A stretch of 64,000 bases of DNA. Origin: Hyphomonadaceae bacterium. GTDB taxonomy: Bacteria; Pseudomonadota; Alphaproteobacteria; Caulobacterales; Aquidulcibacteraceae. The first letter of the stretch is position 1. The number at the start of each line of letters is the position of its first letter. The position numbers were made by a program, and so were the translations under genes. The notes beneath the pieces were generated by a model. The model was not told where the DNA came from, searched no databases, and saw only the letters and a list, made by a program, of their open reading frames with translations. The stretch lies in contig JBFWOC010000002.1 of the NCBI GenBank assembly GCA_050250735.1, forward strand, positions 56,614 through 120,613, written 5' to 3'. Positions 1 to 64,000 of this stretch are shown here, in pieces.

Positions 1-364
1 CGGCCAGCAAGCGGCGAGAATTGTGCATGGTGTGGGTCACGCGCGCCACTTCCCGGCTCAGATCAGCCAGCAAGGCCATATTGCGTTCGACGGCTTTTTC
101 GTGGGGCAACAGCGGCAGCCTGCGCCGGCCTTCGCGGCTGATCACTTCCAGGAACGGCAGCTCGAACAGCATCTGGCCGGCTTCGTCGACGACGTCGAAG
201 CGATGCCGGCGCGGATTGACGCCGGCGCGAACCATCTCGATCCAGCCGTCCTGCGCCGCCCGGAACGCCTGAATGTAAGCTTCCTCGGCGTTGGCCAGAT
301 CCAGGCCGATCTCGTCCGGCTGATAGCGATCGCCGGACCAGAGGTGAAAGTAGTACTGGCCCAT
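1..364 (-). CDS. DUF6894-like small protein (partial; C-terminal end lies beyond the left window edge)
   Basis: Hand translation of the minus strand from ATG (364-362): MGQYYFHLWSGDRYQPDEIGLDLANAEEAYIQAFRAAQDGWIEMVRAGVNPRRHRFDVVDEAGQMLFELPF... It is open down to nt 2. It is absent from the ORF track because no stop lies inside the window. The N-terminal YYFHL..D.EG..L....A pattern matches my memory of DUF6894 proteins. Confidence 0.6.
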   Translation of the reverse strand, partial: MGQYYFHLWSGDRYQPDEIGLDLANAEEAYIQAFRAAQDGWIEMVRAGVNPRRHRFDVVDEAGQMLFELPFLEVISREGRRRLPLLPHEKAVERNMALLADLSREVARVTHTMHNSRRLLA

Positions 365-494
365 CGCTCATTCCCACTGTTGGCCAAGTAACACAAAACC
401 CCCAATACAAGTTCGCCGCAAGCGGCGCCGCTGCAGGAAGTTCCAGGCGAACCGGGTTGATCGACCATTGACGGGAGTTCAGATTGAGCGCGCC

Positions 495-857
495 ATGACC
501 GTGCCGACCAATGCGCAGCGTGTCCTCATCGTCGAGGACAGTTGGCTGTTGTCCGTGCAGGTAGAGACTTGGCTTGACGAAGACGGCGTCGCCTGCGCGG
601 GCGTGGCCGCCAATGTGCGCGACGCGTTGGACCTCGCCGATTCCGCGCAGCCGGGCTTTGCGCTGGTGGACTTCAATCTCGGCGGCCAGCCCGCCGACGC
701 GCTGATCGCCGATCTGACCGGCCGCGGGATCAAGGTGATCGTAGTCACCGGTTATTCCGATATCGGCGACGTGCCCGGCGTTTGCTGCGTGCTGCACAAG
801 CCCTGCACCAAGCATCAGATCCTGTCTGCACTCTACGCCGCCGGGCTCACGCCTTAG
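495..857 (+). CDS. single-domain response regulator (CheY-like receiver)
   Basis: Track ORF 468..857. RVLIVEDSWLL, ALVDFNLGG, VVVTGY and LHKPC fit the receiver acidic pocket, phospho-Asp and conserved Lys. ATG at 495 is preferred over TTG at 468. The 3' end overlaps the convergent kinase gene by 11 nt. Confidence 0.85.
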   Translation: MTVPTNAQRVLIVEDSWLLSVQVETWLDEDGVACAGVAANVRDALDLADSAQPGFALVDFNLGGQPADALIADLTGRGIKVIVVTGYSDIGDVPGVCCVLHKPCTKHQILSALYAAGLTP

Positions 858-3800
858 CCTCGCCGCCATTGGCCGGCATCGCCCGCGCCTTTACCGCCGC
901 CATCGGCGCGACGATCTCACACTCGACGCCGGTTTCCTTGAAGCGGAGATCGACCTTGGCCTGCAGTTCGTGCGTCAAGGATCCGCGGATGACGCTGGTC
1001 CCATATCCGGTTTTCTCCGGCGGCTTGACCGGCGGCCCGCCCGACTCGCGCCAGTTCAGCACCAGCATTTCATTGTCGCCGTCCCTGCGCGTCGCGATTT
1101 CGATCTCCACCCTGCCTTTGGCCGCCGATAATGCGCCGTATTTGGCCGCGTTGGTGGTCAATTCATGCACCACCATGGTGATCGCTTGCGCCGCATCCGG
1201 ATTGAGCATCACCGCCGGTCCGTGCACCGAAATGTTTCCACGGGTGCGATACGGTTCGAGTTCGATCGAGCACAATTCGTCCAGCCGGGCCCCGGACCAC
1301 AAAGTTTGACTGAGCAGCGAATGGGTTTTCGCCATCGAGCGAATGCGCTGCACCAGGGTCTGGATCGCCTCCTCGGAATCGTCGGTGGCGGCTTGCGAAA
1401 TCTGCGTCAACGCCAGCACCCGCGCCAGCACGTTCTTGACCCGGTGATCGAGTTCGGCGGTGAGCAGGCGCAACCGGTGTTCCGACGCCTTGCGCTCGGT
1501 GACATCGACGAACGTGGCCACCACGCCATCGATGCGGTCATCGACAGTGCGATAGGGCCGGATGCGGGTGAGGAACCAGCGGCCCTCGACGCTTTCGACC
1601 TCGCGCTCGACCGGGGTCAGGTTTTTCAGCACTGCGCGTGAATCGCCTTCCAGTTCGGCATAGCGCAAGCGGTGGGTGAAATCGGTGATCGGCCGGCCCT
1701 CGTCGCCCGGAGTGACGTTGAAGAGATCGGCGATCGAGGGGGTGAAGCGCTTGATGCGCAGGCCGGTGTCGAGAAACAGCGTGCCGACTTCGGTCGCCGC
1801 CATCAGGTTCTGCAAGTCGCTGTGGGCGCGCGAGACGCCTTCGAGCTTCATCTTCAGTTCGCTGTTCAGCGTCTGCAGCTCCTCGTTCATCGACTGCAGC
1901 TCTTCCTTGCTGGTTTCCAGCTCCTCCGCGGTCGAACGGTATTCCTCGTTGATCGACTGCAATTCTTCGTTGGCCGCCCGCAGCTCCTCGTTGGCGGCTT
2001 CGTACTCTTCCGGGCTCGCCCGCAGCCGGTCGCGGGTCAGCTGCAGCTCCTCCTGCATTTGCGCCAGCAGGGCGCTGTTCTGTTCGCCGGCGAGGTCCTG
2101 GTTCACGATGGCGTCGGCCAAGCCGCCCTCGAAGAACAGCACCAGCGCGCGCGGCCGGTTATCGGTGCTGGGCGGCGCCGGGCGCACTTGCACGAACACG
2201 CGATGCGCCGCGCCGTTGAACTGCACGGGGATCGGCAGGCTGAGGCTGACTTCGCTGCGTTCGAGCGCGCGGTGCAGGCCGGAACGGATGTCGAGCCGCA
2301 ATTCGGGCCGCGCCAGCTGCGTCACCGCGGTCGAGAGCGGTCCGGCCGAAGGGGCGAGAAACCGGCCCGCCGTCTCGGACAAATGCAGGATGCGATGCTC
2401 TTCGTCGACCAGGATGCTCGGCGGGGCCGCGGCCTCGAGCGCTTCGCGGTGCGTCGCTGCCGGTACTTGCGGGCCGGCTATCGGCGGGCCTGCGCGCAAC
2501 GCGGTCACGTCCACGATCGGCGCCAGGCTCATCCGCGGCAGCATCGGCACATTGCGCTCGCCCTGAGGCGCGGCCTGGTAGATGCGGTGCTCGCGGTCGA
2601 TGGCGCGGAACAGCCCCTGGGCGCTGTCGGCGGTCTCGGCCGAGCCGAGGAAGAGATAGCAATCGCTCTTCAGCGCGTAGCGCAGCGTGCTCAGCAGCTG
2701 GTTCTGCAACTCGCGCTCGAGATAGATCAGCAGATTGCGGCACGAAACCAGGTCGAGCCGCGAGAACGGCGGATCCTTCAGCATCGAATGCATGGCGAAG
2801 ACGACGATGTCGCGGATTTCCTTGCGCACGCGGTAGTGATCGCCCTCGCGCGAGAAGAAGCGCCTGAGCCGCTCCTCCGAGACGTCGGCCTCGATCGCGG
2901 TGGGGTAGCGGCCCTCGCGCGCCGCAGCGAGCGCGCCGTTGTCGAGGTCGGTGGCGAAAATCTGGATTTCCGGCCGGAATTCGCGCCGCGCCGCCTCCTC
3001 CAGCAAAAGGATCGCGATCGAATAGGCCTCTTCGCCGGTGGCGCATCCCGTCACCCAGATGCGGATCGGCTCGCCATCGCGGGTTTCGTCGAAGAATTGC
3101 GGGATCACCCGCTCGGCCAGCGACTCGAAGGCTGCGCTGTCGCGGAAGAATGTCGTCACCGAAATCAGCAGATCGGAGAACAGCGCGGGAATCTCTTCGG
3201 CATTCTCGCGCAGGAACGCGGCATAATCCTCCATCCGATCCAGCCGGTTGAGCTGCATACGGCGGCTGATGCGGCGCATGATGGTCGGGCGTTTGTACTG
3301 AGAAAAATCGTGACCTGTGCGCGCCCGCAGAAAGGTCAGAATGCGCCGCAGCGAACTGTCTTCGTCGTCGCCGAATTGCTGCGCCTGAATGCGGTTCTTG
3401 TGGCCGACCAACTCGGCGAGTTTGGCAGGAAGCTCCGCCAGCGGGGCCACGACATCGGCGACCCCGGTCGCAATCGCGCTGCGCGGCATCGAACCATACT
3501 CGGCATCCTTGGGATCTTGCACCAGGATGACGCCGCCCGCTTCCTTGATCGCCTTGATGCCGACGACCCCGTCGGCGCCCGCGCCGGTGAGCACGATGGC
3601 GAAGCCGTCGCCGTGCTGTTCGGCGAGCGAGCGGAAGAACAGGTCGATCGGGGCGCGCTGTCCGCGCGGTTCCTCGAATGGCAGCGAAGAAATGTCGCCG
3701 TCGCTGATGACCAGCCTGCGATCCGGCGGGATGACATAGACGCAGTTCGGTTTGAGCGGCGTCTTGGCGTTGACCTGATACACCGCCATCGAGGTGCGGC

Positions 3801-4023
3801 GCTGCAGAATGGGCACCAGCTCGCTGCGATACGTCGGCTCGAGGTGGGCCACCACCACGAATGCGACGCCCAGGTTCGTCGGCATATGCTGGAACAAAGT
3901 CTGCAGCGCGCCGACGCCGCCGGCCGAACTGCCGATCGCCACCGTGGACACGAGCGGTGCGCCCGAACCGGGCGGCTTGGCGCCGGTTTTGGTCTTGTGT
4001 TTCTTGCCGTTGTTCTTCGCCAT
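847..4023 (-). CDS. CheB methylesterase / CheR methyltransferase / PAS / HWE-type histidine kinase fusion protein
   Basis: 1058-aa ORF. AIGSSAGGVGALQTLF..VVVAHL is CheB-like. FFRD..WVTGCATGEEAYSIAILL..ATDLD..NLLIYL is a CheR SAM-methyltransferase. EELRAANEELQSINEEYRSTAEELETSKEELQSMNEELQTLNSEL is a coiled coil. The C-terminal ELDHRVKNVLARVLAL..HELTTNAAKYGAL is an HWE kinase core. Confidence 0.9.
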   Translation of the reverse strand: MAKNNGKKHKTKTGAKPPGSGAPLVSTVAIGSSAGGVGALQTLFQHMPTNLGVAFVVVAHLEPTYRSELVPILQRRTSMAVYQVNAKTPLKPNCVYVIPPDRRLVISDGDISSLPFEEPRGQRAPIDLFFRSLAEQHGDGFAIVLTGAGADGVVGIKAIKEAGGVILVQDPKDAEYGSMPRSAIATGVADVVAPLAELPAKLAELVGHKNRIQAQQFGDDEDSSLRRILTFLRARTGHDFSQYKRPTIMRRISRRMQLNRLDRMEDYAAFLRENAEEIPALFSDLLISVTTFFRDSAAFESLAERVIPQFFDETRDGEPIRIWVTGCATGEEAYSIAILLLEEAARREFRPEIQIFATDLDNGALAAAREGRYPTAIEADVSEERLRRFFSREGDHYRVRKEIRDIVVFAMHSMLKDPPFSRLDLVSCRNLLIYLERELQNQLLSTLRYALKSDCYLFLGSAETADSAQGLFRAIDREHRIYQAAPQGERNVPMLPRMSLAPIVDVTALRAGPPIAGPQVPAATHREALEAAAPPSILVDEEHRILHLSETAGRFLAPSAGPLSTAVTQLARPELRLDIRSGLHRALERSEVSLSLPIPVQFNGAAHRVFVQVRPAPPSTDNRPRALVLFFEGGLADAIVNQDLAGEQNSALLAQMQEELQLTRDRLRASPEEYEAANEELRAANEELQSINEEYRSTAEELETSKEELQSMNEELQTLNSELKMKLEGVSRAHSDLQNLMAATEVGTLFLDTGLRIKRFTPSIADLFNVTPGDEGRPITDFTHRLRYAELEGDSRAVLKNLTPVEREVESVEGRWFLTRIRPYRTVDDRIDGVVATFVDVTERKASEHRLRLLTAELDHRVKNVLARVLALTQISQAATDDSEEAIQTLVQRIRSMAKTHSLLSQTLWSGARLDELCSIELEPYRTRGNISVHGPAVMLNPDAAQAITMVVHELTTNAAKYGALSAAKGRVEIEIATRRDGDNEMLVLNWRESGGPPVKPPEKTGYGTSVIRGSLTHELQAKVDLRFKETGVECEIVAPMAAVKARAMPANGGEAKA

Positions 4024-4103
4024 CTCGCGCCCGACGCCGGTAAGGTGGAAACAAGCTCGCGCCCAGGGGCGTTGGCCCTGACTAGCACAGGCGTAACCCG
4101 GTC

Positions 4104-5141
4104 ATGGCAAGAATCGAGCTATTCGCGATCGGGGCTTCGGCTGGCGGGCTAGAGGCCTTGGAGCGGATAGTCGCAAACCTGCCGGCGGACTTTCCCGCCG
4201 CGATCTGCGTGGTGGTGCACGTCGCCGCCAACAGTCCTGGACTCATACCCGAAATCATCAGTTCGCACGGTCCGTTGCAGGCGACGCACGCCGAGGACGG
4301 GATGTTGCTCACCGGCGGAGGCATTTTCGTAGCTCCGCCCGATCATCACCTGCTGATCGATCAGGGAGGAAAGTTGCGGCTCGGGCGAGGACCGAAGGAA
4401 AATCGCTTCCGCCCCGCCATCGACCCATTATTCCGCTCGGCGGCGCGGGCGTTCGAACAACGCGCCGCCGGCATCATCCTGTCGGGTGGATTGGATGACG
4501 GCGTCGCCGGCCTCATCGCCATCCAGCGCTGCGGCGGGGCGGTGATCGTGCAGGATCCGGCAGACGCCGCGGCGCCCTCAATGCCGCTGGCGGCGCTGCG
4601 CGCGCTCGACCCTGACAAGCAACTGCCTGCCGACGGCATTGCGCACGCGATGACGGAATTGGCCACCGTCTCGACGCGCCGCGTCGCCAGACAGAAGCCG
4701 ATCAAGGAAGATCTCGATCGCGAAATCAGCATCGCCGCGGGCGCGGACAGCCACCCGATCGACGTTCTGCAAGTGGGCGAGCCGAGCTTGCTGACTTGTC
4801 CCGATTGTCACGGCGTGCTGGTGCGCCTGCGCGATTCCGAGCCGGCGCGGTACCGGTGCCATACCGGCCACGCCTACACGGTGGAGAGCCTGCTTTCGGC
4901 CATGCGCGACCGGGTCGAGAACACGCTCTGGGATTCGATCAGATGCCTGGAGGAATATGCGGCGCTGCTCGAACACGCCGCCACGCACAAGGAGGCGCGC
5001 CAAGCCGAGGACGATATGCAGATCGTCCGCGAGGTCAGGCGCCGCTCCGGCATCGTGCGGGATTTGGTCAAAGCGGAAGACCAAGAGCCCGCAGCAAGCC
5101 CGGCAACCCCAGCCCACCCCGCCCGCGCCCGCCGAAGCTGA
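4104..5141 (+). CDS. stand-alone CheB-type protein-glutamate methylesterase domain protein (no receiver domain)
   Basis: 345-aa ORF. IGASAGGLEALERIV, VVVHV and GIILSGGLDDG are CheB catalytic-domain motifs. The C-terminal CPDCHGVL..YRCHTGHAYT is zinc-ribbon-like. It is divergent from the CheB/CheR kinase gene. Confidence 0.8.
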   Translation: MARIELFAIGASAGGLEALERIVANLPADFPAAICVVVHVAANSPGLIPEIISSHGPLQATHAEDGMLLTGGGIFVAPPDHHLLIDQGGKLRLGRGPKENRFRPAIDPLFRSAARAFEQRAAGIILSGGLDDGVAGLIAIQRCGGAVIVQDPADAAAPSMPLAALRALDPDKQLPADGIAHAMTELATVSTRRVARQKPIKEDLDREISIAAGADSHPIDVLQVGEPSLLTCPDCHGVLVRLRDSEPARYRCHTGHAYTVESLLSAMRDRVENTLWDSIRCLEEYAALLEHAATHKEARQAEDDMQIVREVRRRSGIVRDLVKAEDQEPAASPATPAHPARARRS

Positions 5142-5276
5142 GGCCATTCCGCAGCGTCGCTGGCGCCATAACGCGCCCCTGGAGCAGCCCCCAGCACTCT
5201 CCATGGACCATTACCGGCGCCGGCACGCTTCCATCCCCGCCGCCAATTGCTATCTTAACCTTGAACGGAGAAGCCT

Positions 5277-5444
5277 ATGTTCTGGGTCTGGATCGCGGTC
5301 GTGGTTGTGGCCATTATCGGGCTCTCGGTATTTGTCGGCAAATCTCTGAGCAGGCCGAGAGGAGAGCCGCTGTCCCAGCATGAGCGCATCACAGCGCTGA
5401 AGGCTTCGGGCGCGCTCAAGCACCGCAAGTCGAATCGCGACTGA
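5277..5444 (+). CDS. small single-pass membrane protein (55 aa), not in ORF track
   Basis: Hand-found ORF: MFWVWIAVVVVAIIGLSVFVGKSLSRPRGEPLSQHERITALKASGALKHRKSNRD. GGAG lies 7 nt upstream of the ATG. Its TGA shares one base with the ATG of the next gene (TGATG). Confidence 0.5.
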   Translation: MFWVWIAVVVVAIIGLSVFVGKSLSRPRGEPLSQHERITALKASGALKHRKSNRD

Positions 5445-5941
5445 TGGCGGAAGCTGCGCGCGCGCCGCTGCCAGAGGGCAAAGTCGAGCGCTACGCCGCG
5501 TTGCGTGCAGAGATTGCCGCTGTCATCGCTGGCGAGCCTAACCGGATTGCGCGTTACGCCAGCGCAGCCTCGCTGCTCGCGCAGGCTTTTCCCGAGCGCT
5601 TTTTCTGGACCGGCTTCTACTTGGCCGATGAGGCCAAGCCCGGTGAACTCGTGGTCGGGCCGTATCAAGGCACGCTCGGGTGCCTGCGCATACCGTTCGG
5701 AAAGGGCGTATGCGGTGCGGTCGCGGAGAGCCGGCAAACCCTGATCGTGCCGGACGTCCACGCCTTCCCGGGCCATATCGCCTGCGACAGCCGTTCCAAT
5801 TCGGAAATCGTCGTTCCGGTATTCGATACGGGCGGCGCGCTCGCCGCTGTGCTCGACATCGACTCCACCCAGTTCGACGCCTTCGACGCCGCCGATCGAG
5901 CCGGGCTCGAGGCGATTTGCGGCGATTTGCTCGCGGGCTGA
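5444..5941 (+). CDS. GAF domain protein, free methionine-(R)-sulfoxide reductase-like
   Basis: 165 aa. FFWTGFYL..LVVGPYQGTLGCLRIPFGKGVCGAVAE..TLIVPDVHAFPGHIACDSRSNSEIVVPV matches the YebR/fRMsr-type GAF family, including the conserved Cys residues. Confidence 0.8.
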   Translation: MAEAARAPLPEGKVERYAALRAEIAAVIAGEPNRIARYASAASLLAQAFPERFFWTGFYLADEAKPGELVVGPYQGTLGCLRIPFGKGVCGAVAESRQTLIVPDVHAFPGHIACDSRSNSEIVVPVFDTGGALAAVLDIDSTQFDAFDAADRAGLEAICGDLLAG

Positions 5942-6007
5942 GGCCGGCGGCGCCCTTGTTCGCAAGCGCCAGCGCGATAGAAAGCCCCAACCAGAGCGGG
6001 GCATGAC

Positions 6008-6961
6008 GTGAGCACCACCAATACCGGCATCGTACTAGGCCAGATCGCGCAGCACGCGACCGAAGTCGCAGCTATCGCCAGCGCGCGTCTGCGCGGCTTC
6101 GGGCGCAAGAATGACGCCGATCAGGCCGCCGTCGATGCGATGCGGCGTTCGTTCCAGACCGCGCCCTTCTCGGGCAAGGTCGTAATCGGCGAAGGCGAGA
6201 TCGACGAAGCGCCGATGCTCTATATCGGCGAAGAATTAGGCGCGGGCGGCATCAGGACCGACATCGCCGTCGATCCGCTCGAAGGCACCAAATTGTGCGC
6301 CTCCGATGCGCCAAATGCGATGACCGTCGTCGCGCTCGCGCCGGCGGGCGGCTTGTTGCACGCCCCGGATATGTACATGAGCAAGTTGGCGATCGGGCCG
6401 GGCTATCCGGCAGGACTGATCGATCTCGACGTGTCGCCGGCGGAAAACGTCAACCGGCTGGCGAAGGCCAAAGGCGTGCCGGTGAGCGCCATCCGCGCCT
6501 GTCTGCTCGATCGCGACCGTCACCAGCACATCATCGAAGAATTGCGCAGCGCCGGCGCCGGGATCCGGCTCATCCCCGACGGAGACGTCGCCGGCGTGTT
6601 CTGGACCACCGAAGCCGCGCGCTCCGGCGTCGATATCTATTTCGGCTCGGGCGGGGCGCCCGAAGGCGTGCTCGCGGCGGCCGCGATCCGCTGCGCCGGG
6701 GGCCAGATGCAGGCGCGCTTGAAACCGGAGAATGAGCAGGAAGAAGCCCGCGCGCGCGCCATGGGCCGCGATGTCGGCGCCAAACTGACGCTCGACGACA
6801 TGGTCCCCGGCCACGTCGTCTTCGCCGCCTCCGGCGTGACCCACGGCTCGATGTTCGATGGCGTTCACTTCGAGCACGGCGCCGCACATGTCGATACGCT
6901 GGTCTGGGACAGTTTCAGCGGCCGCCGCAGCCGCGTGCGTTCGATCTATCCCGCGGCTTAG
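6008..6961 (+). CDS. glpX: fructose-1,6-bisphosphatase class II
   Basis: 317 aa, GTG start. DADQAAVDAMR..KVVIGEGEIDEAPMLYIGEELG..DIAVDPLEGT..VTHGSM is typical GlpX. Confidence 0.9.
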   Translation: MSTTNTGIVLGQIAQHATEVAAIASARLRGFGRKNDADQAAVDAMRRSFQTAPFSGKVVIGEGEIDEAPMLYIGEELGAGGIRTDIAVDPLEGTKLCASDAPNAMTVVALAPAGGLLHAPDMYMSKLAIGPGYPAGLIDLDVSPAENVNRLAKAKGVPVSAIRACLLDRDRHQHIIEELRSAGAGIRLIPDGDVAGVFWTTEAARSGVDIYFGSGGAPEGVLAAAAIRCAGGQMQARLKPENEQEEARARAMGRDVGAKLTLDDMVPGHVVFAASGVTHGSMFDGVHFEHGAAHVDTLVWDSFSGRRSRVRSIYPAA

Positions 6962-9126
6962 GGGTTCGGCGCCGGCGGACCGCTCTGTTCGGCATTGAGC
7001 GCGCGCGTCCTCTCCGCATCGTCCGGCGCAAGGCTCTGCGAGGTTTCGCGCACCGCAGGCGCACGCCGCCGCGCAAACGCACTCAAGCCCGGCACATTGA
7101 CGGCCCCGTCATAGACGTCGATTTCCGCCCCTTCGAACGAGGCGCCCACCGGCTCGACCCGGCCGCTCAGGCAATCGCCGAGGAAGTGTTCGAGTACGGC
7201 AAGGTAGGAAAGCCGGTTCTGCGGCCGCACCAGTTCGCGCCCCTCTTGCGGAAACACCAGATAGGTCAGCGCGCCGTAGCCGCGTACGGCGTTTGCCAAT
7301 TGATCGCTTTCATTCTTGGTCACGCGCGGATCGCGCAGGCCGGACGCAAGCAGCAGCGGGACGCGGATGCGGGTGGCGTGAAACAAGGGCGAACGTTCGC
7401 GCAATTGCTGACGGCCCGCCTCCGTGCGCGCGTCGGCGACACGGCGATAGAGCACTTCGCGTTGCGCGAGAGGCGACACGTCCAGCATTGCGAACAAATT
7501 GGCCGGCCCGGCAAAACTCGCGCCGCAGCGGAACTTGTCGCTGAAGGCGAGCGCCGAGAGCGCGGCGTAGCCGCCGAAGCCCTCGCCTACGATCGCCACC
7601 CGCTCGGGCTCGGCAATGCGCTGCGCGATCGCCCATTGCACGGCGTCGAGAATGTCGTCCTGCATGCCGCGGCCCCATTGGCCGTTGCCGGCATTGAGGA
7701 AGGCGTTGCCGAATCCGGAAGAGCCGCGAAAATTGACGCTCAACACCGCATAGCCGCGATTGGCGAGCCATTGGTGGGCGGCGTTGAAGCCGTAGGAATC
7801 GCGCGACCACGGTCCGTCGTGCGGCAGCAATACAAGCGGCAGCATGTGTTCGGGGCGCGCATCGCCGTCTGCGTCCGCTCCCCCGGGCAGCGTCAGATAG
7901 GAAACCAGCGTCAGGCCGTCGCGGGCGGTGATCTCCACCGGCGTCATCGGCTGCAGCGCCGCCTGCTGCAGGTCGGGGCGATGCGAAAACAGCGATGTCA
8001 GCCGCCGTCCGCTCGGCCCCGCACGATCGAACAGATAGGAACGCGCCGACAAAGTCGGACCTTGCTCCAGCACGATCCAGCGGGTGTCGTCGGCGCTGCG
8101 CGAGACGACGCTGTAATCGCCGTCGAGCTGGCGTTCGAGGAAATCGATGTCGGCCTGGCTGTCGGCGTCGAGCGCGCGCCAGTCGCGGCGCAGATATTCG
8201 GTCGCAAACGCTTCGGGCGCGCCGGTCGCCGGATCGAGCCAGACATCGACGACATCGGCGCGCTCGCCTTCGCCGACAACCGTGCGTTCGCCGGTCACGG
8301 CGTCGACGCGAACCAAAGCGGTGCGATCGCGCTCGTGTGCGCCGGTTTCACCGAAGCTGGAATCGAGCATCAGAAAGCTGCGTCCATCGGCCTCGAAACC
8401 GATCAGCCGCGCCGACATCGCGTCCTCGAACGGGATCGTGAACAGCCTTGCTTCGCCGCCGCCCAAGCGCACGATCTCGGCGCCGCCGTCGCTGGCAGGG
8501 CGCACGCCAAGGCGTACTTTGTTGTCGCGGTCGAGCAGGAAAGCCGAGTAGCCGCGCGGTCCGCCATTGCGTTGAAGCGTCCGCCGCGCACCGGTAGCGA
8601 GATCGATGCGCACCACATCGGGCCAGGCGCGATCGCGCTCGTTCAGCGTCACGACAACGGCGCCGGGATCGCGTTCGCCGACGCCGAGGATTTCGGCGCG
8701 CGCGCCGGCCGGCGTCAGGGCGCGCACGGCGCCGCCCGCCGTGTCGACCGCGTAGAGACGCCAGTTCTCGTCGCCGCGATCGTCCTGGAGATAGAGCAAG
8801 GTGGCGCTGTCTGCGGCCCAGGCAAACCGGCTAATGCCGCGCGCGCGTTCGTCGGTGACGGGCCGCGGCTCGTCCATGGCGTCGACCGACACGACCCAGA
8901 GGTTCGTCACGCCGTCGCGGGGGGCAAGAAAGGCGATCCTGTCGCCCCGCGGCGAGAGCTGGCCGCTGTGCCGGGCAGGCTCCCCGAACAGCGCCGCCCG
9001 CGCGATCAGGGCGGGCTGGCCCGGCGGGGGCACGCTCACGCGGTCGCGCGCGCCGCAGGAGGCGACGCCGAGCGCCAGCCAGAGCGCAGCCGCCCCGGCC
9101 CAAAATCTGGTCGTCCACGTCCCCAC
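6958..9126 (-). CDS. S9 family serine peptidase (prolyl oligopeptidase / dipeptidyl aminopeptidase-like), probable lipoprotein
   Basis: 722 aa. An N-terminal beta-propeller-like region is followed by a C-terminal alpha/beta hydrolase with GEGFGGY (GxSxG-like nucleophile elbow). The N-terminal LALGVASC resembles a lipobox. GTG start. Confidence 0.8.
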   Translation of the reverse strand: MGTWTTRFWAGAAALWLALGVASCGARDRVSVPPPGQPALIARAALFGEPARHSGQLSPRGDRIAFLAPRDGVTNLWVVSVDAMDEPRPVTDERARGISRFAWAADSATLLYLQDDRGDENWRLYAVDTAGGAVRALTPAGARAEILGVGERDPGAVVVTLNERDRAWPDVVRIDLATGARRTLQRNGGPRGYSAFLLDRDNKVRLGVRPASDGGAEIVRLGGGEARLFTIPFEDAMSARLIGFEADGRSFLMLDSSFGETGAHERDRTALVRVDAVTGERTVVGEGERADVVDVWLDPATGAPEAFATEYLRRDWRALDADSQADIDFLERQLDGDYSVVSRSADDTRWIVLEQGPTLSARSYLFDRAGPSGRRLTSLFSHRPDLQQAALQPMTPVEITARDGLTLVSYLTLPGGADADGDARPEHMLPLVLLPHDGPWSRDSYGFNAAHQWLANRGYAVLSVNFRGSSGFGNAFLNAGNGQWGRGMQDDILDAVQWAIAQRIAEPERVAIVGEGFGGYAALSALAFSDKFRCGASFAGPANLFAMLDVSPLAQREVLYRRVADARTEAGRQQLRERSPLFHATRIRVPLLLASGLRDPRVTKNESDQLANAVRGYGALTYLVFPQEGRELVRPQNRLSYLAVLEHFLGDCLSGRVEPVGASFEGAEIDVYDGAVNVPGLSAFARRRAPAVRETSQSLAPDDAERTRALNAEQSGPPAPNP

Positions 9127-9195
9127 GGCAAAACCTTACAGGTCTGTCATCCACCCGCCAACTGACATGGCTGACAGGGTGTTCACCTTTGCGGC

Positions 9196-10467
9196 ATGGG
9201 TGCGGCGCACACTGCGGCCGGCGCTTCATCGGGCGGTTTTGACACCCCGCCCGGCGCACCCTATTTCACTGCCGCTTTGGCCAATCCGACTCGATCCTCC
9301 GCCACCGGCGCGCCCACCGGTGCGCTTGTGCTCGCCGACGGTTCCGTTTTCCTGGGCGAGGGCCTGGGCGCCATAGGCGCCGCTGAGGGCGAAGTCTGCT
9401 TCAACACGGCGATGACCGGCTATCAGGAGATCCTGACCGATCCCTCTTACGCCGCCCAGATCGTCGCCTTCACCTTCCCGCACATCGGCAACGTCGGAAC
9501 CAATATCGAGGACGTCGAAAGCTCGTCGCCGGCAGCCGCCGCCGCGGCGCGCGGCGCAGTTTTCCGCACCCGCCCGACGCCGCCCTCGAACTGGCGCAGC
9601 GATGGTGATCTCGGCGCCTGGCTGAGACAGCGCAACGTCATTGCGCTCGCCGGCCTCGACACCCGCGCACTGACCAAGCGCATTCGCGAACAAGGCATGC
9701 CCAACGCCGTCATCGCGCATGCGCCGGACGGCATATTCGACCTCGACCAATTGCACGCGCGCGCGAAAGCCTGGAGCGGACTCGACGGGCTCGACCTCGC
9801 GAAAGAAGTGACGACTGCCCAAAGCTATGTCGTCAACGAAGGCCGCTGGCAGTGGCCGGTCGGCGTGCCCGAACTGCAAAAGCCGAAGTTCACCGTCGTC
9901 GTCATGGATTACGGCGTGAAGCGCAACATCCTGCGCGCGCTCGGCGATGTCGGCGCGCGCGCCATCGTGCTTCCCGCCACCGCGACGGCGGAGGAAGCGC
10001 TCGCGCACAAGCCCGACGGCATCCTCTTGTCAAACGGCCCCGGCGATCCCGCCGCGACCGGAAAATACGCCGCGCCCCAGATCAAGAAACTCGTCGACAG
10101 CGGCCTGCCGGTGATGGGCGTGTGCCTGGGCCACCAGATGCTCGGCCTCGCGCTCGGGGCCAAGACCATGAAGATGGCGCAGGGCCATCATGGCGCGAAC
10201 CATCCGGTGAAGGACAAAGACACCGGCAAGGTCGAAATCGTATCGATGAACCACGGCTTCGCCCTCGATCCGAAAACGTTGCCGAAAGGCGTGAAGGAAA
10301 CTCACGTCTCGCTGTTCGATGGCAGCAATTGCGGCATCGAACTGGAAGGCAAGCCGGTGTTCTCGGTGCAGTACCATCCGGAAGCGAGCCCCGGACCGCA
10401 GGACAGCCATTATTTGTTCGAGCGCTTTGCCAAGCTCATGGCCAAGAAGGCGAAGAGCGCAGCTTGA
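9196..10467 (+). CDS. carA: carbamoyl-phosphate synthase small (glutaminase) subunit
   Basis: [38 protein letters not shown] and [22 protein letters not shown] are CarA motifs. The true start may be the in-frame TTG at 9277, which gives a more typical 396 aa. Confidence 0.9.
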
Positions 10468-10535
10468 GCGCTGTTTGCGGGCTCAAACGCATCGCACCGT
10501 GTTGGCCTGGCGCGACCCTCTCGTTAGGATCAGGC

Positions 10536-11006
10536 ATGAACATCGAACGCAAGACGCTGCCGGAGCAGCACTACATCTACGTCGACCGCGTCTCGTCCCT
10601 CTCGGGTGCGGAGATCGGCGCGGCCATGGCGTCGGGCTTCGGCGAAGTGTTCGCCTTCGCGATGCAGAACGGCGTCAAGCCGCTGGCCATGCCGATGTCC
10701 ATTTATTTGCAGATGCCGTCCGACAATAAGATGGCGTTCCGCGCCGCGGTCCTCGTCAGCGCCGAAGACGCCAAGCGCGCAGCCGGTCAAGTGAAGGCCG
10801 GCGTCATGCCGGCCGGCGAAGTCTACATGACCACCCATGTCGGCTCCTACGCCAGTCTCAACCAAACCCATAAAGCCATGTGGGACGAGATGACGGCCCA
10901 AGGTATTTCCAAGACCATGCCGGTTTGGGAAATCTACATCGACGACCCCCAGACCACGCCAGAAGACAAGCTCCGCACCGAAATCTACCGCGCCGTCGGC
11001 AGTTGA
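10536..11006 (+). CDS. GyrI-like (AraC effector-binding / SOUL-like) small-molecule-binding domain protein
   Basis: This is the last 156 aa of track ORF 9852..11006, from the ATG at 10536. MNIERKTLPEQHYIYV..HVGSYASLNQTHKAMWDEM..PVWEIYIDDP is the typical GyrI-like architecture. The upstream part of that track ORF overlaps carA out of frame. Confidence 0.75.
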   Translation: MNIERKTLPEQHYIYVDRVSSLSGAEIGAAMASGFGEVFAFAMQNGVKPLAMPMSIYLQMPSDNKMAFRAAVLVSAEDAKRAAGQVKAGVMPAGEVYMTTHVGSYASLNQTHKAMWDEMTAQGISKTMPVWEIYIDDPQTTPEDKLRTEIYRAVGS

Positions 11007-11101
11007 GCGTGACGTAGTGCATTCTGCGCGTGGCGTTTGGCGTCACCACTTCACAGCTTCCTGACTGAACCCTAGTCTCCAGCCGCGCTCTGCGCGGGGG
11101 G

Positions 11102-12145
11102 ATGCAAGTCATGGAAATGGTCACCGGCCGGCTGCCGCTCAAACCGGCTGAACCGTCCCGCTACGATATTGGCGCTGCGCCAACGGCGATCCTTTTGAGT
11201 TCGTTCGAGACAATTGCGAACCTATTTTTGATCGCGGTCTGTCTGCTCTTTGCACTCGCTGCGGTCACCATCGGCCTGCCGTTCTTTCTTCCCGATTACC
11301 CGTTAACGGCGAGCCTCGATAGCTGGTTGCAGATCTTATCCAGCAACATGCACGTAGTGTCTCTGGGCGCGATCGGCGCTCTTGTGGTTGCGTTTGTTCT
11401 TCCGACGTGGATCGGCTATCGAAAGAAGCTGAAAGCACAACTCGCGCGTGATGCGGCGCCTCTTTCCAGCGGCCCTTTCGTTTTGATACTCCGTCCTTTT
11501 CACACTGACGCGCGCATTGGCATGCCCCACCCATTTCTGCAGCTGGGTTTCGAATCTGCGATCGATAGCAGCGGGGGCATGCACGCTCCGGAGTATGTCG
11601 CGCGCGTACTCGAGCGGTATATCGACGTGCGTCAAATTGGCGGCAATCGTGAAGACATCGCCGCGTCGCGCATGTTCACCAGCGACGACGATTGGCAGGC
11701 CGTGCTCGCAACACAGGCTGTGGAGGCATCCGCCATCGTAATCATGCCGCTGGTCACGAAGCGACTCGGCGAGCGCAAGACGCACGGGACGAGCACGGTG
11801 TGGGAGCTCGAGCATCTGTGTGCGACCGGCGCACTCGCCAAGACGGCGTTGCTGTTGCCTCCGTGGGAGTACATCGGCGGCATCGCACAGCAATGGTATA
11901 TCAGAGGGCGGCTCAAGAAGGAGTGGCGCCAGGTGCAGGCCGCAGCGGCCAAGTTCGGCCTCGACCTGCCGGCGTACAATGGCGACAGCGACGTGCTTCT
12001 GTTCTCGCAAGAAGCCAACGGGCGCTGGGCTGCGCGCAGCGGCCACAGGGGCGCAGCGACAGACTTGGCGCGCAATCTGTTGGATGCGATGGACGAACTA
12101 ACCATGCGCAGCGGGATCGATCTGGCGGCCGGGCGCGCTGCTTAG
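11102..12145 (+). CDS. hypothetical membrane protein with C-terminal Rossmann-like (TIR/SLOG-like) domain
   Basis: 347 aa. Two hydrophobic helices are present (LFLIAVCLLFALAAVTIGLPFFL; VVSLGAIGALVVAFVLPTWIGY). These are followed by FVLILRPFHTD ... ASAIVIMP...HGTSTVWELEHL...KTALLLPP. I recognise no family with certainty. Confidence 0.6.
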   Translation: MQVMEMVTGRLPLKPAEPSRYDIGAAPTAILLSSFETIANLFLIAVCLLFALAAVTIGLPFFLPDYPLTASLDSWLQILSSNMHVVSLGAIGALVVAFVLPTWIGYRKKLKAQLARDAAPLSSGPFVLILRPFHTDARIGMPHPFLQLGFESAIDSSGGMHAPEYVARVLERYIDVRQIGGNREDIAASRMFTSDDDWQAVLATQAVEASAIVIMPLVTKRLGERKTHGTSTVWELEHLCATGALAKTALLLPPWEYIGGIAQQWYIRGRLKKEWRQVQAAAAKFGLDLPAYNGDSDVLLFSQEANGRWAARSGHRGAATDLARNLLDAMDELTMRSGIDLAAGRAA

Positions 12146-12274
12146 TTACCGTGCGACGCTTTGCGAATTCGGCCTTACCTCTACGCAATCGCCCGGATAC
12201 GCTAAGGCCCGACGCCGGCGGCAGGCGGCGCCATCGCGGACGCTCTTGACGACCGGCTCTTGAAGGCCAGCACT

Positions 12275-13033
12275 ATGCTTCTCAGACGCGTGATCGAACA
12301 TCTGCGCAAGCAGGAATGGACCGCCATCGCGATCGATTTCGTCATCGTCGTAGTCGGCGTCTTCGTCGGCCTGCAGGTCAGCAATTGGAACGAAGCACGG
12401 GCCAATCGCGGCATTGTCGATCGCCACCTCGCCGAGATCGTCGAGGATCTGGATTCCCACCTCGAGCTCCACGATGCGCTCTACGGCTCCGCCCTCGCGC
12501 GCATCGGGGCTGTCGACTATATCTACGCGCACGCCTTCGATCGCGCATTGCCGAGAACGCTGGTGCTCTCGACAGAGAGTTGGGAAGCGCCGCCGACGCC
12601 GCCCATCCCGCCGGACCGTCTCGACAACCTGATGGGTTCGATAAATCTGGTGCGCATCACCGTCGGCTCGCGCATCGCCTATGATTCGCTCATCAGTTCT
12701 GGCCATATGGGCCTGATCGAAAATCGCGATCTCGCACGGGAAATCCAGAAATATTACGGGCTCTACGACGATCTGCTCGACACCAACACAGTCTTCCGCA
12801 ATTTCCGTAACGTCGGCGTCGCCGCCAATTTCGCCAACGGCCTTTCTTCGTTCGACGAGCGTCCCGCCTCGGAGATCATCCAGCTGGCGCGCGACAATCC
12901 CGACTTCGCCTCCTACCTTCGCACGCAACGGGAATGGGCTATCCTTCACGCCGGTCTGCTTGAAGAGCTGCGCGTCGAGACGGTGCGATTGCGCGACGCC
13001 ATCCAGGCCGAGCGCGCGCGCATCTCGCGCTAG
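12275..13033 (+). CDS. hypothetical N-terminally anchored protein, DUF6090-like
   Basis: Track ORF 12260..13033; ATG at 12275 preferred. MLLRRVIEHLRKQEWTAIAIDFVIVVVGVFVGLQVSNWNE resembles the conserved N-terminus of DUF6090 proteins (from memory). Confidence 0.55.
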   Translation: MLLRRVIEHLRKQEWTAIAIDFVIVVVGVFVGLQVSNWNEARANRGIVDRHLAEIVEDLDSHLELHDALYGSALARIGAVDYIYAHAFDRALPRTLVLSTESWEAPPTPPIPPDRLDNLMGSINLVRITVGSRIAYDSLISSGHMGLIENRDLAREIQKYYGLYDDLLDTNTVFRNFRNVGVAANFANGLSSFDERPASEIIQLARDNPDFASYLRTQREWAILHAGLLEELRVETVRLRDAIQAERARISR

Positions 13034-13101
13034 CGCCTCGCTCCGTCTTTCGGCGCCACTCGCGAAGAAAGCGAAGGCGCCAAGCTTAGTCTCCCGGCCC
13101 C

Positions 13102-13611
13102 TCAGGACTGGTTCACGATCTGGTAGCGGCCGCACAGCTTCGCGTCCCAGACGCCATAGGCTTCGCTAACGCCTTGAAACACACCAGCTTGTTCGGCGCC
13201 GAAGAGCACCAGCCGATAGCGTTCTTTCACGAATGGTCTATCGATGCAGTATCCGCTGAACTGAAGCAGCGATGAACCCGCGCTGCCGCGCACCAGTTCG
13301 GCGCCGGCTGTGCCCTTCGAGAACCACGGCGAAGCCCCGACGGTCCACAGAATCTCTCCCTCGAGCGCGCCGTTCGCGGGAGCAAAAAGCGTACCTTCCA
13401 TCAAATAAACGCTGCGGTCCACGCGCGCCTCGCCTGAGAGCAGAATGAGGCGCCGGCCCGGCGCCGGCTCGACGGGCGCCGGCTTCGCGTCCGCGGATCC
13501 GGCGACTGGACCATGCAGCTCGCAGATGGTGCGAGCCAAGGCCTGCAACCCATCAATGAAACTCCGCTCTCCCCTGGAGGCGATCGATTGGCATGCGGCG
13601 TCGCTCTTCAT
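13102..13611 (-). CDS. hypothetical protein
   Basis: 169-aa ORF with no rival ORF of comparable quality. The C-terminal half (ILWTVGASPWFSKG..YRLVLFG..GVFQGVSEAYGVWDAKLCGRYQI) looks like a beta-rich domain. No family recognised. Confidence 0.5.
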   Translation of the reverse strand: MKSDAACQSIASRGERSFIDGLQALARTICELHGPVAGSADAKPAPVEPAPGRRLILLSGEARVDRSVYLMEGTLFAPANGALEGEILWTVGASPWFSKGTAGAELVRGSAGSSLLQFSGYCIDRPFVKERYRLVLFGAEQAGVFQGVSEAYGVWDAKLCGRYQIVNQS

Positions 13612-13717
13612 GCGCGGTTTCCACTCTGGTTGGACCGCGATCCTGCATGTTCTAGGCTGCCTCAGCGCAGCGGCTTAGACGGAGTCTAGCGCCAAGACTC
13701 CGTGTCACGCTTAGACT

Positions 13718-14524
13718 CTATTGCTCATCGCACTGGAGCAGGATTTCGATCTTCCAATTGCGCGCGCACAGCATGTTCGTCGGCCGGTGCTGGAGTCCCG
13801 GATTTGTCATTTCCGCCAACACAAATCCGGTATTCTGCAGCAAATGGCTGAGGTCGCGGCCGAGCCGATAGCACCAAACCGCCGTCGCGGTGCCATCCAT
13901 GCCGAAGGCGGCGATCAGCCCCGGCCCCCCGGGCCAGGCTTCGTTCTTGCGGAGCAAGAACACGGCGGTGCGACGCTCGGTCGATTCGTCGGTGCGTTTC
14001 AACGGCGCGCCCGTCCAATCGCCCAAGTCCAAATAGGGCGCGCCTTGCGTCTGGCGGAACGCCATTTGCCGCTTGCTGTCGTGCGGAGGTTGAAGCGAGC
14101 GATGAAGCCGTTCGTGCAGCAGAACCCGCCCGCGTGAGGTCCATGCCATGTAGTCTTCCCAGACGTCGAACATCCGGCTCTCGAGATCAGTGTAACTTTG
14201 CTGGATCCGCTTGCGAGATTCGTCGACGCGATCGTGCATCGGCGGCCGTGTGGTCTGCAGCAGAACGTCGTGCGCGGTCACGAACGGCATTTCGACCTTG
14301 TACAGATCATCGGGGCGGACCGGTTCCGGCGGCGGCTCTTCGGGCGGGTAGTCGAGAATGGGCTCGCCATATTCAAAACCGAGGCGCATCAGCGCCGGAA
14401 TGATGTCGAGCGCTGCGTGCTGATCACGGCGCGCAGCGAGCGGGACGAGCCCGCTTTTGGGCGTCAAGAACAATGAAACAGGGTGAACGCGGCGGACGGG
14501 CGACAAGCCCACGTCGTCGTGCAT
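13718..14524 (-). CDS. hypothetical protein
   Basis: Track ORF 13718..14716. I prefer the ATG at 14524 because GGGAGG lies 7 nt upstream on the minus strand. The longer form would leave only 15 nt to the divergent dehydrogenase gene. No family recognised. Confidence 0.5.
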   Translation of the reverse strand: MHDDVGLSPVRRVHPVSLFLTPKSGLVPLAARRDQHAALDIIPALMRLGFEYGEPILDYPPEEPPPEPVRPDDLYKVEMPFVTAHDVLLQTTRPPMHDRVDESRKRIQQSYTDLESRMFDVWEDYMAWTSRGRVLLHERLHRSLQPPHDSKRQMAFRQTQGAPYLDLGDWTGAPLKRTDESTERRTAVFLLRKNEAWPGGPGLIAAFGMDGTATAVWCYRLGRDLSHLLQNTGFVLAEMTNPGLQHRPTNMLCARNWKIEILLQCDEQ

Positions 14525-14731
14525 GTGAGAGCCTCCCATTGCGAGCCTCAGGAAGCTTTGGTTATCCACAGGCGTCAATGGCGGCCCCGCAGCCGCGCAA
14601 GAACCTGCCTCCGTTGCTGCAAAGATCAGGCTTTCGCGAAAAATCCTCGCCGCGCGGGGTCGCGCGCCGCCGATGTCCACGGCCGAAGACAGCAGGCGCT
14701 CCCCGCCCTGTCCCATCGCTAGCCGCGCGAC

Positions 14732-15667
14732 TTGCTGCGGTTCATAACAGCGCCCGTGACCAGGCCCGCGCTACTCGTGCATCCCCCGCTCGGCTTGTTC
14801 GAGTTGCGCCTCGCTGACTACGAGGTGGTGCATTGGCCTACGGAGCGCCGCGACATTCGCGCCGCCGTCACTATCGGCCATATCGGCATCTCGAACGCCA
14901 TGATCGACGCGCTGCCGGAGTTGGGCGCGATTGTCTGTTTCGGCGTCGGCGTCGATGGCGTCGATCTCGACTATGCGCGAGGGCGCGGCGTCTCGATCAG
15001 CCACGGCCGCGACATCAATCACGAAGACGTGGCCGACGTCGCCATCGGCCTCATCATCGCGCGGTTACGGCTCTTCACCGAAGGCGAGCGCGTGCTGCGC
15101 GAAGGGAGATGGACGCCGCCGCTCGCCGTGCCGCCGCAGAAGCGGTTACGGGGGCGTAAACTCGGCATCGTCGGCATGGGCGCGATCGGTTCGGCCATCG
15201 CCCGCCGCGCCGAGGCGTTCGGCATGGAGATCAAATGGTGCGGTCCCCGCGCCAAGCCCGAGGTCAAGCACGCCCACGAACCAGATCTGCTGAAGCTGGC
15301 GGAATGGTGCGATATCCTCGCCATCGCCGCGCGCGGAGACAAGACGACGGTGAAGATCGTCAACGCCGCTGTCATCGACGCCGTCGGCGGCGATGGAATC
15401 ATCGTCAACGTCTCGCGCGGCAGCGTCATCGACGAAGACGCCATGATCGCTGCGTTGAAGAGCGGCGCTCTTGGCGGCGCCGGTCTCGACGTGTTCGCCG
15501 AAGAACCGACGCCGGCAGAGCGCTGGAAAGACGTGCCCAACACCACGCTCACGCCGCATCTTGGCGGCGCCACGCGCGAGGCGCTCTGGCAAGGTTCGCA
15601 GAACGTGCTCGAAAACCTCCGCCGCTTCTACGCCGGCGAACCCTTGCTGACGCCGCTGGCGTTTTAG
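14732..15667 (+). CDS. D-isomer-specific 2-hydroxyacid dehydrogenase (glyoxylate/hydroxypyruvate reductase-like)
   Basis: 311 aa. GIVGMGAIGSAIARR is the NAD-binding GxGxxG. IVNVSRGSVIDEDAMIAAL..GAGLDVF..EP and TPHLGGAT are family motifs. Start is TTG at 14732 or GTG at 14756. Confidence 0.85.
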   Translation: MLRFITAPVTRPALLVHPPLGLFELRLADYEVVHWPTERRDIRAAVTIGHIGISNAMIDALPELGAIVCFGVGVDGVDLDYARGRGVSISHGRDINHEDVADVAIGLIIARLRLFTEGERVLREGRWTPPLAVPPQKRLRGRKLGIVGMGAIGSAIARRAEAFGMEIKWCGPRAKPEVKHAHEPDLLKLAEWCDILAIAARGDKTTVKIVNAAVIDAVGGDGIIVNVSRGSVIDEDAMIAALKSGALGGAGLDVFAEEPTPAERWKDVPNTTLTPHLGGATREALWQGSQNVLENLRRFYAGEPLLTPLAF

Positions 15668-15719
15668 CGAACTTGCGAAAACCGCTCCCATGATACCGCA
15701 CGCTGCCGCGCAGGTTCCC

Positions 15720-15744
15720 GGAACTTCCCGGCGCGCAGCCTGTT
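15720..15744 (+). promoter_or_regulatory. candidate EcfG-type (general stress response sigma factor) promoter
   Basis: GGAAC (15720-15724), a 16-nt spacer, then TGTT (15741-15744), about 35 nt upstream of the 15779 ATG. The alphaproteobacterial EcfG consensus is GGAAC-N16/17-CGTT. Confidence 0.4.
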
Positions 15745-15778
15745 GAAGCCGCAGGGCAAGAGATTTGGAGAATGACAA

Positions 15779-16036
15779 ATGGCTGAGAGAGAAGGCAGCG
15801 GCTCGTCGCCGTGGATCGCGTTCCTGGCCGGCATCATTATCGTTGCGATCATCGCCTTCGGCGTCGTGGCGTATACTGGCGGCCTCAATAGTCCTCGTGA
15901 AACGGCGGAACTCGAGCTCAATGTTCCGGACGTGAACGTCAATCCGCCGGACATCAATCTGCCGGAACCGCCGCCGGCGCCGGTGACGCCGCCCAGCGCC
16001 GAGCCCGCGCCGGTTGAAGCGCCGGCGACGAACTAA
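15779..16036 (+). CDS. small membrane protein with Pro-rich tail
   Basis: 85 aa. One TM helix (WIAFLAGIIIVAIIAFGVVAY), then PDVNVNPPDINLPEPPPAPVTPP. GGAG lies about 9 nt upstream. Confidence 0.6.
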   Translation: MAEREGSGSSPWIAFLAGIIIVAIIAFGVVAYTGGLNSPRETAELELNVPDVNVNPPDINLPEPPPAPVTPPSAEPAPVEAPATN

Positions 16037-16113
16037 TTCGTCACAGTACCAATACCATCGAGGGCGGCGGATTGCTCCGCCGCCCTCTCCGCGCACCCGA
16101 CTTGCCGTTGTGC

Positions 16114-16842
16114 TCAGCGCAGCTCGAACGTCACGCCGACGCTGACGCGGGTTTCGATTTCGCCCGGCGAAATCGGCGGCGGCGGCGCGGCGCCATCTTG
16201 CGCGGCGAAACGCTCGACCGCGACCGGAATTGGCGGCGCATATCCGCCGCCCTCACTGACCGCGACGACGCGGTTGACGCGCATGCCGAGCGCATCGGCG
16301 TAGAGTTCGGCGCGGCGGCGCGCTTCGGCAACCGCATCGCGGCGCGCGATATCGAGCTGCGCGTCGGGATCGGCGTGCGTAAAGGAGACGCCGTTGACGG
16401 CGTTGCCGCCGGCCGCCACCGCTGCATCGATGACCCGCCCGGTATTGTCGATGTTGCGTACTTTCACAGTGACGCTGTTATTGGCCTGATAACCGGTGAT
16501 GCGCGGCGCTTGGCCTTCGCCATAAACTTGCTGCGGATAGACCGAGACGTTGGAGGTCTGAATATCGCGTTCGGCGACGCCGGCGCGGCGAAGCGCCTGC
16601 GTCAGCGCCGTCATGCGGCGCGCGTTCTCCGCAAGCGCGGCGGCGGCGGTTTGGCCTTCTGTGGTCACCCCGAGATTGACGATCGCCAGATCCGGGCGCG
16701 CTTCTGATGCGCCGTCGGCGTTGACGGTAAGCAACGTCCCTTCCGCCAGCATCATTTGTCCTTGGGTTTGGGCCTGGGCCGCAGGCGGAACAGCCGCGGC
16801 GGCCAGAACGGCGAATGCCGCCGCGGCTTTGAGCACGTGCAT
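16114..16842 (-). CDS. SIMPL domain (DUF541) periplasmic protein, BP26/Omp28-like
   Basis: Only the 3' 242 codons of track ORF 16114..17355 are used. ATG at 16842 has GGAG upstream and a signal peptide MHVLKAAAAFAVLAAAAVPPAAQA. LTVNADG..PDLAIVNLGV..NSVTVKVRN..ISPGEIETRVSVGVTFEL is a SIMPL pattern. Confidence 0.8.
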   Translation of the reverse strand: MHVLKAAAAFAVLAAAAVPPAAQAQTQGQMMLAEGTLLTVNADGASEARPDLAIVNLGVTTEGQTAAAALAENARRMTALTQALRRAGVAERDIQTSNVSVYPQQVYGEGQAPRITGYQANNSVTVKVRNIDNTGRVIDAAVAAGGNAVNGVSFTHADPDAQLDIARRDAVAEARRRAELYADALGMRVNRVVAVSEGGGYAPPIPVAVERFAAQDGAAPPPPISPGEIETRVSVGVTFELR

Positions 16843-16844
16843 GA

Positions 16845-17165
<321 letters not shown>

Positions 17166-17169
17166 TTGA

Positions 17170-17364
<195 letters not shown>

Positions 17365-17447
17365 ATCGCAATAGAAACAGCGCCTCCGAATCGTTTCGGC
17401 GAATCGCTGTATAATAGGCGCACACCGCCCTCTTCCTTCAGGCTCCG

Positions 17448-19328
17448 ATGCGTTTCACCGACACCTTGCTACGCCAGGTGCGCGACCGGGTTTCGATTGC
17501 CGATTACGCCGGCAAGCGGCTGACCTGGCACAAGCACAAGTCCCGGCCTTCGGCCGGCGACTATTGGGCCTGTTGTCCGTTCCACCAAGAGAAGAGCCCA
17601 TCCTTCCACGTGCTGGACAACAAGGGTCTCTTCAAATGCTTCGGCTGCGGCGAAAAGGGTGATGTCTTCACGCTCGCCATGAAACTCGAAGGCTTGAGCT
17701 TTCCCGAAGCGGTCGAGAAGTTCGCCGAGATCGCCGGCGTGGCGCTGCCGAAGGACGATTACGCCGATCGCGGCGAGAGCGATCACAGGAAGCGTCTCTA
17801 CGCCGTCGCCGCGGCGGCGGCGAAATTGTTCGCCACCGCGCTGCGCTCGTCGGGCGGCGCCGAGGCGCGCAAATATCTGCAAGGGCGCGGCTTCGGGCCA
17901 GAGGAATGGGAGCGCTTTTCGATCGGCTTCGCGCCGGACGAATGGACCTGGACCATCGACAAGCTCAAGGCTGAAGGCTTCAGCACCGAAGAGATCGTCG
18001 CCGCCGGAATCGCGCGCGAAGGCGAGGAAGGCAAGCGCGCCATCGACACTTTCCGCGGCCGCATCACCTTCGAGATAACCGACACTGCAGGCAAGGTCAT
18101 CGGCTTCGGCGGCCGCGCGCTCGCAAAGGACGCCAAGGCCAAATACATCAACTCGCCGGAAACGCCGCTCTATTCCAAGAGCCGCGTGCTCTACCGCCTG
18201 AAGCAGGCCCGTGAAGTGCTGACAAAGACCAAGGCTGACGGCCTCGTCGTCGGCGAAGGCTATCTCGACGTGATCGCGTTCGAACGCGCCGGGATCGCAG
18301 CGGTGGCCCCGTGCGGCACCGCGCTGACCGAAGAGCAACTGCACTTGCTCTGGCGCGCGGGCGGCGCGCCGGTGCTCTGCCTCGACGGCGACGCTGCCGG
18401 TCAGCGCGCCGCCGACCGCGCGCTCGATCTGGCGCTGCCCCAACTCGCACCCGGACGCACCATCCGCATCGCCTACGCCCCGCAAGGCGAAGACCCGGAC
18501 GACATTTTCCGCCGCGCCGGGGCCGAAGCGCTGGCCGCGCTCGTCGCCGCCTCGGTCCCCGCTTCGGCGGCGCTGTTCGAACGCGAAAAGGCGCGCCACG
18601 GCGTGGCCACGCCGGAAGCGCAAGCCGCGTTTCAGGCGGCGCTGAAAGAGGCGATCGGCAAAATCGCCGACCGCGAAACCCAGCGCGCGTTTTTCTCCGA
18701 TCTCATGAGCCGGGCGAATGCGCTGGTTCGCAGCCAGCGCCCGGCGTTCGCGCCGAACCAGAACAGCGGCTACAGACGCAAGGGCGAGCCCGCGGGCGTC
18801 ACCGCAGAACTGAAGGCGCACGCCGCGGCGCACCGTCCGCGCCCGGCCGCCGAGAGCTTCCTGCGCGCCGCCGCCGACACCCCCGCGATCCTTGCCAGCT
18901 ACGGCAGTTGGATCGAGCGTCTGGCCATCACCGATCCCGACCTCGAAGCCATCCGCGCCGCTCTGCTTCAGTTCGCCGATGACCCTGAATCCCATGGGGC
19001 CATTGACCGGGGAAGGCTGAGCCTCCATTTGACCCGGTCGGGTCAGGAACGCGCGGCGGCGCGCATCAGCCGTTGGCCGAAGGCGAAAGCTCCAGCCGAG
19101 GGGGCGGACGTCGGTGCGGAATGGCTGGCCTTGGCGACACGGGAAGTCGTGGCGCCGGCAATCAGGGAGGAATTGGCGGAGCTCCGCCAGGCGGCAGCCG
19201 ATGGGGACGACCAGGCCTTCGCTCGCTTTCAGGCTTTGAGCCGCGAAGCGCGCGAAATCGAGGCGCGCGCCCGCGAAGCCAAATTGGACGATGTGCAAGA
19301 AGACGACCCGAGCGGCCTAGTCGCCTAA
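17448..19328 (+). CDS. dnaG: DNA primase
   Basis: 626 aa. CCPFHQEKSPSFHVLDNKGLFKCFGCGEKGDVF is the CHC2 zinc finger. VVGEGYLDVIAF is the TOPRIM EGxxD motif. It lies immediately upstream of rpoD, the classic arrangement. Confidence 0.95.
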   Translation: MRFTDTLLRQVRDRVSIADYAGKRLTWHKHKSRPSAGDYWACCPFHQEKSPSFHVLDNKGLFKCFGCGEKGDVFTLAMKLEGLSFPEAVEKFAEIAGVALPKDDYADRGESDHRKRLYAVAAAAAKLFATALRSSGGAEARKYLQGRGFGPEEWERFSIGFAPDEWTWTIDKLKAEGFSTEEIVAAGIAREGEEGKRAIDTFRGRITFEITDTAGKVIGFGGRALAKDAKAKYINSPETPLYSKSRVLYRLKQAREVLTKTKADGLVVGEGYLDVIAFERAGIAAVAPCGTALTEEQLHLLWRAGGAPVLCLDGDAAGQRAADRALDLALPQLAPGRTIRIAYAPQGEDPDDIFRRAGAEALAALVAASVPASAALFEREKARHGVATPEAQAAFQAALKEAIGKIADRETQRAFFSDLMSRANALVRSQRPAFAPNQNSGYRRKGEPAGVTAELKAHAAAHRPRPAAESFLRAAADTPAILASYGSWIERLAITDPDLEAIRAALLQFADDPESHGAIDRGRLSLHLTRSGQERAAARISRWPKAKAPAEGADVGAEWLALATREVVAPAIREELAELRQAAADGDDQAFARFQALSREAREIEARAREAKLDDVQEDDPSGLVA

Positions 19329-19358
19329 CTTTTGATGCCTATTTTCGGAACTGAGTGA

Positions 19359-21443
<2,085 letters not shown>

Positions 21444-21576
21444 AGAGAAGTGAATGGCGCTTGTTACGGCGGCCTGCTGGCGAAATCCCCGGCAAGAAGA
21501 GTCAAACTATTCAGCTAGACAAGGCTGGCGCTAAGAAGCTGATCGAAATTTTAACAAGCGAGTTCGATCTCTAGTC

Positions 21577-21616
21577 GTCATTCCGGACGCGCGGAGCGCG
21601 ATCCGGAACCCAGGGG
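21577..21616 (+). repeat. REP-like palindromic intergenic repeat, copy 1
   Basis: gtcattccggacgcgcggagcgcgatccggaacccagggg contains the internal palindrome TTCCGGA...TCCGGAA. It is nearly identical to 21918-21959. Confidence 0.8.
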
Positions 21617-21709
21617 AAACGCAACGCACTCTCCTCCCTATAGGTAGAGGTTCACAATGCCCGTACGAGTGAAAGAATGACACGCACGAGTGAAGGAGTG
21701 ACACAAACA

Positions 21710-21734
21710 CCCTCTCCCGCACTGCGGGAGAGGG
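21710..21734 (+). repeat. GC-rich hairpin (11-bp stem, 3-nt loop), terminator-like
   Basis: ccctctcccgc act gcgggagaggg, followed by ttcattcggttt. It is preceded by two 19-nt direct repeats (acgagtgaaAgaAtgacac / acgagtgaaGgaGtgacac, 21665-21704). Confidence 0.6.
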
Positions 21735-21774
21735 TTCATTCGGTTTCGCTGCGCTTGGCGCGTAAGACTCCCCC

Positions 21775-21907
21775 ATGCGCTTCCCCCATTCCATGATCCG
21801 CGTCGGCGACCTGCCCGCTGCGCTCGACTTCCTCATCAACAAGCTCGGCATGATCGAGCGAAAACCGCGTCGAGAACGAAAAACGCCGCTTCACCCTCGA
21901 AGCGTGA
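21775..21907 (+). pseudogene. N-terminal remnant of lactoylglutathione lyase (glyoxalase I), frameshifted and truncated by a REP element
   Basis: MRFPHSMIRVGDLPAALDFLINKLGM resembles the GloA N-terminus (MRLLHTMLRVGDL..S..FY...LGM). After a 1-nt shift, RVENEKRRFTLEA continues the expected sequence. The reading then runs into REP copy 2. Track ORF 21775..21963 is this chimera. Confidence 0.55.
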
Positions 21908-21917
21908 ACACACTCCC

Positions 21918-22025
21918 GTCATTCCGGACGCGCGGAGCGCGATCCGGAATCCAGGCGCCGTAAAGCTAACGTGATTGCCCCTGGATTCCGGGCTCTCAGC
22001 TGCGCTGAGCCCCGGAATGACGAAG
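21918..22025. repeat. inverted pair of REP-like elements (copies 2 and 3)
   Basis: 21918-21959 gtcattccggacgcgcggagcgcgatccggaatccaggcgcc and 21977-22025 gcccctggattccgggctctcagctgcgctgagccccggaatgacgaag. The GTCATTCCGG/CCGGAATGAC and CCGGAATCCAGG/CCTGGATTCCGG ends face each other. Confidence 0.8.
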
Positions 22026-22054
22026 CGCTCGGATCGTGCTACATTTCACTACCC

Positions 22055-22318
22055 ATGCCCGCCGACACGCTCACCATCTCCCTCACCGGCCCGCTCGCGG
22101 ACGAAATCCGTGCCGCAGCCGAGGCACGCGGGCTGACGCCGGAGGACTACATCCGTGAACTGGCCGCGGACGACGCCGCCTTCGAGGCCGAGTACAACGA
22201 CCTGAGCTGGGAGGAAGACCTGCGCCGGCTCGAAGAGCCCGGCGAGAATGTCCCTGCCGAACAACTCTTCGCCGAAATCCGCGCCCGTCTCGAAGCTCGC
22301 ATCGCGCGCAGCAAATGA
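22055..22318 (+). CDS. type II antitoxin (ParD/RHH-like)
   Basis: 87 aa from the ATG at 22055, within track ORF 21971..22318. MPADTLTISLTGPLADEIRAAAEARGLTPEDYIRELA is ribbon-helix-helix-like. There is a 4-nt ATGA overlap with the downstream toxin gene. Confidence 0.7.
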   Translation: MPADTLTISLTGPLADEIRAAAEARGLTPEDYIRELAADDAAFEAEYNDLSWEEDLRRLEEPGENVPAEQLFAEIRARLEARIARSK

Positions 22319-22599
22319 AGCGCCTGGAGTTGCGTCCGGCCGCCCGGCGCGACGCGCTCCGCTTCGAACGCTCCCTAAACCGCCGCAGCCCGCGCGCCGC
22401 TCTGCGCATGTTCGACCTGTTGACAGGCCGCATCCTTTCCCTCGCTCGCGAGCCGATGAAGGGCGTCGAGCGCGAGCACGGCTTCCGCGAACTCTATGTG
22501 AAATTCGGAAAATCCGCTTATGTCATCCGCTATCGAGTGACCGACGACGCCGTAATCGTCACGCGCATCTGGCACGGTCGTCAGAAGCGGCCGCGCTAA
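22315..22599 (+). CDS. type II toxin, ParE/RelE superfamily
   Basis: 94 aa. The size, position after a small RHH gene, and YVIRYRVTDDAVIVTRIWHGRQ are typical of the ParE C-terminus. Confidence 0.75.
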   Translation: MKRLELRPAARRDALRFERSLNRRSPRAALRMFDLLTGRILSLAREPMKGVEREHGFRELYVKFGKSAYVIRYRVTDDAVIVTRIWHGRQKRPR

Positions 22600-22691
22600 A
22601 CGTCCGCACCTCTTCGACACCGTGGGACCCGCGGATTGAGTCACGCTGCGGCTCGCCGGCGGATGGCGCGAGCTGTAGGCGCGAGCCGCGC

Positions 22692-23105
22692 TCAGACCCC
22701 CGCTTCGCGCTCCGCCATCACTGGCGCGCCCGGCGACGCATACGGCGTCATCAGCACTTCGGCGTACTCGGGCCCGCCCTGCGACACCTGGCGCATGCCG
22801 CTTGGCGTAACGCGCACGACATCCCAGGCGCGATCGTCGAGCGCCGCACGAATGGCCGCCGTGCGCGCCGCGGCATGGGCGCCGCTCGCCGATACGTGCA
22901 ATTCCGAATAGGCGCACCCCGCGACGTTCCGGGCCGCGGCGTCAAGCATCGCCAACGCCGCGTCATCGAGAACCGTCGAGCCGTGCGAAAAATAAATCCT
23001 GAAGGTCGTCGTCGAGCAGCGCGCGTCAGTAGCGCCGGTCTGGGCGACAGCAGGGCCGGCAAGCGCCAGAGCCGCAAAGGCGAAGATCGTCGAACGTACC
23101 CGCAT
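22692..23105 (-). CDS. secreted hypothetical protein
   Basis: Track ORF 22692..23186. ATG at 23105 has GGAGAG upstream and a signal peptide MRVRSTIFAFAALALAGPAVAQ. Confidence 0.55.
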   Translation of the reverse strand: MRVRSTIFAFAALALAGPAVAQTGATDARCSTTTFRIYFSHGSTVLDDAALAMLDAAARNVAGCAYSELHVSASGAHAAARTAAIRAALDDRAWDVVRVTPSGMRQVSQGGPEYAEVLMTPYASPGAPVMAEREAGV

Positions 23106-23351
23106 CGTTTTTCTCTCCGTTGCCGCGTCGGGACGCGGGTTTTGGTCAAGAGCGCGAGGCCGGTCAGCCCGCCCTCGATCGAACAACGCCCGAGCGCGCC
23201 GGTTTCATCCCACCCGACTGCCGAAGAATTTTGAAACCCGGATAGAAGCGCGCTCCATCCATGCCGCCGCCGCATCAAGTCGCTGAAAACAAACGCCTGC
23301 CCGACGATCAATCCGACCGGCATCGCGCCCGGTGCATACTCGGCGCCGCAC

Positions 23352-23963
23352 ATGTCCCCCGATCCCGCCACCATCACCCGCACCGCACCGCTCGCGTTCT
23401 GGCGCATCGCCGAGGCGTTCTTGCACCTGCTCACCGCGCTCTTCGGCGCGCCCGAACACATCGCGGCGCGCCATTCGTTCACGCATAGGTCCTACGTCCG
23501 GATGATGTCATGGTTGCGTGCGGGCGAAGCGCTGCTGCGCCGCCTGCTTGCAATCGAAGCGGCCGCTTACGCCAAACCGAACACGCGTGCGTTGCTGCGC
23601 TCGGCGCGCAAGCGCACGCGTCGCGCCGCCGAGTTCTGGCCGGAAAAACCTCAGGAGTGGCGGGTCAGTTTCCGCTGCTTCGCGAGCGCTACGGATCGTC
23701 CGCGCACACGCGGCGGCCGCGGTCCCAGCGCCGAAAGACGTTTCCACGACGCCTGGCCCGCGGCCCTGCGTTTCGAAGCGCTCATCCGCGCCTTCAACGA
23801 TCCCCAAACCTACGCGCGCCGCATCGCCAGACGCCTCCACGCCAATATCGCGCGCTTGACCTGCCTGCTCCACGCGCCGGACAGCTACCAACATCGCGTC
23901 GACTGCGCCGCCGCGATCACCAGCGCCGTCCATGCAGCGTGGCCAATGCCTGACTCCAGCTAG
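23352..23963 (+). CDS. hypothetical protein
   Basis: 203 aa. Third-position GC is strongly elevated in this frame when read by hand. No recognisable domain. Confidence 0.5.
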   Translation: MSPDPATITRTAPLAFWRIAEAFLHLLTALFGAPEHIAARHSFTHRSYVRMMSWLRAGEALLRRLLAIEAAAYAKPNTRALLRSARKRTRRAAEFWPEKPQEWRVSFRCFASATDRPRTRGGRGPSAERRFHDAWPAALRFEALIRAFNDPQTYARRIARRLHANIARLTCLLHAPDSYQHRVDCAAAITSAVHAAWPMPDSS

Positions 23964-24007
23964 CTCCGTGCCAGCAAATTCCTTCTTCCGTGGCGACCAT
24001 GCGCTCA

Positions 24008-24607
24008 TCAGGCGTAATTAAAGCTCACGCTCACGCGGCTCTTCTTCGCGCCGTTGATCGGCACTTCGTGGCGCACGAAACTCTCCCACATCAGCACTTC
24101 GCCGGCTTTCGGGCTGACATAAACAAAGGTGCGCTCCTGCTCGGGCGCGTCTTCGCGCCGGCTTGGCGCCGCCATCATCAAGGGATGGCGCGGATCTTCG
24201 AGTTTCAATGCAGACGCGTTCGCCGGCACGTCGACATAGTACGTGCCGGAAAGCACGCAGTGCGGGTGGATATGACCCGTGTGGACGCCGCCGGGTTCGA
24301 GCAGGTTTATCCAGATCGAATCGAGCCTCAGCTTGCGGCCGCCGAGTTCGAGATGCAGTTCGCGCGCGAACGCGGCTGCGTGCTTGTCGAGCGCTTGCTT
24401 CAACTCGGCAAAGTTCGGATCGCGCTTGGGCAGGTCGTCGAGCGAGGCATAGGAGGTGTAGCCGCAATAGCCGTGTTCGCGGCTCCAACGCTGGCCGGCC
24501 GTATCGGCGCCGGCAATTGCGCGGCAGCTCCGCAGCAATGCGCCATTATCGATCCCGTCGAGCGCAGCGCGATAGAGCTTGGTGACGAAGAGCGTGGTGG
24601 TCGGCAT
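24008..24607 (-). CDS. putative 2OG-Fe(II) oxygenase family protein (TIGR02466-like)
   Basis: Track ORF 24008..24655; ATG at 24607 gives MPTTTLFVTKLYRA. GGVHTGHIHPHCVLSGTYYVDVP and GEVLMWESFVRHEV fit that family as I remember it. Confidence 0.65.
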   Translation of the reverse strand: MPTTTLFVTKLYRAALDGIDNGALLRSCRAIAGADTAGQRWSREHGYCGYTSYASLDDLPKRDPNFAELKQALDKHAAAFARELHLELGGRKLRLDSIWINLLEPGGVHTGHIHPHCVLSGTYYVDVPANASALKLEDPRHPLMMAAPSRREDAPEQERTFVYVSPKAGEVLMWESFVRHEVPINGAKKSRVSVSFNYA

Positions 24608-24753
24608 GCGCGCTGTTTGCCGCGGACAAAGCCGGGCGGCAAACCCATTCGCCACGAGAAAATGGCGCCCTCTTCTCCCACCAAAACGGGATACGAGGGC
24701 GCCAGGCAGGTCGCGTCCGTGCGGGAGGCGGAGGACGCGTTTCGGGGCAGGCT

Positions 24754-25074
24754 TTATTGGGCGATGGAAGCGGCGGACGCTGTCTGCAGCGTCGGCGTAA
24801 TGGCCGCGATCGCCAACGCAGGCGCGCGCGTCACGTCACAGCGGACGTTTTGCAGACGATGGTTGCGCCAAACGTCGAATTCGACCCGTACAGCGCGCGG
24901 ACGCACGCGGACCTGGTCGAATCGCACCGTGGCGCCCTCGCCGGCCTGCGCCGTTACTTCGGCGCGGCAGAGTTCGATGGCGCGGGTGCGGTCGGCGACC
25001 TGGTCGGCGCTGGCCACGCTCGGAATCACCAGCACGGCGGTCAACGCCATGGCGGACATAAGCAAATTTTTCAT
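24754..25074 (-). CDS. small secreted hypothetical protein
   Basis: Track ORF 24754..25107. ATG at 25074 has GGAGGG upstream and a signal peptide MKNLLMSAMALTAVLVIPSVASA. Confidence 0.55.
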   Translation of the reverse strand: MKNLLMSAMALTAVLVIPSVASADQVADRTRAIELCRAEVTAQAGEGATVRFDQVRVRPRAVRVEFDVWRNHRLQNVRCDVTRAPALAIAAITPTLQTASAASIAQ

Positions 25075-25109
25075 CTGACCCTCCGGGGAGTGAGGGACCG
25101 GCCGCACTA

Positions 25110-25152
25110 TGATGACCGGTCTATCTGTCAGTTATCACTAGACCGGTCGTCA
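25110..25152. promoter_or_regulatory. candidate TetR operator (14-bp inverted repeat, 15-bp spacer)
   Basis: tgatgaccggtcta N15 tagaccggtcgtca, with 13/14 complementary. It lies in the divergent intergenic region just upstream of the TetR gene. Confidence 0.45.
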
Positions 25153-25172
25153 TACAAGTGGTATTCGAGGTC

Positions 25173-25754
25173 ATGGCCAAACTTTCTTCGGCTCGCGAGG
25201 ACATGCTCGCCGCCGCAGTCGATCTATTCGGCGAGCGCGGCTATGAGGGCGTCGGCATTGCCGAACTCCTGAACCGCTCCTGCTGTCCGCGCGGCTCGCT
25301 CTACTTTCATTTTCCCGGCGGCAAGGAGCAGATCGGCGTCGAAGTCGTCGGTCGAGTCGGCGCCGAAGTCGCGCAGCGCTTCCGCGAACTGCACGAAAGC
25401 GGCGTCGACCTGGATACGTTCATCGAACGCGTGTTCAAGACCACCGCCAAGGAATGCAAGGACCGTCAATACGCCGCCTCCTGTCCGATGGCCGCGATCG
25501 CCACCGGCTTCGGCGAAGCCAATCCCAAACTCGCCGCCGCGGTTGGCGAGGCGTTTTCGCTCTGGGAGCACGAGATCGCCAATGCTGCGCAAGCCCGCGG
25601 CATGGCCGCCAAGAACGCAGCGACGTTCGCCTCGGCTATGGTCGCCGCGATCGAAGGCGCATTCGTCGTGTCCAAGGCGCAGCGTTCCTCGGCGCCGCAT
25701 ATCAACGCCTCGCGCGCGATGCAGGCGCTGGCTGCTTCGCTGCTCGGCAATTGA
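25173..25754 (+). CDS. TetR family transcriptional regulator
   Basis: AREDMLAAAVDLFGERGYEGVGIAELLNRSCCPRGSLYFHFPGGKEQ is a TetR-type HTH. ATG at 25173 lies within track ORF 25158..25754. Confidence 0.85.
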   Translation: MAKLSSAREDMLAAAVDLFGERGYEGVGIAELLNRSCCPRGSLYFHFPGGKEQIGVEVVGRVGAEVAQRFRELHESGVDLDTFIERVFKTTAKECKDRQYAASCPMAAIATGFGEANPKLAAAVGEAFSLWEHEIANAAQARGMAAKNAATFASAMVAAIEGAFVVSKAQRSSAPHINASRAMQALAASLLGN

Positions 25755-25820
25755 GCGCCACGCGCGACCTTGAAACCGGCGGCGGTTGCATCACAATCAT
25801 CGCGGTCCGCAACGACAGGG

Positions 25821-26801
25821 ATGGTCGTGGCCAAAGCCAGCATCGCCGACAATGTTCGCCGCTGGCTGCCGCGCACCGGCAGCATCGCGGCCTATGTCGT
25901 CGCCCTCGCTCTGGTTGGGTTCGGCGTGTTGTTGCGGTTTCCCCTCGACGCCATGGCCGGCGGCGAGCCGCTGCCGCCCTACATCACGCTCTATCCGATG
26001 GTCATGATCGCGGCGTTCGCCGGCGGCATCCGCGCCGGATTAGCCGCGATGATCGCAGCCGCGCTCGGCGCCTGGTCGCTTTGGCTTGCCCCGCCGACGC
26101 AGGGCCCGATCAACGCGCTGCGGGCGGCGACCGGCATCATCTTCCTGTTCACCGGCGCGGCCACCGTTTTGCTGTGCGGCTTCGCCCGCTTGCTTCTCGA
26201 CGAAGTCGCCGCCAGCGAAGAGGCGCGCACGCGCATGGCGCGCGAGTCCGTGCATCGCATCAAGAATCTGCTGGCGGTGATCCAGTCGATCTCGCGCAAG
26301 ATCGGTCGTGACGCGCCGGACGTCGCCTCATACCGCGAGCGCCTCGACGCCCGTCTCGGGGCGCTGGCGGTGGCGCAAGACATATTGCTCAAGCGCGATT
26401 GGAACGATGTCGACTTGAACGATCTGCTGCGTTCTACGCTTGGACCGTTTCTGCCCAATCCGAGATTGGAACTGCATCGGGGACCAAGCGTGGCGGTGCC
26501 GAAAGAAGCAGTGACGCCGCTCAGCATGGCGCTCTACGAATTGGCGACGAACTCGGCGAAATACGGCGCGCTCGCAAACCCCGACGGCTTCGTGCGGCTG
26601 GAGGCGCGCCTGCATGACGGACGCTGTGCGCTTGAATGGCGCGAAGTTGGCCTGGCGCAAATGGCCGTCGGCGAAAGCGCCGGTCTCGGCGCGGCGCTGA
26701 TCCGCACGGCGCTGTCCTCGGTCGAGGACGCAACCGTCGTTTATGACGTAAGTCCCCAATCTGTCGCCTGCGTGTTCGAATGGCCGGTCGCTTCCGCCTA
26801 G
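25821..26801 (+). CDS. membrane-associated HWE family sensor histidine kinase
   Basis: Track ORF 25770..26801; ATG at 25821. An N-terminal hydrophobic region is followed by ARESVHRIKNLLAVIQSISRKI (H box) and LYELATNSAKYGAL (N box), typical of HWE kinases. Confidence 0.8.
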   Translation: MVVAKASIADNVRRWLPRTGSIAAYVVALALVGFGVLLRFPLDAMAGGEPLPPYITLYPMVMIAAFAGGIRAGLAAMIAAALGAWSLWLAPPTQGPINALRAATGIIFLFTGAATVLLCGFARLLLDEVAASEEARTRMARESVHRIKNLLAVIQSISRKIGRDAPDVASYRERLDARLGALAVAQDILLKRDWNDVDLNDLLRSTLGPFLPNPRLELHRGPSVAVPKEAVTPLSMALYELATNSAKYGALANPDGFVRLEARLHDGRCALEWREVGLAQMAVGESAGLGAALIRTALSSVEDATVVYDVSPQSVACVFEWPVASA

Positions 26802-27265
26802 GCAGCGCGTTCGATCAGCGCTGCGAAACACCCTCGCCGGGCGTAGTGGGCGTGGATATAGGCGACATTTTCGTTGGCAAAGCAGCGCGCGATCGTCACC
26901 GCCATGTCAGCGCCATCGCAGAGTTCGGCTTCGATCATCATGCCCGCGGCGTCAAAACCGCGCAACGAAAGCGGGCGGCGCGCGAGCGCGGGCGGGACCG
27001 TGTCCTGAGCGTCGTACCGCTGCATGGTTCTGCGAACGAAGATCGGCCCCTGCTGGCGATACGGCGTGGCGGCGGCCTGATGCAGGTGAGCCAGCAACAA
27101 CACGGCTTCACCGGGCTGGGCGTCGTCGAGCGAAATGCGGCACGGGGCTGCATGTTCGTGCTCCACCCGCACGCGGCGAACGCCTGCAGCCGCGAGATCA
27201 GAGTCCGACAACGCGTGCAGATGCGCAAACGCCGCGGGGTCGAGGCCGCTGATGCGAAATGTCAT
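26798..27265 (-). CDS. DUF1203 domain protein
   Basis: Track ORF 26798..27301; ATG at 27265 has GGAG upstream. MTFRISGLDP..PCRISLDDAQPGEAVLLLAHLH..TPYRQQGPIFVRR matches DUF1203. Confidence 0.7.
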   Translation of the reverse strand: MTFRISGLDPAAFAHLHALSDSDLAAAGVRRVRVEHEHAAPCRISLDDAQPGEAVLLLAHLHQAAATPYRQQGPIFVRRTMQRYDAQDTVPPALARRPLSLRGFDAAGMMIEAELCDGADMAVTIARCFANENVAYIHAHYARRGCFAALIERAA

Positions 27266-27350
27266 GAACGTCTCCAAGCTCAGGATCGCACCATGACGCA
27301 AAGCGCCTGCGCGTGCTGGCCGGATTCGGACCCTGTGCTAGTGTTTGGAA

Positions 27351-27986
27351 ATGCGCCTCAATCAAGTTACCGCCGCAGCGGCTGATCTCGACGCATCGAT
27401 CGCTTTCTACCGCTTGCTCGGACTGAAGCTGATCGTGCGAAGCCCGGAGTATGCGCGGTTCGAATTGCCGCGCGGCGAGGCTACGTTTTCCCTTCACGTG
27501 ACCCAGGCTGAGATCCCGCGTGAGCACGCGCCGAAGCTCTATTTCGAAGTGAGCAATGTTGAACTCGATGCGCTGGTCGGAAGACTGAAACAAGCGGGCG
27601 TCGTCTTCGACAGCGAGCCGGTGATGCAACGCTGGCAGTGGCGCGAGGCATGGCTGCGCGATCCGGCCGGCAATCAGCTCTGCCTCTATCACGCCGGAGA
27701 CAATAGACGGTTCCCGCCCTGGCGGCTTGGCGGCGAAACGAGCGCCGTCAATCTGCACCTCGTCATTCGCGACGGCGGGAAATGGGCAATCGTGAAACTC
27801 GACGGCGGCGCCGGGGCCTGGCGCACGCTGCAGCAGCGCTTCGGCGACTACACGACCTCGCTCGGACCCTACGACCTCGATGCATTGCTGGCGCTGCTGG
27901 AGTTCGAGTGGCTCGAGCTTTTCCTTGCCCACGAAGACAAGATTCGCGTCTTTGCCGAAAGCGAGGAGAACGAACTGGAATTCTAG
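27351..27986 (+). CDS. VOC (glyoxalase/bleomycin-resistance) family protein with C-terminal extension
   Basis: Track ORF 27345..27986 (TTG); ATG at 27351. LNQVTAAAADLDASIAFYRLLGL..EAWLRDPAGNQLCLYHAG is a VOC fold. About 90 extra C-terminal residues are of unknown nature. Confidence 0.7.
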   Translation: MRLNQVTAAAADLDASIAFYRLLGLKLIVRSPEYARFELPRGEATFSLHVTQAEIPREHAPKLYFEVSNVELDALVGRLKQAGVVFDSEPVMQRWQWREAWLRDPAGNQLCLYHAGDNRRFPPWRLGGETSAVNLHLVIRDGGKWAIVKLDGGAGAWRTLQQRFGDYTTSLGPYDLDALLALLEFEWLELFLAHEDKIRVFAESEENELEF

Positions 27987-28459
27987 AAATCGAACACCCC
28001 GAGGCCGTGCCATGCGGCTGCGAAGCTCATGGTTCCGACCAGCGCGATCACCGCGAGGATCGCCAGCAGGCCGATCGCCAACAGGGTCAAGGCGCCGATC
28101 CAGGCAATTCGCGAGAGCACCAATGCGGTGTCGTCGCGCTCCTGCTGCGCTTGCCCGGCGCCGATGACACCGAGGACGAAGGCGGCGATGGTCGGGATCA
28201 GCGGTATGACGAAACCGACCACGAGGCAAACGACGCCGACGATACCGAGAATGCGCGAATTGCTTTGCGCCGCCGGGGCCGCTCCCGGCACTGCAAACAC
28301 TGCGCGCGCTTGCGATCCCTCCTCGATGAAATCGACGATCTGTCCCGCGACAGGCGCGCCTGCCGATCGCCACTCGCTCAGCGGGAAATCGAGGCGCCGC
28401 TCGCCATCGCCAAGCAGAACGCCGCGTCCGTCATGAACGCCGAGAATCACACCGCGCAT
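27983..28459 (-). CDS. hypothetical membrane protein
   Basis: 158 aa. A soluble N-terminal beta-rich segment (GVILGVHDGRGVLLGDGERRLDFPLSEW) is followed by 2-3 hydrophobic helices. Confidence 0.55.
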   Translation of the reverse strand: MRGVILGVHDGRGVLLGDGERRLDFPLSEWRSAGAPVAGQIVDFIEEGSQARAVFAVPGAAPAAQSNSRILGIVGVVCLVVGFVIPLIPTIAAFVLGVIGAGQAQQERDDTALVLSRIAWIGALTLLAIGLLAILAVIALVGTMSFAAAWHGLGVFDF

Positions 28460-28503
28460 GGCCGAGAATTACGCTGCCCAAACCCTGCGATCAACGTTCT
28501 GTC

Positions 28504-28806
28504 TCACGTCCCGCGCCGGCAAGTCCATTGCGCGCGGCCTACACGCCAAATGACCTCGTCGCGACCGCCGCTGAGCTCGTGTGTTTCCCGGCGCACGTAG
28601 CGAAAGCGATGATCATTTCCCGCCACGCGGGTAAGACGGATGCTCGGCCGCGCAAAGGGAACGACAGTGGCCGAATGGTCCTCATCATTGAACAGCACCC
28701 GCAACACCGTGCTGTTCGAACACCGATACTGGCGCAGCACGGTTTCCGCCGCCGCTGGGCTGGCGCTGAATGCGAGCAGCAGTGCGAGTGCTGAAATGCG
28801 CTTCAT
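28504..28806 (-). CDS. small secreted protein, MliC-like (lysozyme-inhibitor fold) candidate
   Basis: 100 aa. Signal peptide MKRISALALLLAFSASPAAA, then Y.C..STVLRVLF...ATVV...IRLTRVAG..RF.Y and a C-terminal Cys. The family call is tentative. Confidence 0.45.
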   Translation of the reverse strand: MKRISALALLLAFSASPAAAETVLRQYRCSNSTVLRVLFNDEDHSATVVPFARPSIRLTRVAGNDHRFRYVRRETHELSGGRDEVIWRVGRAQWTCRRGT

Positions 28807-29021
28807 CGGCGCGCTCCTAACCCAAACCCGGCGCGCATGCTAACAGAAGAGCAGAAGCAGGCGCCGCTCACAGCTCTGCGATTACGACGAGGCCGCAGGC
28901 GCCGTCGACGAAGGCGCGCTCGAGGGCGCCAAGCTGGCGAGGCCTTGGCCGGGGCGCCTCGAAACCCCGGAGACCCTCCCCTTGGTTGACGCCGCCGCCA
29001 AGGTCCGCTTGAACCGCCGGC

Positions 29022-29627
29022 ATGGAGCATCTGATCGAAGGCTATCGCATCTATCGGCGGGAGCGCTGGCCTGAGCTGCGCAGCTTGCATCGCGTGCTCG
29101 CCGAGCGCGGACAATCCCCCAAGACGCTGGTCATCGCCTGCGCCGACAGCCGCGTCGATCCGGCGACGATCTTCAACGCTGGTCCGGGCGAACTCTTCGT
29201 CGTGCGCAACGTCGCCAATCTCGCTCCGCCGTTCGAGGACGCGCCCGGGTTCCATGGCGTCAGCGCAGCGATCGAGTTTGCGGTGAAGCAGCTCAAGGTC
29301 GAGACTGTCCTGGTTCTGGGCCACGCCCAATGCGGCGGTGTGGCGGCCGCGCTCGAAGAGCGGGAGCGCGATCCGAATTCATTCCTCGACGCCTGGATCA
29401 GCCTGCTCGACCGGGCCAAATCCCGCATTCCGGCAGACGGCGACCGCGTCACGAAACTCGAACACGAAAGCATCCGCGTGACGCTGGAGAACCTCGCCAC
29501 ATTTCCGTTCATTCAGGATGCGATCACGACTCGCGGGCTTAACCTTATCGGCATGCGCTACGGCGTGGCCGATGGCGGGCTGGAGTTGCTGGATACAGTT
29601 ACCGGCGCCTTCGAACCGGTGCTTTGA
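29022..29627 (+). CDS. beta-class carbonic anhydrase
   Basis: 201 aa. QSPKTLVIACADSRVDP..GELFVVRNVAN..VLGHAQCGG contains the Cys-Asp-Arg / His-x-x-Cys zinc-ligand pattern. Confidence 0.9.
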   Translation: MEHLIEGYRIYRRERWPELRSLHRVLAERGQSPKTLVIACADSRVDPATIFNAGPGELFVVRNVANLAPPFEDAPGFHGVSAAIEFAVKQLKVETVLVLGHAQCGGVAAALEERERDPNSFLDAWISLLDRAKSRIPADGDRVTKLEHESIRVTLENLATFPFIQDAITTRGLNLIGMRYGVADGGLELLDTVTGAFEPVL

Positions 29628-29726
29628 CGCGAATTCACAGTATTGCAGCGCGTACCCGGGTGGCATGCTTTTTGTTCCGTGGTATTGCGGTCACGGTGGC
29701 AGCTGGGACGGGGCGCAGGAGACGTC

Positions 29727-31379
29727 ATGGCGGACGTACTCATCGTATGTGTCCGTGAGGACGAGCCGCAGGCGAAGGCGCTTGCGGACATGTTCGAAGC
29801 TGCCGGTTTTTCCATCGGCGGCGCGCCTTCGAGCGACGGCGCGCTGCGCTCGAGCGGCGCAGGAGTCGTGGTCTGGTCACAGGCCTCGATCCGCTCGCGG
29901 CCGTTTTTGGACGCCGCCCAGCGCGTGATCAACGCTGACAAGGCAGTCGTCGCCAGCCTGATCGAACCGCCGCCGCCGTCGTCGATCGGTTCTTCGCCGG
30001 CGTTCGATCTGTCTCACTGGGACGGCGATCCCAACGATCCGGCGCTCGATCCCCTCTTCTTCGCCGTCGACCGCATGGTTAATACCGCACGCGCGGGCGT
30101 CGGGGCCGCTCAGCGCGAACCGGCGCCGGCCTATGCGCCGCCGCCCCCACGCAGCGCGCCGATCCGCGCCGAACCACCGCCGCGGCGCCAGGAACCGGCA
30201 TATCGGGCGCCGCCTCCCGAACCGCCGCCGAGTTATCGCGTGCCGCCCACTTCCGATCCGCTCGGCTCGGAGGCTGAGCACTGGCGCGCCATCCGCGACA
30301 GCCGCAACCCGTCGGATTTCATGGATTATCTGGCGCGCTACGGTCCCGAGGGCGCTTTTTCGGAGGTCGCCGAACTGCGCTTGAAGCAGCTGACCGGACC
30401 AGGCGATGCGCCTGCGCCGCGACCGGCTGTGCGTCCGCCGCCGCCTGCGCCCCGCGCCGAGGCGCCGCGCCGGACCGAACCGCCGCCGCGCCGTCCGGAT
30501 GCGTTGCCGCCGACGCAGCGCCGCTTGGATCCGCCGCCGAGCCGGCGCCCGCCGATCGACCGCGACTATTCGCGCGATCTGCTCGATCCGCCCAAAGGCC
30601 AGGGCGGCGCCTTGCGCGCCTTCGTGCTGATTGCGCTCTTGGGCGGCGCCGCATTGGCGGGCGGACTCTATTTCGGCGGCGGCATCGGCAATTCGACGCC
30701 TACGTCCGAGCAGGCGGTCGAAACCACGCCGGCCGGCAGCACCGAGCCCGGCTCAGCGCTGGAAGAGGCGCCGAGCGTGCCGTTGTCGGAAGCGCTCACC
30801 ACCGGCCCGGATCGCGAAGCGCAGGCAGCCGCCGCGCGCCAGGAGCGCGAGCGCCAGCAACGCGAGCGTGAACGTGCGGCCGAACGCGAACGCGAACAGC
30901 AAAGGCTCAATCAGGCGGCGCCGAGCACGCAAATCGCCAGCAACACCACCGCCGGCGGCGGTCCGGTGCCGCTGTCGCCGAATGCAAACTCGAGCGCGAC
31001 CACGGCGCCGATACCGCCCGCGGTGCAAACCGCCAATGTCGAGCCGAACATTATCGGTCCCTCGACGCAGCCACAGCCGCAACGCGCGGCCGGCTCGGTG
31101 GTTTGGGCGCAGCGGCCGTCGGGACAGAGTATTCGCGAGCGCTATCCGGATCGCGCCCTGCGTGACGGGGTCGGCGGACGCGTCGTGCTCAATTGCCGCG
31201 TCCTCGGCGATCTCGGCGTCTCGTGCACGGTGACGTCGGAAACGCCGGTGGGCGCCGGTTTCGGCGCAGCCGCGATGCGGGTGGCCAATTCCTACCGCGC
31301 GCGCGCGACGCTCTCTGACGGCTCCAGCGCCGTCGGGGCCAATGCGCGCATCGCCGTGAACTTCCAGGCCCCGCAATAA
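29727..31379 (+). CDS. TIR-like domain / Pro-rich linker / TM / TonB C-terminal domain fusion protein
   Basis: Track ORF 29643..31379; ATG at 29727 has AGGAG upstream. The N-terminus [55 protein letters not shown] is TIR_2-like. One TM helix ([21 protein letters not shown]) follows. The C-terminus [37 protein letters not shown] is TonB_C-like. Confidence 0.7.
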
Positions 31380-31729
31380 TGCTGCTGACATTGCTGAAAG
31401 CGAAGCTGCATCGCGCGCGCGTGACGCAATGCGATCTCAATTACGAAGGTTCGATCTCCATCGACGCAGAACTGATGGAACGGGCCGCCATCCTGCCGCA
31501 CGAGCAGGTGGACGTGCTGAACATCAACACCGGCGCCCGTTTCACCACCTACGCGATCGAGGCGCCGCGGGGATCGAAGAGGTTCGGCATCAACGGCGCA
31601 GCGGCGCGGCTGGCGCAGATCGGCGATCCGATCATCGTCATCGCCTATTGTCAGCTGCCGGCCGAGGAAGCGCGGAACTACAGCCCGAACGTTGTTCTGC
31701 TCGATGAGCAGAACAACGTGCTGGGCTGA
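31379..31729 (+). CDS. panD: aspartate 1-decarboxylase
   Basis: 116 aa. [29 protein letters not shown] carries the Gly-Ser self-processing site. Its ATG shares one base with the upstream TAA (TAATG). Confidence 0.95.
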
Positions 31730-31766
31730 AGCAGGTCCTGTCCCTACTGCCTCCTGCCGATCGCCG

Positions 31767-33596
31767 TCAGTGCGTCAGCCGGAGCGAGCCGATGCCGCTG
31801 CCGATCGCATCGAACGCATCCGACAATTCCTGCGCGTTGTCGGCGCGGAAGAAGTGGTCATTGCCGGAGGCGCAATTGCGCATGATGTTTTCGGTGGCCT
31901 GATCGGTCTCACGGAAAATCACCGTGTAGATTTCGATATCGGAGTTCTTGATGTTGGTGCAGAGCTGGGCCTGGCGGCTGTTCACGTAGCTCACGTAATT
32001 GGTCGAACTGGTGATGTTGCGCCGGTACTGCGCCGGCAGGATGCCGTGCAGAATGGCGCCGACCAACTGCCCCATCACGTTGCCGTTCACATAGTCGCGC
32101 CAGAAGCCCATGTGGTTATAGGCGGAATAATCCGACGCCATCAGCGGATCGTTGCCGACATTGGTGTTCTCGCCGTCGGACATGAGCACGATCACTTTGC
32201 GCACGTTGGGACCGTAAGCGGCGCCTTCGGTGAAGGGCGGAGTCGGTGAAAGCACGCGCCAGCCCCAAGCCAGGCCCTCGGCCTGGTTGGTGCCGCCGCC
32301 GCTCCAATGCCGCATCGCGGCGATGTTGGTTTGAATCGTGCTGTCATTGGTCGTGAGCGGCACGATCGGCGTCGGGCAACCGCGGTTGGGGCCGCGCGTG
32401 TCGGGCGCCGTAATATCCAGCGACACGCTGCTGTTGCGGAACTTGTAGGGGTTGAACATGTGCGCCATGGCTTGCTGATCCGGCGACCCGCCGCCAGCGC
32501 TCATCGACGTGGTCATGGTGAGGCCGGAAATGTCGCCGTTGTCGTCGTCCATGTAATTGTTAGACGTATTGCTGTTGCCGTCCGGATTGTGGTCGCTGTC
32601 GAGCGTATCGAGCCAGAAGAACGGCACGAACATGGTTGCGGGAACGCCGCCGTTGGGCGCAGCATCGTTGATGTCGTACGGCTCGGGGCGCGCTTCGACG
32701 CAGCCCTTCCAGTCTTCATTCGAAATGCGATCGAAGAGCGTGAAATAGTTGACGCCGTCGGTGGGCGTCCAGGCGTAGCATCGGGTGCTTGCGCCATTGC
32801 CGCCGCCGGTGACGCCGCCGAGCAGACCGCCGCCACGGCGCCAAGTGATCGGGTAGGCGCTGCCGGCCGGCGGCGCCGGCATGCCGCTGGTGCAATTGCT
32901 GGTGCCGCTCTGCGAGCGGTGACCGATCGAACGGTCCTCGAGCAATTCGCCATTATATGGCGCTGTGCCTGCCTGATCCATCCAGGCCAAGTGGCTTTGC
33001 TCGTTGCCGATGTTCACCTGCGCTACGAATGGCACCAGGGCGACGCGCACGGTGTCGCCGTCGAGCGAAAGCAGGTCGCCCGCGAGGTCGGACGCCGCGG
33101 TGCGCAGCGCGTCCATGTCATTGGCCATCGAGCCTGTATTGTCGAGCACCAGCGCAACTTCGATTGGCGGGCTGGCTTGCGCTTGCGCCTCGGCCTCGAC
33201 GCCGATGATCCAATCGTCGTCATTGACGATACGCGCCAAGCTCATCGGCATCGGCGCACGCGCCTCGACTCGGTGGCCGCCGCCCTCCATTGGCTGCACC
33301 GACAACGAAACGTTGCTGATCATGTTGCCGACTTCGGCGTCGAAGAAGGCGCGCGCGGCAGCCTGGCGTTGCGCGAGCGGCAGATCGGCGCTGCGTTCGG
33401 CCACCAGGGCCGCGCCATCGACCGCGTTCTGCATGGCGTTGCGGATCGATTGGGCGCGGGTGAAATCCACCGTGACCCCGATCAGGCCCACCAGCACGGT
33501 GCCCATCAGGCCCCACATCATCGCCACGTTGCCGCTGCGATCTTTCAGCAAGCTCCGCGTCGAACGCGTTCCGTTTACTCGGGTCATCTGCCACAC
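31767..33596 (-). CDS. TadE/TadG-like N-terminal domain plus von Willebrand A domain protein (paralogue 1)
   Basis: 609 aa. RSGNVAMMWGLMGTVLVGLIGVTVDFTRA is a TadG-like anchor. VALVLDNTGSM is MIDAS-like. The C-terminus is IYTVIF..DHFFRADNAQELSDAFDAIG. Confidence 0.8.
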   Translation of the reverse strand: MWQMTRVNGTRSTRSLLKDRSGNVAMMWGLMGTVLVGLIGVTVDFTRAQSIRNAMQNAVDGAALVAERSADLPLAQRQAAARAFFDAEVGNMISNVSLSVQPMEGGGHRVEARAPMPMSLARIVNDDDWIIGVEAEAQAQASPPIEVALVLDNTGSMANDMDALRTAASDLAGDLLSLDGDTVRVALVPFVAQVNIGNEQSHLAWMDQAGTAPYNGELLEDRSIGHRSQSGTSNCTSGMPAPPAGSAYPITWRRGGGLLGGVTGGGNGASTRCYAWTPTDGVNYFTLFDRISNEDWKGCVEARPEPYDINDAAPNGGVPATMFVPFFWLDTLDSDHNPDGNSNTSNNYMDDDNGDISGLTMTTSMSAGGGSPDQQAMAHMFNPYKFRNSSVSLDITAPDTRGPNRGCPTPIVPLTTNDSTIQTNIAAMRHWSGGGTNQAEGLAWGWRVLSPTPPFTEGAAYGPNVRKVIVLMSDGENTNVGNDPLMASDYSAYNHMGFWRDYVNGNVMGQLVGAILHGILPAQYRRNITSSTNYVSYVNSRQAQLCTNIKNSDIEIYTVIFRETDQATENIMRNCASGNDHFFRADNAQELSDAFDAIGSGIGSLRLTH

Positions 33597-33679
33597 CCAG
33601 TGCGTGTTTGGCAGATACGAATAGCAAAGAAGCGCTAATATTCCGCTCAGAGGGATGGTGAACGATTGCTTGCGCCGAC

Positions 33680-35503
33680 TCAGTGGGTCAGCCGCAGTTG
33701 GCCGATGCCGCTGCCGATGGCGCCAAACGCGTCCTGCAGTTCCTGCGCGTTATCGGCGCTGAAATAGTGCCGGCCATCCTGAGTCACACAATCTTCCAGC
33801 AATTGCTCGGCGACCCCGCCCGAGGCGATGTCGTACCCGATCGCATAAATCTCGATACCCTGATTGCGGATCGCCTGACACAACTGCAGCTGACGGTTAT
33901 TGAAGTACGTAACGGTCGAGGACGACGACGTGTTGATGCCGCTGCGCTGCCATGTTGGGGCAATCGCTGCGCTCCACGTCGCGGTCGACCCGCTCACCGT
34001 GGGCACATCGGCGGTTTGATAGGTGCTGAACAAGCGCCGGTAGCCGAGGCCAGCGTAATCGGACAGCATCGAAGAATTGTTGCTGTCGAGCGAGGTGTTG
34101 TCGCCGTCGGTGAACAGCACGATCACCTTGCGTACGGGATCGTTGGGATCGTTATAAGGGCGGCCTTCGGTGAACGGGGCGCCGGGCGATATCACGCGCC
34201 ACGCCCAAGCCAAGCCTTCGATCTGGTTCGTGCCGCCGCCATTCCAATGCACCATGCTCTGAATGCCATTGGCGATGGTGCTTTCATTGGTGGTAAGCGG
34301 CACGATTGGCGTCGGGCAGCCCCGGTTAGGCCCCTGCCCGCTCGTATTGCCGGTGTTGATGCTGGCCGAAACCCCTGACCGGTATTTGTAAACTGAAAGC
34401 GTCCGAACGACGTTCGTGGCGGTGTTCGCGGTCCAGGTCGGCGAACCCGAAAGTGCGAGCGGATTGGTCGTGTCGTACGTCGTCGACGTGATCCAGTTGT
34501 TGTCCGGGCTGGAAACATCGCCGCCGTCGTCGAGCGAGAAGAATGGCACCCAGCGCGTCGCCGGTGTTCCGGCATTGGGGGCAGCGTCGCTGATGTCATA
34601 GGGCGGCGGACGCATTTCGACACAACCGCCCCACCGCGCGTTGCTCGGCAGGTTGGCGTAGAGCGACCACACATTCACGTTCGCAGGGGAGAACGCGTAG
34701 CAGCGACCGGTGTTCTGGTAGCTCGACGGATAGGACGCGTTGCCTTTGATCCAACGTACCTCGAATCCGCCGAAGGTCGTTGGATACGCCGCGCCGGTGC
34801 ACGATCCGCTGGTTGTATTGCGATATCCGAGATAGCGGCCCTCGAGCATCGCCCCGTTGTAGGGATTCGTTCCGGTCGTATCCAACCAGGAGGAGTGACT
34901 TGTGCCGATGTTCACCTGAGCAACGAACGGCACCAGACCCACGCTCACGGTGTCGCCGTCGAGCCCCATCAGGAATTCCGCCAGATCCTGGGCGCCATCC
35001 CGCAGCGCATCCATGTCGTTCGACATCGAACCGGTATTATCGAGCGCGAGCACGACTTCGATCGGGGGGCTGGCATTGGCTTGGGCTTCGGCGGCGACCC
35101 GAACGTTCCATGCATCGGGGCTGACGATGCCGCCCAAACTCATGGTCAACGGCGCGCGGGCTTCGACGCGGTGGCCGCCGTCATCCAGTTCGACCACGGA
35201 GAAGCTCAGATTGGAGATCGATGCCCCGACCTCGGCGTCGAAGAAAGCGCGGGCTGCCGCGGTGCGTTCAGCCATTGTGAGGTTGGAACTGCGCTCGGCT
35301 ACGAGAACCGCGCCGTCGACGGCGTTCTGCATGGCGGAGCGCATCGATTGCGCACGTGTGAAGTCCACGGTCACGCCGATGAGGCCGATAAGGACTGTGC
35401 CCATCAGCCCCCACATCATGGCCACGTTGCCTGCGTTGTCGCTTGCGAACGGACGCCGAGTGATGGATTTGGTGAACGCCCCGACTACCATTTTTGGCCC
35501 CAA
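33680..35503 (-). CDS. TadE/TadG-like N-terminal domain plus von Willebrand A domain protein (paralogue 2)
   Basis: 607 aa with the same architecture. The N- and C-terminal thirds are highly similar to 31767..33596, while the central part is divergent. Confidence 0.8.
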   Translation of the reverse strand: MGPKMVVGAFTKSITRRPFASDNAGNVAMMWGLMGTVLIGLIGVTVDFTRAQSMRSAMQNAVDGAVLVAERSSNLTMAERTAAARAFFDAEVGASISNLSFSVVELDDGGHRVEARAPLTMSLGGIVSPDAWNVRVAAEAQANASPPIEVVLALDNTGSMSNDMDALRDGAQDLAEFLMGLDGDTVSVGLVPFVAQVNIGTSHSSWLDTTGTNPYNGAMLEGRYLGYRNTTSGSCTGAAYPTTFGGFEVRWIKGNASYPSSYQNTGRCYAFSPANVNVWSLYANLPSNARWGGCVEMRPPPYDISDAAPNAGTPATRWVPFFSLDDGGDVSSPDNNWITSTTYDTTNPLALSGSPTWTANTATNVVRTLSVYKYRSGVSASINTGNTSGQGPNRGCPTPIVPLTTNESTIANGIQSMVHWNGGGTNQIEGLAWAWRVISPGAPFTEGRPYNDPNDPVRKVIVLFTDGDNTSLDSNNSSMLSDYAGLGYRRLFSTYQTADVPTVSGSTATWSAAIAPTWQRSGINTSSSSTVTYFNNRQLQLCQAIRNQGIEIYAIGYDIASGGVAEQLLEDCVTQDGRHYFSADNAQELQDAFGAIGSGIGQLRLTH

Positions 35504-35609
35504 AACCGATACTTAGGGACCATAAGCGGTATCAGAATGCGCTTAACATCTGATATTGAACACGTGGTGAATGGAACTTTTTGCTTGCGCCGCCGCGTTC
35601 TTTGCTATT

Positions 35610-35625
35610 AAAGTGATATCACTTT
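35610..35625. promoter_or_regulatory. perfect 16-bp palindrome, candidate operator
   Basis: AAAGTGATATCACTTT lies about 20 nt upstream of the SPFH gene ATG (35647), in an operon that itself encodes an RHH protein. Confidence 0.45.
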
Positions 35626-35646
35626 GATGGCATGAGAGGGTATGTC

Positions 35647-36537
35647 ATGGCCGCTGCCGAGCTGAACCGCACCCAAGAACGCAAAGCCAATACGTCGAAT
35701 GGGGGGATGATGCTGCTTCTCACCCTGTTGCTATTGGCCGGGCTGATCTGGGTCACTGTCGACCTCATCCGCAACGAAAGCGCCTTCAACGGCATCGCCG
35801 TGCTGGTGCTGGCCTTAGCGTTCGTCTTGGCGCTGTGCGGCTTCTACACGCTGCAGCCGAACGAAGGCGCGGCGATCACGCTGTTCGGCAATTACAAGGG
35901 CACCGACCGCCAGCCCGGCCTGCGCTGGGTCGTGCCGTGGTACGGGCGCAAGAAGATCAGCCTGCGCGTGCGCAACGTCACCGGCGAGAAGCTCAAGGTG
36001 AACGACAAGCGCGGCAATCCGATCGAGATCGCCGCCGTCGTGGTCTGGCGCGTCACCGACACCGCCCAGGCGCTGTTCGACGTCGACCAATACCAGACCT
36101 TTGTCGACATCCAGATCGAAACCGCCGTACGCGAGATCGCCAGCCACTTCGCCTATGACCACGCCGAGCACGACGAGCCGACGCTGCGCGGCGACGCCGA
36201 TCAGGTCTCGGCCCTGCTGCGGGAGAAGCTGCAGGAGCGTGTCGCGGTGGCCGGCGTCATTATCGACGAAACCAAGCTCAGCCACCTCGCCTACGCGCCG
36301 GAAATCGCCAGCGCGATGTTGCGCCGCCAACAGGCGGAAGCCGTGCTCGCCGCACGCCGCTTCATCGTCCAAGGCGCAGTCGAGATGGTGGAGCATGCGC
36401 TCGAACAGCTGAGCGAACGCGAGATCGTCAAGCTCGACGACGAACGCCGCGCCACCATGGTGTCGAACCTGCTGGTGGTGCTCTGCGGCGACCGCGACGC
36501 CCAGCCGGTCGTGAACACGGGCTCGCTTTACCAATAG
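35647..36537 (+). CDS. SPFH/band-7 (stomatin/prohibitin-like) domain membrane protein
   Basis: Track ORF 35632..36537; ATG at 35647 has GAGAGGG upstream. N-terminal TM helices are followed by [55 protein letters not shown]. Confidence 0.8.
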
Positions 36538-36546
36538 GCGCGGGCA

Positions 36547-36741
36547 ATGGCTGCAGAACGCAAAGCCTTCGCGCTCAGGCTCGATCCGGCGCTGCACGAC
36601 GCCATCGCCAGACTGGCGGGCGCCGAACTGCGCAGCGTCAATGCGGAAATCGAGTTCCTGCTGCGCGAAGCCCTGCGCGCGCGAGGGCTGAAGCTCGGAG
36701 ACGGCAGTACAACCAAAGACGACAATGACGGGGGTGCATGA
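36547..36741 (+). CDS. Arc/MetJ-type ribbon-helix-helix DNA-binding protein
   Basis: 64 aa. KAFALRLDPALHDAIARLAGAELRSVNAEIEFLLREAL is RHH-like. It lies 10 nt after the SPFH stop and has a 4-nt ATGA overlap with the next gene. Confidence 0.7.
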   Translation: MAAERKAFALRLDPALHDAIARLAGAELRSVNAEIEFLLREALRARGLKLGDGSTTKDDNDGGA

Positions 36742-37625
36742 TGTCAACGACCAACAAATCCATCATCTTCCTAGGCCTCGCGTTCGCCATCAGCTGGGCG
36801 GTCGCCATCGGCGCGCACGTCGCCGGATTTTCGCAGAACCCACAATTCGCCGTGCCGATCCTGGCGCTGATGATGACGGGCCCGGCAATCGCGGCGTTGG
36901 TCTGCGTCTTCGCGTTCGAGAAAGGACGGCGCGCCGAAGCCCTCGGCCTCAAGTTCAAGCCGAATATCTGGTGGCTTTGGGCCTGGCTGATCCCGATTGG
37001 CGTGGCGTTGGTTTCAGTGCTGGCGACAGTGCTGCTTTCGGACCGCACCTATGTCGATATCGGCGAAGCCACGCGTCAGGCCGCCGAAGCGCAGGGCCAA
37101 GACTTGAGCACGGCGCCGCCGTTCCTGCTCAGCACCGTTTTCATCGTCGGCGCAGCGGTCGTGCTCGGCTCGCTGATCAACATGCCGATCCTCACCTTCA
37201 CCGAAGAACTGGGCTGGCGCGGCTATCTGCATGACCTTTGGCGCCCGTCAGGGTTCTGGCGCGCGTCGCTCGGCGCCGGCGCCGTGTGGGGACTATGGCA
37301 TGCGCCGGCGATCTACTTCTACGGCCTCAACTATCCGGCCAATCGCGAACTTGGCCTTGGACTGTTCGTCGTCTTCTGCATGCTGATGTCGCCGATCATG
37401 ACTTTGGTGCGCGACCGCGCCGGCTCGGTATGGGCGGCGGGGCTCTTCCACGGCACGATCAACGCCGTCGGCGGGCTCACCATCGCTGCGCTCTCCAACC
37501 CCACCTTCCCGTGGAACGGCATTGTCGGCATCGGCGGCTATGTCGCGTTGGCGCTGGGCGTCGTGCTGGTGATTATCTTGCGGCGCGGCGCCGCCGGAAC
37601 CGCGCCTGCGCCAGCTCAAGCTTGA
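36738..37625 (+). CDS. CPBP family intramembrane glutamic endopeptidase (CAAX protease/Abi-like)
   Basis: 295 aa and polytopic. FTEELGWRGYL (EExxxR motif), WGLWHAP and LFHGTINA (H motifs). Confidence 0.8.
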   Translation: MMSTTNKSIIFLGLAFAISWAVAIGAHVAGFSQNPQFAVPILALMMTGPAIAALVCVFAFEKGRRAEALGLKFKPNIWWLWAWLIPIGVALVSVLATVLLSDRTYVDIGEATRQAAEAQGQDLSTAPPFLLSTVFIVGAAVVLGSLINMPILTFTEELGWRGYLHDLWRPSGFWRASLGAGAVWGLWHAPAIYFYGLNYPANRELGLGLFVVFCMLMSPIMTLVRDRAGSVWAAGLFHGTINAVGGLTIAALSNPTFPWNGIVGIGGYVALALGVVLVIILRRGAAGTAPAPAQA

Positions 37626-37758
37626 GCGGCGCACCGCCACGACAGCCGTCGCAGCAGCGTAAGGCTGCCCTGCCCTTGCACGGGGCCGCCGCGGGGCTTA
37701 AGCACGCGCGATCCGCCGAATGGATCGATTCTAGCCGCACAAAAGCGGGCGGAGACGC

Positions 37759-41037
<3,279 letters not shown>

Positions 41038-41096
41038 CGTAGGACCGGGCCGGATACACATTTTTCGCTCCTAGACGGACTATTTACACCACACCC

Positions 41097-41570
41097 ATGG
41101 AAAAAATCCCAATGACCGCCGAGGGTTATGCAGCCCTCGACGCAGAGCTAAAGCGTCTCAAGACCGAAGAGCGCCCCGCCGTGATCGCCGCGATCGCGGA
41201 GGCGCGGTCGCACGGCGACCTGTCGGAAAACGCCGAATACCATGCGGCGAAGGAACGCCAGGCCTTCATCGAAGGCCGGCTGGCCGAACTCGAGGACAAA
41301 ATCGCCCGCGCCCAGGTCATCGATGTCTCGAAGCTCTCGGGCAAACAGGTGAAATTCGGCGCGACCGTGAACCTTCTCGATGAGGATTCAGGGGCAAAGG
41401 CCAAATACAAGATCGTCGGCGAAGACGAGTCCGACGTCAAAGGCGGCAAGATTTCGATCACTTCCCCGATCGCCCGCGCGCTGATCGGCAAGGAGGAAGG
41501 CGACGTTGTCGAGGTCATGGCCCCAGGCGGCGCCAAGTCCTACGAGATCACCAAGGTGAAGTATCTCTAG
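41097..41570 (+). CDS. greA: transcription elongation factor GreA
   Basis: 157 aa. [46 protein letters not shown]. Confidence 0.95.
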
Positions 41571-41571
41571 A

Positions 41572-41725
41572 CTCCCCCTCCTTTTGAGAGGAGGGGGTCG
41601 GGGGGTGGGGTGAACCTCCGCGCTTTCAGAAATCCAGATCGGACCGTTTCGTTGGCTTCGCGCGCGCCCGTTGGCGCCGGCGCTCCAACCCACCCCCTGC
41701 CCCCTCCCTTCGAAGGGAGGGGGAG
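41572..41725. repeat. MITE-like palindromic intergenic element (two ~40-bp inverted arms, each with its own GC hairpin)
   Basis: The left arm 41572-41612 carries the hairpin ccccctcc/ggaggggg. The right arm 41686-41725 carries ccccctccc/gggaggggg. The reverse complement of the right arm aligns with the left arm. The element spans from 1 nt after the greA stop to the first candidate start of the next gene. Confidence 0.65.
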
Positions 41726-42739
41726 TTGAGAAGCGCCGGCTATCAGCCCGCAGAGCCGCTGACCGTATGGGCCGTCACAGACGGACGCGCGGGCATCGAG
41801 GCGCAGGCTGTCGGCTTGGCGGAAGCCATTGCCCGGCGCGCCCCGATCTCGCTCACCATCAAGCGTGTGCGGCTGAGGACGCCCTGGAGTTGGATGCCAG
41901 CCGCCCTGGTGCCCGCACCGCGTAACGCGACCACAATCGGGTCCGATCCGATCGATCCGCCCTGGCCGGACCTCTTCATCGGCTGCGGGCGTGCGTCGAT
42001 CCCGTTCGCGATCGGCGTGCGCGAATGGTCGAACGGAAGAACGCTGGTCGTGCAATTGCAGGATCCGCGCGTTAATCCGCGCGAATTCGACCTGGTCGTG
42101 CCGCCGCTGCACGACGGTCTGGAAGGCCAGAACGTCGTCCCCATTGTCGGCGCCTGCAACCGCATATCGCCGGACCGCATCGAACGCGCGGCCGATGAAT
42201 ACACTTCGGTCGACCTCGGCGAGCTTCCCGCGCCGCGGTTCGTCGTGCTGATCGGCGGCAAATCGAAGCGGCAGGACATTTCCCAGGGACGTGCGCGCGA
42301 GATCGCCGACTCGCTTGTCGCCGTGCAGCGCGAGACCGGCGGTTCGCTGCTGGTGACGCTGTCGCGCCGCACCGGCGATGCGGCGCGCGTGGCGTTGCGG
42401 ACTTGGCTCGCGCCGCACTGCGCGATCTTCTACGAAAATGACGGCGCCAATCCTTATCCCGCCATGCTCAGCGTCGCCGACCATATCTTCGTCACCGCCG
42501 ACAGCGTCAACATGGCGACTGAAGCCGCGGCGACCGCAAAGCCGGTGCATATTCTCGCCGTCGACGGCAGCTCAGGAAAATTGGAGCGCTTTCACCAGAG
42601 CCTTGCCCGGCGCGGCTGCGCCCGGCGTTTCAACGGCCGGCTTGAAACCTGGTCCTACCCGCCCTTGCTGGAAACCGATCGCGTCGCTGCTGCGGTGCTG
42701 ACCGCATGGGCGGCCAGGCGAAACGGCAAAGCAGGTTGA
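41726..42739 (+). CDS. ELM1/DUF1022 family protein (putative glycosyltransferase-like)
   Basis: 337 aa. VWAVTDGRAGIEAQAVGLAEAI and RFVVLIGG fit my memory of DUF1022. The TTG start at 41726 is uncertain. Confidence 0.65.
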   Translation: MRSAGYQPAEPLTVWAVTDGRAGIEAQAVGLAEAIARRAPISLTIKRVRLRTPWSWMPAALVPAPRNATTIGSDPIDPPWPDLFIGCGRASIPFAIGVREWSNGRTLVVQLQDPRVNPREFDLVVPPLHDGLEGQNVVPIVGACNRISPDRIERAADEYTSVDLGELPAPRFVVLIGGKSKRQDISQGRAREIADSLVAVQRETGGSLLVTLSRRTGDAARVALRTWLAPHCAIFYENDGANPYPAMLSVADHIFVTADSVNMATEAAATAKPVHILAVDGSSGKLERFHQSLARRGCARRFNGRLETWSYPPLLETDRVAAAVLTAWAARRNGKAG

Positions 42740-42758
42740 TGTCCGCGCGCCCGCCGGA

Positions 42759-43148
42759 TCAGGCGATCAATTTCGTCAGCGCCGCGCGAAGTTCGGCGTC
42801 GCTGTAGGGTTTCACCAGAACCGGCGCGCTTGCGAGTTCGGGGGGCGCGCCCTTTACCTGGTCGTAGCCAGTGCAAAACGCCACCGGCACACCCTGTCCG
42901 AGCAGCACCATGCCAAGACCGACGCTCGATTGACCGGCGAGATTGGCGTCCAATAGCGCGGCGTCCGGGCGTTCGCGTGTGATCAAAGCTTCCGCCTCCG
43001 CAATGGTATGCGCTGGGCCGAGAACGGCGTGCCCCAGATCGGCCAGCCGCTCGCCCAGCTCCATCGCAATCAGGGCGTCATCCTCGACGACCAGAATCTT
43101 ACGCAAGGCTAGTCTCGCCCGTTTCTCGACCTGTCCACACCGCAGCAT
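42759..43148 (-). CDS. single-domain response regulator
   Basis: 129 aa. KILVVEDDALIAMEL..AALLDANL..FCTGY..VKPY are receiver-domain motifs. Confidence 0.85.
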   Translation of the reverse strand: MLRCGQVEKRARLALRKILVVEDDALIAMELGERLADLGHAVLGPAHTIAEAEALITRERPDAALLDANLAGQSSVGLGMVLLGQGVPVAFCTGYDQVKGAPPELASAPVLVKPYSDAELRAALTKLIA

Positions 43149-43283
43149 AGCTGTGGACAGACGCTAGGCAATTCCCGGCGCCACCCAAGCTTGCGGCCGC
43201 GATCAGTTACGCGGCGGCGCCGCTTTGAGGGCCGTGCCGGCGACGCCATATTGGGCGGACCCGAATCCCTGCAAGAGCCCAGA

Positions 43284-44270
43284 ATGAGCACCAACACCGC
43301 CCGTCACGCCCCCATCGTCATCATTGGTTCCGGACCGGCGGGCTACACCGCCGCCATCTACGCCGCGCGCGCTCTGCGCAAGCCGTTGCTGATCGCGGGT
43401 CTGCAGCCGGGCGGCCAGCTGACCATCACCACCGATGTCGAGAACTATCCGGGTTTCGCAGACACGATCCAGGGCCCGTGGCTGATGGAACAGATGCGTG
43501 CGCAAGCCAAACATGTCGGCGCCGAGATCGTCGAAGACATCATCGTCAAGGCGGAACTCGAGCAGCGCCCGTTCAAGCTCACCGGCGACAGCGGCCAGAT
43601 TTATCTCGCCGACGCCCTGATCATCGCGACCGGGGCACAAGCAAAATGGCTCGGCCTAGACAGCGAGCAGAAGTTCCAGGGTTTCGGCGTCAGCGCCTGT
43701 GCGACCTGCGACGGATTCTTCTATCGCGGCAAGGACGTCGCCGTGATCGGCGGCGGCAACAGCGCTGTCGAGGAAGCGCTTTATCTGGCGCACCTCGCCA
43801 GCAAGGTGACACTGATCCATCGCCGCGATTCGCTGCGCGCCGAGAAGGTGCTGCAGGAACGGCTGTTCAACCACCCCACGATCGAGGTGGTCTGGGATTC
43901 GGCGCTCGAAGAGATCCAGGGCGGCGAGAATCCCAAGGGCGTCACCGGCATCGTGATCAAGAATCTGAAGACCGGCGTGCGCGAAGAGCGCAAGCTCGAC
44001 GGCGTGTTCGTCGCCATCGGCCACGCGCCCGCAACCGAACTGTTCAAAGGCCAAGTGGCGATGAAGGATAACGGCTACATCATCGTGAAACCGGGCACGA
44101 CCGAAACCAACATTGCCGGCGTCTATGCCGCCGGCGATGTTGCCGACGATACGTATCGCCAAGCCGTAACAGCTGCGGGCCTCGGCTGCATGGCCGCGCT
44201 CGAAGCCGAGAAATATCTGGCGGCGCGCGAATCGGAGCGCACGCGCACGCCCGCCGGCGCCGCGGCCTAA
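43284..44270 (+). CDS. trxB: thioredoxin-disulfide reductase
   Basis: Track ORF 43191..44270; ATG at 43284. VIIGSGPAGYTAAIYAAR, the redox-active SACATCDGFF motif, and GGGNSAVEEALYL. Confidence 0.95.
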   Translation: MSTNTARHAPIVIIGSGPAGYTAAIYAARALRKPLLIAGLQPGGQLTITTDVENYPGFADTIQGPWLMEQMRAQAKHVGAEIVEDIIVKAELEQRPFKLTGDSGQIYLADALIIATGAQAKWLGLDSEQKFQGFGVSACATCDGFFYRGKDVAVIGGGNSAVEEALYLAHLASKVTLIHRRDSLRAEKVLQERLFNHPTIEVVWDSALEEIQGGENPKGVTGIVIKNLKTGVREERKLDGVFVAIGHAPATELFKGQVAMKDNGYIIVKPGTTETNIAGVYAAGDVADDTYRQAVTAAGLGCMAALEAEKYLAARESERTRTPAGAAA

Positions 44271-46027
44271 GGACTGACGGCCGGCAGAATGTATTCTGGA
44301 ATATAGACACGCTGCGCAGTCAGCGCGGCGCGATGCCCGTAGTCGCCGGAATAGAAGCCAATGACGAGGTCGAGCTCCGGCACGGCCATGACAATCTGCC
44401 CGCCATTGCCAGCTGCATAGATCGCCCGCACTTCGCCGCCGCGATAGGGCATTTGCTGCGACCACCAATAATAACCGTAGCCTCGCTCCTGCAGCTCGAC
44501 GAGCGGCGCCGTCATGCGTTGGGCGTACGCGCGATCGAGCACGCGCCGTCCGTTCCAGACGCCGCCATCGAGCACAAGCTGGCCCATCTTCATGAAGTCG
44601 CGCAATTCGAATTGCGCGCCGCCGCCCAGGTACCAATCGCCGGTCGGGGTGAGATTGAGAAAATAGCGGTCGATCTGCAGCGGCGCTGCGACCTCGTCGG
44701 CGAACACCTCCGGCAGCCAGCGGCCGGTCTCGTGCGAAATCACGGCGCCCGTGAGCATCGGGTTCATGCTGCAATAGACGGCCCGTTCGCCAGGCTGGCG
44801 CGCCATCGGCACGGCGAGCGCGAAGCGCCACCAATTTCGCTCATTGCGCTGCTCTTGCATCGCATCTTCGTTGCCGGGCGAATTGCTGTCGTCGTCGTCG
44901 CAATCGAAGCCGGGGCTCATCGTCAGCAGGTGCTCGACCTGCATCGCCGCGAGCCTCGGATCCACCGCCGCCGGCAGCAGCGCCGGATCGATGCTCTCGA
45001 CGACCCGGCTTTGCGGCGAGAACGTCGCGCCGTTGCGGATCGCCGCGCCGGCCAGGATCGCGCCCATGCTCTTCGAGGCCGATCGCGTGTCGTGCGGGCT
45101 GTGGCGGCCATATCCGTGGAAATATTCTTCGAGCACGAGCCGGCCGTGTCGCGCGATCAGAATCGCATGCACCTGCGGGGTGGCCAGCCCGGTCTGGGGT
45201 TCGCGTGCGATGTTCTCGACAAGCGCGCTAATCCGCTCGCGATCGATGCCCACGTCTTCGAGTGCGCCTGTACGCCATCCGTCGTCGAGCGCGGGCGGCG
45301 GCGCATAGATATAGGCCGCCGGCGCGGCGCCGCGCGGATAGAAGCTGCGCTCGTCTTCGGGCGAGGCGCGCGCGAAATCCATGGTGACGCCGAACTGCGG
45401 GAAATGAAACGGAATGAGATCGTTGTTGTGATCGTAAGTCGCTTCCGCGAACACCTGTTCCTCACCGCGCCCGCGAAAACGCCCGATCATGAGCAGACGA
45501 TCGCCGCGGCGTTCGATGCGGTCGATCTGCTGGAACACGCCGATATTGCGTTCGGGATTGCGCAGGTAAGCGCGCGCGACGCCACTCTCGTCGCTGCGCA
45601 CCAGCAAGAACATCGTCATCGCATCATTGAGCGGCGCGACTTCCCCGAGCCAAGAACTGCCGCGCAGCCGCGCAAGCGTCACCGGCGAGGCGAGCTGCAT
45701 GCCGCCGGACATCGTCCGCGGCTGAATCCAATGGCCGGCGATGGTGCGTTGGCCGCGCGCGAAGCGGCCCCGAAAGGCGCCGGCGTCATTCGGCAATTCA
45801 AACAGGATCTCTCCGGCGATCTCGCGCGCCTCAATCTGGCGACCAGCGATCTCTGCGACTAAACGCTGCCCCCGCCGTTCGATCAGCAACGGACCGCGGA
45901 CATCCGGTCCGTAACGCGTGTGCGCGGCCCACAGGCCATCGATGTTTGGCGCTTCTTGGGGCGTCTGTGCCGCGGCCGGCGCGGTGGCGAGAGCAAACGC
46001 GCACGCCAGATGTCTCATCCACTTCAT
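44267..46027 (-). CDS. secreted serine hydrolase, beta-lactamase/transpeptidase-like (class C-related)
   Basis: 586 aa. Signal peptide MKWMRHLACAFALATAPAAA. SASKSM is an SxxK motif. An N-terminal extra domain precedes the hydrolase fold. Confidence 0.7.
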   Translation of the reverse strand: MKWMRHLACAFALATAPAAAQTPQEAPNIDGLWAAHTRYGPDVRGPLLIERRGQRLVAEIAGRQIEAREIAGEILFELPNDAGAFRGRFARGQRTIAGHWIQPRTMSGGMQLASPVTLARLRGSSWLGEVAPLNDAMTMFLLVRSDESGVARAYLRNPERNIGVFQQIDRIERRGDRLLMIGRFRGRGEEQVFAEATYDHNNDLIPFHFPQFGVTMDFARASPEDERSFYPRGAAPAAYIYAPPPALDDGWRTGALEDVGIDRERISALVENIAREPQTGLATPQVHAILIARHGRLVLEEYFHGYGRHSPHDTRSASKSMGAILAGAAIRNGATFSPQSRVVESIDPALLPAAVDPRLAAMQVEHLLTMSPGFDCDDDDSNSPGNEDAMQEQRNERNWWRFALAVPMARQPGERAVYCSMNPMLTGAVISHETGRWLPEVFADEVAAPLQIDRYFLNLTPTGDWYLGGGAQFELRDFMKMGQLVLDGGVWNGRRVLDRAYAQRMTAPLVELQERGYGYYWWSQQMPYRGGEVRAIYAAGNGGQIVMAVPELDLVIGFYSGDYGHRAALTAQRVYIPEYILPAVSP

Positions 46028-46093
46028 CGTTTCCCCCGTCAGTCGCGGAATTACGCCCGCTTTGTTTCGTCAATGTTGCAAGAGCCGCCGCGG

Positions 46094-46750
46094 CTATGCG
46101 CGCCTGCTGCGCTGCCTCAGCCATGCCGCGATCGGCTCGCGCCCGCTTTCCAGATTGTGCTTGAGCGCTGCGCACGCCGCTTTGAGATCGCCGGACTTGA
46201 GCGCCGCCATGATGCGACCGTGATCGTCTGTCGCGACGGCGACATTCTTGCGTTCGCTCAATAACGCCAGTTCGTAACGGCGCGTGCGCATCATTGTGTT
46301 CTGAATGAGATCGAGAAGAATCGCGTTTGGACAATCCGCCAGCAACTCCATGTGCCAGCCGTCGTCGAGATCAATCGCGCGCACGCCTTTCGCGGCGCCA
46401 AGCTCGGCATTCCACTTCTCCAAGCGCGCGATGCGCTTTGGCGGCGGAATGCCGCCCAGGCGAAGCGCCTCCGGATCAAGTAGCGGCCGCAGCGCGTACA
46501 GCTGCTCGAACTCTTCGAGAGAGAGCGGGCGCACGAAATAGCCGAGCCGGGGGCGCGCGATCAGGGCGCCTTCCGCAACGAGCCCGCTCAGCGCCTCACG
46601 GAGCGGCGTGCGGCTGACGCCAAGTTGGCCAGCGAGGCGCACCTCGTTGATGCGGTCCCCCGCCCCGAGGCGGCCATCGACGATCATCGCCCGCACGGCG
46701 TCCGCCGCCGCCGCGCTGATATTGCCGCGCTGGGTTTCGCGTAACTGCAT
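46094..46750 (-). CDS. GntR family transcriptional regulator (FadR/FCD-type)
   Basis: Only the 3' 218 codons of track ORF 46094..47047 are used. ATG at 46750 gives MQLRETQRGN..INEVRLAGQLGVSRTPLREAL (winged HTH), followed by a helical C-terminal domain. Confidence 0.8.
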   Translation of the reverse strand: MQLRETQRGNISAAAADAVRAMIVDGRLGAGDRINEVRLAGQLGVSRTPLREALSGLVAEGALIARPRLGYFVRPLSLEEFEQLYALRPLLDPEALRLGGIPPPKRIARLEKWNAELGAAKGVRAIDLDDGWHMELLADCPNAILLDLIQNTMMRTRRYELALLSERKNVAVATDDHGRIMAALKSGDLKAACAALKHNLESGREPIAAWLRQRSRRA

Positions 46751-46752
46751 AC

Positions 46753-46760
46753 TGTATACA
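46753..46760. promoter_or_regulatory. short palindrome TGTATACA, GntR/FadR-type operator-like
   Basis: It sits 2 nt upstream of the GntR ATG and resembles the t.GT...AC.a core of FadR-subfamily operators. It is short, so it may occur by chance. Confidence 0.25.
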
Positions 46761-46796
46761 CTTATCGCAAAAAACGAGACAACGCAAGCTGTTCGG

Positions 46797-47825
46797 TCAG
46801 GCGCGCTTCTGCTCGGCCGACGGGGCGGGCGGGTTTTCGGGTTCGTCCTCTTCCGGTTCGGAGCGAAGCAGATCCTCGGCTGCGTCGTTGACCGTGGGCG
46901 TGGGAGGCGCCTGCACCGGGTGTGGCGCCGCGCGCAGATTGAGCGTCTCGAGCGCGTCGTCGCCCTCTTCGCCGAAGAAAGCGCGAAGCCGAACATCGTG
47001 CTGCGGATAAGGAATCTCGATGCCGGCGTTGCGCAGCGCATCGTCAATCGCCCAGGTGTAGGCGGCGTTCATCGCCTTCGGCCGCTTCACCGCTTCGAGC
47101 GTCGGCCACACGATCAACTCGAACTTCAGCGCGCTGTCGCCATAGCCGACCAACCAGACTTGCGTGCGATGCTTGTCGGTGTCGGGCAACGTAAACGGCA
47201 CGTCGCGCGCGGCAGCGAGCACGCATTCGCGCACCTTCTCCTTGTCGACGCCGAAGGCCACCTGAAACGGCACGTGAATGCGCCGGGTTTCACCTCGCCT
47301 AGTCCAATTGATCATGGTGTTTTCGATCAGCTTGGAATTGGGGATGAGCAGATAGACGTTGTCGTTGTTGCGCACGCGCGTAGCGCGCGGGCCGATCTCC
47401 TGCACGATGCCGCGGGTGCCGTCGGGCATTTCCACATAGTCGCCGATTTGCACGGCGCGGTCGAATACCAGTGTGAGGCCGGAAACGAATTCCTTGATGA
47501 TGCCCTGCAGGCCAAGACCGAGACCGATGCCGAGACCGCCGGCAAACACGGCGATGGAGGTGAGATCGATGCCCAGCGTGGAAAGCCCGGCGAACAGGCC
47601 GACCACAACCAGCCCATAGCTCAGCACCTTTTCGGAAATGTAGAGTGCGGCGTTTCCCGGCTCGGTGCGCATCCGCAGTCGCTTCAGCGCCGCGCCGATC
47701 AGCCAGGCCGCAGCCATGAACATGACCAGCAGGAACAGGGCGCCGCCGGCCCCGCCGACCGTGACTACCGAAGCGCCAAGGCGGAACAGAATGGCGTGGG
47801 AGAAATCCTGGAAGCCGTTGAGCAT
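46797..47825 (-). CDS. mechanosensitive ion channel family protein (MscS-like)
   Basis: 342 aa. TM helices are followed by GLGLGLQGIIKEFVSGLTLVFDRAVQIGDYV..G.VQEIG.R.T.VRN.DN and an acidic C-terminal tail. Confidence 0.85.
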   Translation of the reverse strand: MLNGFQDFSHAILFRLGASVVTVGGAGGALFLLVMFMAAAWLIGAALKRLRMRTEPGNAALYISEKVLSYGLVVVGLFAGLSTLGIDLTSIAVFAGGLGIGLGLGLQGIIKEFVSGLTLVFDRAVQIGDYVEMPDGTRGIVQEIGPRATRVRNNDNVYLLIPNSKLIENTMINWTRRGETRRIHVPFQVAFGVDKEKVRECVLAAARDVPFTLPDTDKHRTQVWLVGYGDSALKFELIVWPTLEAVKRPKAMNAAYTWAIDDALRNAGIEIPYPQHDVRLRAFFGEEGDDALETLNLRAAPHPVQAPPTPTVNDAAEDLLRSEPEEDEPENPPAPSAEQKRA

Positions 47826-47878
47826 TCGCGCGAATCCTTCGGGTCAGCGCCGTTCTCTATCGACCCGCCCGACGAGCT

Positions 47879-47892
47879 ATGCAATATTGCAT
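47879..47892. promoter_or_regulatory. perfect 14-bp palindrome ATGCAATATTGCAT, LysR-box-like
   Basis: It lies in the 110-bp divergent region between the MscS-like gene and the LysR-type regulator gene. Confidence 0.45.
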
Positions 47893-47935
47893 CGGCCAGA
47901 GACGCCAAATGGGCGCCTCCGGCGCGGGCGCGACG

Positions 47936-48826
47936 ATGGACTGGGACAAGCTCAAGACCTTTCACTTCGCCGCCGAGACCGGAAGCCTGACGGCCGCGGC
48001 CGAAAAGCTCGGCGTCAGCCAGTCCTCGGTCAGCCGCCAGATTGCTGCGCTTGAAAGCGACATGGGCGTGCCGCTGTTCCAGCGGCATGCACGCGGGCTG
48101 CTGCTGACCGGCCCAGGCATGGCGCTGCGCGAGTTCACCCGCGAAATGGCAGGCGCAGCGGTGATTGCGGAATCGACGCTGAAGGACGCGCGCGAGAAGG
48201 TGATCGGCGACTTGAAGGTGACGGCGCCGGTGGCGTTCGGTTCGACCTGGCTTGCGCCGCGGCTTGGCGCGTTCGCAGATCAATATCCCGAAACGCGGCT
48301 GCAGATACTGCTGGACGACCGCGAATACGATCTGCTGAAGCTCGAGGCCGAATGCGCTATCCGGCTCTGGGCCGCAACGCACGCCGATCTGATCCAGCGC
48401 AAACTGCTGGAGGTGCATGTCAGCCTCTATGCATCGGCCGCTTATCTGCAGCGCCACGGCACGCCCAAGAAAGTCGAAGACCTCGATGAGCACCGGATCA
48501 TCGCCTATCAGGCGGGCGTGCCTACGCCGATGCGCGAGATGGACTGGGCCCAGCGCGCCGGGCGCGAGGATGCAAAGCCCCGCCCGCCGCTGCTCGAGAT
48601 CAACAACGTCTACGGCATGCTGCGTGCGGTCGAGTCCGGCTTCGGCATCGCCAGCGTGCCCGATTACATGGCGCGCGAGAATCCGAACCTGGTGAAGGTG
48701 CTGCCTGAACTGAAAGGCCCGAGCTTCGAAGTGTATTTCATCTATCCCAGCGATCTGAAACGCTCGAAGCGCATTGCCGCCTTCCGCCAATTCCTGATCG
48801 ACCAGGCGTCGGATTGGGAGCCTTGA
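47936..48826 (+). CDS. LysR family transcriptional regulator
   Basis: Track ORF 47879..48826; ATG at 47936. MDWDKLKTFHFAAETGSLTAAAEKLGVSQSSVSRQIAALE is a LysR HTH. Confidence 0.9.
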   Translation: MDWDKLKTFHFAAETGSLTAAAEKLGVSQSSVSRQIAALESDMGVPLFQRHARGLLLTGPGMALREFTREMAGAAVIAESTLKDAREKVIGDLKVTAPVAFGSTWLAPRLGAFADQYPETRLQILLDDREYDLLKLEAECAIRLWAATHADLIQRKLLEVHVSLYASAAYLQRHGTPKKVEDLDEHRIIAYQAGVPTPMREMDWAQRAGREDAKPRPPLLEINNVYGMLRAVESGFGIASVPDYMARENPNLVKVLPELKGPSFEVYFIYPSDLKRSKRIAAFRQFLIDQASDWEP

Positions 48827-48827
48827 G

Positions 48828-49264
48828 CAGGTGTCAGGACTCAGGTGTCAGGTGTCATGAGCGAGCTCCGCGGCGCGCCTTCGGTTTGGGACATGATTGT
48901 GTTCCAAAAGGCGTATGCGACAGCTCTCGAAACACACCGTATCGCTCTGACGTTTCCGAAGCATGAGCAATATGAACTCGCCAGCCAGCTTCGGAGGTCC
49001 AGCAAATCCATTTGCGCAAATCTCGCCGAAGGCCGCGCAAGACAACAAGGCTCAAACGCCGAGTTTCGACGCTTCGTTTTGATTGCGCTCGGGAGCGCCG
49101 ACGAGTCGGCGCTTTGGTGCAAGTTCGCGCGAGACCTGGGTTATCTTACTGAGGACCAACACGCGCAACTTACAGGGCAATTTAGCGAAATCGCCAAGAT
49201 GCTGAACAGCCTAGTCTCGAAGCTGAACGCATCCTGACACCTGACACCTGATACCCGACACCTG
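48828..49264 (+). mobile_element. heptamer-array-bounded cassette carrying one four-helix-bundle ORF
   Basis: Left array 48828-48855: CAGGTGT CAGGACT CAGGTGT CAGGTGT. Right array 49237-49264: ACACCTG ACACCTG ATACCCG ACACCTG. The right array is the reverse complement of the left at 25/28 positions. A hand count of the first 120 nt of the ORF gives 64 G+C (53%), lower than the surroundings. Confidence 0.6.
48857..49237 (+). CDS. four-helix-bundle protein (TIGR02436 / 23S rRNA intervening-sequence protein family, Avd-like)
   Basis: 126 aa from the ATG at 48857 (track ORF 48845..49237). FPKHEQYELASQLRRSSKSICANLAEGRAR..EFRRFVLIALGSADES..W is the hallmark pattern of this family. Confidence 0.8.
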   Translation: MSELRGAPSVWDMIVFQKAYATALETHRIALTFPKHEQYELASQLRRSSKSICANLAEGRARQQGSNAEFRRFVLIALGSADESALWCKFARDLGYLTEDQHAQLTGQFSEIAKMLNSLVSKLNAS

Positions 49265-50164
49265 TTAGAGCTGCCCCGCCGGCACGTTGAACGTATCGCA
49301 CTGGCGGGCGTCGCCGGAATTGAAGCCGCGCCTGAACCAAGTCACGCGTTGGGCGCTGGTGCCATGGGTGAATTGGGCCTCGTTGCTTTGGCCGAGCGTG
49401 TCATCGCCGATCGCATGCGCAGCGTTGAGCGCCTCACGCAGATCGGCGTCGTCGATCGCCAACGTCGACCGCGCGGTGTGACCCCATACGCCGGCGAGGC
49501 AATCGGCCTGCAGCTCGACGCGCACCGAGGTCTGGTTGCGGGACTCGCCCTGAACCTGAATTTGCGTCGCCCCGATCAGGTTCTGCACGTGGTGGCCGAC
49601 TTCGTGCGCGATGACATAAGCCTGAGCGAAATCACCCGGCGCGCGCAGGCGGCTCTCCATCACCTGGTAGAAACTCGGATCAACGTAGAGCTTGCGATCG
49701 CCCGGGCAGTAGAACGGGCCGACTTCCGCCGAGGCGCTGCCGCAGCCCTCGGTCGCCACGCCGCCGGAGTACACAACGAGCGTCGGATTCTGATACGCGC
49801 CCGTTTGTTGGCCGTAGTTCGGCAGCCGTCCTTGCGAGAATTGCGTTGCCCACACGTCTTCCGTGGAGCCGAGCACGGCGCGAGAGAAATCGCATGCCTG
49901 CGCGTTGCTTTCGCACACGCTGCCTTCGCCTTGCGACTGCGCCTGACCCGGCACGCCGCCCAGCAATGCGCCGAAGACCATGTCCTTGATGCCAGGCGGT
50001 GCGAAGAAATAGATGCCCGCAAGCACGACGACGACGATCAGAATGCCGCGCAACCCGATGCGCCGGAGAATGGCGAACAATGCGCCGGCAGGCAGTCCGC
50101 CGCCGCCGCCGCCACGGCCGCGATCTTCGAAATTGTCGGAACGTCGCTGGCCTTCGGTACGCAT
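49265..50164 (-). CDS. neutral zinc metallopeptidase, YpfJ-like
   Basis: 299 aa. RRSDNFEDRRG is followed by a Gly run and a TM helix. FAQAYVIAHEVGHHVQN contains the HExxH motif. Confidence 0.85.
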   Translation of the reverse strand: MRTEGQRRSDNFEDRGRGGGGGGLPAGALFAILRRIGLRGILIVVVVLAGIYFFAPPGIKDMVFGALLGGVPGQAQSQGEGSVCESNAQACDFSRAVLGSTEDVWATQFSQGRLPNYGQQTGAYQNPTLVVYSGGVATEGCGSASAEVGPFYCPGDRKLYVDPSFYQVMESRLRAPGDFAQAYVIAHEVGHHVQNLIGATQIQVQGESRNQTSVRVELQADCLAGVWGHTARSTLAIDDADLREALNAAHAIGDDTLGQSNEAQFTHGTSAQRVTWFRRGFNSGDARQCDTFNVPAGQL

Positions 50165-50187
50165 GGCGTCTCCCCTTTTCGGCGAGA

Positions 50188-51429
50188 TTAGCCCGCCGCT
50201 TCCCGGCGGGGCAACGCGGAACTGCCTGCCGCCGCTCGCAACACCATAGAAAGCGCGACCAGCGCCAGCACGGCGGCCAAAATAAAGGCCGCGCCAGGGA
50301 AATGCACCGGCGCGCCATCGGCGGAGAAACGCCCAAGCGTCTGGGTCATCAGCAGCGGCCCCAATATGGTGGTGAGGCTCATCATGCTGGCGACACCGCC
50401 CTGCAACTCGCCTTGAGCGTCGGGCGGGACTTGTTTCGACATGATCGCGTTCATGGCCGGGTAGGCCAGCCCCTGCAGCGCGCCCAGCGTCATCGCCGCA
50501 TAGACCATCCAGCTCTGCGTCGCGACCGAAAGGGCGAGCATGCTCAAGGTCCCTGAGAGCATGCCGAGGATCACGGCGCGATGCTCGCCGATGCGCGGCA
50601 CGATCCTGCCGGTGAGATAGCCTTGCGTGAACGCCATCAACACGCCGGTGAAGGCAAGCGAGCCGCCGATCGCCGCCTCGCTCCAGTCAAAGCGAAGCTT
50701 GGCGAAAAACGCCCACGTCGATGGGTACACTTGGTGCGCCAGCTGCCACAAAAACACGGCGCCGGCGATGGCGATGACAGCGGGATAGCGGCGAAGCGCA
50801 AGCAGCGTGCCCAGGGGATTGGCGCGCGCCCATTCGAAGTCGCGCCGGCGCTGCGACGGCAAGCTCTCGGGAAGGAAGAAGTAGCCGTAAACGAAGTTGA
50901 GCGCGCCAAGCGCTGCAGCGGCGAAGAACGGCGCGCGGGGCCCGAGTTCGCCCAGCAAACCGCCAATGGCTGGGCCGAGAATGAACCCGACGCCGAACGC
51001 GGCGCCGACAAGTCCGAAGCTCTGGGCTCGCTTCTCCGGCGCCGAGACGTCGGCAATGTAGGCCATGGCCGGCGAATAGACCGCGCCGGCGACGCCAGCC
51101 ACCGCACGGCCAAGGAAGAGCCAGCCCAAGGTCGGCGCAAAGCCCATCAGCGCATAATCGAAGGCGAACGCGGCGAGCGACATGAGCAAGACGGGCCGGC
51201 GGCCGTAGCGATCGCTCAAATTGCCGAGGATCGGCCCGCAGACGAATTGCAGCGCCGCGTAAGTGATGAGCAGCCATCCCGCGAGCAGCGTTGCTTGCGC
51301 CATCGGCGCTCCGGTCAGCGTCACGATCAGTTGCGGCATCACCGGCAAGATGATGCCGAAGCCGATCGTGTCGATCAGCACGGTCAGGAAGATGAACGCC
51401 AGCGCGTGTTTGCTTGGTGGGCGTGACAT
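50188..51429 (-). CDS. MFS transporter, TCR/TetA-like
   Basis: 413 aa and about 12 TM helices. [23 protein letters not shown] and [14 protein letters not shown] are typical TetA-class MFS motifs. Confidence 0.85.
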
Positions 51430-51455
51430 TCCTGGTTTCCCCCAGTGCGAGCTTC

Positions 51456-52541
51456 TTACGTCTGCCGATCGCCGTCGTCGAACAGATCGGCTTGTCCATC
51501 CAGGTCAAGTGGCCGCCGAAATTGAGTGTGGTCGAGCGGCGGCGGCGGCCTGTCGAGGCCGAACCGCTTGCGCGCGGCGGCAAAGCGGGCGGCTATCAAC
51601 TTGGCGTACGGCCCCTCGCCTTTCTGCCGCTTGCTCCACTCGGGATCGTAATCGCGGCCGCCGCGCATCTGGCGCACCAGGCTGATTACCCGCGTCGAGC
51701 GGTCCGGGAAATGCTTGTGCAGCCATTCGCGGAATAGATCTTTGATCTCAAGCGGCAGCCTCAGCACGACGTAACCGCACGCGGACGCGCCTGCCTGGGC
51801 GCATTGCTCCAGGATCGCTTCGATCTCGCTGTCGTTGATCGCCGGCACCACCGGAGCGACCATGACGGTGACGGGCACGCCCGCCTCCGCGAGCATGCGG
51901 ATCGCTTCGATACGCCGATGCGGGGCCGCCGCTCGAGGCTCCATCACCCGGGCGATGCGGCGCTCCAGTGTGGTCACCGAGATAGCGGCCTTGGCGAGCC
52001 CACGCTCCGCCAGCCGTGCAAGGACATCGATGTCGCGGATCACGAGTTGCGACTTGGTGATGAGCGACACCGGATGGCGCCAACGTTCCATCACTTCGAG
52101 AATGCCGCGGGTGACGCCATAGCCGCGCTCGATCGGTTGATAGATGTCGGTCACGCCGCCGAGCATGATGGTCTTCGGCCTGTAGTTGGGCCTCGCGAAC
52201 TCGCGTTCGAGCAATTCGACTGCGTTCGCCTTCACGAACAGCTTGGTTTCGAAATCGAGTCCCGGCGAGAGACCGACATAGGCGTGGTTCGGCCGCGCGT
52301 AGCAATAGATGCAGCCGTGTTCGCAGCCGCGATAGGGATTGATCGACTGCTCGAACGAAATGTCGGGGCTCTGATTGGTGGAAATGATGGTCTTGGCCAA
52401 TTCAGGCGTGACGATCGTCTCCAGCGGCCGGGCGCCGTCTTCGCCCACCCAACCGTCATCGAAGGCTTCGCGAACGAAGCGTTCGTAGCGCCCGCTGGCG
52501 TTGGTGCGCGCGCCCCTGCCATGCAGCGGATCGGATGTCAT
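51456..52541 (-). CDS. PA0069-family radical SAM protein (COG1533, SplB-like)
   Basis: 361 aa. GRGARTNASGRYE and YRGCEHGCIYCYARP contain the CxxxCxxC cluster. Confidence 0.85.
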   Translation of the reverse strand: MTSDPLHGRGARTNASGRYERFVREAFDDGWVGEDGARPLETIVTPELAKTIISTNQSPDISFEQSINPYRGCEHGCIYCYARPNHAYVGLSPGLDFETKLFVKANAVELLEREFARPNYRPKTIMLGGVTDIYQPIERGYGVTRGILEVMERWRHPVSLITKSQLVIRDIDVLARLAERGLAKAAISVTTLERRIARVMEPRAAAPHRRIEAIRMLAEAGVPVTVMVAPVVPAINDSEIEAILEQCAQAGASACGYVVLRLPLEIKDLFREWLHKHFPDRSTRVISLVRQMRGGRDYDPEWSKRQKGEGPYAKLIAARFAAARKRFGLDRPPPPLDHTQFRRPLDLDGQADLFDDGDRQT

Positions 52542-52565
52542 TCACTGGGATTATTATCCTAATAA

Positions 52566-52580
52566 GAACAAATCAAGAAC
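52566..52580 (-). promoter_or_regulatory. alphaproteobacterial SOS (LexA) box, GAAC-N7-GAAC
   Basis: GAACAAATCAAGAAC lies 24 nt upstream of the radical SAM ATG. On the minus strand it overlaps a plausible promoter: TTGTTC, an 18-nt spacer, then GATAAT (52553-52582). Confidence 0.55.
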
Positions 52581-52584
52581 AATT

Positions 52585-52770
52585 TCAGGAATGCCGGGCT
52601 GGCTGGTCGTTTCCGTGGGGCTCGCTGCGGATTGTTTCGTCGATGCGGCGGAGCTGATTTTCGAATGGTTTTTTCTCGCCAATCGACCCGTTGCTGGCGT
52701 AGGCGCGCTGCAGCGTCGCGCGCAGTGACGCGAGTTTTTGCGCCTTGGTCGGTTGGACGAAGCCTTCCAT
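52585..52770 (-). CDS. small hypothetical protein (61 aa)
   Basis: The track ORF has mostly GC-ending codons. There is no clear SD, and its 3' end abuts the SOS-box promoter region. Confidence 0.35.
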   Translation of the reverse strand: MEGFVQPTKAQKLASLRATLQRAYASNGSIGEKKPFENQLRRIDETIRSEPHGNDQPARHS

Positions 52771-52825
52771 GCCTTGGCAAGACCGGTACCGCCGCTGAGG
52801 TTCCGCCGGGCGGTTTTAAAAACCT

Positions 52826-52851
52826 TAGGGCGCCGGTCTCCCGGCGCCCTA
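52826..52851. terminator. bidirectional rho-independent terminator-like hairpin
   Basis: tagggcgccgg tctc ccggcgcccta (11-bp stem). It is flanked by TTTT on the plus strand (52853-52856) and TTTTT on the minus strand (complement of 52818-52822). Confidence 0.6.
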
Positions 52852-52930
52852 GTTTTGTGGGCTTAACATGGATGTCTGCCTGTTTCTTGCGCCCCTCAGG
52901 GGGCCTGGGAAGGTTCAGGTCAGCGACCCG

Positions 52931-53023
52931 TCAGGCAACCATCTGCGCGGCTTGGTTCAACGTCAGAAACGCAACCGGGGCGAGCACCGCGAGCGCCGCA
53001 ACAAGGCAATAAAACTTGGTCAT
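52931..53023 (-). CDS. candidate small hydrophobic peptide (30 aa), not in ORF track
   Basis: Hand translation: MTKFYCLVAALAVLAPVAFLTLNQAAQMVA, or 34 aa from the ATG at 53035. The leader GAGGAGAGATGGAGCAGGAA is purine-rich. The hairpin terminator lies about 80 nt downstream. Confidence 0.35.
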   Translation of the reverse strand: MTKFYCLVAALAVLAPVAFLTLNQAAQMVA

Positions 53024-53135
53024 TTCCTGCTCCATCTCTCCTCGAACCGTCCATCGATCCGATGAGTTGAAGCTAATGAGCGTTTAGCCTTCTGGATGTG
53101 ACACGGGGCACAGGATCGTAGCGGCCCCGCTTCAT

Positions 53136-53885
53136 TCACATAAAGCCCATGTCGCGGTCGTAACTGCGGAAACGGCGGCCGGCGTCGACGTAAACGGTCT
53201 GGCCGGTGACCGCGTCGTTCTCGATCAAGAAGCGGACGGCGTGGGCGATGTGCTCGGGCGTGGGTCCGGTTTCGAGCGGGGTGTCGGCGTGCAGGCGCCG
53301 CCAATCCGCTTCCGCTTGCCCCGGCGCTGGCAACACATAGCCGGGCGCTACGGCATTCACGCGCACGCGCGGCGCCAGCGCGCGCGCAAGCAGCTCGGTC
53401 GCGCCGGCGAGCGCGTATTTAGAAAGTGTGTAGGAGAAGTGATCGGGATACGGGTTGGCGAGCTTGAAATCGAGGAAGTTCACGATTGCGCCGCGGCCGT
53501 GCTCCGGCAGCGACTCGGCAAACTCTCGCGACAGCATCGCCGGCGTAAACGCGTTGATGGCGATATGCTTTTGCAGCAATTCTTCGCTCATCGTGTCGAT
53601 GGTGTCGTGCTCGAATATAGCGGCGCAATTGACCAGCGCCGTCAGCGGCGCACCGGCGGCATTTGCAGCGCCGGAGATGAGGCCGTGACGCTCGGCCGCG
53701 TTGCCGAGATCGGCGCCTATCGCAACCGCAGCGGCGCCGGCTTCGCGCACGGTCGAGGCCACAGCCTCGGCCTCTGCGCGTGAGTGGCGATAATGAATGG
53801 CGACATTCCAGCCGTGATGCGCAAGCTCGATCGCAACGGCGCGCCCTAGCCGCTGACCGGCGCCGGTGACCAGCGCCCAGTTCAT
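53136..53885 (-). CDS. short-chain dehydrogenase/reductase (pteridine reductase/FolM-like)
   Basis: Track ORF 53136..53993; the ATG at 53885 gives MNWALVTGAGQRLGRAVA (TGxxxxxG). YTLSKYAL is the YxxxK motif. There is a 4-nt ATGA overlap with the upstream folB-like gene. Confidence 0.8.
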   Translation of the reverse strand: MNWALVTGAGQRLGRAVAIELAHHGWNVAIHYRHSRAEAEAVASTVREAGAAAVAIGADLGNAAERHGLISGAANAAGAPLTALVNCAAIFEHDTIDTMSEELLQKHIAINAFTPAMLSREFAESLPEHGRGAIVNFLDFKLANPYPDHFSYTLSKYALAGATELLARALAPRVRVNAVAPGYVLPAPGQAEADWRRLHADTPLETGPTPEHIAHAVRFLIENDAVTGQTVYVDAGRRFRSYDRDMGFM

Positions 53886-54247
53886 TGGCGTTCCCTGCGG
53901 ATCGTCACCGCAACCAGCCCATCGCCGGAAAGCACAGAAGGCTTCTTCACTGTCACTTCCACCCAGAGCGCACGACTGGAGAGCGACAAGCAATGGCCGG
54001 CGACGCGGTCCGAGAGCGTCTCGATGAGATGCGCCGGTTCGCCGAGATCATCGCGAATGAAATGAATGATGCGGTCGTAATCGACGGTTTCGCCGATCCG
54101 GTCATGGGCCGGATAGAGCGGAGGATCGGCCAGGGCAAGCGTCACCGAGATGCGCACCTCCTGCGGCGTTGCGCGCTCGGGATCGGGCACCCCTACCCGC
54201 ACCAGCGCCTTGGCGTCGTCGATACGGAGAATGTGGAGATCGGCCAT
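53882..54247 (-). CDS. folB: dihydroneopterin aldolase family protein
   Basis: 121 aa. VRVGVPDPERATPQEVRISVTL and ETVDYDRIIHFIRD fit FolB-type tunnel-fold proteins. It is paired with an SDR, as in other folB-folM-like pairs. Confidence 0.7.
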   Translation of the reverse strand: MADLHILRIDDAKALVRVGVPDPERATPQEVRISVTLALADPPLYPAHDRIGETVDYDRIIHFIRDDLGEPAHLIETLSDRVAGHCLSLSSRALWVEVTVKKPSVLSGDGLVAVTIRRERQ

Positions 54248-54379
54248 CAGGTACCAGGTGTCAGGTGTCAGATATCAGTTATCAATTGGGAGATGAACAT
54301 GGCCGGGCCGTTATCCAGGCTGATGCAAACTATTCTGACAACTGACACCCGACACCCGACACCTAACACCTGACACCTG
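54248..54379. mobile_element. second heptamer-array element with no clear ORF between the arrays (empty or decayed copy)
   Basis: Left array 54248-54289: CAGGTAC CAGGTGT CAGGTGT CAGATAT CAGTTAT CAATTGG. A 48-bp centre follows. Right array 54338-54379: ACAACTG ACACCCG ACACCCG ACACCTA ACACCTG ACACCTG. It fills the whole gap between the folB ATG and the EamA stop. Confidence 0.6.
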
Positions 54380-55213
54380 TCAGGCGAAGGCGATGAGGCC
54401 AGCGCCCGCGGCGACGATCGCGGCGCCGAGCCAGCGGCGAAGCCCCAGCCCCTCGCGCAGGAACAGGAAGGCGATCAGCGCACCCCAAACCACGGAAGTT
54501 TCGCGCAACGCCGTCACTTGCGCGATCGGGGCGAAGGTCTGCGCCCAAAGCACCAGCCCGTAGCCGGCGAAACTGATAACGCCGATAGCAATGCCGCGCC
54601 AGGGCGCAATCGCCGCGGCGGTCAGCAATCGCGCCGCCCCTCGCCGCCAGAACGCAAAGACGGCCATGGGCACGGACATGAGTGTCATCGACCAGCCGAG
54701 GAAGATCACCGCATTGCCGGCCGCGCGCGCACCCAGCGCGTCGACCAGCGAGTAGGAGGCGATGCAAAGACCGATGGCACCTGCCCAGAGCGTCGCCTTC
54801 AGCGGCGCACGCGGGCTGGCCCCGACGGTGAACACGCCGAGCGAAACCAGCGCAATGCCGGCCAGTTTCAACGGCGGCGGAATCTCATGCGCCGTGAGCG
54901 CCGCGCCAAAAGCCACCAGCATCGGCGCCATGCCGCGCGAGAGCGTATAGACATGGCTCATGTCGCCGGCGTCATAGCCTTTGAACAGACAGAACCAATA
55001 GGTGAGGTGGATGCAGATGGTCAGCCCGAGATAAGGCCACGCGGCCTGCGGCAGCGCGCCAAGCGAGAGGATGATCAGAAACCCCGCACCGAGACCGCCG
55101 ACCGCGATGAGGAAGGAATCCGTCACGCGGTCCGTGCCGCCCTTGAGCGCGGCGTTCCAACTGGCGTGGATCAAGGCCGAGGCAAGGGCGGCGGCGATGG
55201 CGAGCGGCGGCAT
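54380..55213 (-). CDS. EamA/DMT family transporter
   Basis: Only the 3' 277 codons of track ORF 54380..56218 are used (ATG at 55213). About 10 TM helices with a duplicated EamA-like pattern. The upstream part of the track ORF is antisense to the next gene. Confidence 0.8.
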   Translation of the reverse strand: MPPLAIAAALASALIHASWNAALKGGTDRVTDSFLIAVGGLGAGFLIILSLGALPQAAWPYLGLTICIHLTYWFCLFKGYDAGDMSHVYTLSRGMAPMLVAFGAALTAHEIPPPLKLAGIALVSLGVFTVGASPRAPLKATLWAGAIGLCIASYSLVDALGARAAGNAVIFLGWSMTLMSVPMAVFAFWRRGAARLLTAAAIAPWRGIAIGVISFAGYGLVLWAQTFAPIAQVTALRETSVVWGALIAFLFLREGLGLRRWLGAAIVAAGAGLIAFA

Positions 55214-55276
55214 GGGTCGGGCTCCTATGGACCGCCGAGGCGTCAGCGGTCCATAACCTCGCCGGCGGAGGCGGGC

Positions 55277-56497
55277 ATGAGCGCACAGGAATTCGACGTC
55301 ATCGTCTATGGCGCGAGCGGCTTCACCGGCAAGCTGGTGGCGGAATATTTGCTCAGGCGCTACGGCGCCGAAGGCGAAGTGCGCTGGGCGATGGCCGGCC
55401 GCGACGAGGAAAAACTCAAGGCCGTGCGCGCCGAGTTGAATGCGCCGTTCGCGTTGCCGATCATTGCTGCGAAAACGTCGGACACAGGGGCTCTTGACGC
55501 GCTGGCCCATCGTACGCGCGTGATCATCACTACCGTCGGCCCCTATCAGCGCCATGGCGAGGCGCTGCTGGCGGCCTGCGCCAGGGCGGGGACGGATTAT
55601 GTCGATCTCTGTGGCGAGCCGAACTGGATGGCCGCGATGATCGAGAAATACGAGCAGACAGCCAGGGACAGCGGCGCCCGCATCGTGTTTTCGTGCGGTT
55701 TCGATTCGATTCCGTTCGATTGCGGCGTCTGGTTCCTGCAGCGCGAAGCGAAGGCGCGGTTCGGCCAGCCTCTGCGCGAGGTGCGCGGGCGCGTGCGGAA
55801 GATGAAGGGCTCTTTTTCGGGCGGCACCGCTGCCTCGATGATGGCGACGTTCGAGGCGATTCGCCGCGATGAACGCGTGGCTGCGTTGATGACCGATCCG
55901 TTCGCGCTTTCGCCGACGCGGTTGCGGGCGCAGCCCGATGGCGAAACGCCGACGGAAGACGAGGATCTCAATTCGTGGTCGGCCCCCTTCGTGATGGCGG
56001 CCATCAACACCAAGAACGTCCACCGCACCAACGCGCTCACGGGCTATGCCTACGGCCGCGATTTCACCTACAGCGAAATGATGTTCACCGGCCCGGGTGA
56101 ACAAGGACGCAGACGTGCGGGCGCGGCGGCGGGTCAGGCGCGCATGCAGCGCGCGCTGTTCAATTTCGCACCGACGCGCGCGCTCATCGCACAGTTCGCC
56201 CTGCCCAAGCCAGGTCAAGGCCCGAACAAGGAGCAGCGTGAGAGCGGCATGTTCGACGTGCTGTTCGCGGGCAAGACCGATGATGGCCGCGCGCTGCGCG
56301 CCGGCGTCAGCGGCGACAGGGATCCTGGCTATGGCTCGACGTCGAAAATGCTGGCCGAGGCCGCGTTGACGCTCAAGGAGACCAACCGTCAGACTACGCC
56401 CGGCGGCGTCTGGACACCCGCAGCAGCGATGGGTGATGCGCTGATCGCGCGCCTGCAGGAGAACGCCGGCCTGCGCTTCACCCTCGAAAACGCCTAG
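55277..56497 (+). CDS. saccharopine dehydrogenase family protein (trans-acting enoyl reductase-like)
   Basis: 406 aa from the ATG at 55277, within track ORF 54518..56497. FDVIVYGASGFTGKLVAEYL..TTVGPYQRHGEALLAACARAGTDYVDLCGE. Confidence 0.8.
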   Translation: MSAQEFDVIVYGASGFTGKLVAEYLLRRYGAEGEVRWAMAGRDEEKLKAVRAELNAPFALPIIAAKTSDTGALDALAHRTRVIITTVGPYQRHGEALLAACARAGTDYVDLCGEPNWMAAMIEKYEQTARDSGARIVFSCGFDSIPFDCGVWFLQREAKARFGQPLREVRGRVRKMKGSFSGGTAASMMATFEAIRRDERVAALMTDPFALSPTRLRAQPDGETPTEDEDLNSWSAPFVMAAINTKNVHRTNALTGYAYGRDFTYSEMMFTGPGEQGRRRAGAAAGQARMQRALFNFAPTRALIAQFALPKPGQGPNKEQRESGMFDVLFAGKTDDGRALRAGVSGDRDPGYGSTSKMLAEAALTLKETNRQTTPGGVWTPAAAMGDALIARLQENAGLRFTLENA

Positions 56498-57045
56498 CGC
56501 TCACGCACCCGGAAGCGTGCGAGCTCTACCGTGGGCGGACGCCATTCGGGCGCGAGGTCGGCGGCGCGACGATAATCGGCATAGGCTGCGCGAGCGTCGC
56601 CCACCTCTTCGTAGGCAGCGGCCCGGTAATAATACGCCCTCTCTGGACGGTCGGGATTCATCGACATGGCTTGTGTCAGCGCATCGATGGCTTCGCGATG
56701 CCGGCCTAGTTCAACCAGAGCGATGCCGCGCATGAGATGGGCTTCGCCGAACTCCGGCGTCAGCGCCACCGAAGCATCGAAATCGGCGAGCGCACGCACA
56801 TCCTCGTTGCGCCGCATCCACAACACGCCGCGGTTCACATGGGTGGCGGAGCGGTCCTGCCGGATCAGGAAATCATAGTTGAGGGCAAGATCGCAGAGCT
56901 CGATCGAATTACGGTCGTGCCGGTCGGTCGCGGCAGCCACGTAGCAATCCGCGGCCGGACCGCGGCCGACGACCCAGACGGCTGCGTTGGCCGATGGAAT
57001 CAGACTGGCGGCGATAACGGCGCCAGCAAGCAATGCTCGCTTCAT
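56494..57045 (-). CDS. secreted TPR-repeat protein
   Basis: Track ORF 56494..57063; ATG at 57045 has GAGGAGG upstream. Signal peptide MKRALLAGAVIAASLIPSANA. TPR-like AYYYRAAAYEEVGDARAAYADYRRAADL. Confidence 0.75.
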   Translation of the reverse strand: MKRALLAGAVIAASLIPSANAAVWVVGRGPAADCYVAAATDRHDRNSIELCDLALNYDFLIRQDRSATHVNRGVLWMRRNEDVRALADFDASVALTPEFGEAHLMRGIALVELGRHREAIDALTQAMSMNPDRPERAYYYRAAAYEEVGDARAAYADYRRAADLAPEWRPPTVELARFRVRER

Positions 57046-57140
57046 GGGCGTTCCTCCTCGCACATTCGAGGGAATGCCCGTTGGCAGGATGCTTCAATTC
57101 ACATTCCCGGGAGGCGCCGGGCATCCGTCGCAAAAGCCGG

Positions 57141-58376
<1,236 letters not shown>

Positions 58377-58470
58377 TTAGGGCAACTCAACTCCCGTTGC
58401 GAAAATCAGCCGCGGATAGGCGCGCTTGCCGCGCCGGCTCCCTATATGGCTCAGGACAATGGAGGACCTG

Positions 58471-58815
58471 ATGCCGCTCTTGATGTGCCCGAACTGCAAC
58501 GCTTCGATGACCGAGGTGAAACGCAACGACGTCGCCTTCGACATGTGTCCGACCTGCCGGGGCGTATGGCTGGACCGCGGCGAGCTGGAGAAGATCATTA
58601 CCGGCGTGCAGGCCGACCGGGGCGGCGGCTTAGATCAGGGCCAAGCCCAGTTTTCGCAAGGCCAACGTCCGCCGCAGCAACCGCAGCAGGGCTACGGCGA
58701 ACGCGGCGAATATGGCGAGCGTGGCGAATACGGCGAGCGCGGCGAAGGCAGTCACGATCAGCGCGGCCGCCGCCGGCGTGGCGGCTTCGATCTTATGGAT
58801 ATTTTCGGCGACTAG
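58471..58815 (+). CDS. TFIIB-type zinc-ribbon protein with low-complexity Gly/Glu/Arg tail
   Basis: Track ORF 58426..58815; ATG at 58471 has GGAGGA upstream. CPNCNASM..CPTCRGVWLDRGELEKI is a zf-TFIIB pattern. Confidence 0.7.
   Translation: MPLLMCPNCNASMTEVKRNDVAFDMCPTCRGVWLDRGELEKIITGVQADRGGGLDQGQAQFSQGQRPPQQPQQGYGERGEYGERGEYGERGEGSHDQRGRRRRGGFDLMDIFGD
58696..58749 (+). repeat. 3 x 18-bp in-frame tandem repeat (GERGEY x3)
   Basis: ggcgaacgcggcgaatat / ggcgagcgtggcgaatac / ggcgagcgcggcgaaggc. Confidence 0.8.
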
Positions 58816-58890
58816 TCCGCCCGCCGCCGATTATCGTCAGTTGGCAGCGCTCGGATTGCCCCGCGCGGCGAATTGCGCCAGTTGGCGGAT

Positions 58891-61068
58891 ATGGGGATTT
58901 GGCGCCGCCTGAGATGGCTTTTATCGGCTTCGCTGCTGGCGGCGAGCGGCGCGGCGCATGCGCAACAAACCGCATCGCCGCCGCCCCCGCCGCAGCCGGC
59001 TGAAACCAATGCCGGGCGCGAGGACGAGGACAGCAATGACGACATCGTCGTCCTGGCCCAGCCCGGCGACCAGGTCCGCATCGATCGGCGCATCTATACA
59101 TTGCGGGAGGATCCCGCAGCGCAGGCCAGCAACATGTTCGATGTGCTGGGCCGGATTCCGTCAGTCAGCGTCGCGCCCTCGGGGGCGATCACGCTGCTCG
59201 GCGCCGACAACGTCACCATCCAGATCAACGGCCAGCCGGTTCCGGGCCAAAGCCTGGAGCAAGTGCTGCGCGGCATTACCGGCGCTGAGGTCGAACGCAT
59301 CGAAGTCATCACCAATCCCGGCGCGCAATATTCGGCGGCAGCCTCGGGCGGCATCATCAACATCATCACGCGCCAGCGCATCAACACCGGCTTCAACGGC
59401 TCGATCCAAACGGGCATCGACACGCTTGGCAGCTATCACCTGGGCGTTTCGCCGAGCTGGTCACGCGGGCCTTGGTCGCTCAGCGGCGGCCTGGGGCTCT
59501 GGAGCGGTCGGCAGACGCAGGATTTCGAGCGCGAGCGCGAGATTTTCGGCTCTGGCGACACGACGCTGGAGCAGGGCGATCAGGAGATCGAATTCGGCGG
59601 CTATTATCTCAGCCGGCTCCAACTCGGCTACCGGCCCAATGAGCAGCGCCGCATCACGCTGGCATACGACCACGTCCGCGGCGGCAACGATATCTCCCGC
59701 GAAACCGAAACCGCCACGAACGGCGCGGCCTCCTCTACACAATCGAACTTGAACCAAGTCGCGTTTCGCAACGACCAGCTCAATTTCGAACTCCAGCAGG
59801 ATGGCCAACCGCGCGAGCTGCTGAAAATCATCGGCATGATTCAGAGCCACGGCGTGGAATTCGATCAGACGTTCGAGTTCGCCCCTATCGTCGGGATTGC
59901 CGCCCAAGTGCTGGCGAGCAATGAGGTTGATCTGTTCAACACCAACGCCCGCATCGAGTACGAGCGCCCGTTCGGCGAAGAGCGTTTTCTCACCACGGGC
60001 CTTTCGTTCGACACCTCGGATCAGGAAATCGAGAACGCGCGCGACACGGTTTTCGGCCCCGCCATTCCTGCCGATTACGCGATCCTGCTCGAAGGCCGCC
60101 AGCAGACGCTCGCCGGCTACGGAACTTTCCAGTTCGAAACCGGCACGTGGACATGGCAGCCGGGCCTGCGCGTGGAGAATTACCGGCGCGAAGTCATCTC
60201 CAGCGGGCTCGAAAGCGACGACACCGACTTACGGTATTTTCCCAGCATCCATATCCGCCGCGGTCTCGGCGAGCACACCGACATGGACCTGAGCTACACC
60301 AGCCGCATCCAGCGCCCCGGCTTCCAGCAGCTCGATCCGGCGCTGCGTTTCATCGACACCAATCGCGCCATCCGCGGCAACCCGAATCTCGCGCCCTCGC
60401 TCACCGACGCCTACGAGGCCAATTTCACCTACCAAAACAGCGGTCGCAGCGTCAGCCTCACCTTCTACGACCGCATCAGCGAGGACATCTTCTCGCCCTT
60501 CACCGAAACGCTGGCGGACGGCACAATTCTCACCACCACCGTTAACGCCGGCACGAGCGAGCAGCGCGGCGTGCAAGCCATCCTGCGCGGACCGATCACC
60601 GAGCGCTGGCGCTATTCGGCCAACGTGAACCTCATGCAGCGCGCATTCGACGCTCTGAGCAGCGGCGTCATCACGCGCCGCGAGGAGTTCGAGTACGACG
60701 GTTCCGTCTCACTCGATTATCGCGAACCCGATCAGAACGCGGTGGGGGCCGATCAACTGCAGTTCGAGGTACGGTTCCAGGGTCCGCGGCACACCCTGCA
60801 AAGCGATTCCGATGAGTTCGTGGTTGCGAACTTCACGTGGCGGCGCAAGCTCACCGATCGGCTCTACGGCACGCTGCAGGCGCAGGACATTTTCAGCACC
60901 CAGAACAACGTCAACGAAATCACGACCGACACCTATTTCGAGCGCACCGATATTCAGAGCCCTGGCGCGCGCGTGCGCTTTGCGCTGACCTATCAATTCG
61001 GCGCCGGCCCGCAGCGGCCGCCGCAGGATCAGCAGACGCCCGGCGGCCCGCCGATTCCCACGCAGTGA
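58891..61068 (+). CDS. TonB-dependent outer-membrane receptor
   Basis: Track ORF 58873..61068; ATG at 58891. Signal peptide MGIWRRLRWLLSASLLAASGAAHA. Plug motifs are DVLGRIPSVSV..ITLLGADNVTIQINGQPV and IERIEVITNPGAQYSAAASGGIINIITR. The protein ends in a beta-barrel with ALTYQF. Confidence 0.9.
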   Translation: MGIWRRLRWLLSASLLAASGAAHAQQTASPPPPPQPAETNAGREDEDSNDDIVVLAQPGDQVRIDRRIYTLREDPAAQASNMFDVLGRIPSVSVAPSGAITLLGADNVTIQINGQPVPGQSLEQVLRGITGAEVERIEVITNPGAQYSAAASGGIINIITRQRINTGFNGSIQTGIDTLGSYHLGVSPSWSRGPWSLSGGLGLWSGRQTQDFEREREIFGSGDTTLEQGDQEIEFGGYYLSRLQLGYRPNEQRRITLAYDHVRGGNDISRETETATNGAASSTQSNLNQVAFRNDQLNFELQQDGQPRELLKIIGMIQSHGVEFDQTFEFAPIVGIAAQVLASNEVDLFNTNARIEYERPFGEERFLTTGLSFDTSDQEIENARDTVFGPAIPADYAILLEGRQQTLAGYGTFQFETGTWTWQPGLRVENYRREVISSGLESDDTDLRYFPSIHIRRGLGEHTDMDLSYTSRIQRPGFQQLDPALRFIDTNRAIRGNPNLAPSLTDAYEANFTYQNSGRSVSLTFYDRISEDIFSPFTETLADGTILTTTVNAGTSEQRGVQAILRGPITERWRYSANVNLMQRAFDALSSGVITRREEFEYDGSVSLDYREPDQNAVGADQLQFEVRFQGPRHTLQSDSDEFVVANFTWRRKLTDRLYGTLQAQDIFSTQNNVNEITTDTYFERTDIQSPGARVRFALTYQFGAGPQRPPQDQQTPGGPPIPTQ

Positions 61069-61186
61069 ACCCCGCTCCGCGCTTGCGCGGGAGGTGTCGC
61101 GGAGTGACGGGAGCGAGACGCGGGCGCAGACGGCGCTTGCCGCTTGCTGAAGCGGGTTTATCCTTCGCCCGTGAGGGATGGAAGCC

Positions 61187-61460
61187 ATGAGCTACCCTGT
61201 CGGCGCGGGCGATCTGGTTCTCTGCGTCAACGCGGCCCCGAACCACGTAACCGGCGAGCCGGTGCCGCTCGTTGTTGGCGAGACCTATACAGTCAGTCGG
61301 GGCGGTGCTGGAGTTCGCGTGCCCATGCGGACGATCCGACTCCTTGCTGGATGTCGGCGTTGACTTTGCCTGGTGTCAGACGCGCTTCCGGCTGCTGCCG
61401 AAGCCGAAGTTCGAGGCCAAGGCGCGCCGTGCCTCTGCTCCGAAGGAGACGGTGAACTGA
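61187..61460 (+). pseudogene. frameshifted small gene (phage/island-like hypothetical)
   Basis: Frame A gives MSYPVGAGDLVLCVNAAPNHVTGEPVPLVVGETYTVS. It continues sensibly only after a 1-nt shift near 61300, as GAVLEFACPCGRSDSLLDVGVDFAWCQTRFRLLPKPKFEAKA (track ORFs 61178..61363 and 61272..61460). Confidence 0.45.
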
Positions 61461-61464
61461 AGCC

Positions 61465-61718
61465 CTACTGCCTCGGCAGTCTTCGTGACGACCGCGGAAA
61501 CGGGATGACCTCCGCTGGGTGCACCGGTTTGGGTTTGCGCGGCGCGGTGCGGATGCCCCAGCCGACAAACACTCCGAATACCTCTCGCATGACGATCGGC
61601 CAGACTTCTGCCCAGGGGCGATAACGAGGGCGCGGCCGACGCGCCCGTTCTGGCTCATCCAGGCAACCACCAAGCCGGGACAGAAGATTCCAACGGCGAT
61701 GCCAATAACAACACTCAT
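61465..61718 (-). pseudogene. possible frameshifted two-TM small membrane protein
   Basis: MSVVIGIAVGIFCPGLVVAWMSQNGRVGRALVIAP (track 61293..61718) continues plausibly only in another frame, as WAEVWPIVMREVFGVFVGWGIRTAPRKPKPVHPAEVIPFPR (track 61465..61740). Alternatively, the 91-aa GTG-started ORF is real. Confidence 0.3.
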
Positions 61719-61736
61719 ACCGCTCCCTCGTCCGCC

Positions 61737-62099
61737 TCACGGATCATTTTTGTCCACGGTCGCCTCAGCGTCGCGATCAGTCTTTCGCGGCATCGGGCGG
61801 TGGGCCATCCCCAACAGAAGCCGGCGCAAGGCCTCGGCGGCGACAACGGGACCAAACCGTCCCAGGACGCGATCGTAAAACGTGCACAAGTCCCCGTTGG
61901 CGCGAAGGACGGACCAGGGGGCTCGGCGCACTGATCGCAAGTAGCGCTCGACTCGACCGCCAATGGTGTCGCCGTCAACATAGTCTCCGTGGTGAGCGAG
62001 CCACAAACGCAAGTAGGCGCCGTGACTTGCATCGCAGCATTCTTGCCAGCGATCCTGGCGGGATCGCTGCCAGATAACCCGAAATTCGTCGATGATCAT
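61737..62099 (-). CDS. hypothetical protein
   Basis: 120 aa. A strong AGGAGG lies 5 nt upstream of the ATG at 62099. No family recognised. Confidence 0.55.
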   Translation of the reverse strand: MIIDEFRVIWQRSRQDRWQECCDASHGAYLRLWLAHHGDYVDGDTIGGRVERYLRSVRRAPWSVLRANGDLCTFYDRVLGRFGPVVAAEALRRLLLGMAHRPMPRKTDRDAEATVDKNDP

Positions 62100-62174
62100 G
62101 ATGGCCTCCTATCCATAGGAGACTGCGGCGAGATTCGCGACGGGCGAACTCGGCGACTGACGCAGACTCTGCTT

Positions 62175-62208
62175 CCAAAAAGTTACGGCCCGGGATTGCT
62201 CCCGGGCC
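62175..62208 (-). terminator. rho-independent terminator downstream of rpoC
   Basis: On the minus strand, the hairpin ggcccggga gcaa tcccgggcc (62208-62187) is followed by gtaacTTTTT. It begins about 30 nt after the rpoC stop. Confidence 0.75.
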
Positions 62209-62239
62209 GTGCTTGTTCTGGACGTTTCCTCTGCCTGTT

Positions 62240-64000
62240 TTACTCGGCCGCTTCGGGCTGACGCAGCCTTGCCGCGTCTTCGGCGCGTTCGATCGCCAGT
62301 TGTTCGTCGCGTTCGGCGGCGAGCTTCTGGTAGCGGCGCAGCTGACCGCCAGTGCCGGCCGGGATAAGCCGGCCGACGATGACGTTTTCCTTCAGGCCCT
62401 CGAGCGTGTCCGACTTGCCATAAGAGGCAGCTTCGGTGAGCACGCGCGTGGTCTCTTGGAACGACGCCGCCGAGATGAACGAGCGCGTCTGCAGCGAGGC
62501 CTTGGTGATGCCGAGCAACATCGGTTGCGCGGTCGCCGGCGAGAGGCCGAGTTCTTTGACGCGGCGGTTCTCGTCTTCGAGATCGAGCGCTTCCACCGCT
62601 TCCCCTTTCAGGAATTCGGTGTCGCCGGCTTCCATGATCTCGACCTTTTGCAGCATCTGGCGAACGATCACCTCGATGTGCTTGTCGTTGATCGGCACGC
62701 CCTGCAGGCGATAAACCTTCTGAATTTCCTCGACTAGGTAATTCGCCAGCGCTTCGACGCCCAGGATCGACAGGATGTCCTGAGGCGCGGGATTGCCGTC
62801 GAGCAGGTAATCGCCCTTCTTGACGAAGTCGCCTTCCTGCACCGGAATGTGCTTGCCCTTCGGGATCATGTACTCGATCGGCTCGAGGCTTTCGTCTTCC
62901 GACACGACGCGCAGACGGCGCTTGTTCTTGTAATCCTTGCCGAACTCGACGCGGCCGTCGGATTCCGAAATGATCGCGTGATCCTTCGGCCGGCGCGCTT
63001 CGAACAATTCCGCCACCCGCGGCAGACCGCCGGTGATGTCGCGGGTCTTGGCGCCGCCGGTCGGCATCCGCGCCAGGTCTTGGCCCGGCGTGACGTCATC
63101 GCCGTCGGTCACCGAGAGGATGGCGCCGACCGGCAGGGTGTAGGTCTTCACCGCCGCGCCCTTGGCGTTCAGCACAGAAACGGCCGGCTTCAGGTCCGAA
63201 CCTTTCGTTGTCGAACGCCAATCGATCACCACCTTCGATGAAATGCCGGTGGCCTCGTCAAACTCTTCGCGCACCGAAACGCCGTCGATCAGATCGTCGA
63301 AGCGGACCTTGCCGCCGACCTCAGTCAAGATCGGTGTAGCGTAAGGATCCCACTCGGCGATGCGGTCGCCGCGCTTGATCTTCGACTTTTCATCGACCTT
63401 CAGGCGCGCGCCGAACGGCGGCTTGAAGCTCTGACGCTCCTTGCCCTCGTCATCGACGACGGAGATTTTCATGTTGCGGCTCATCACCACCAGATCGCCG
63501 GTCGACGTTTTCACCGTATTGCGGTCGATGAAGCGCACCGAGCCGTCGTGGGCCGACTCCATCACCGACGATTCCGCCAGCTGCGCAGCGCCGCCAATGT
63601 GGAACGTCCGCATCGTCAGCTGCGTGCCCGGCTCGCCGATCGATTGCGCAGCGATGACGCCAACGGCTTCGCCGATGTTCACCTGAGTGCCGCGCGCGAG
63701 ATCGCGGCCGTAGCAGGCGCCGCAGACGCCGGTACGGGTTTCGCAGGTCAGCACCGAGCGCACCTTCACCGCCTGCACGCCGGCCTTCTCGATCGCGGCG
63801 ACCATGTCCTCGTCGAGGAACGTGCCCGCGGGCACGACTGTCTTGCCAGTGCCCGGATCGTTGATGGGCAGCGCCGCGGTGCGGCCCAGGATGCGCGTGC
63901 CGAGCGAAACGACGATGTCGGCGCCGTCGATGACCGCCGTCATCTGGATGCCCTCTTGGGTGCCGCAATCCTCCTCGGTAATGATGCAGTCTTGCGCGAC
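62240..64000 (-). CDS. rpoC: DNA-directed RNA polymerase subunit beta-prime (C-terminal part; 5' end beyond the right window edge)
   Basis: Track ORF 62240..63943, with the frame staying open to the window end. Conserved stretches include [28 protein letters not shown], and [15 protein letters not shown] and [21 protein letters not shown]. Confidence 0.97.

Follow-up and report, generated by a model that had tools for sequence, protein, structure and literature searches.

A small gene lies in the genome of a Hyphomonadaceae bacterium (GenBank assembly GCA_050250735.1, contig JBFWOC010000002.1) between two inverted arrays of tandem heptamers, and the question that this locus raises is what kind of element the gene and its arrays form together. 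We analyzed a stretch of 64,000 nucleotides of this contig (positions 56,614 to 120,613 of the forward strand, hereafter the window), for which a preliminary description, made from the letters alone, had proposed that the two arrays pair in RNA around the open reading frame, as do the ends of the intervening sequences (IVSs) of 23S rRNA.

Structure of the cassette at the lysR-ypfJ junction

The cassette separates the genes for a LysR-family regulator and a convergent, ypfJ-like Zn-peptidase (Table 1); the other genes within about 2.5 kb encode an MS channel, an MFS protein and a radical SAM protein. The positions and sequences of the arms, as well as their complementarity, proved correct to the base: the arms are reverse complements at 25 of 28 positions, and all three mismatches fall within the second unit. 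The proposed arrangement of the ORF was also found, with the C at 48856 as the sole base between the 5′ arm and the ATG, a stop codon that overlaps the first base of the 3′ arm, and a cassette that fills the gap between the two convergent stop codons. A repeat search extended the pairing of the arms to 33 nt at 88% (48828–48860 with 49232–49264), which places the start and stop codons inside the stem.

TRF identified a period of 7 at both arms (4.3 and 4.6 copies), and the head-to-tail arrangement of 7-nt units in a spacer is that of a tandem heptamer intergenic repeat (STRR-like SSR). With up to 2 mismatches allowed, the 14-mer CAGGTGTCAGGTGT has 14 matches in the window against 0.13 expected, a number reached in none of 100 shuffles, and all of these are confined to the cassette and to a second element at 54248–54379. 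The ORF has a GC content of 55.4%, slightly above the 53% initially estimated and, as had been noted, below that of its neighbors (63.9 and 65.2%); its GC3 is 63%, compared to 78–80% for the neighbors.

Folding of the RNA from 48820 to 49272 resulted in an MFE of −194.4 kcal/mol (shuffles −152.6 ± 6.1, z = −6.8), and in the predicted MFE structure the arm stem closes the ORF, in line with the ORF-enclosing stem proposed earlier. Within 48300–49800 a scan for promoters and terminators found no site resembling either, and the cassette appears to lack a promoter of its own. Rfam assigned no family to the cassette or to the second element, and gave only sub-threshold chance matches elsewhere in 48500–54700.

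Table 1. Features of the cassette locus, the second element and the rRNA-borne relatives (coordinates in the window).
Feature	Position	Strand	Details
LysR-family regulator gene (PF00126 + PF03466)	47879..48826	+	Stop TGA 48824–48826, followed by G 48827
Whole cassette, 437 nt	48828..49264	+	Spans lysR stop to ypfJ-like stop
5′ arm	48828..48855	+	CAGGTGT CAGGACT CAGGTGT CAGGTGT; G-rich, YAG-containing arm type
126-aa ORF, PF05635 / TIGR02436 four helix bundle protein	48857..49237	+	ATG 48857, TGA 49235–49237
3′ arm	49237..49264	+	ACACCTG ACACCTG ATACCCG ACACCTG; shares its first base with the end of the ORF stop codon
Convergent Zn-peptidase gene (PF04228, ypfJ-like)	49265..50164	-	Stop TTA at 49265–49267
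ORF-less element, same repeat family	54248..54379	.	About 5 CAGGTGT-type units (54248–54282), about 6 ACACCTG-type units (54335–54379)
Relatives' ORFs in LSU rRNA genes			L016, L017, L019, L021, L034, L058, L347

The ORF encodes a conserved protein of the four helix bundle family

The family assignment given in the preliminary description is well supported, as the 126-aa protein matches both PF05635 (E = 5e-32, 110.6 bits, cut-off 33.8, profile positions 2–106 of 106) and TIGR02436 (111.7 bits, cut-off 24) above the curated cut-offs. It is similar in sequence to the proteins of structures 2GSC (E = 6e-11) and 2RLD (E = 7e-8), each of which was deposited with five chains; the former, XCC0516, has been described as a homopentameric toroid (PMC4990558). 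Among relatives, pN for the ORF is 0.07–0.13 with a saturated pS of 0.68–0.82, and the ORF is thus a real gene under strong purifying selection. The phage GenBank collection contained no match to the protein. Two IMG/VR contigs carry a member of the family, with heptamer arms of the AGAGTGG / CACTCTC type.

Relatives of the cassette within 23S rRNA genes

In a search for related loci based on an alignment of 11 sequences, the relatives nearest to the window protein outside its own family were seven IVS ORFs in Alphaproteobacteria (47–53% identity; six loci and Azospirillum lipoferum AZO_p2, Table 1). All seven are located inside LSU rRNA genes, as confirmed with Rfam, in the sense orientation, and are enclosed by inverted-heptamer stems. 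The cassette itself has the terminal inverted repeats and the long enclosing stem of an IVS (28 nt, extending to 33 nt), but its position between lysR and the Zn-peptidase gene, rather than in helix 25 or 45 of a 23S rRNA gene, sets it apart; the segment 48500–54700 contained no match to rRNA. The cassette is a copy, outside rRNA, of an ORF-bearing element of the 23S rRNA IVS type, and the suggestion that the topology of an IVS occurs here outside rRNA is borne out by these relatives.

The resemblance to the IVSs of Leptospira, Coxiella burnetii, Brucella and Haemophilus (helix 45) extends to several features. Both encode a PF05635 ("S23p") protein, in both terminal inverted repeats enclose the ORF in a stem of about 28 bp, and in both tandem heptamers, whose number is strain-variable in the IVSs, adjoin the start codon. 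For Coxiella, a terminal stem of 28 bp has been described, together with GACAGAT heptamers that precede the ORF and cleavage by RNase III at the first repeat (PMC4990558). The preliminary description knew of no report of heptamer-array termini; we also found no general description that links PF05635 genes with heptamer arrays, in a literature search that covered few subscription-journal papers, but the heptamers and the stem of the Coxiella IVS had already been noted. Unlike an IVS, the cassette lies between two protein-coding genes, and its excision is therefore not needed for ribosome function. Furthermore, the Coxiella ORF has been reported to be decaying and untranslated, in contrast to the strong purifying selection on the cassette ORF, and RNase III cleavage, demonstrated for Coxiella, is proposed for the cassette by analogy.

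Heptamer arms across much of the PF05635 family

We surveyed the flanks of a diverse set of 78 PF05635 genes drawn from many phyla. Self-match was raised only at lags of 7 and 14 nt, at 0.40 and 0.39 compared to 0.26 for control segments, which were taken 400–1000 nt away and consist mostly of coding sequence rather than other intergenic spacers. Homologous ORFs elsewhere are thus also flanked by arrays, with arrays of period 7 on one or both sides in 58 of the 78 loci and on both in 44. The two flanks were complementary to each other in 61 loci (above the 95th percentile of mismatched pairs), with direct flank-to-flank similarity at background level; 17 family members had no recognizable arms.

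The arms have a median length of 29.5 nt and measure at least 20 nt in 57 of 62 cases. Four units (28 nt) is the commonest array size and 4+4 the commonest pair, with a modal range of 4–5 units, and arrays can reach 17 units. The heptamers vary between loci and lineages, yet share a T-Y-A-G core, with YAG present in 34 of 46 units against 13.5 expected. The polarity is fixed (54 F→R pairs, 1 R→F): the 5′ arm has more G than C in 51 loci and the reverse holds in 8, and the G-rich YAG arm is the 5′ arm on either strand. Between the end of the 5′ arm and the start codon lie 1–23 nt, and the upstream neighbor is co-directional in 59 of 71 loci, at a median distance of 67 nt. On plasmid pNPUN01 of Nostoc punctiforme, for instance, a four-helix-bundle gene has arrays of the AGTCAGG / CCTGACT type at its flanks.

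Stop codons within the units were considered as a reason for the repeats and not adopted as the main one; their number in 5′ units (28, with 23 expected) is not significant, and 3′ units showed a modest excess (24, with 13 expected). Mismatches compatible with G.U pairing, counted to tell RNA-level from DNA-level pairing and to identify the transcribed strand, did not distinguish the sense from the antisense transcript (71 vs. 60, p = 0.38), so that the arms may equally pair in DNA; this test is uninformative for ORF-less hairpins because such an element is its own reverse complement.

A second element and ORF-less hairpins

The second element of the window, 5 kb from the cassette, consists of CAGGTGT-type and ACACCTG-type arrays (TRF: period 7, 5.6 and 6.4 copies) with a loop of about 50 nt between them. 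It exactly fills the space between the ATG of folB (minus strand, 54247) and the stop codon of the EamA gene (54380–54382), a junction of only 13–15 nt in relatives. Comparison of the empty and the filled junction showed that this native spacer has been replaced, with no direct duplication. The inserted hairpin brings a foreign loop and hence was not born of local slippage. A comparison of the loop (54283–54338) with the ORF, made to see whether the element is a deletion derivative of the cassette, gave only 11-nt matches at chance level, and a blastn-short search of the metagenome loci with the same loop found nothing.

Among 111 real CAGGTGT arrays in metagenomes, 45 inverted pairs were ORF-less and 3–4 contained an ORF (about 12:1). 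The description of the element as arms plus ORF and little else is therefore true of the cassette, but of a minority form, since most CAGGTGT hairpins have no ORF. The heptamer was found in contigs of 39–69% GC, which implies many taxa. Around 53 hairpins no target-site duplications or conserved flanking words were seen. In viral contigs, half of 120 matches to the CAGGTGT 14-mer were attributable to chance, and with only 5 F→R pairs there was no phage enrichment. These data show that the cassette family occurs widely among bacterial phyla, and that ORF-less hairpins are much more common than ORF-bearing ones. That the arrays might be unique to the cassette locus had been named as evidence against a distinct module; they recur in the second element, in metagenomic hairpins and at other PF05635 loci.

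Conservation and turnover among relatives

The gene content around the cassette is identical in all relatives examined, and an orthologous cassette is present in Terricaulis silvestris, which is cultured and has a complete genome (CP047045; cassette at 3001–3381 of locus L001). Judged from these comparisons, the cassette has been at the lysR-ypfJ junction since before Terricaulis, Vitreimonas and relatives diverged. The same ORF at the same site without repeats had been listed as an observation that would count against the proposal; the ORF of the relatives does have repeats. As the relatives keep both the ORF and the repeats at this site, this copy of the cassette is old and stable rather than recently mobile. 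The ORF has been inverted once between the arms, and in 12 loci of more distant relatives it is co-directional with the ypfJ-like gene instead. The number of units at orthologous loci ranges from 3 to 9, and the CAGGTGT consensus is retained despite saturated synonymous sites; going by this retention, the arm sequence is under constraint.

CAGGTGT-type arms also enclose a 70%-identical ORF at another site. Positional polymorphism, one of the checks suggested in the preliminary description, was found at two sites: T. silvestris has an element at the radical-SAM-MFS site, which is empty in the genome of the window, and the EamA-folB site is occupied in the window and empty in relatives.

Proposed mechanism and alternative explanations

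The explanation that we favor as a whole, with a confidence that leans modestly in its direction, is that of an IVS-type cassette outside rRNA, with paired arms, a mechanism that acts at the RNA level and spread at the DNA level. Since a single base separates the arm from the ATG and the scan revealed no site like a promoter or a terminator, transcription would occur by read-through from the upstream host gene; no source other than read-through from lysR is evident for sense transcripts of the ORF. In such a transcript the arms would pair into a stem of about 28–33 bp that joins the ends of the insert and has the start and stop codons (AUG and UGA) hidden within it. This stem could make the insert structurally self-contained in any carrier RNA, be it helix 45 of rRNA, the spacer of an operon or the end of a convergent gene. 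By analogy to Coxiella the arm stem is probably a substrate of RNase III, with which its length is compatible, and cleavage would cut the cassette out of the host transcript and restrict how much the ORF is translated. The tandem build would allow the arms to pair in several registers, and a stem should survive slippage that adds or removes units, since the arms could pair again in a shifted register. Cassettes would spread and be lost at the DNA level, with no target duplication left behind. Several points complicate this explanation. The G.U mismatches gave no preference for pairing in RNA over pairing in DNA, and 17 of the 78 family members have no recognizable arms. If the AUG is buried and the 5′ arm is lost to RNase III, the production of a protein that is so strongly selected would be hard to explain. 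In addition, the 7-base unit, the conserved YAG core and the fixed polarity go beyond what a simple stem requires; together with the conservation of the arm sequence they hint at sequence-specific recognition by a protein.

Such recognition is central to two other explanations. It is possible, though we consider it rather unlikely, that the heptamer hairpins are REPIN- or MITE-like units of a DNA-level mobile system, in which the PF05635 protein would bind the arrays in trans and promote their spread or maintenance, a role like that of RAYT for REPs, with the RNA stem as a by-product. As with REPs, BIMEs and REPINs, the repeats are short, palindromic and intergenic, occur in many copies per genome and form hairpins in mRNA, and as in the REP/RAYT system they far outnumber a single associated protein gene that is itself flanked by them (45 ORF-less pairs to 3–4 with an ORF, and both kinds 5 kb apart in the window). 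MITEs and insertion sequences share with them the terminal inverted repeats, the coding and short non-coding versions and the presence/absence polymorphism. The occurrence of CAGGTGT across contigs of 39–69% GC, the two sites that differ in occupancy and the foreign loop of an inserted hairpin argue for mobility as well, as do the fixed polarity with its conserved core motif and the retention of the arm sequence despite saturated neutral divergence. Similar heptamers also go with more similar proteins (50 vs. 42% identity), and AGTGGTT arms are shared by Ruminococcus, Thiohalocapsa and Ignavibacteria. However, the arms are tandem 7-nt arrays instead of the unique palindrome with a GTAG/CGTC head of a REP, and PF05635 and bAvd are the only families that the enclosed gene matches, where RAYT is a Y1 (HUH) transposase; the family consists of small helical bundles with no known nuclease or recombinase motif, whose relative Avd is an accessory protein, and the mobilizing role given to the protein is hypothetical. 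Unlike MITEs and insertion sequences, the elements have no transposase, replace a native spacer rather than interrupt it, and have internally repetitive arms; neither element of the window is bordered by a direct duplication, and no target-site duplication or conserved flanking sequence accompanies the hairpins. The fixation of the cassette copy at one site across genera also argues against mobility. Autoregulation, which we regard as unlikely, would have the pentameric ring bind single-stranded RNA at the YAG-N4 repeats of the 5′ arm, with each subunit on one heptamer, much as TRAP binds (G/U)AG repeats; this binding would compete with the stem and so control translation or the access of RNase III. 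The strict period of 7 with a conserved core of 3–4 nt and variable spacer positions, the modal array of 4–5 units, the five chains of 2GSC and 2RLD and the toroid described for XCC0516 (PMC4990558) are consistent with this, as are the position of the 5′ arm at 1–23 nt from the start codon and the correlation between protein and heptamer similarity. Against it, the idea is purely inferential, with Avd as the only family member with binding data; the need for autoregulation is not obvious in the many ORF-less hairpins and in arrays as long as 17 units, and variable heptamer positions would demand specificity residues that co-vary.

The remaining explanations treat gene and repeats as unconnected. 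That the arrays are ordinary slippage SSRs, which flank the ORF by chance and have no functional link to it, is very improbable. Several bacteria have an excess of heptamer SSRs in their intergenic regions (PMC4692102, PMC4679880), and a unit number of 3 to 9 among orthologous loci is what slippage could produce, but slippage does not generate a reverse-complement array across a gene. Nor does it fit matched arms in 61 of 78 unrelated loci whose heptamers differ, a polarity of 54:1, or the foreign loop of the EamA-folB hairpin. Even less probable, in our judgment to the point of being negligible, is an orphaned Avd gene of a diversity-generating retroelement with the repeats as unrelated remnants. 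Avd, the characterized relative of the PF05635 proteins, is an accessory protein that binds nucleic acid and reverse transcriptase. It belongs to the same clan, with a homologous fold (a pentameric four-helix bundle), and the window protein does match bAvd (PF22296, 25.4 bits) and the Avd equivalog (NF033474, 30.6 bits) weakly, but the scores fall far short of the respective curated cut-offs of 40 and 80. No reverse transcriptase, template or variable repeat (TR/VR) is present within about 2.5 kb, the gene content is constant in all relatives examined, and the phage collection yielded no protein match.

Comparison with published heptamer arrays

Other intergenic arrays with a period of 7 and 2 to >10 units are the cyanobacterial STRRs, GGGAATC in Xanthomonas, GGGGA(C/T)T in Nostoc and TAACTGA in Beggiatoaceae; the last, whose complement is TCAGTTA, agrees with the T-Y-A-G core. 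Each Xanthomonas genome contains 70–75 convergent (inverted) heptamer pairs (PMC4692102). These arrays have been treated as SSRs, G-quadruplex formers or translational signals, and the papers on them make no mention of PF05635 genes or rRNA IVSs. In contrast to the STRR-type reports, the arrays described here are matched inverted pairs of fixed polarity, of which a subset encloses a single gene family.

Implications

Our results indicate that three apparently unconnected literatures, on ORF-bearing 23S rRNA IVSs, on the over-represented intergenic heptamers of Xanthomonas, cyanobacteria and Beggiatoaceae, and on a very large orphan family of Avd-related four helix bundle proteins, describe facets of one type of element. 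Its grammar comprises inverted arrays of about four heptamers with a T-Y-A-G core and fixed polarity, and the forms with and without an ORF both fit precisely between codons. On this basis the nature and origin of rRNA IVSs, the accumulation of heptamers in bacteria and the role of PF05635 proteins become directly testable. For annotation, the arrays mark gene boundaries and break assemblies, and they could serve to locate the elements.

More speculatively, and on balance we think this rather improbable, PF05635 proteins and tandem-heptamer hairpins may constitute a single unrecognized pan-bacterial system. The pentamer would bind YAG-N4 arrays with one subunit per repeat; cassettes with an ORF, including the 23S rRNA IVSs, would be "autonomous" and ORF-less hairpins, such as the convergent pairs of Xanthomonas, those of the STRR type and the element at 54248–54379, would be dependent, with the protein governing processing, stability or spread. 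If true, this would give a function jointly to an orphan protein family, to the IVSs of rRNA and to the heptamer repeats of bacteria.

Anatomy of the cassette in the window

The coordinates assigned to the cassette in a preliminary description all proved correct when checked against the sequence (see table), and the arm complementarity claimed there, 25 of 28 positions, was borne out. An inverted-repeat search extended the pairing to 33 nt at 88%, which places the start and stop codons of the ORF within the stem, and both arrays were called with a period of 7 by TRF. The window contains 14 matches to CAGGTGTCAGGTGT when as many as two mismatches are tolerated, whereas shuffling predicts 0.13. 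The stem that had been anticipated around the ORF is formed in the predicted RNA fold of 48820–49272, where the arms close the entire ORF (z = -6.8 versus shuffles). Profile searches placed the ORF clearly in PF05635/TIGR02436, the family proposed for it, and 2GSC and 2RLD are solved structures among the relatives of its protein. The cassette lies between a LysR regulator gene and a gene for a Zn-peptidase of family PF04228 (ypfJ-like), and its ORF has 55.4% GC and 63% GC3, compared with 64–65% and 78–80% in the neighbors. No Rfam family was found at the cassette, nor did a promoter/terminator scan find a promoter-like or terminator-like site there. The top-scoring tandem repeat of the window, an 18-nt unit (TACGGCGAGCGCGGCGAA) in 3.0 copies at 58693–58746 (TRF score 87), is unrelated to the heptamer elements.

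Features of the cassette and of the ORF-less second element (window positions)
Feature	Position	Description
lysR-type gene stop	48824–48826	TGA
Left arm	48828–48855	CAGGTGT CAGGACT CAGGTGT CAGGTGT; begins 1 base after the lysR stop
ORF	ATG 48857; TGA 49235–49237	ATG 1 base beyond the left arm
Right arm	49237–49264	ACACCTG ACACCTG ATACCCG ACACCTG; first base is the last base of the ORF TGA
Convergent gene stop		TTA; starts directly after the last base of the right arm
Second element	54248–54379	~5 CAGGTGT-type units, ~50-nt loop, ~6 ACACCTG-type units; no ORF

Heptamer arms are general in the PF05635 family

A degenerate-peptide scan with one genome per species yielded 80 loci with 78 usable ORFs, from Proteobacteria, Firmicutes, Chloroflexi, Acidobacteria, Planctomycetes, Bacteroidetes, Verrucomicrobia, Nitrospirae, several CPR groups and one archaeon. 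The arrays, whose possible restriction to the window locus had been raised, are present at most of these loci: on inspection of the flanks, tandem heptamers directly precede the start codon, and their complement directly follows the stop codon. The heptamer varies by locus (TAGTCAG, GGGGATA, AGCTGGA, AGTGGTT, AGAAGTC and GGAAGGT among the examples). Self-match of the 90-nt flanks of the 78 ORFs is raised at lags 7 and 14 only (0.40/0.39, versus 0.26 in control segments); with the 95th percentile of controls as threshold, a period-7 array is found on at least one side in 58/78 and on both sides in 44/78. In 61 of the 78, the upstream and downstream flanks are more complementary to each other than 95% of mismatched locus pairs, and their direct similarity is at background level. 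As the arms match although their sequences are unrelated between loci, whole arms covary, which is strong evidence that their pairing is selected.

Arms have a median length of 29.5 nt (at least 20 nt in 57/62); a median of 23 nt separates them from the start codon and 8.5 nt from the stop codon, which the arm overlaps in 11 loci. The 5′ arm has more G than C in 51 loci versus 8 and is purine-rich in 49 versus 11. CAG or TAG occurs in 34 of 46 5′ units (13.5 expected; maximum of 24 in 2000 shuffles), and the base preceding YAG is T-rich, giving a unit of T-Y-A-G plus three variable bases. This polarity and core motif are not accounted for by pairing alone. Similar heptamers go with more similar proteins (50% versus 42% identity, from pairwise comparisons that are not independent). 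AGTGGTT arms were found in Ruminococcus, Thiohalocapsa and Ignavibacteria genomes, and different heptamers occur within one genome, each cassette with matched arms, at Terricaulis silvestris (L001) and the retrieved locus L054. On Nostoc punctiforme pNPUN01, NPUN_RS33770 has eight AGTCAGG units upstream and CTCCTGA-type units downstream.

Several loci depart from the common layout. Candidatus Chloroploca sp. Khr17 (Chloroflexi; L092, 1380–1920) carries a near-window heptamer in the rare reverse polarity, with CTGACAC units preceding the ORF and CAGGTxT units following it, and is among only 8 of 62 loci with a C-rich 5′ arm. At L031, L054 (131–484) and L065 the flanking arrays are direct, not inverted, copies (direct score 20–35), and L054 and L051 each hold two family ORFs less than 1.5 kb apart; direct arrays and paired ORFs suggest tandem cassettes that share arrays. 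An annotated four-helix-bundle gene on Nostoc sp. PCC 7120 plasmid alpha (L348, NC_003276.1 3776–4126) has a long 3′ array of CCTTCTG/CCCTCTG units but lacks the 5′ arm, which was perhaps lost in a rearrangement, given a transposase gene ~550 nt upstream.

The cassette has the anatomy of an rRNA intervening sequence

Of the nine closest relatives from the genome scan, six lie in sense orientation inside LSU rRNA genes according to Rfam (L016, L017, L019, L021, L034 and L058; 48–53% identity), and Rfam likewise places a family ORF, in sense, inside the 23S rRNA gene of Azospirillum lipoferum 4B AZO_p2. The rRNA-embedded ORFs are flanked by ...ACCGAAGCUGCGG and GGUAGCGGAGCGUUC..., which we take, from the E. 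coli 23S sequence, to border helix 45. Their stems consist of inverted heptamers with a CAG core, e.g., GTCAGAA GACAGGG ATCAGGA. In Coxiella burnetii, the intervening sequence (IVS) has a terminal stem of 28 bp, and its S23p ORF is preceded by two to three GACAGAT heptamers and one degenerate unit; the unit number differs from strain to strain, and RNase III cuts at the first repeat (PMC4990558). Stem, heptamers and ORF family are shared, and the window element therefore has IVS anatomy, as the preliminary description had proposed for a site outside rRNA. The window element differs from an IVS in lying between protein-coding genes.

Inversion and constraint at the lysR–ypfJ site

The best 120 protein matches (66–99% identity) come from Terricaulis, Vitreimonas and uncultured Hyphomonadaceae. 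A four-helix-bundle ORF lies between the same ypfJ-like and lysR genes in the complete genome of T. silvestris, a Vitreimonas MAG and Hyphomonadaceae MAGs, with CAGGTGT/ACACCTG arms of 3–7 units that end 0–4 nt from both stop codons. In 12/12 of these loci the ORF is reversed between its flanking genes when compared with the window: flanks and interior align to the window in opposite directions. The orientation in the window is common to its three closest relatives (99, 87 and 85% identity). The two clades are set apart by one inversion of the stretch that the inverted arms enclose. Separate insertions at this site are a less parsimonious possibility, since the site is never empty among the sampled relatives. 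Comparison of this junction, proposed earlier as a way to find empty sites, thus revealed an inversion but no empty site.

Between orthologs, non-synonymous differences amount to 7–13% while synonymous sites are saturated (pS 0.68–0.82; dN/dS ~0.04–0.07 where estimable), so the ORF encodes a functional protein. The CAGGTGT consensus of the non-coding arms persists across the same divergence, and the arm sequence is therefore constrained or continually homogenized. The ORF has 55–59% GC against surroundings of 62–67% in every relative examined (~6–9 points lower) and so shows no drift toward host composition, despite residence predating the divergence of the genera. Nearby, an MFS transporter gene (window 50188–51429) lies between the Zn-peptidase and radical-SAM genes in the window, the related locus L216 and T. 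silvestris, but not in the Hyphomonadaceae and Vitreimonas loci L002–L007 and L011–L015; L002–L005 and L007 have an IS1595-family transposase just past the radical-SAM gene.

Gain and loss at other sites

All heptamer-dimer matches outside the cassette fall in the second element, which fills precisely the space between the stop codon of an EamA transporter gene and the folB ATG. In three sets of relatives this junction is only 13–15 nt (TGA-gtaaggtccggggcc-GTG, TGA-ctaggtttcatcc-ATG and TGA-gtaagttcgcgcc-ATG), in place of which the window has 132 nt of hairpin. Its loop is foreign sequence, so the element came in as a unit and not by local slippage growth; no target duplication is visible in comparison with the short junctions. 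In one Hyphomonadaceae lineage (L218–L221, 1399–1500) the EamA gene upstream of folB has been lost, leaving as a remnant its terminal ~40 nt with the stop codon (…GGCCTCATCGCTTTCGCCTGA) in a 102-nt spacer, at the same site where the window has the hairpin.

The radical-SAM–MFS junction, a 26-nt spacer in the window (51430–51455), is occupied in T. silvestris by a second family ORF (CP047045, L001 370–784; 117 aa, 34% identical). A CGATTGC x4 array follows this ORF on the 3′ side, and the 5′ side has no recognizable complement to it. A JGI contig carries a 70%-identical ORF with 5 + 9 CAGGTGT units at an unrelated site within a co-directional gene string. The junction comparisons thus demonstrate gain and loss at specific sites; the positional polymorphism asked for earlier is seen at the radical-SAM–MFS and EamA–folB sites, but the lysR–ypfJ site is occupied in all sampled relatives.

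Hairpins without an ORF and published heptamer repeats

Metagenome contigs scanned for exact CAGGTGTCAGGTGT gave at least 120 loci (39–69% GC). Of the 120 matches listed, 111 prove to be genuine arrays with three or more units; an inverted pair around a short interior is seen at 45 loci and a single recognizable array at 62, and only 3–4 enclose or adjoin a four-helix-bundle ORF. The arrays sought beyond the window thus recur, but few of the matches listed hold an ORF: nearly every family gene has arrays and most arrays have no gene, and the relation is therefore asymmetric. Adjacent arrays among the matches listed follow the order CAGGTGT...ACACCTG in 54 cases and the reverse in 1, with a median interior of 44 nt, a modal array of 4 units (28 nt) and a modal pair of 4 + 4; no conserved flanking word or duplication was seen around these hairpins. 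In two metagenome contigs (L100 5288–5462 and L204 8384–8557; 47–48% GC), the ~120-nt loops of ORF-less CAGGTGT hairpins show clear homology to each other, and each includes an extra short CAGGTTT/CAGGACT array.

Published heptamer repeats include convergent GGGAATC pairs in Xanthomonas (PMC4692102), GGGGA(C/T)T in Nostoc and TAACTGA, the complement of TCAGTTA, in Beggiatoaceae. These look like the same phenomenon as the hairpins described here; the papers on them mention neither PF05635 nor the IVS.

Proposed working of the cassette

The results above establish the layout of the cassette and how general it is, that it is identical in kind to the IVS, purifying selection on its ORF and constraint on its arms, the inversion, and site-specific gain and loss; its working is an inference. 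The cassette appears promoterless, since the left arm stops 1 nt before the ATG and no promoter-like site accompanies it; that the upstream gene is co-directional in 59/71 family loci (median gap 67 nt) counts toward the same reading. Transcription would then occur by read-through, from lysR in the window and from ypfJ in the flipped clade, and because the arms are an inverted repeat, the same 5′ arm faces the ORF in either orientation. In the transcript the arms would pair into a duplex of ~28–33 bp that would join both ends of the insert, a matter of importance in rRNA and perhaps where the EamA stop meets the folB start, would hide the AUG and UGA and would be long enough for RNase III, whose cleavage is demonstrated for Coxiella. 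The tandem build would allow several pairing registers, and the stem should survive slippage gain or loss of units because the arms could pair anew in a different one.

Such a working has its weak points. A G.U-wobble test on the arms gave no RNA-strand signal; the 7-nt period, YAG core, fixed polarity and conserved arm sequence suggest recognition by a protein; and a well-conserved protein sits uneasily with a buried start codon. For these reasons two other explanations keep real weight, a REPIN/RAYT-like system with the four-helix-bundle protein acting on the hairpins, and TRAP-like binding of a pentamer to YAG-N4 repeats. That the cassette is a DGR remnant is effectively excluded by the profile matches and neighboring genes, and the complementarity (61/78) and polarity (54 versus 1) of the arms do the same for unrelated simple sequence repeats (SSRs).

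Relation to earlier work

PF05635 genes outside rRNA have been annotated by the thousand, and ORF-bearing rRNA IVS bounded by terminal inverted repeats were already known in the 1990s. We found no general statement that PF05635 genes are packaged in inverted heptamer arrays, in a search outside which most subscription journals and database family comments lay, and, in the literature covered, no published link that joins the cassettes with hairpins lacking an ORF and with the work on heptamer SSRs. The earlier impression that heptamer termini had not been described holds for a general description, but not for the Coxiella IVS, the single one for which heptamers were noted, in that paper only (PMC4990558). 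The significance of the window element lies in the family-wide pattern that it reveals, more than in the single copy itself.

Follow-up and report, generated by a model that had tools for sequence, protein, structure and literature searches.

A tandem-heptamer hairpin at the eamA-folB junction of a Hyphomonadaceae bacterium and its kinship with 23S rRNA intervening sequences

In the 64 kb of Hyphomonadaceae DNA analysed here (the whole stretch is referred to as the window), the stop codon of a gene for an EamA transporter and the start codon of folB are separated by two inverted arrays of tandem heptamers and a short centre. The locus raises the question of what this element is, how it came to occupy the junction between two genes, and whether it matters there as DNA or as RNA.

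The element and its arrival at the eamA-folB junction

The element is 132 bases in length and fills the interval from the eamA stop to the folB start without a spare base (Table 1). The sequence was found to read as originally predicted, with two inverted arms of six heptamers each around a 48-nt centre, and with the folB ATG and the EamA stop abutting the element exactly; no space remains upstream of folB for a conventional Shine-Dalgarno (SD) sequence. Tandem Repeats Finder (TRF) reported period-7 arrays at 54246-54284 and 54335-54379, and a repeat search identified an inverted repeat of 46 nt at the element. The only other period-7 arrays of the CAGGTGT/ACACCTG unit reported by TRF in the 64 kb were at 48828-48857 and 49233-49264. 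When the window was searched with the 14-mer CAGGTGTCAGGTGT, allowing up to 2 mismatches, 14 matches were obtained (0.13 expected), all of which were within these four arrays. The GC content of the element is 51.5%, compared to 64.5% for the window and 55.4% for a four-helix-bundle ORF that lies between the other two arrays. An Rfam search over positions 48500-55000 returned nothing relevant and no rRNA. The top-scoring TRF match of the window was an 18-nt unit, TACGGCGAGCGCGGCGAA, present three times in tandem at 58693-58746 and probably coding.

Table 1. Features of the eamA-folB element and of the cassette with the four-helix-bundle gene (window coordinates).
Feature	Position	Strand	Details
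Left heptamer arm	54248-54289		+ reading: CAGGTAC CAGGTGT CAGGTGT CAGATAT CAGTTAT CAATTGG
Right heptamer arm	54338-54379		+ reading: ACAACTG ACACCCG ACACCCG ACACCTA ACACCTG ACACCTG
5' arm, mRNA sense	54338..54379	-	CAGGUGU CAGGUGU UAGGUGU CGGGUGU CGGGUGU CAGUUGU; first base directly after eamA UGA
Centre / loop region	54290..54337	-	48 nt, no ORF
3' arm, mRNA sense	54248..54289	-	..AUAACUG AUAUCUG ACACCUG ACACCUG GUACCUG; last base directly before folB AUG
eamA stop codon UGA (TCA on + strand)	54380..54382	-	Flush with stem base
folB start codon AUG (CAT on + strand)	54245..54247	-	Flush with stem base
folB	53882-54247	-	Pfam/NCBIfam: FolB
eamA	ends at 54380	-	Pfam/NCBIfam: EamA transporter
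SDR gene (short-chain dehydrogenase)	overlaps folB stop		Pfam/NCBIfam
5' heptamer array, CAGGTGT x4	48828..48856	+	Starts 1 nt after LysR stop, ends 1 nt before ORF ATG
Four-helix-bundle / S23p gene	48857..49237	+	PF05635, TIGR02436; 126-aa protein; related to PDB 2GSC
3' heptamer array, ACACCTG-type	49233..49264	+	Supplies the ORF's TGA; ends at stop codon of convergent Zn-peptidase gene

The same junction was compared in related genomes. In 8 of 8 relatives (FolB 83-93% identical) the eamA TGA is followed by 13-15 nt and the folB start, with no array (native spacers include GTAAGTTCGCGCC and CTAAGTTGAGCGCCA). The sole other carrier among the junctions retrieved was a metagenome contig, L001 (FolB 100% identical), in which the element is 139 nt long and differs from that of the window by one extra ACACCTG unit and one substitution; the extra heptamer is absorbed by a shift of register and the predicted stem is still continuous. 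Because it is absent from the 8 relatives and differs in copy number in the near-identical L001, the element is recent and variable by whole heptamers, as expected of the acquired, polymorphic element that had been proposed. In the recent ancestry of this strain, a pre-formed unit consisting of the arms and an unrelated 48-nt centre replaced the 13-15-nt spacer. The element is thus an insertion. Its flanks, TGA and ATG, show no target-site duplication, the native spacer was replaced rather than split or duplicated, and no second copy of the centre was found in the collections searched; these points weigh against the explanation favoured below. In one Hyphomonadaceae lineage (L004-L006, positions 2400-2500) most of eamA has been deleted, with the last ~50 nt and the stop left upstream of folB and the 13-nt spacer intact.

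Relatives of the element

The cassette with the four-helix-bundle gene lies 5 kb from the element and the whole of it is predicted to fold with its arms paired. The heptamer and the inverted layout are identical to those of the element, and the original assignment of both to one repeat family was supported. The cassette is syntenic, between Zn-peptidase and LysR genes and with the same arrays, in Terricaulis silvestris and other Hyphomonadaceae, and another such cassette was identified at a different site in a related genome. The ORF is co-oriented with LysR in the window (48828-49264) and in two further loci (L212 and L213), and with the Zn-peptidase gene in T. silvestris and another Hyphomonadaceae clade (L009 1965-2412, L010 1955-2412); from these opposite orientations it follows that the cassette has switched direction between its inverted arrays, with the flanks left in place. 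The orientation of the window is also that of relatives closer than T. silvestris. An MFS transporter gene is located at 50188-51429 of the window, between the Zn-peptidase and radical-SAM genes; it is also found beside the Zn-peptidase gene in L009 and L212. L002, L008 and L010 lack it and have the radical-SAM gene adjoining the Zn-peptidase gene.

A search of metagenomes with the four-helix-bundle protein of the window returned 79 loci (L215-L292), of which 67 were inside 23S rRNA genes, as judged from blastn matches to the 23S sequences on either side of an intervening sequence (IVS) in an Azospirillum locus. That locus (L076) is an IVS in an LSU rRNA gene and has arrays of the CAGAGGA type. 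Eleven of the 67 rRNA IVSs (four-helix-bundle protein 69-75% identical) have CAGGTGT/ACACCTG arrays. Array phase was then scored in 62 non-redundant cassettes as at least 3 CAG upstream and at least 3 CTG downstream in 7-nt phase: phased CAG was present upstream in 52/62 and phased CTG downstream in 52/62, while the swapped trinucleotides were present in 0/62. The unit across cassettes is CAG-N4 upstream and N4-CTG downstream, where N4 is lineage-specific (GTGT, AAGA, TAAT, AAAT, AGGT and others) and co-varies between the arms. On three cyanobacterial plasmids (L077, L078 and L079) four-helix-bundle genes with their own flanking heptamers are wedged between cas10/cmr3 or cas6/cas4, and in Pseudanabaena the two arrays (CTAAAAG, CCAAAAG) are direct and not inverted.

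In Coxiella the IVS contains an S23p ORF and a variable number of tandem heptamers (GACAGAT), and RNase III cuts its terminal stem within the repeats (PMC4990558). By its arrays, its protein and this shared anatomy, the cassette of the window is an IVS-type element outside rRNA, and the eamA-folB hairpin is its ORF-less counterpart, a link to the 23S rRNA IVS family that was absent from the original prediction. The ORF-bearing members of the heptamer-array family carry an S23p/four-helix-bundle gene and include the classical 23S rRNA IVSs.

ORF-less members were sought by scanning viral contigs and species-representative genomes with the 18-mer CAGGTGTCAGGTGTCAGG, which matched 59 viral-contig loci and at least 120 loci in the genomes. 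The genome matches listed span Acidobacteriota, Desulfobacterales, Planctomycetota, Gemmatimonadota, Chloroflexota, Verrucomicrobiota, Cyanobacteria, Bacteroidota and Streptomyces. With a narrow HMM, a four-helix-bundle ORF was detected at 4 of the 120 genome loci listed and at none of the 59 viral loci; most of the CAGGTGT arrays among these matches are therefore not beside such a gene. Among the inverted pairs in the genome matches listed, 14 of 15 were ORF-less, with centres of 19-212 nt that were unrelated in sequence, and 1 enclosed a four-helix-bundle gene; the ORF-less pairs listed occur in Acidobacteriota, Desulfobacterales, Planctomycetota and others.

Array order and gene boundaries were counted with a more sensitive detection of partner arrays; an arm side was scored as having a boundary if an ORF of 100 aa or longer began or ended within 30 nt of it. 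The order (CAGGTGT)n...(ACACCTG)n accounted for 72 arms and the reverse order for 8 among the matches listed. An ORF boundary was present at 54/72 outer arm sides compared to 13/72 inner sides, again among the matches listed, which makes the filling of gaps between genes a property of the family. Hairpins that reach from stop to start codon were found elsewhere, for example in L035, in L073 and as both hairpins of viral contig L027; the latter two (4091-4167 and 4897-4980) have a common loop, CGGAARCCGAAGGTTCTTCCC, and bracket a single gene. Another hairpin (L050, 4630-4712) lies directly 3' of a phage major capsid protein E gene. A rule of array polarity relative to genes was considered and set aside, as the initial count mostly reflected the outer sides of forward-reverse (F..R) pairs abutting genes, with a weak bias in unpaired arrays.

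These counts bear on the origin of the centre, which had been predicted to resemble, if faintly, the C-terminal part of the intact ORF, the whole element being an empty or deletion derivative of the 48828-49264 cassette. The resemblance did not hold: alignment of the centre to the four-helix-bundle ORF as DNA gave p = 0.98, the reading frame that had been named (EMNMAGPLSRLMQTIL) gave p = 0.41 against the protein, and this frame was not reported by the family HMM at E<=1000, the sole match being another frame at -1.3 bits. The centre was consequently rejected as a relic of the ORF, there being no DNA, protein or family-HMM similarity. It also lacks any detectable relative: a 22-mer scan of metagenome contigs (a collection apparently without the L001 sample) gave 0 matches, blastn against plasmids and phages gave none, and the best hit of blastn-short against 1.76 Mb of fetched related loci had E = 0.27. 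A copy of the native eamA-folB junction was considered as a further source, and the likeness to L002 was not significant (p = 0.15-0.72).

That a four-helix-bundle cassette lost its ORF, either in place or before insertion, accordingly seems to us a poor explanation of the element. The arms are the same in kind as those of the cassette 5 kb away, and the ORF of the Coxiella IVS has been reported to be decaying (PMC4990558), but the centre is unlike the ORF, the family HMM and the cassettes of relatives at both DNA and protein level, and the eamA-folB site is empty, and never cassette-bearing, in 8/8 relatives. In addition, ORF-less hairpins outnumber ORF-bearing ones among the CAGGTGT matches listed; with 14 of the 15 inverted pairs listed lacking an ORF, "empty" need not mean "deleted".

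Strand asymmetry of the hairpin and a proposed mechanism

Folding of the minus-strand RNA, which is the sense strand of eamA and folB, gave -76.9 kcal/mol (z = -8.4), compared to -51.7 kcal/mol (z = -2.6) for the plus-strand RNA. No shuffled sequence folded as well as the minus strand, and the arm pattern is therefore far beyond chance. On the sense strand the 42 stem positions comprise 31 Watson-Crick pairs, 9 G·U pairs and 2 mismatches (40/42 paired, with 31 contiguous pairs from the stem base), whereas on the antisense strand they comprise 31 Watson-Crick pairs, 0 G·U pairs and 11 mismatches. Nine of the 11 differences between the arms thus preserve pairing on the transcribed strand alone. 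This 9:0 excess of G·U on the mRNA-sense strand argues that the hairpin is kept as RNA, and lends support to the RNA-level role that had been suggested for the element. Strand-biased mutation takes the form of C to U and A to G changes on the non-template strand; it could have contributed to the bias, and the 9:0 split exceeds what it usually gives.

A similar asymmetry was observed among the 62 cassettes, where pairing of the stem was better by >3 kcal/mol on the sense strand in 44 and on the antisense strand in 4. The sense-strand bias is clear for the rRNA IVSs and is absent among the ~20 non-rRNA cassettes, which counts against an RNA-level reading outside rRNA. For ORF-less hairpins with clear asymmetry and assignable genes, the wobble-favoured strand was the gene strand in four further cases (L102, L027b, L050 and L089) and disagreed with it in L190 and probably L073. 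These two also weigh against the RNA-level reading, and coincidence of the wobble-favoured strand with the gene strand was not retained as a rule for the other ORF-less hairpins, the pattern being suggestive. The CAGGTGT/ACACCTG hairpin of L190 (1810-1949) is in frame inside one long ORF, between the two BcrAD_BadFG ATPase domains of a CoA-enzyme activase, a position inside a coding region that would fit poorly with an obligatory RNase III site.

Downstream of the stem comes AUGGCCGAU, which lacks a U-tract, and neither promoter-like (sigma-70-like) nor intrinsic terminator-like sites were found in 53800-54800. The element was thus rejected as an intrinsic terminator, and the attenuator originally envisaged was abandoned with it; a promoter or terminator inside the element was likewise rejected.

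On the evidence above we think it rather likely that the element is an ORF-less member of the heptamer-array family which forms an RNA stem in the eamA-folB transcript, is cut by RNase III and holds the stop and start codons together. The element would be transcribed within an eamA-folB-SDR mRNA. Of the polycistronic RNA proposed at the outset, the placement of eamA, the element, folB and the SDR gene in one transcription unit stood, and co-transcription itself is what the gene order and spacing would lead one to expect. The transcript would then fold into a stem of ~40 bp, whose accumulated substitutions would leave it intact, through G·U pairing, on the mRNA strand only. Like the stems of the rRNA relatives, this one would be a substrate for RNase III, and a cut would separate the eamA and folB-SDR messages. 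Stop-start proximity would be kept, since at the stem base the eamA UGA comes to lie immediately beside the folB AUG (UGA-stem-AUG, UGAUG), and the 132-nt insertion would be topologically near a zero-length spacer. A ribosome ending eamA would melt the stem base and free the folB start, and coupling would allow folB to be translated without an SD of its own; such melting would explain both the survival of flush copies and the translation of folB without an SD. The tandem heptamers would let the stem re-pair in a shifted register after the gain or loss of a unit.

An alternative, which we regard as unlikely, is that the inverted arrays are the ends of a recombination or transposition system and that the RNA hairpin is an inert by-product tolerated between genes. 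Several observations are in keeping with it, namely the presence/absence polymorphism at eamA-folB, the low GC of the element, the occurrence of the same arrays across many phyla and phage-like contigs, with one case in frame within a gene, and the inversion of the cassette against its flanks from clade to clade, which recombination of inverted arms would be expected to produce. The preponderance of the F..R over the R..F order (72 arms vs 8 among the matches listed) points the same way, stem energy alone being insufficient to account for it. It does not, in turn, fit the 9:0 distribution of G·U pairs on the mRNA strand or the 44:4 ratio in IVS cassettes. Neither a target-site duplication nor a transposase with matching ends was found, and no near-identical second copy of the whole element was present in the related loci, plasmids, phages or metagenome scan.

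The element could also be a host regulatory leader, the heptamers being protein- or ribosome-binding sites that set the translation of folB and not sites of mRNA cleavage; this we consider improbable. In its favour, the 3' arm runs right up to the AUG without an SD, UGAUG overlapping the start, and flush junctions of this kind were also observed in L228, L035 and L021. A more specific form of the idea, to which we give equally little credence, is that CAGGUGU, with its SD-like AGGUG and its GUG, and ACACCUG, which resembles an anti-SD, act like the TAACTGA arrays of Beggiatoaceae. TAACTGA repeats are found no more than a few nt from start codons, in a setting in which SDs are rare (PMC4679880), and one unit of the arm is UAACUGA. 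The relatives, on the other hand, manage without an array, and polarity relative to genes is weak among unpaired arrays. Given how freely N4 differs from lineage to lineage (CAGTAAT, CAGAAAT and others), mimicry of an SD is not general, and SD/anti-SD mimicry was rejected as a general rule. It was noted that (CAGGUGU)n contains AGGUG, and GUG in all three frames, with zero stop codons, that (ACACCUG)n contains UGA in all three frames, as does the 3' arm of the element, and that the final UGA of this arm is the one overlapping the folB AUG. With N4 varying so widely in other lineages, any functional relevance of this SD, GUG and UGA content is speculation.

Comparison with known systems

A full-text literature search returned no paper tying four-helix-bundle genes outside rRNA to heptamer arrays, and no description of IVS-type heptamer hairpins in mRNA spacers or of the CAG-N4 rule. 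IVSs have been known for more than 30 years, and their origin and the role of the S23p protein are still unclear (PMC4990558). Heptamer tandem repeats are the most abundant class of short repeat in prokaryotic intergenic DNA, with "no clear clue" to their function (Mori 2018, PMC6344855). The eamA-folB locus offers a dated case of an IVS-type hairpin inserted into an ordinary operon, the site being empty in relatives, together with a sister cassette 5 kb away and a clear RNA-strand signature, and it thereby links the puzzle of IVS origin to that of intergenic heptamers. We tentatively suggest, as a possibility that is short of probable, that rRNA IVSs, four-helix-bundle cassettes, ORF-less hairpins and TAACTGA-type arrays may be one pan-bacterial CAG-N4 family, which would spread to gene boundaries and the helices of structured RNAs, would be constrained at the RNA level and would have the Avd-like four-helix-bundle protein as its dedicated factor. 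If true, such a family would explain why heptamer tandem repeats are in excess in prokaryotic intergenic DNA. The locus also represents a small, testable system for RNase III cutting, for the dependence of folB on the stem and for binding of the arrays by the four-helix-bundle protein.

The closest known counterparts are the 23S rRNA IVSs (Coxiella, Leptospira and Alphaproteobacteria), with which the element shares arms of tandem heptamers whose copy number varies between strains, a long terminal stem and pairing that is favoured on the transcribed strand; the CAGGTGT/ACACCTG heptamer itself is shared with metagenomic 23S IVSs. It differs in its location between two protein-coding genes, whereas IVSs occupy a 23S rRNA helix (9, 25 or 45), and, unlike the ORF-bearing S23p-type IVSs, it has no ORF and a centre without S23p/PF05635 similarity. 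Cleavage by RNase III is a feature of IVSs and, by analogy, would be expected of the element.

TAACTGA and related intergenic heptamer repeats were described as direct repeats near start codons, without a partner (MacGregor 2015, PMC4679880). The element resembles them in having N3-CTGA units (its 3' arm units include UAACUGA, UAUCUGA and CACCUGA) directly upstream of an SD-less start codon, with stops in all three frames, and differs in having an inverted partner array 48 nt away with which a hairpin is formed. Some IVS cassettes have CAGTTAT/ATAACTG units, which are TAACTGA in another register; in their description, TAACTGA repeats were not linked to S23p genes or IVSs (PMC4679880).

The third counterpart is the group of MITE-like hairpins that are co-transcribed with genes, among them the Correia repeat enclosed elements of Neisseria (CREE/NEMIS), which are, like the element, intergenic inverted repeats of ~100-150 bp that are polymorphic between strains. 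In CREE the terminal inverted repeats are unique, the core is conserved, a TA target duplication is present and near-identical copies number in the hundreds, whereas the arms of the element are tandem heptamers, its centre is an orphan and no target duplication can be seen. The one ORF-bearing element with these arms codes for a four-helix-bundle protein, which is not a known transposase. CREE become part of mRNA, in which RNase III can bind or cleave the hairpin and the expression of the neighbouring gene can be altered (PMC2649163). Correia-type hairpins are thus a functional analogue of the element with a different structure.
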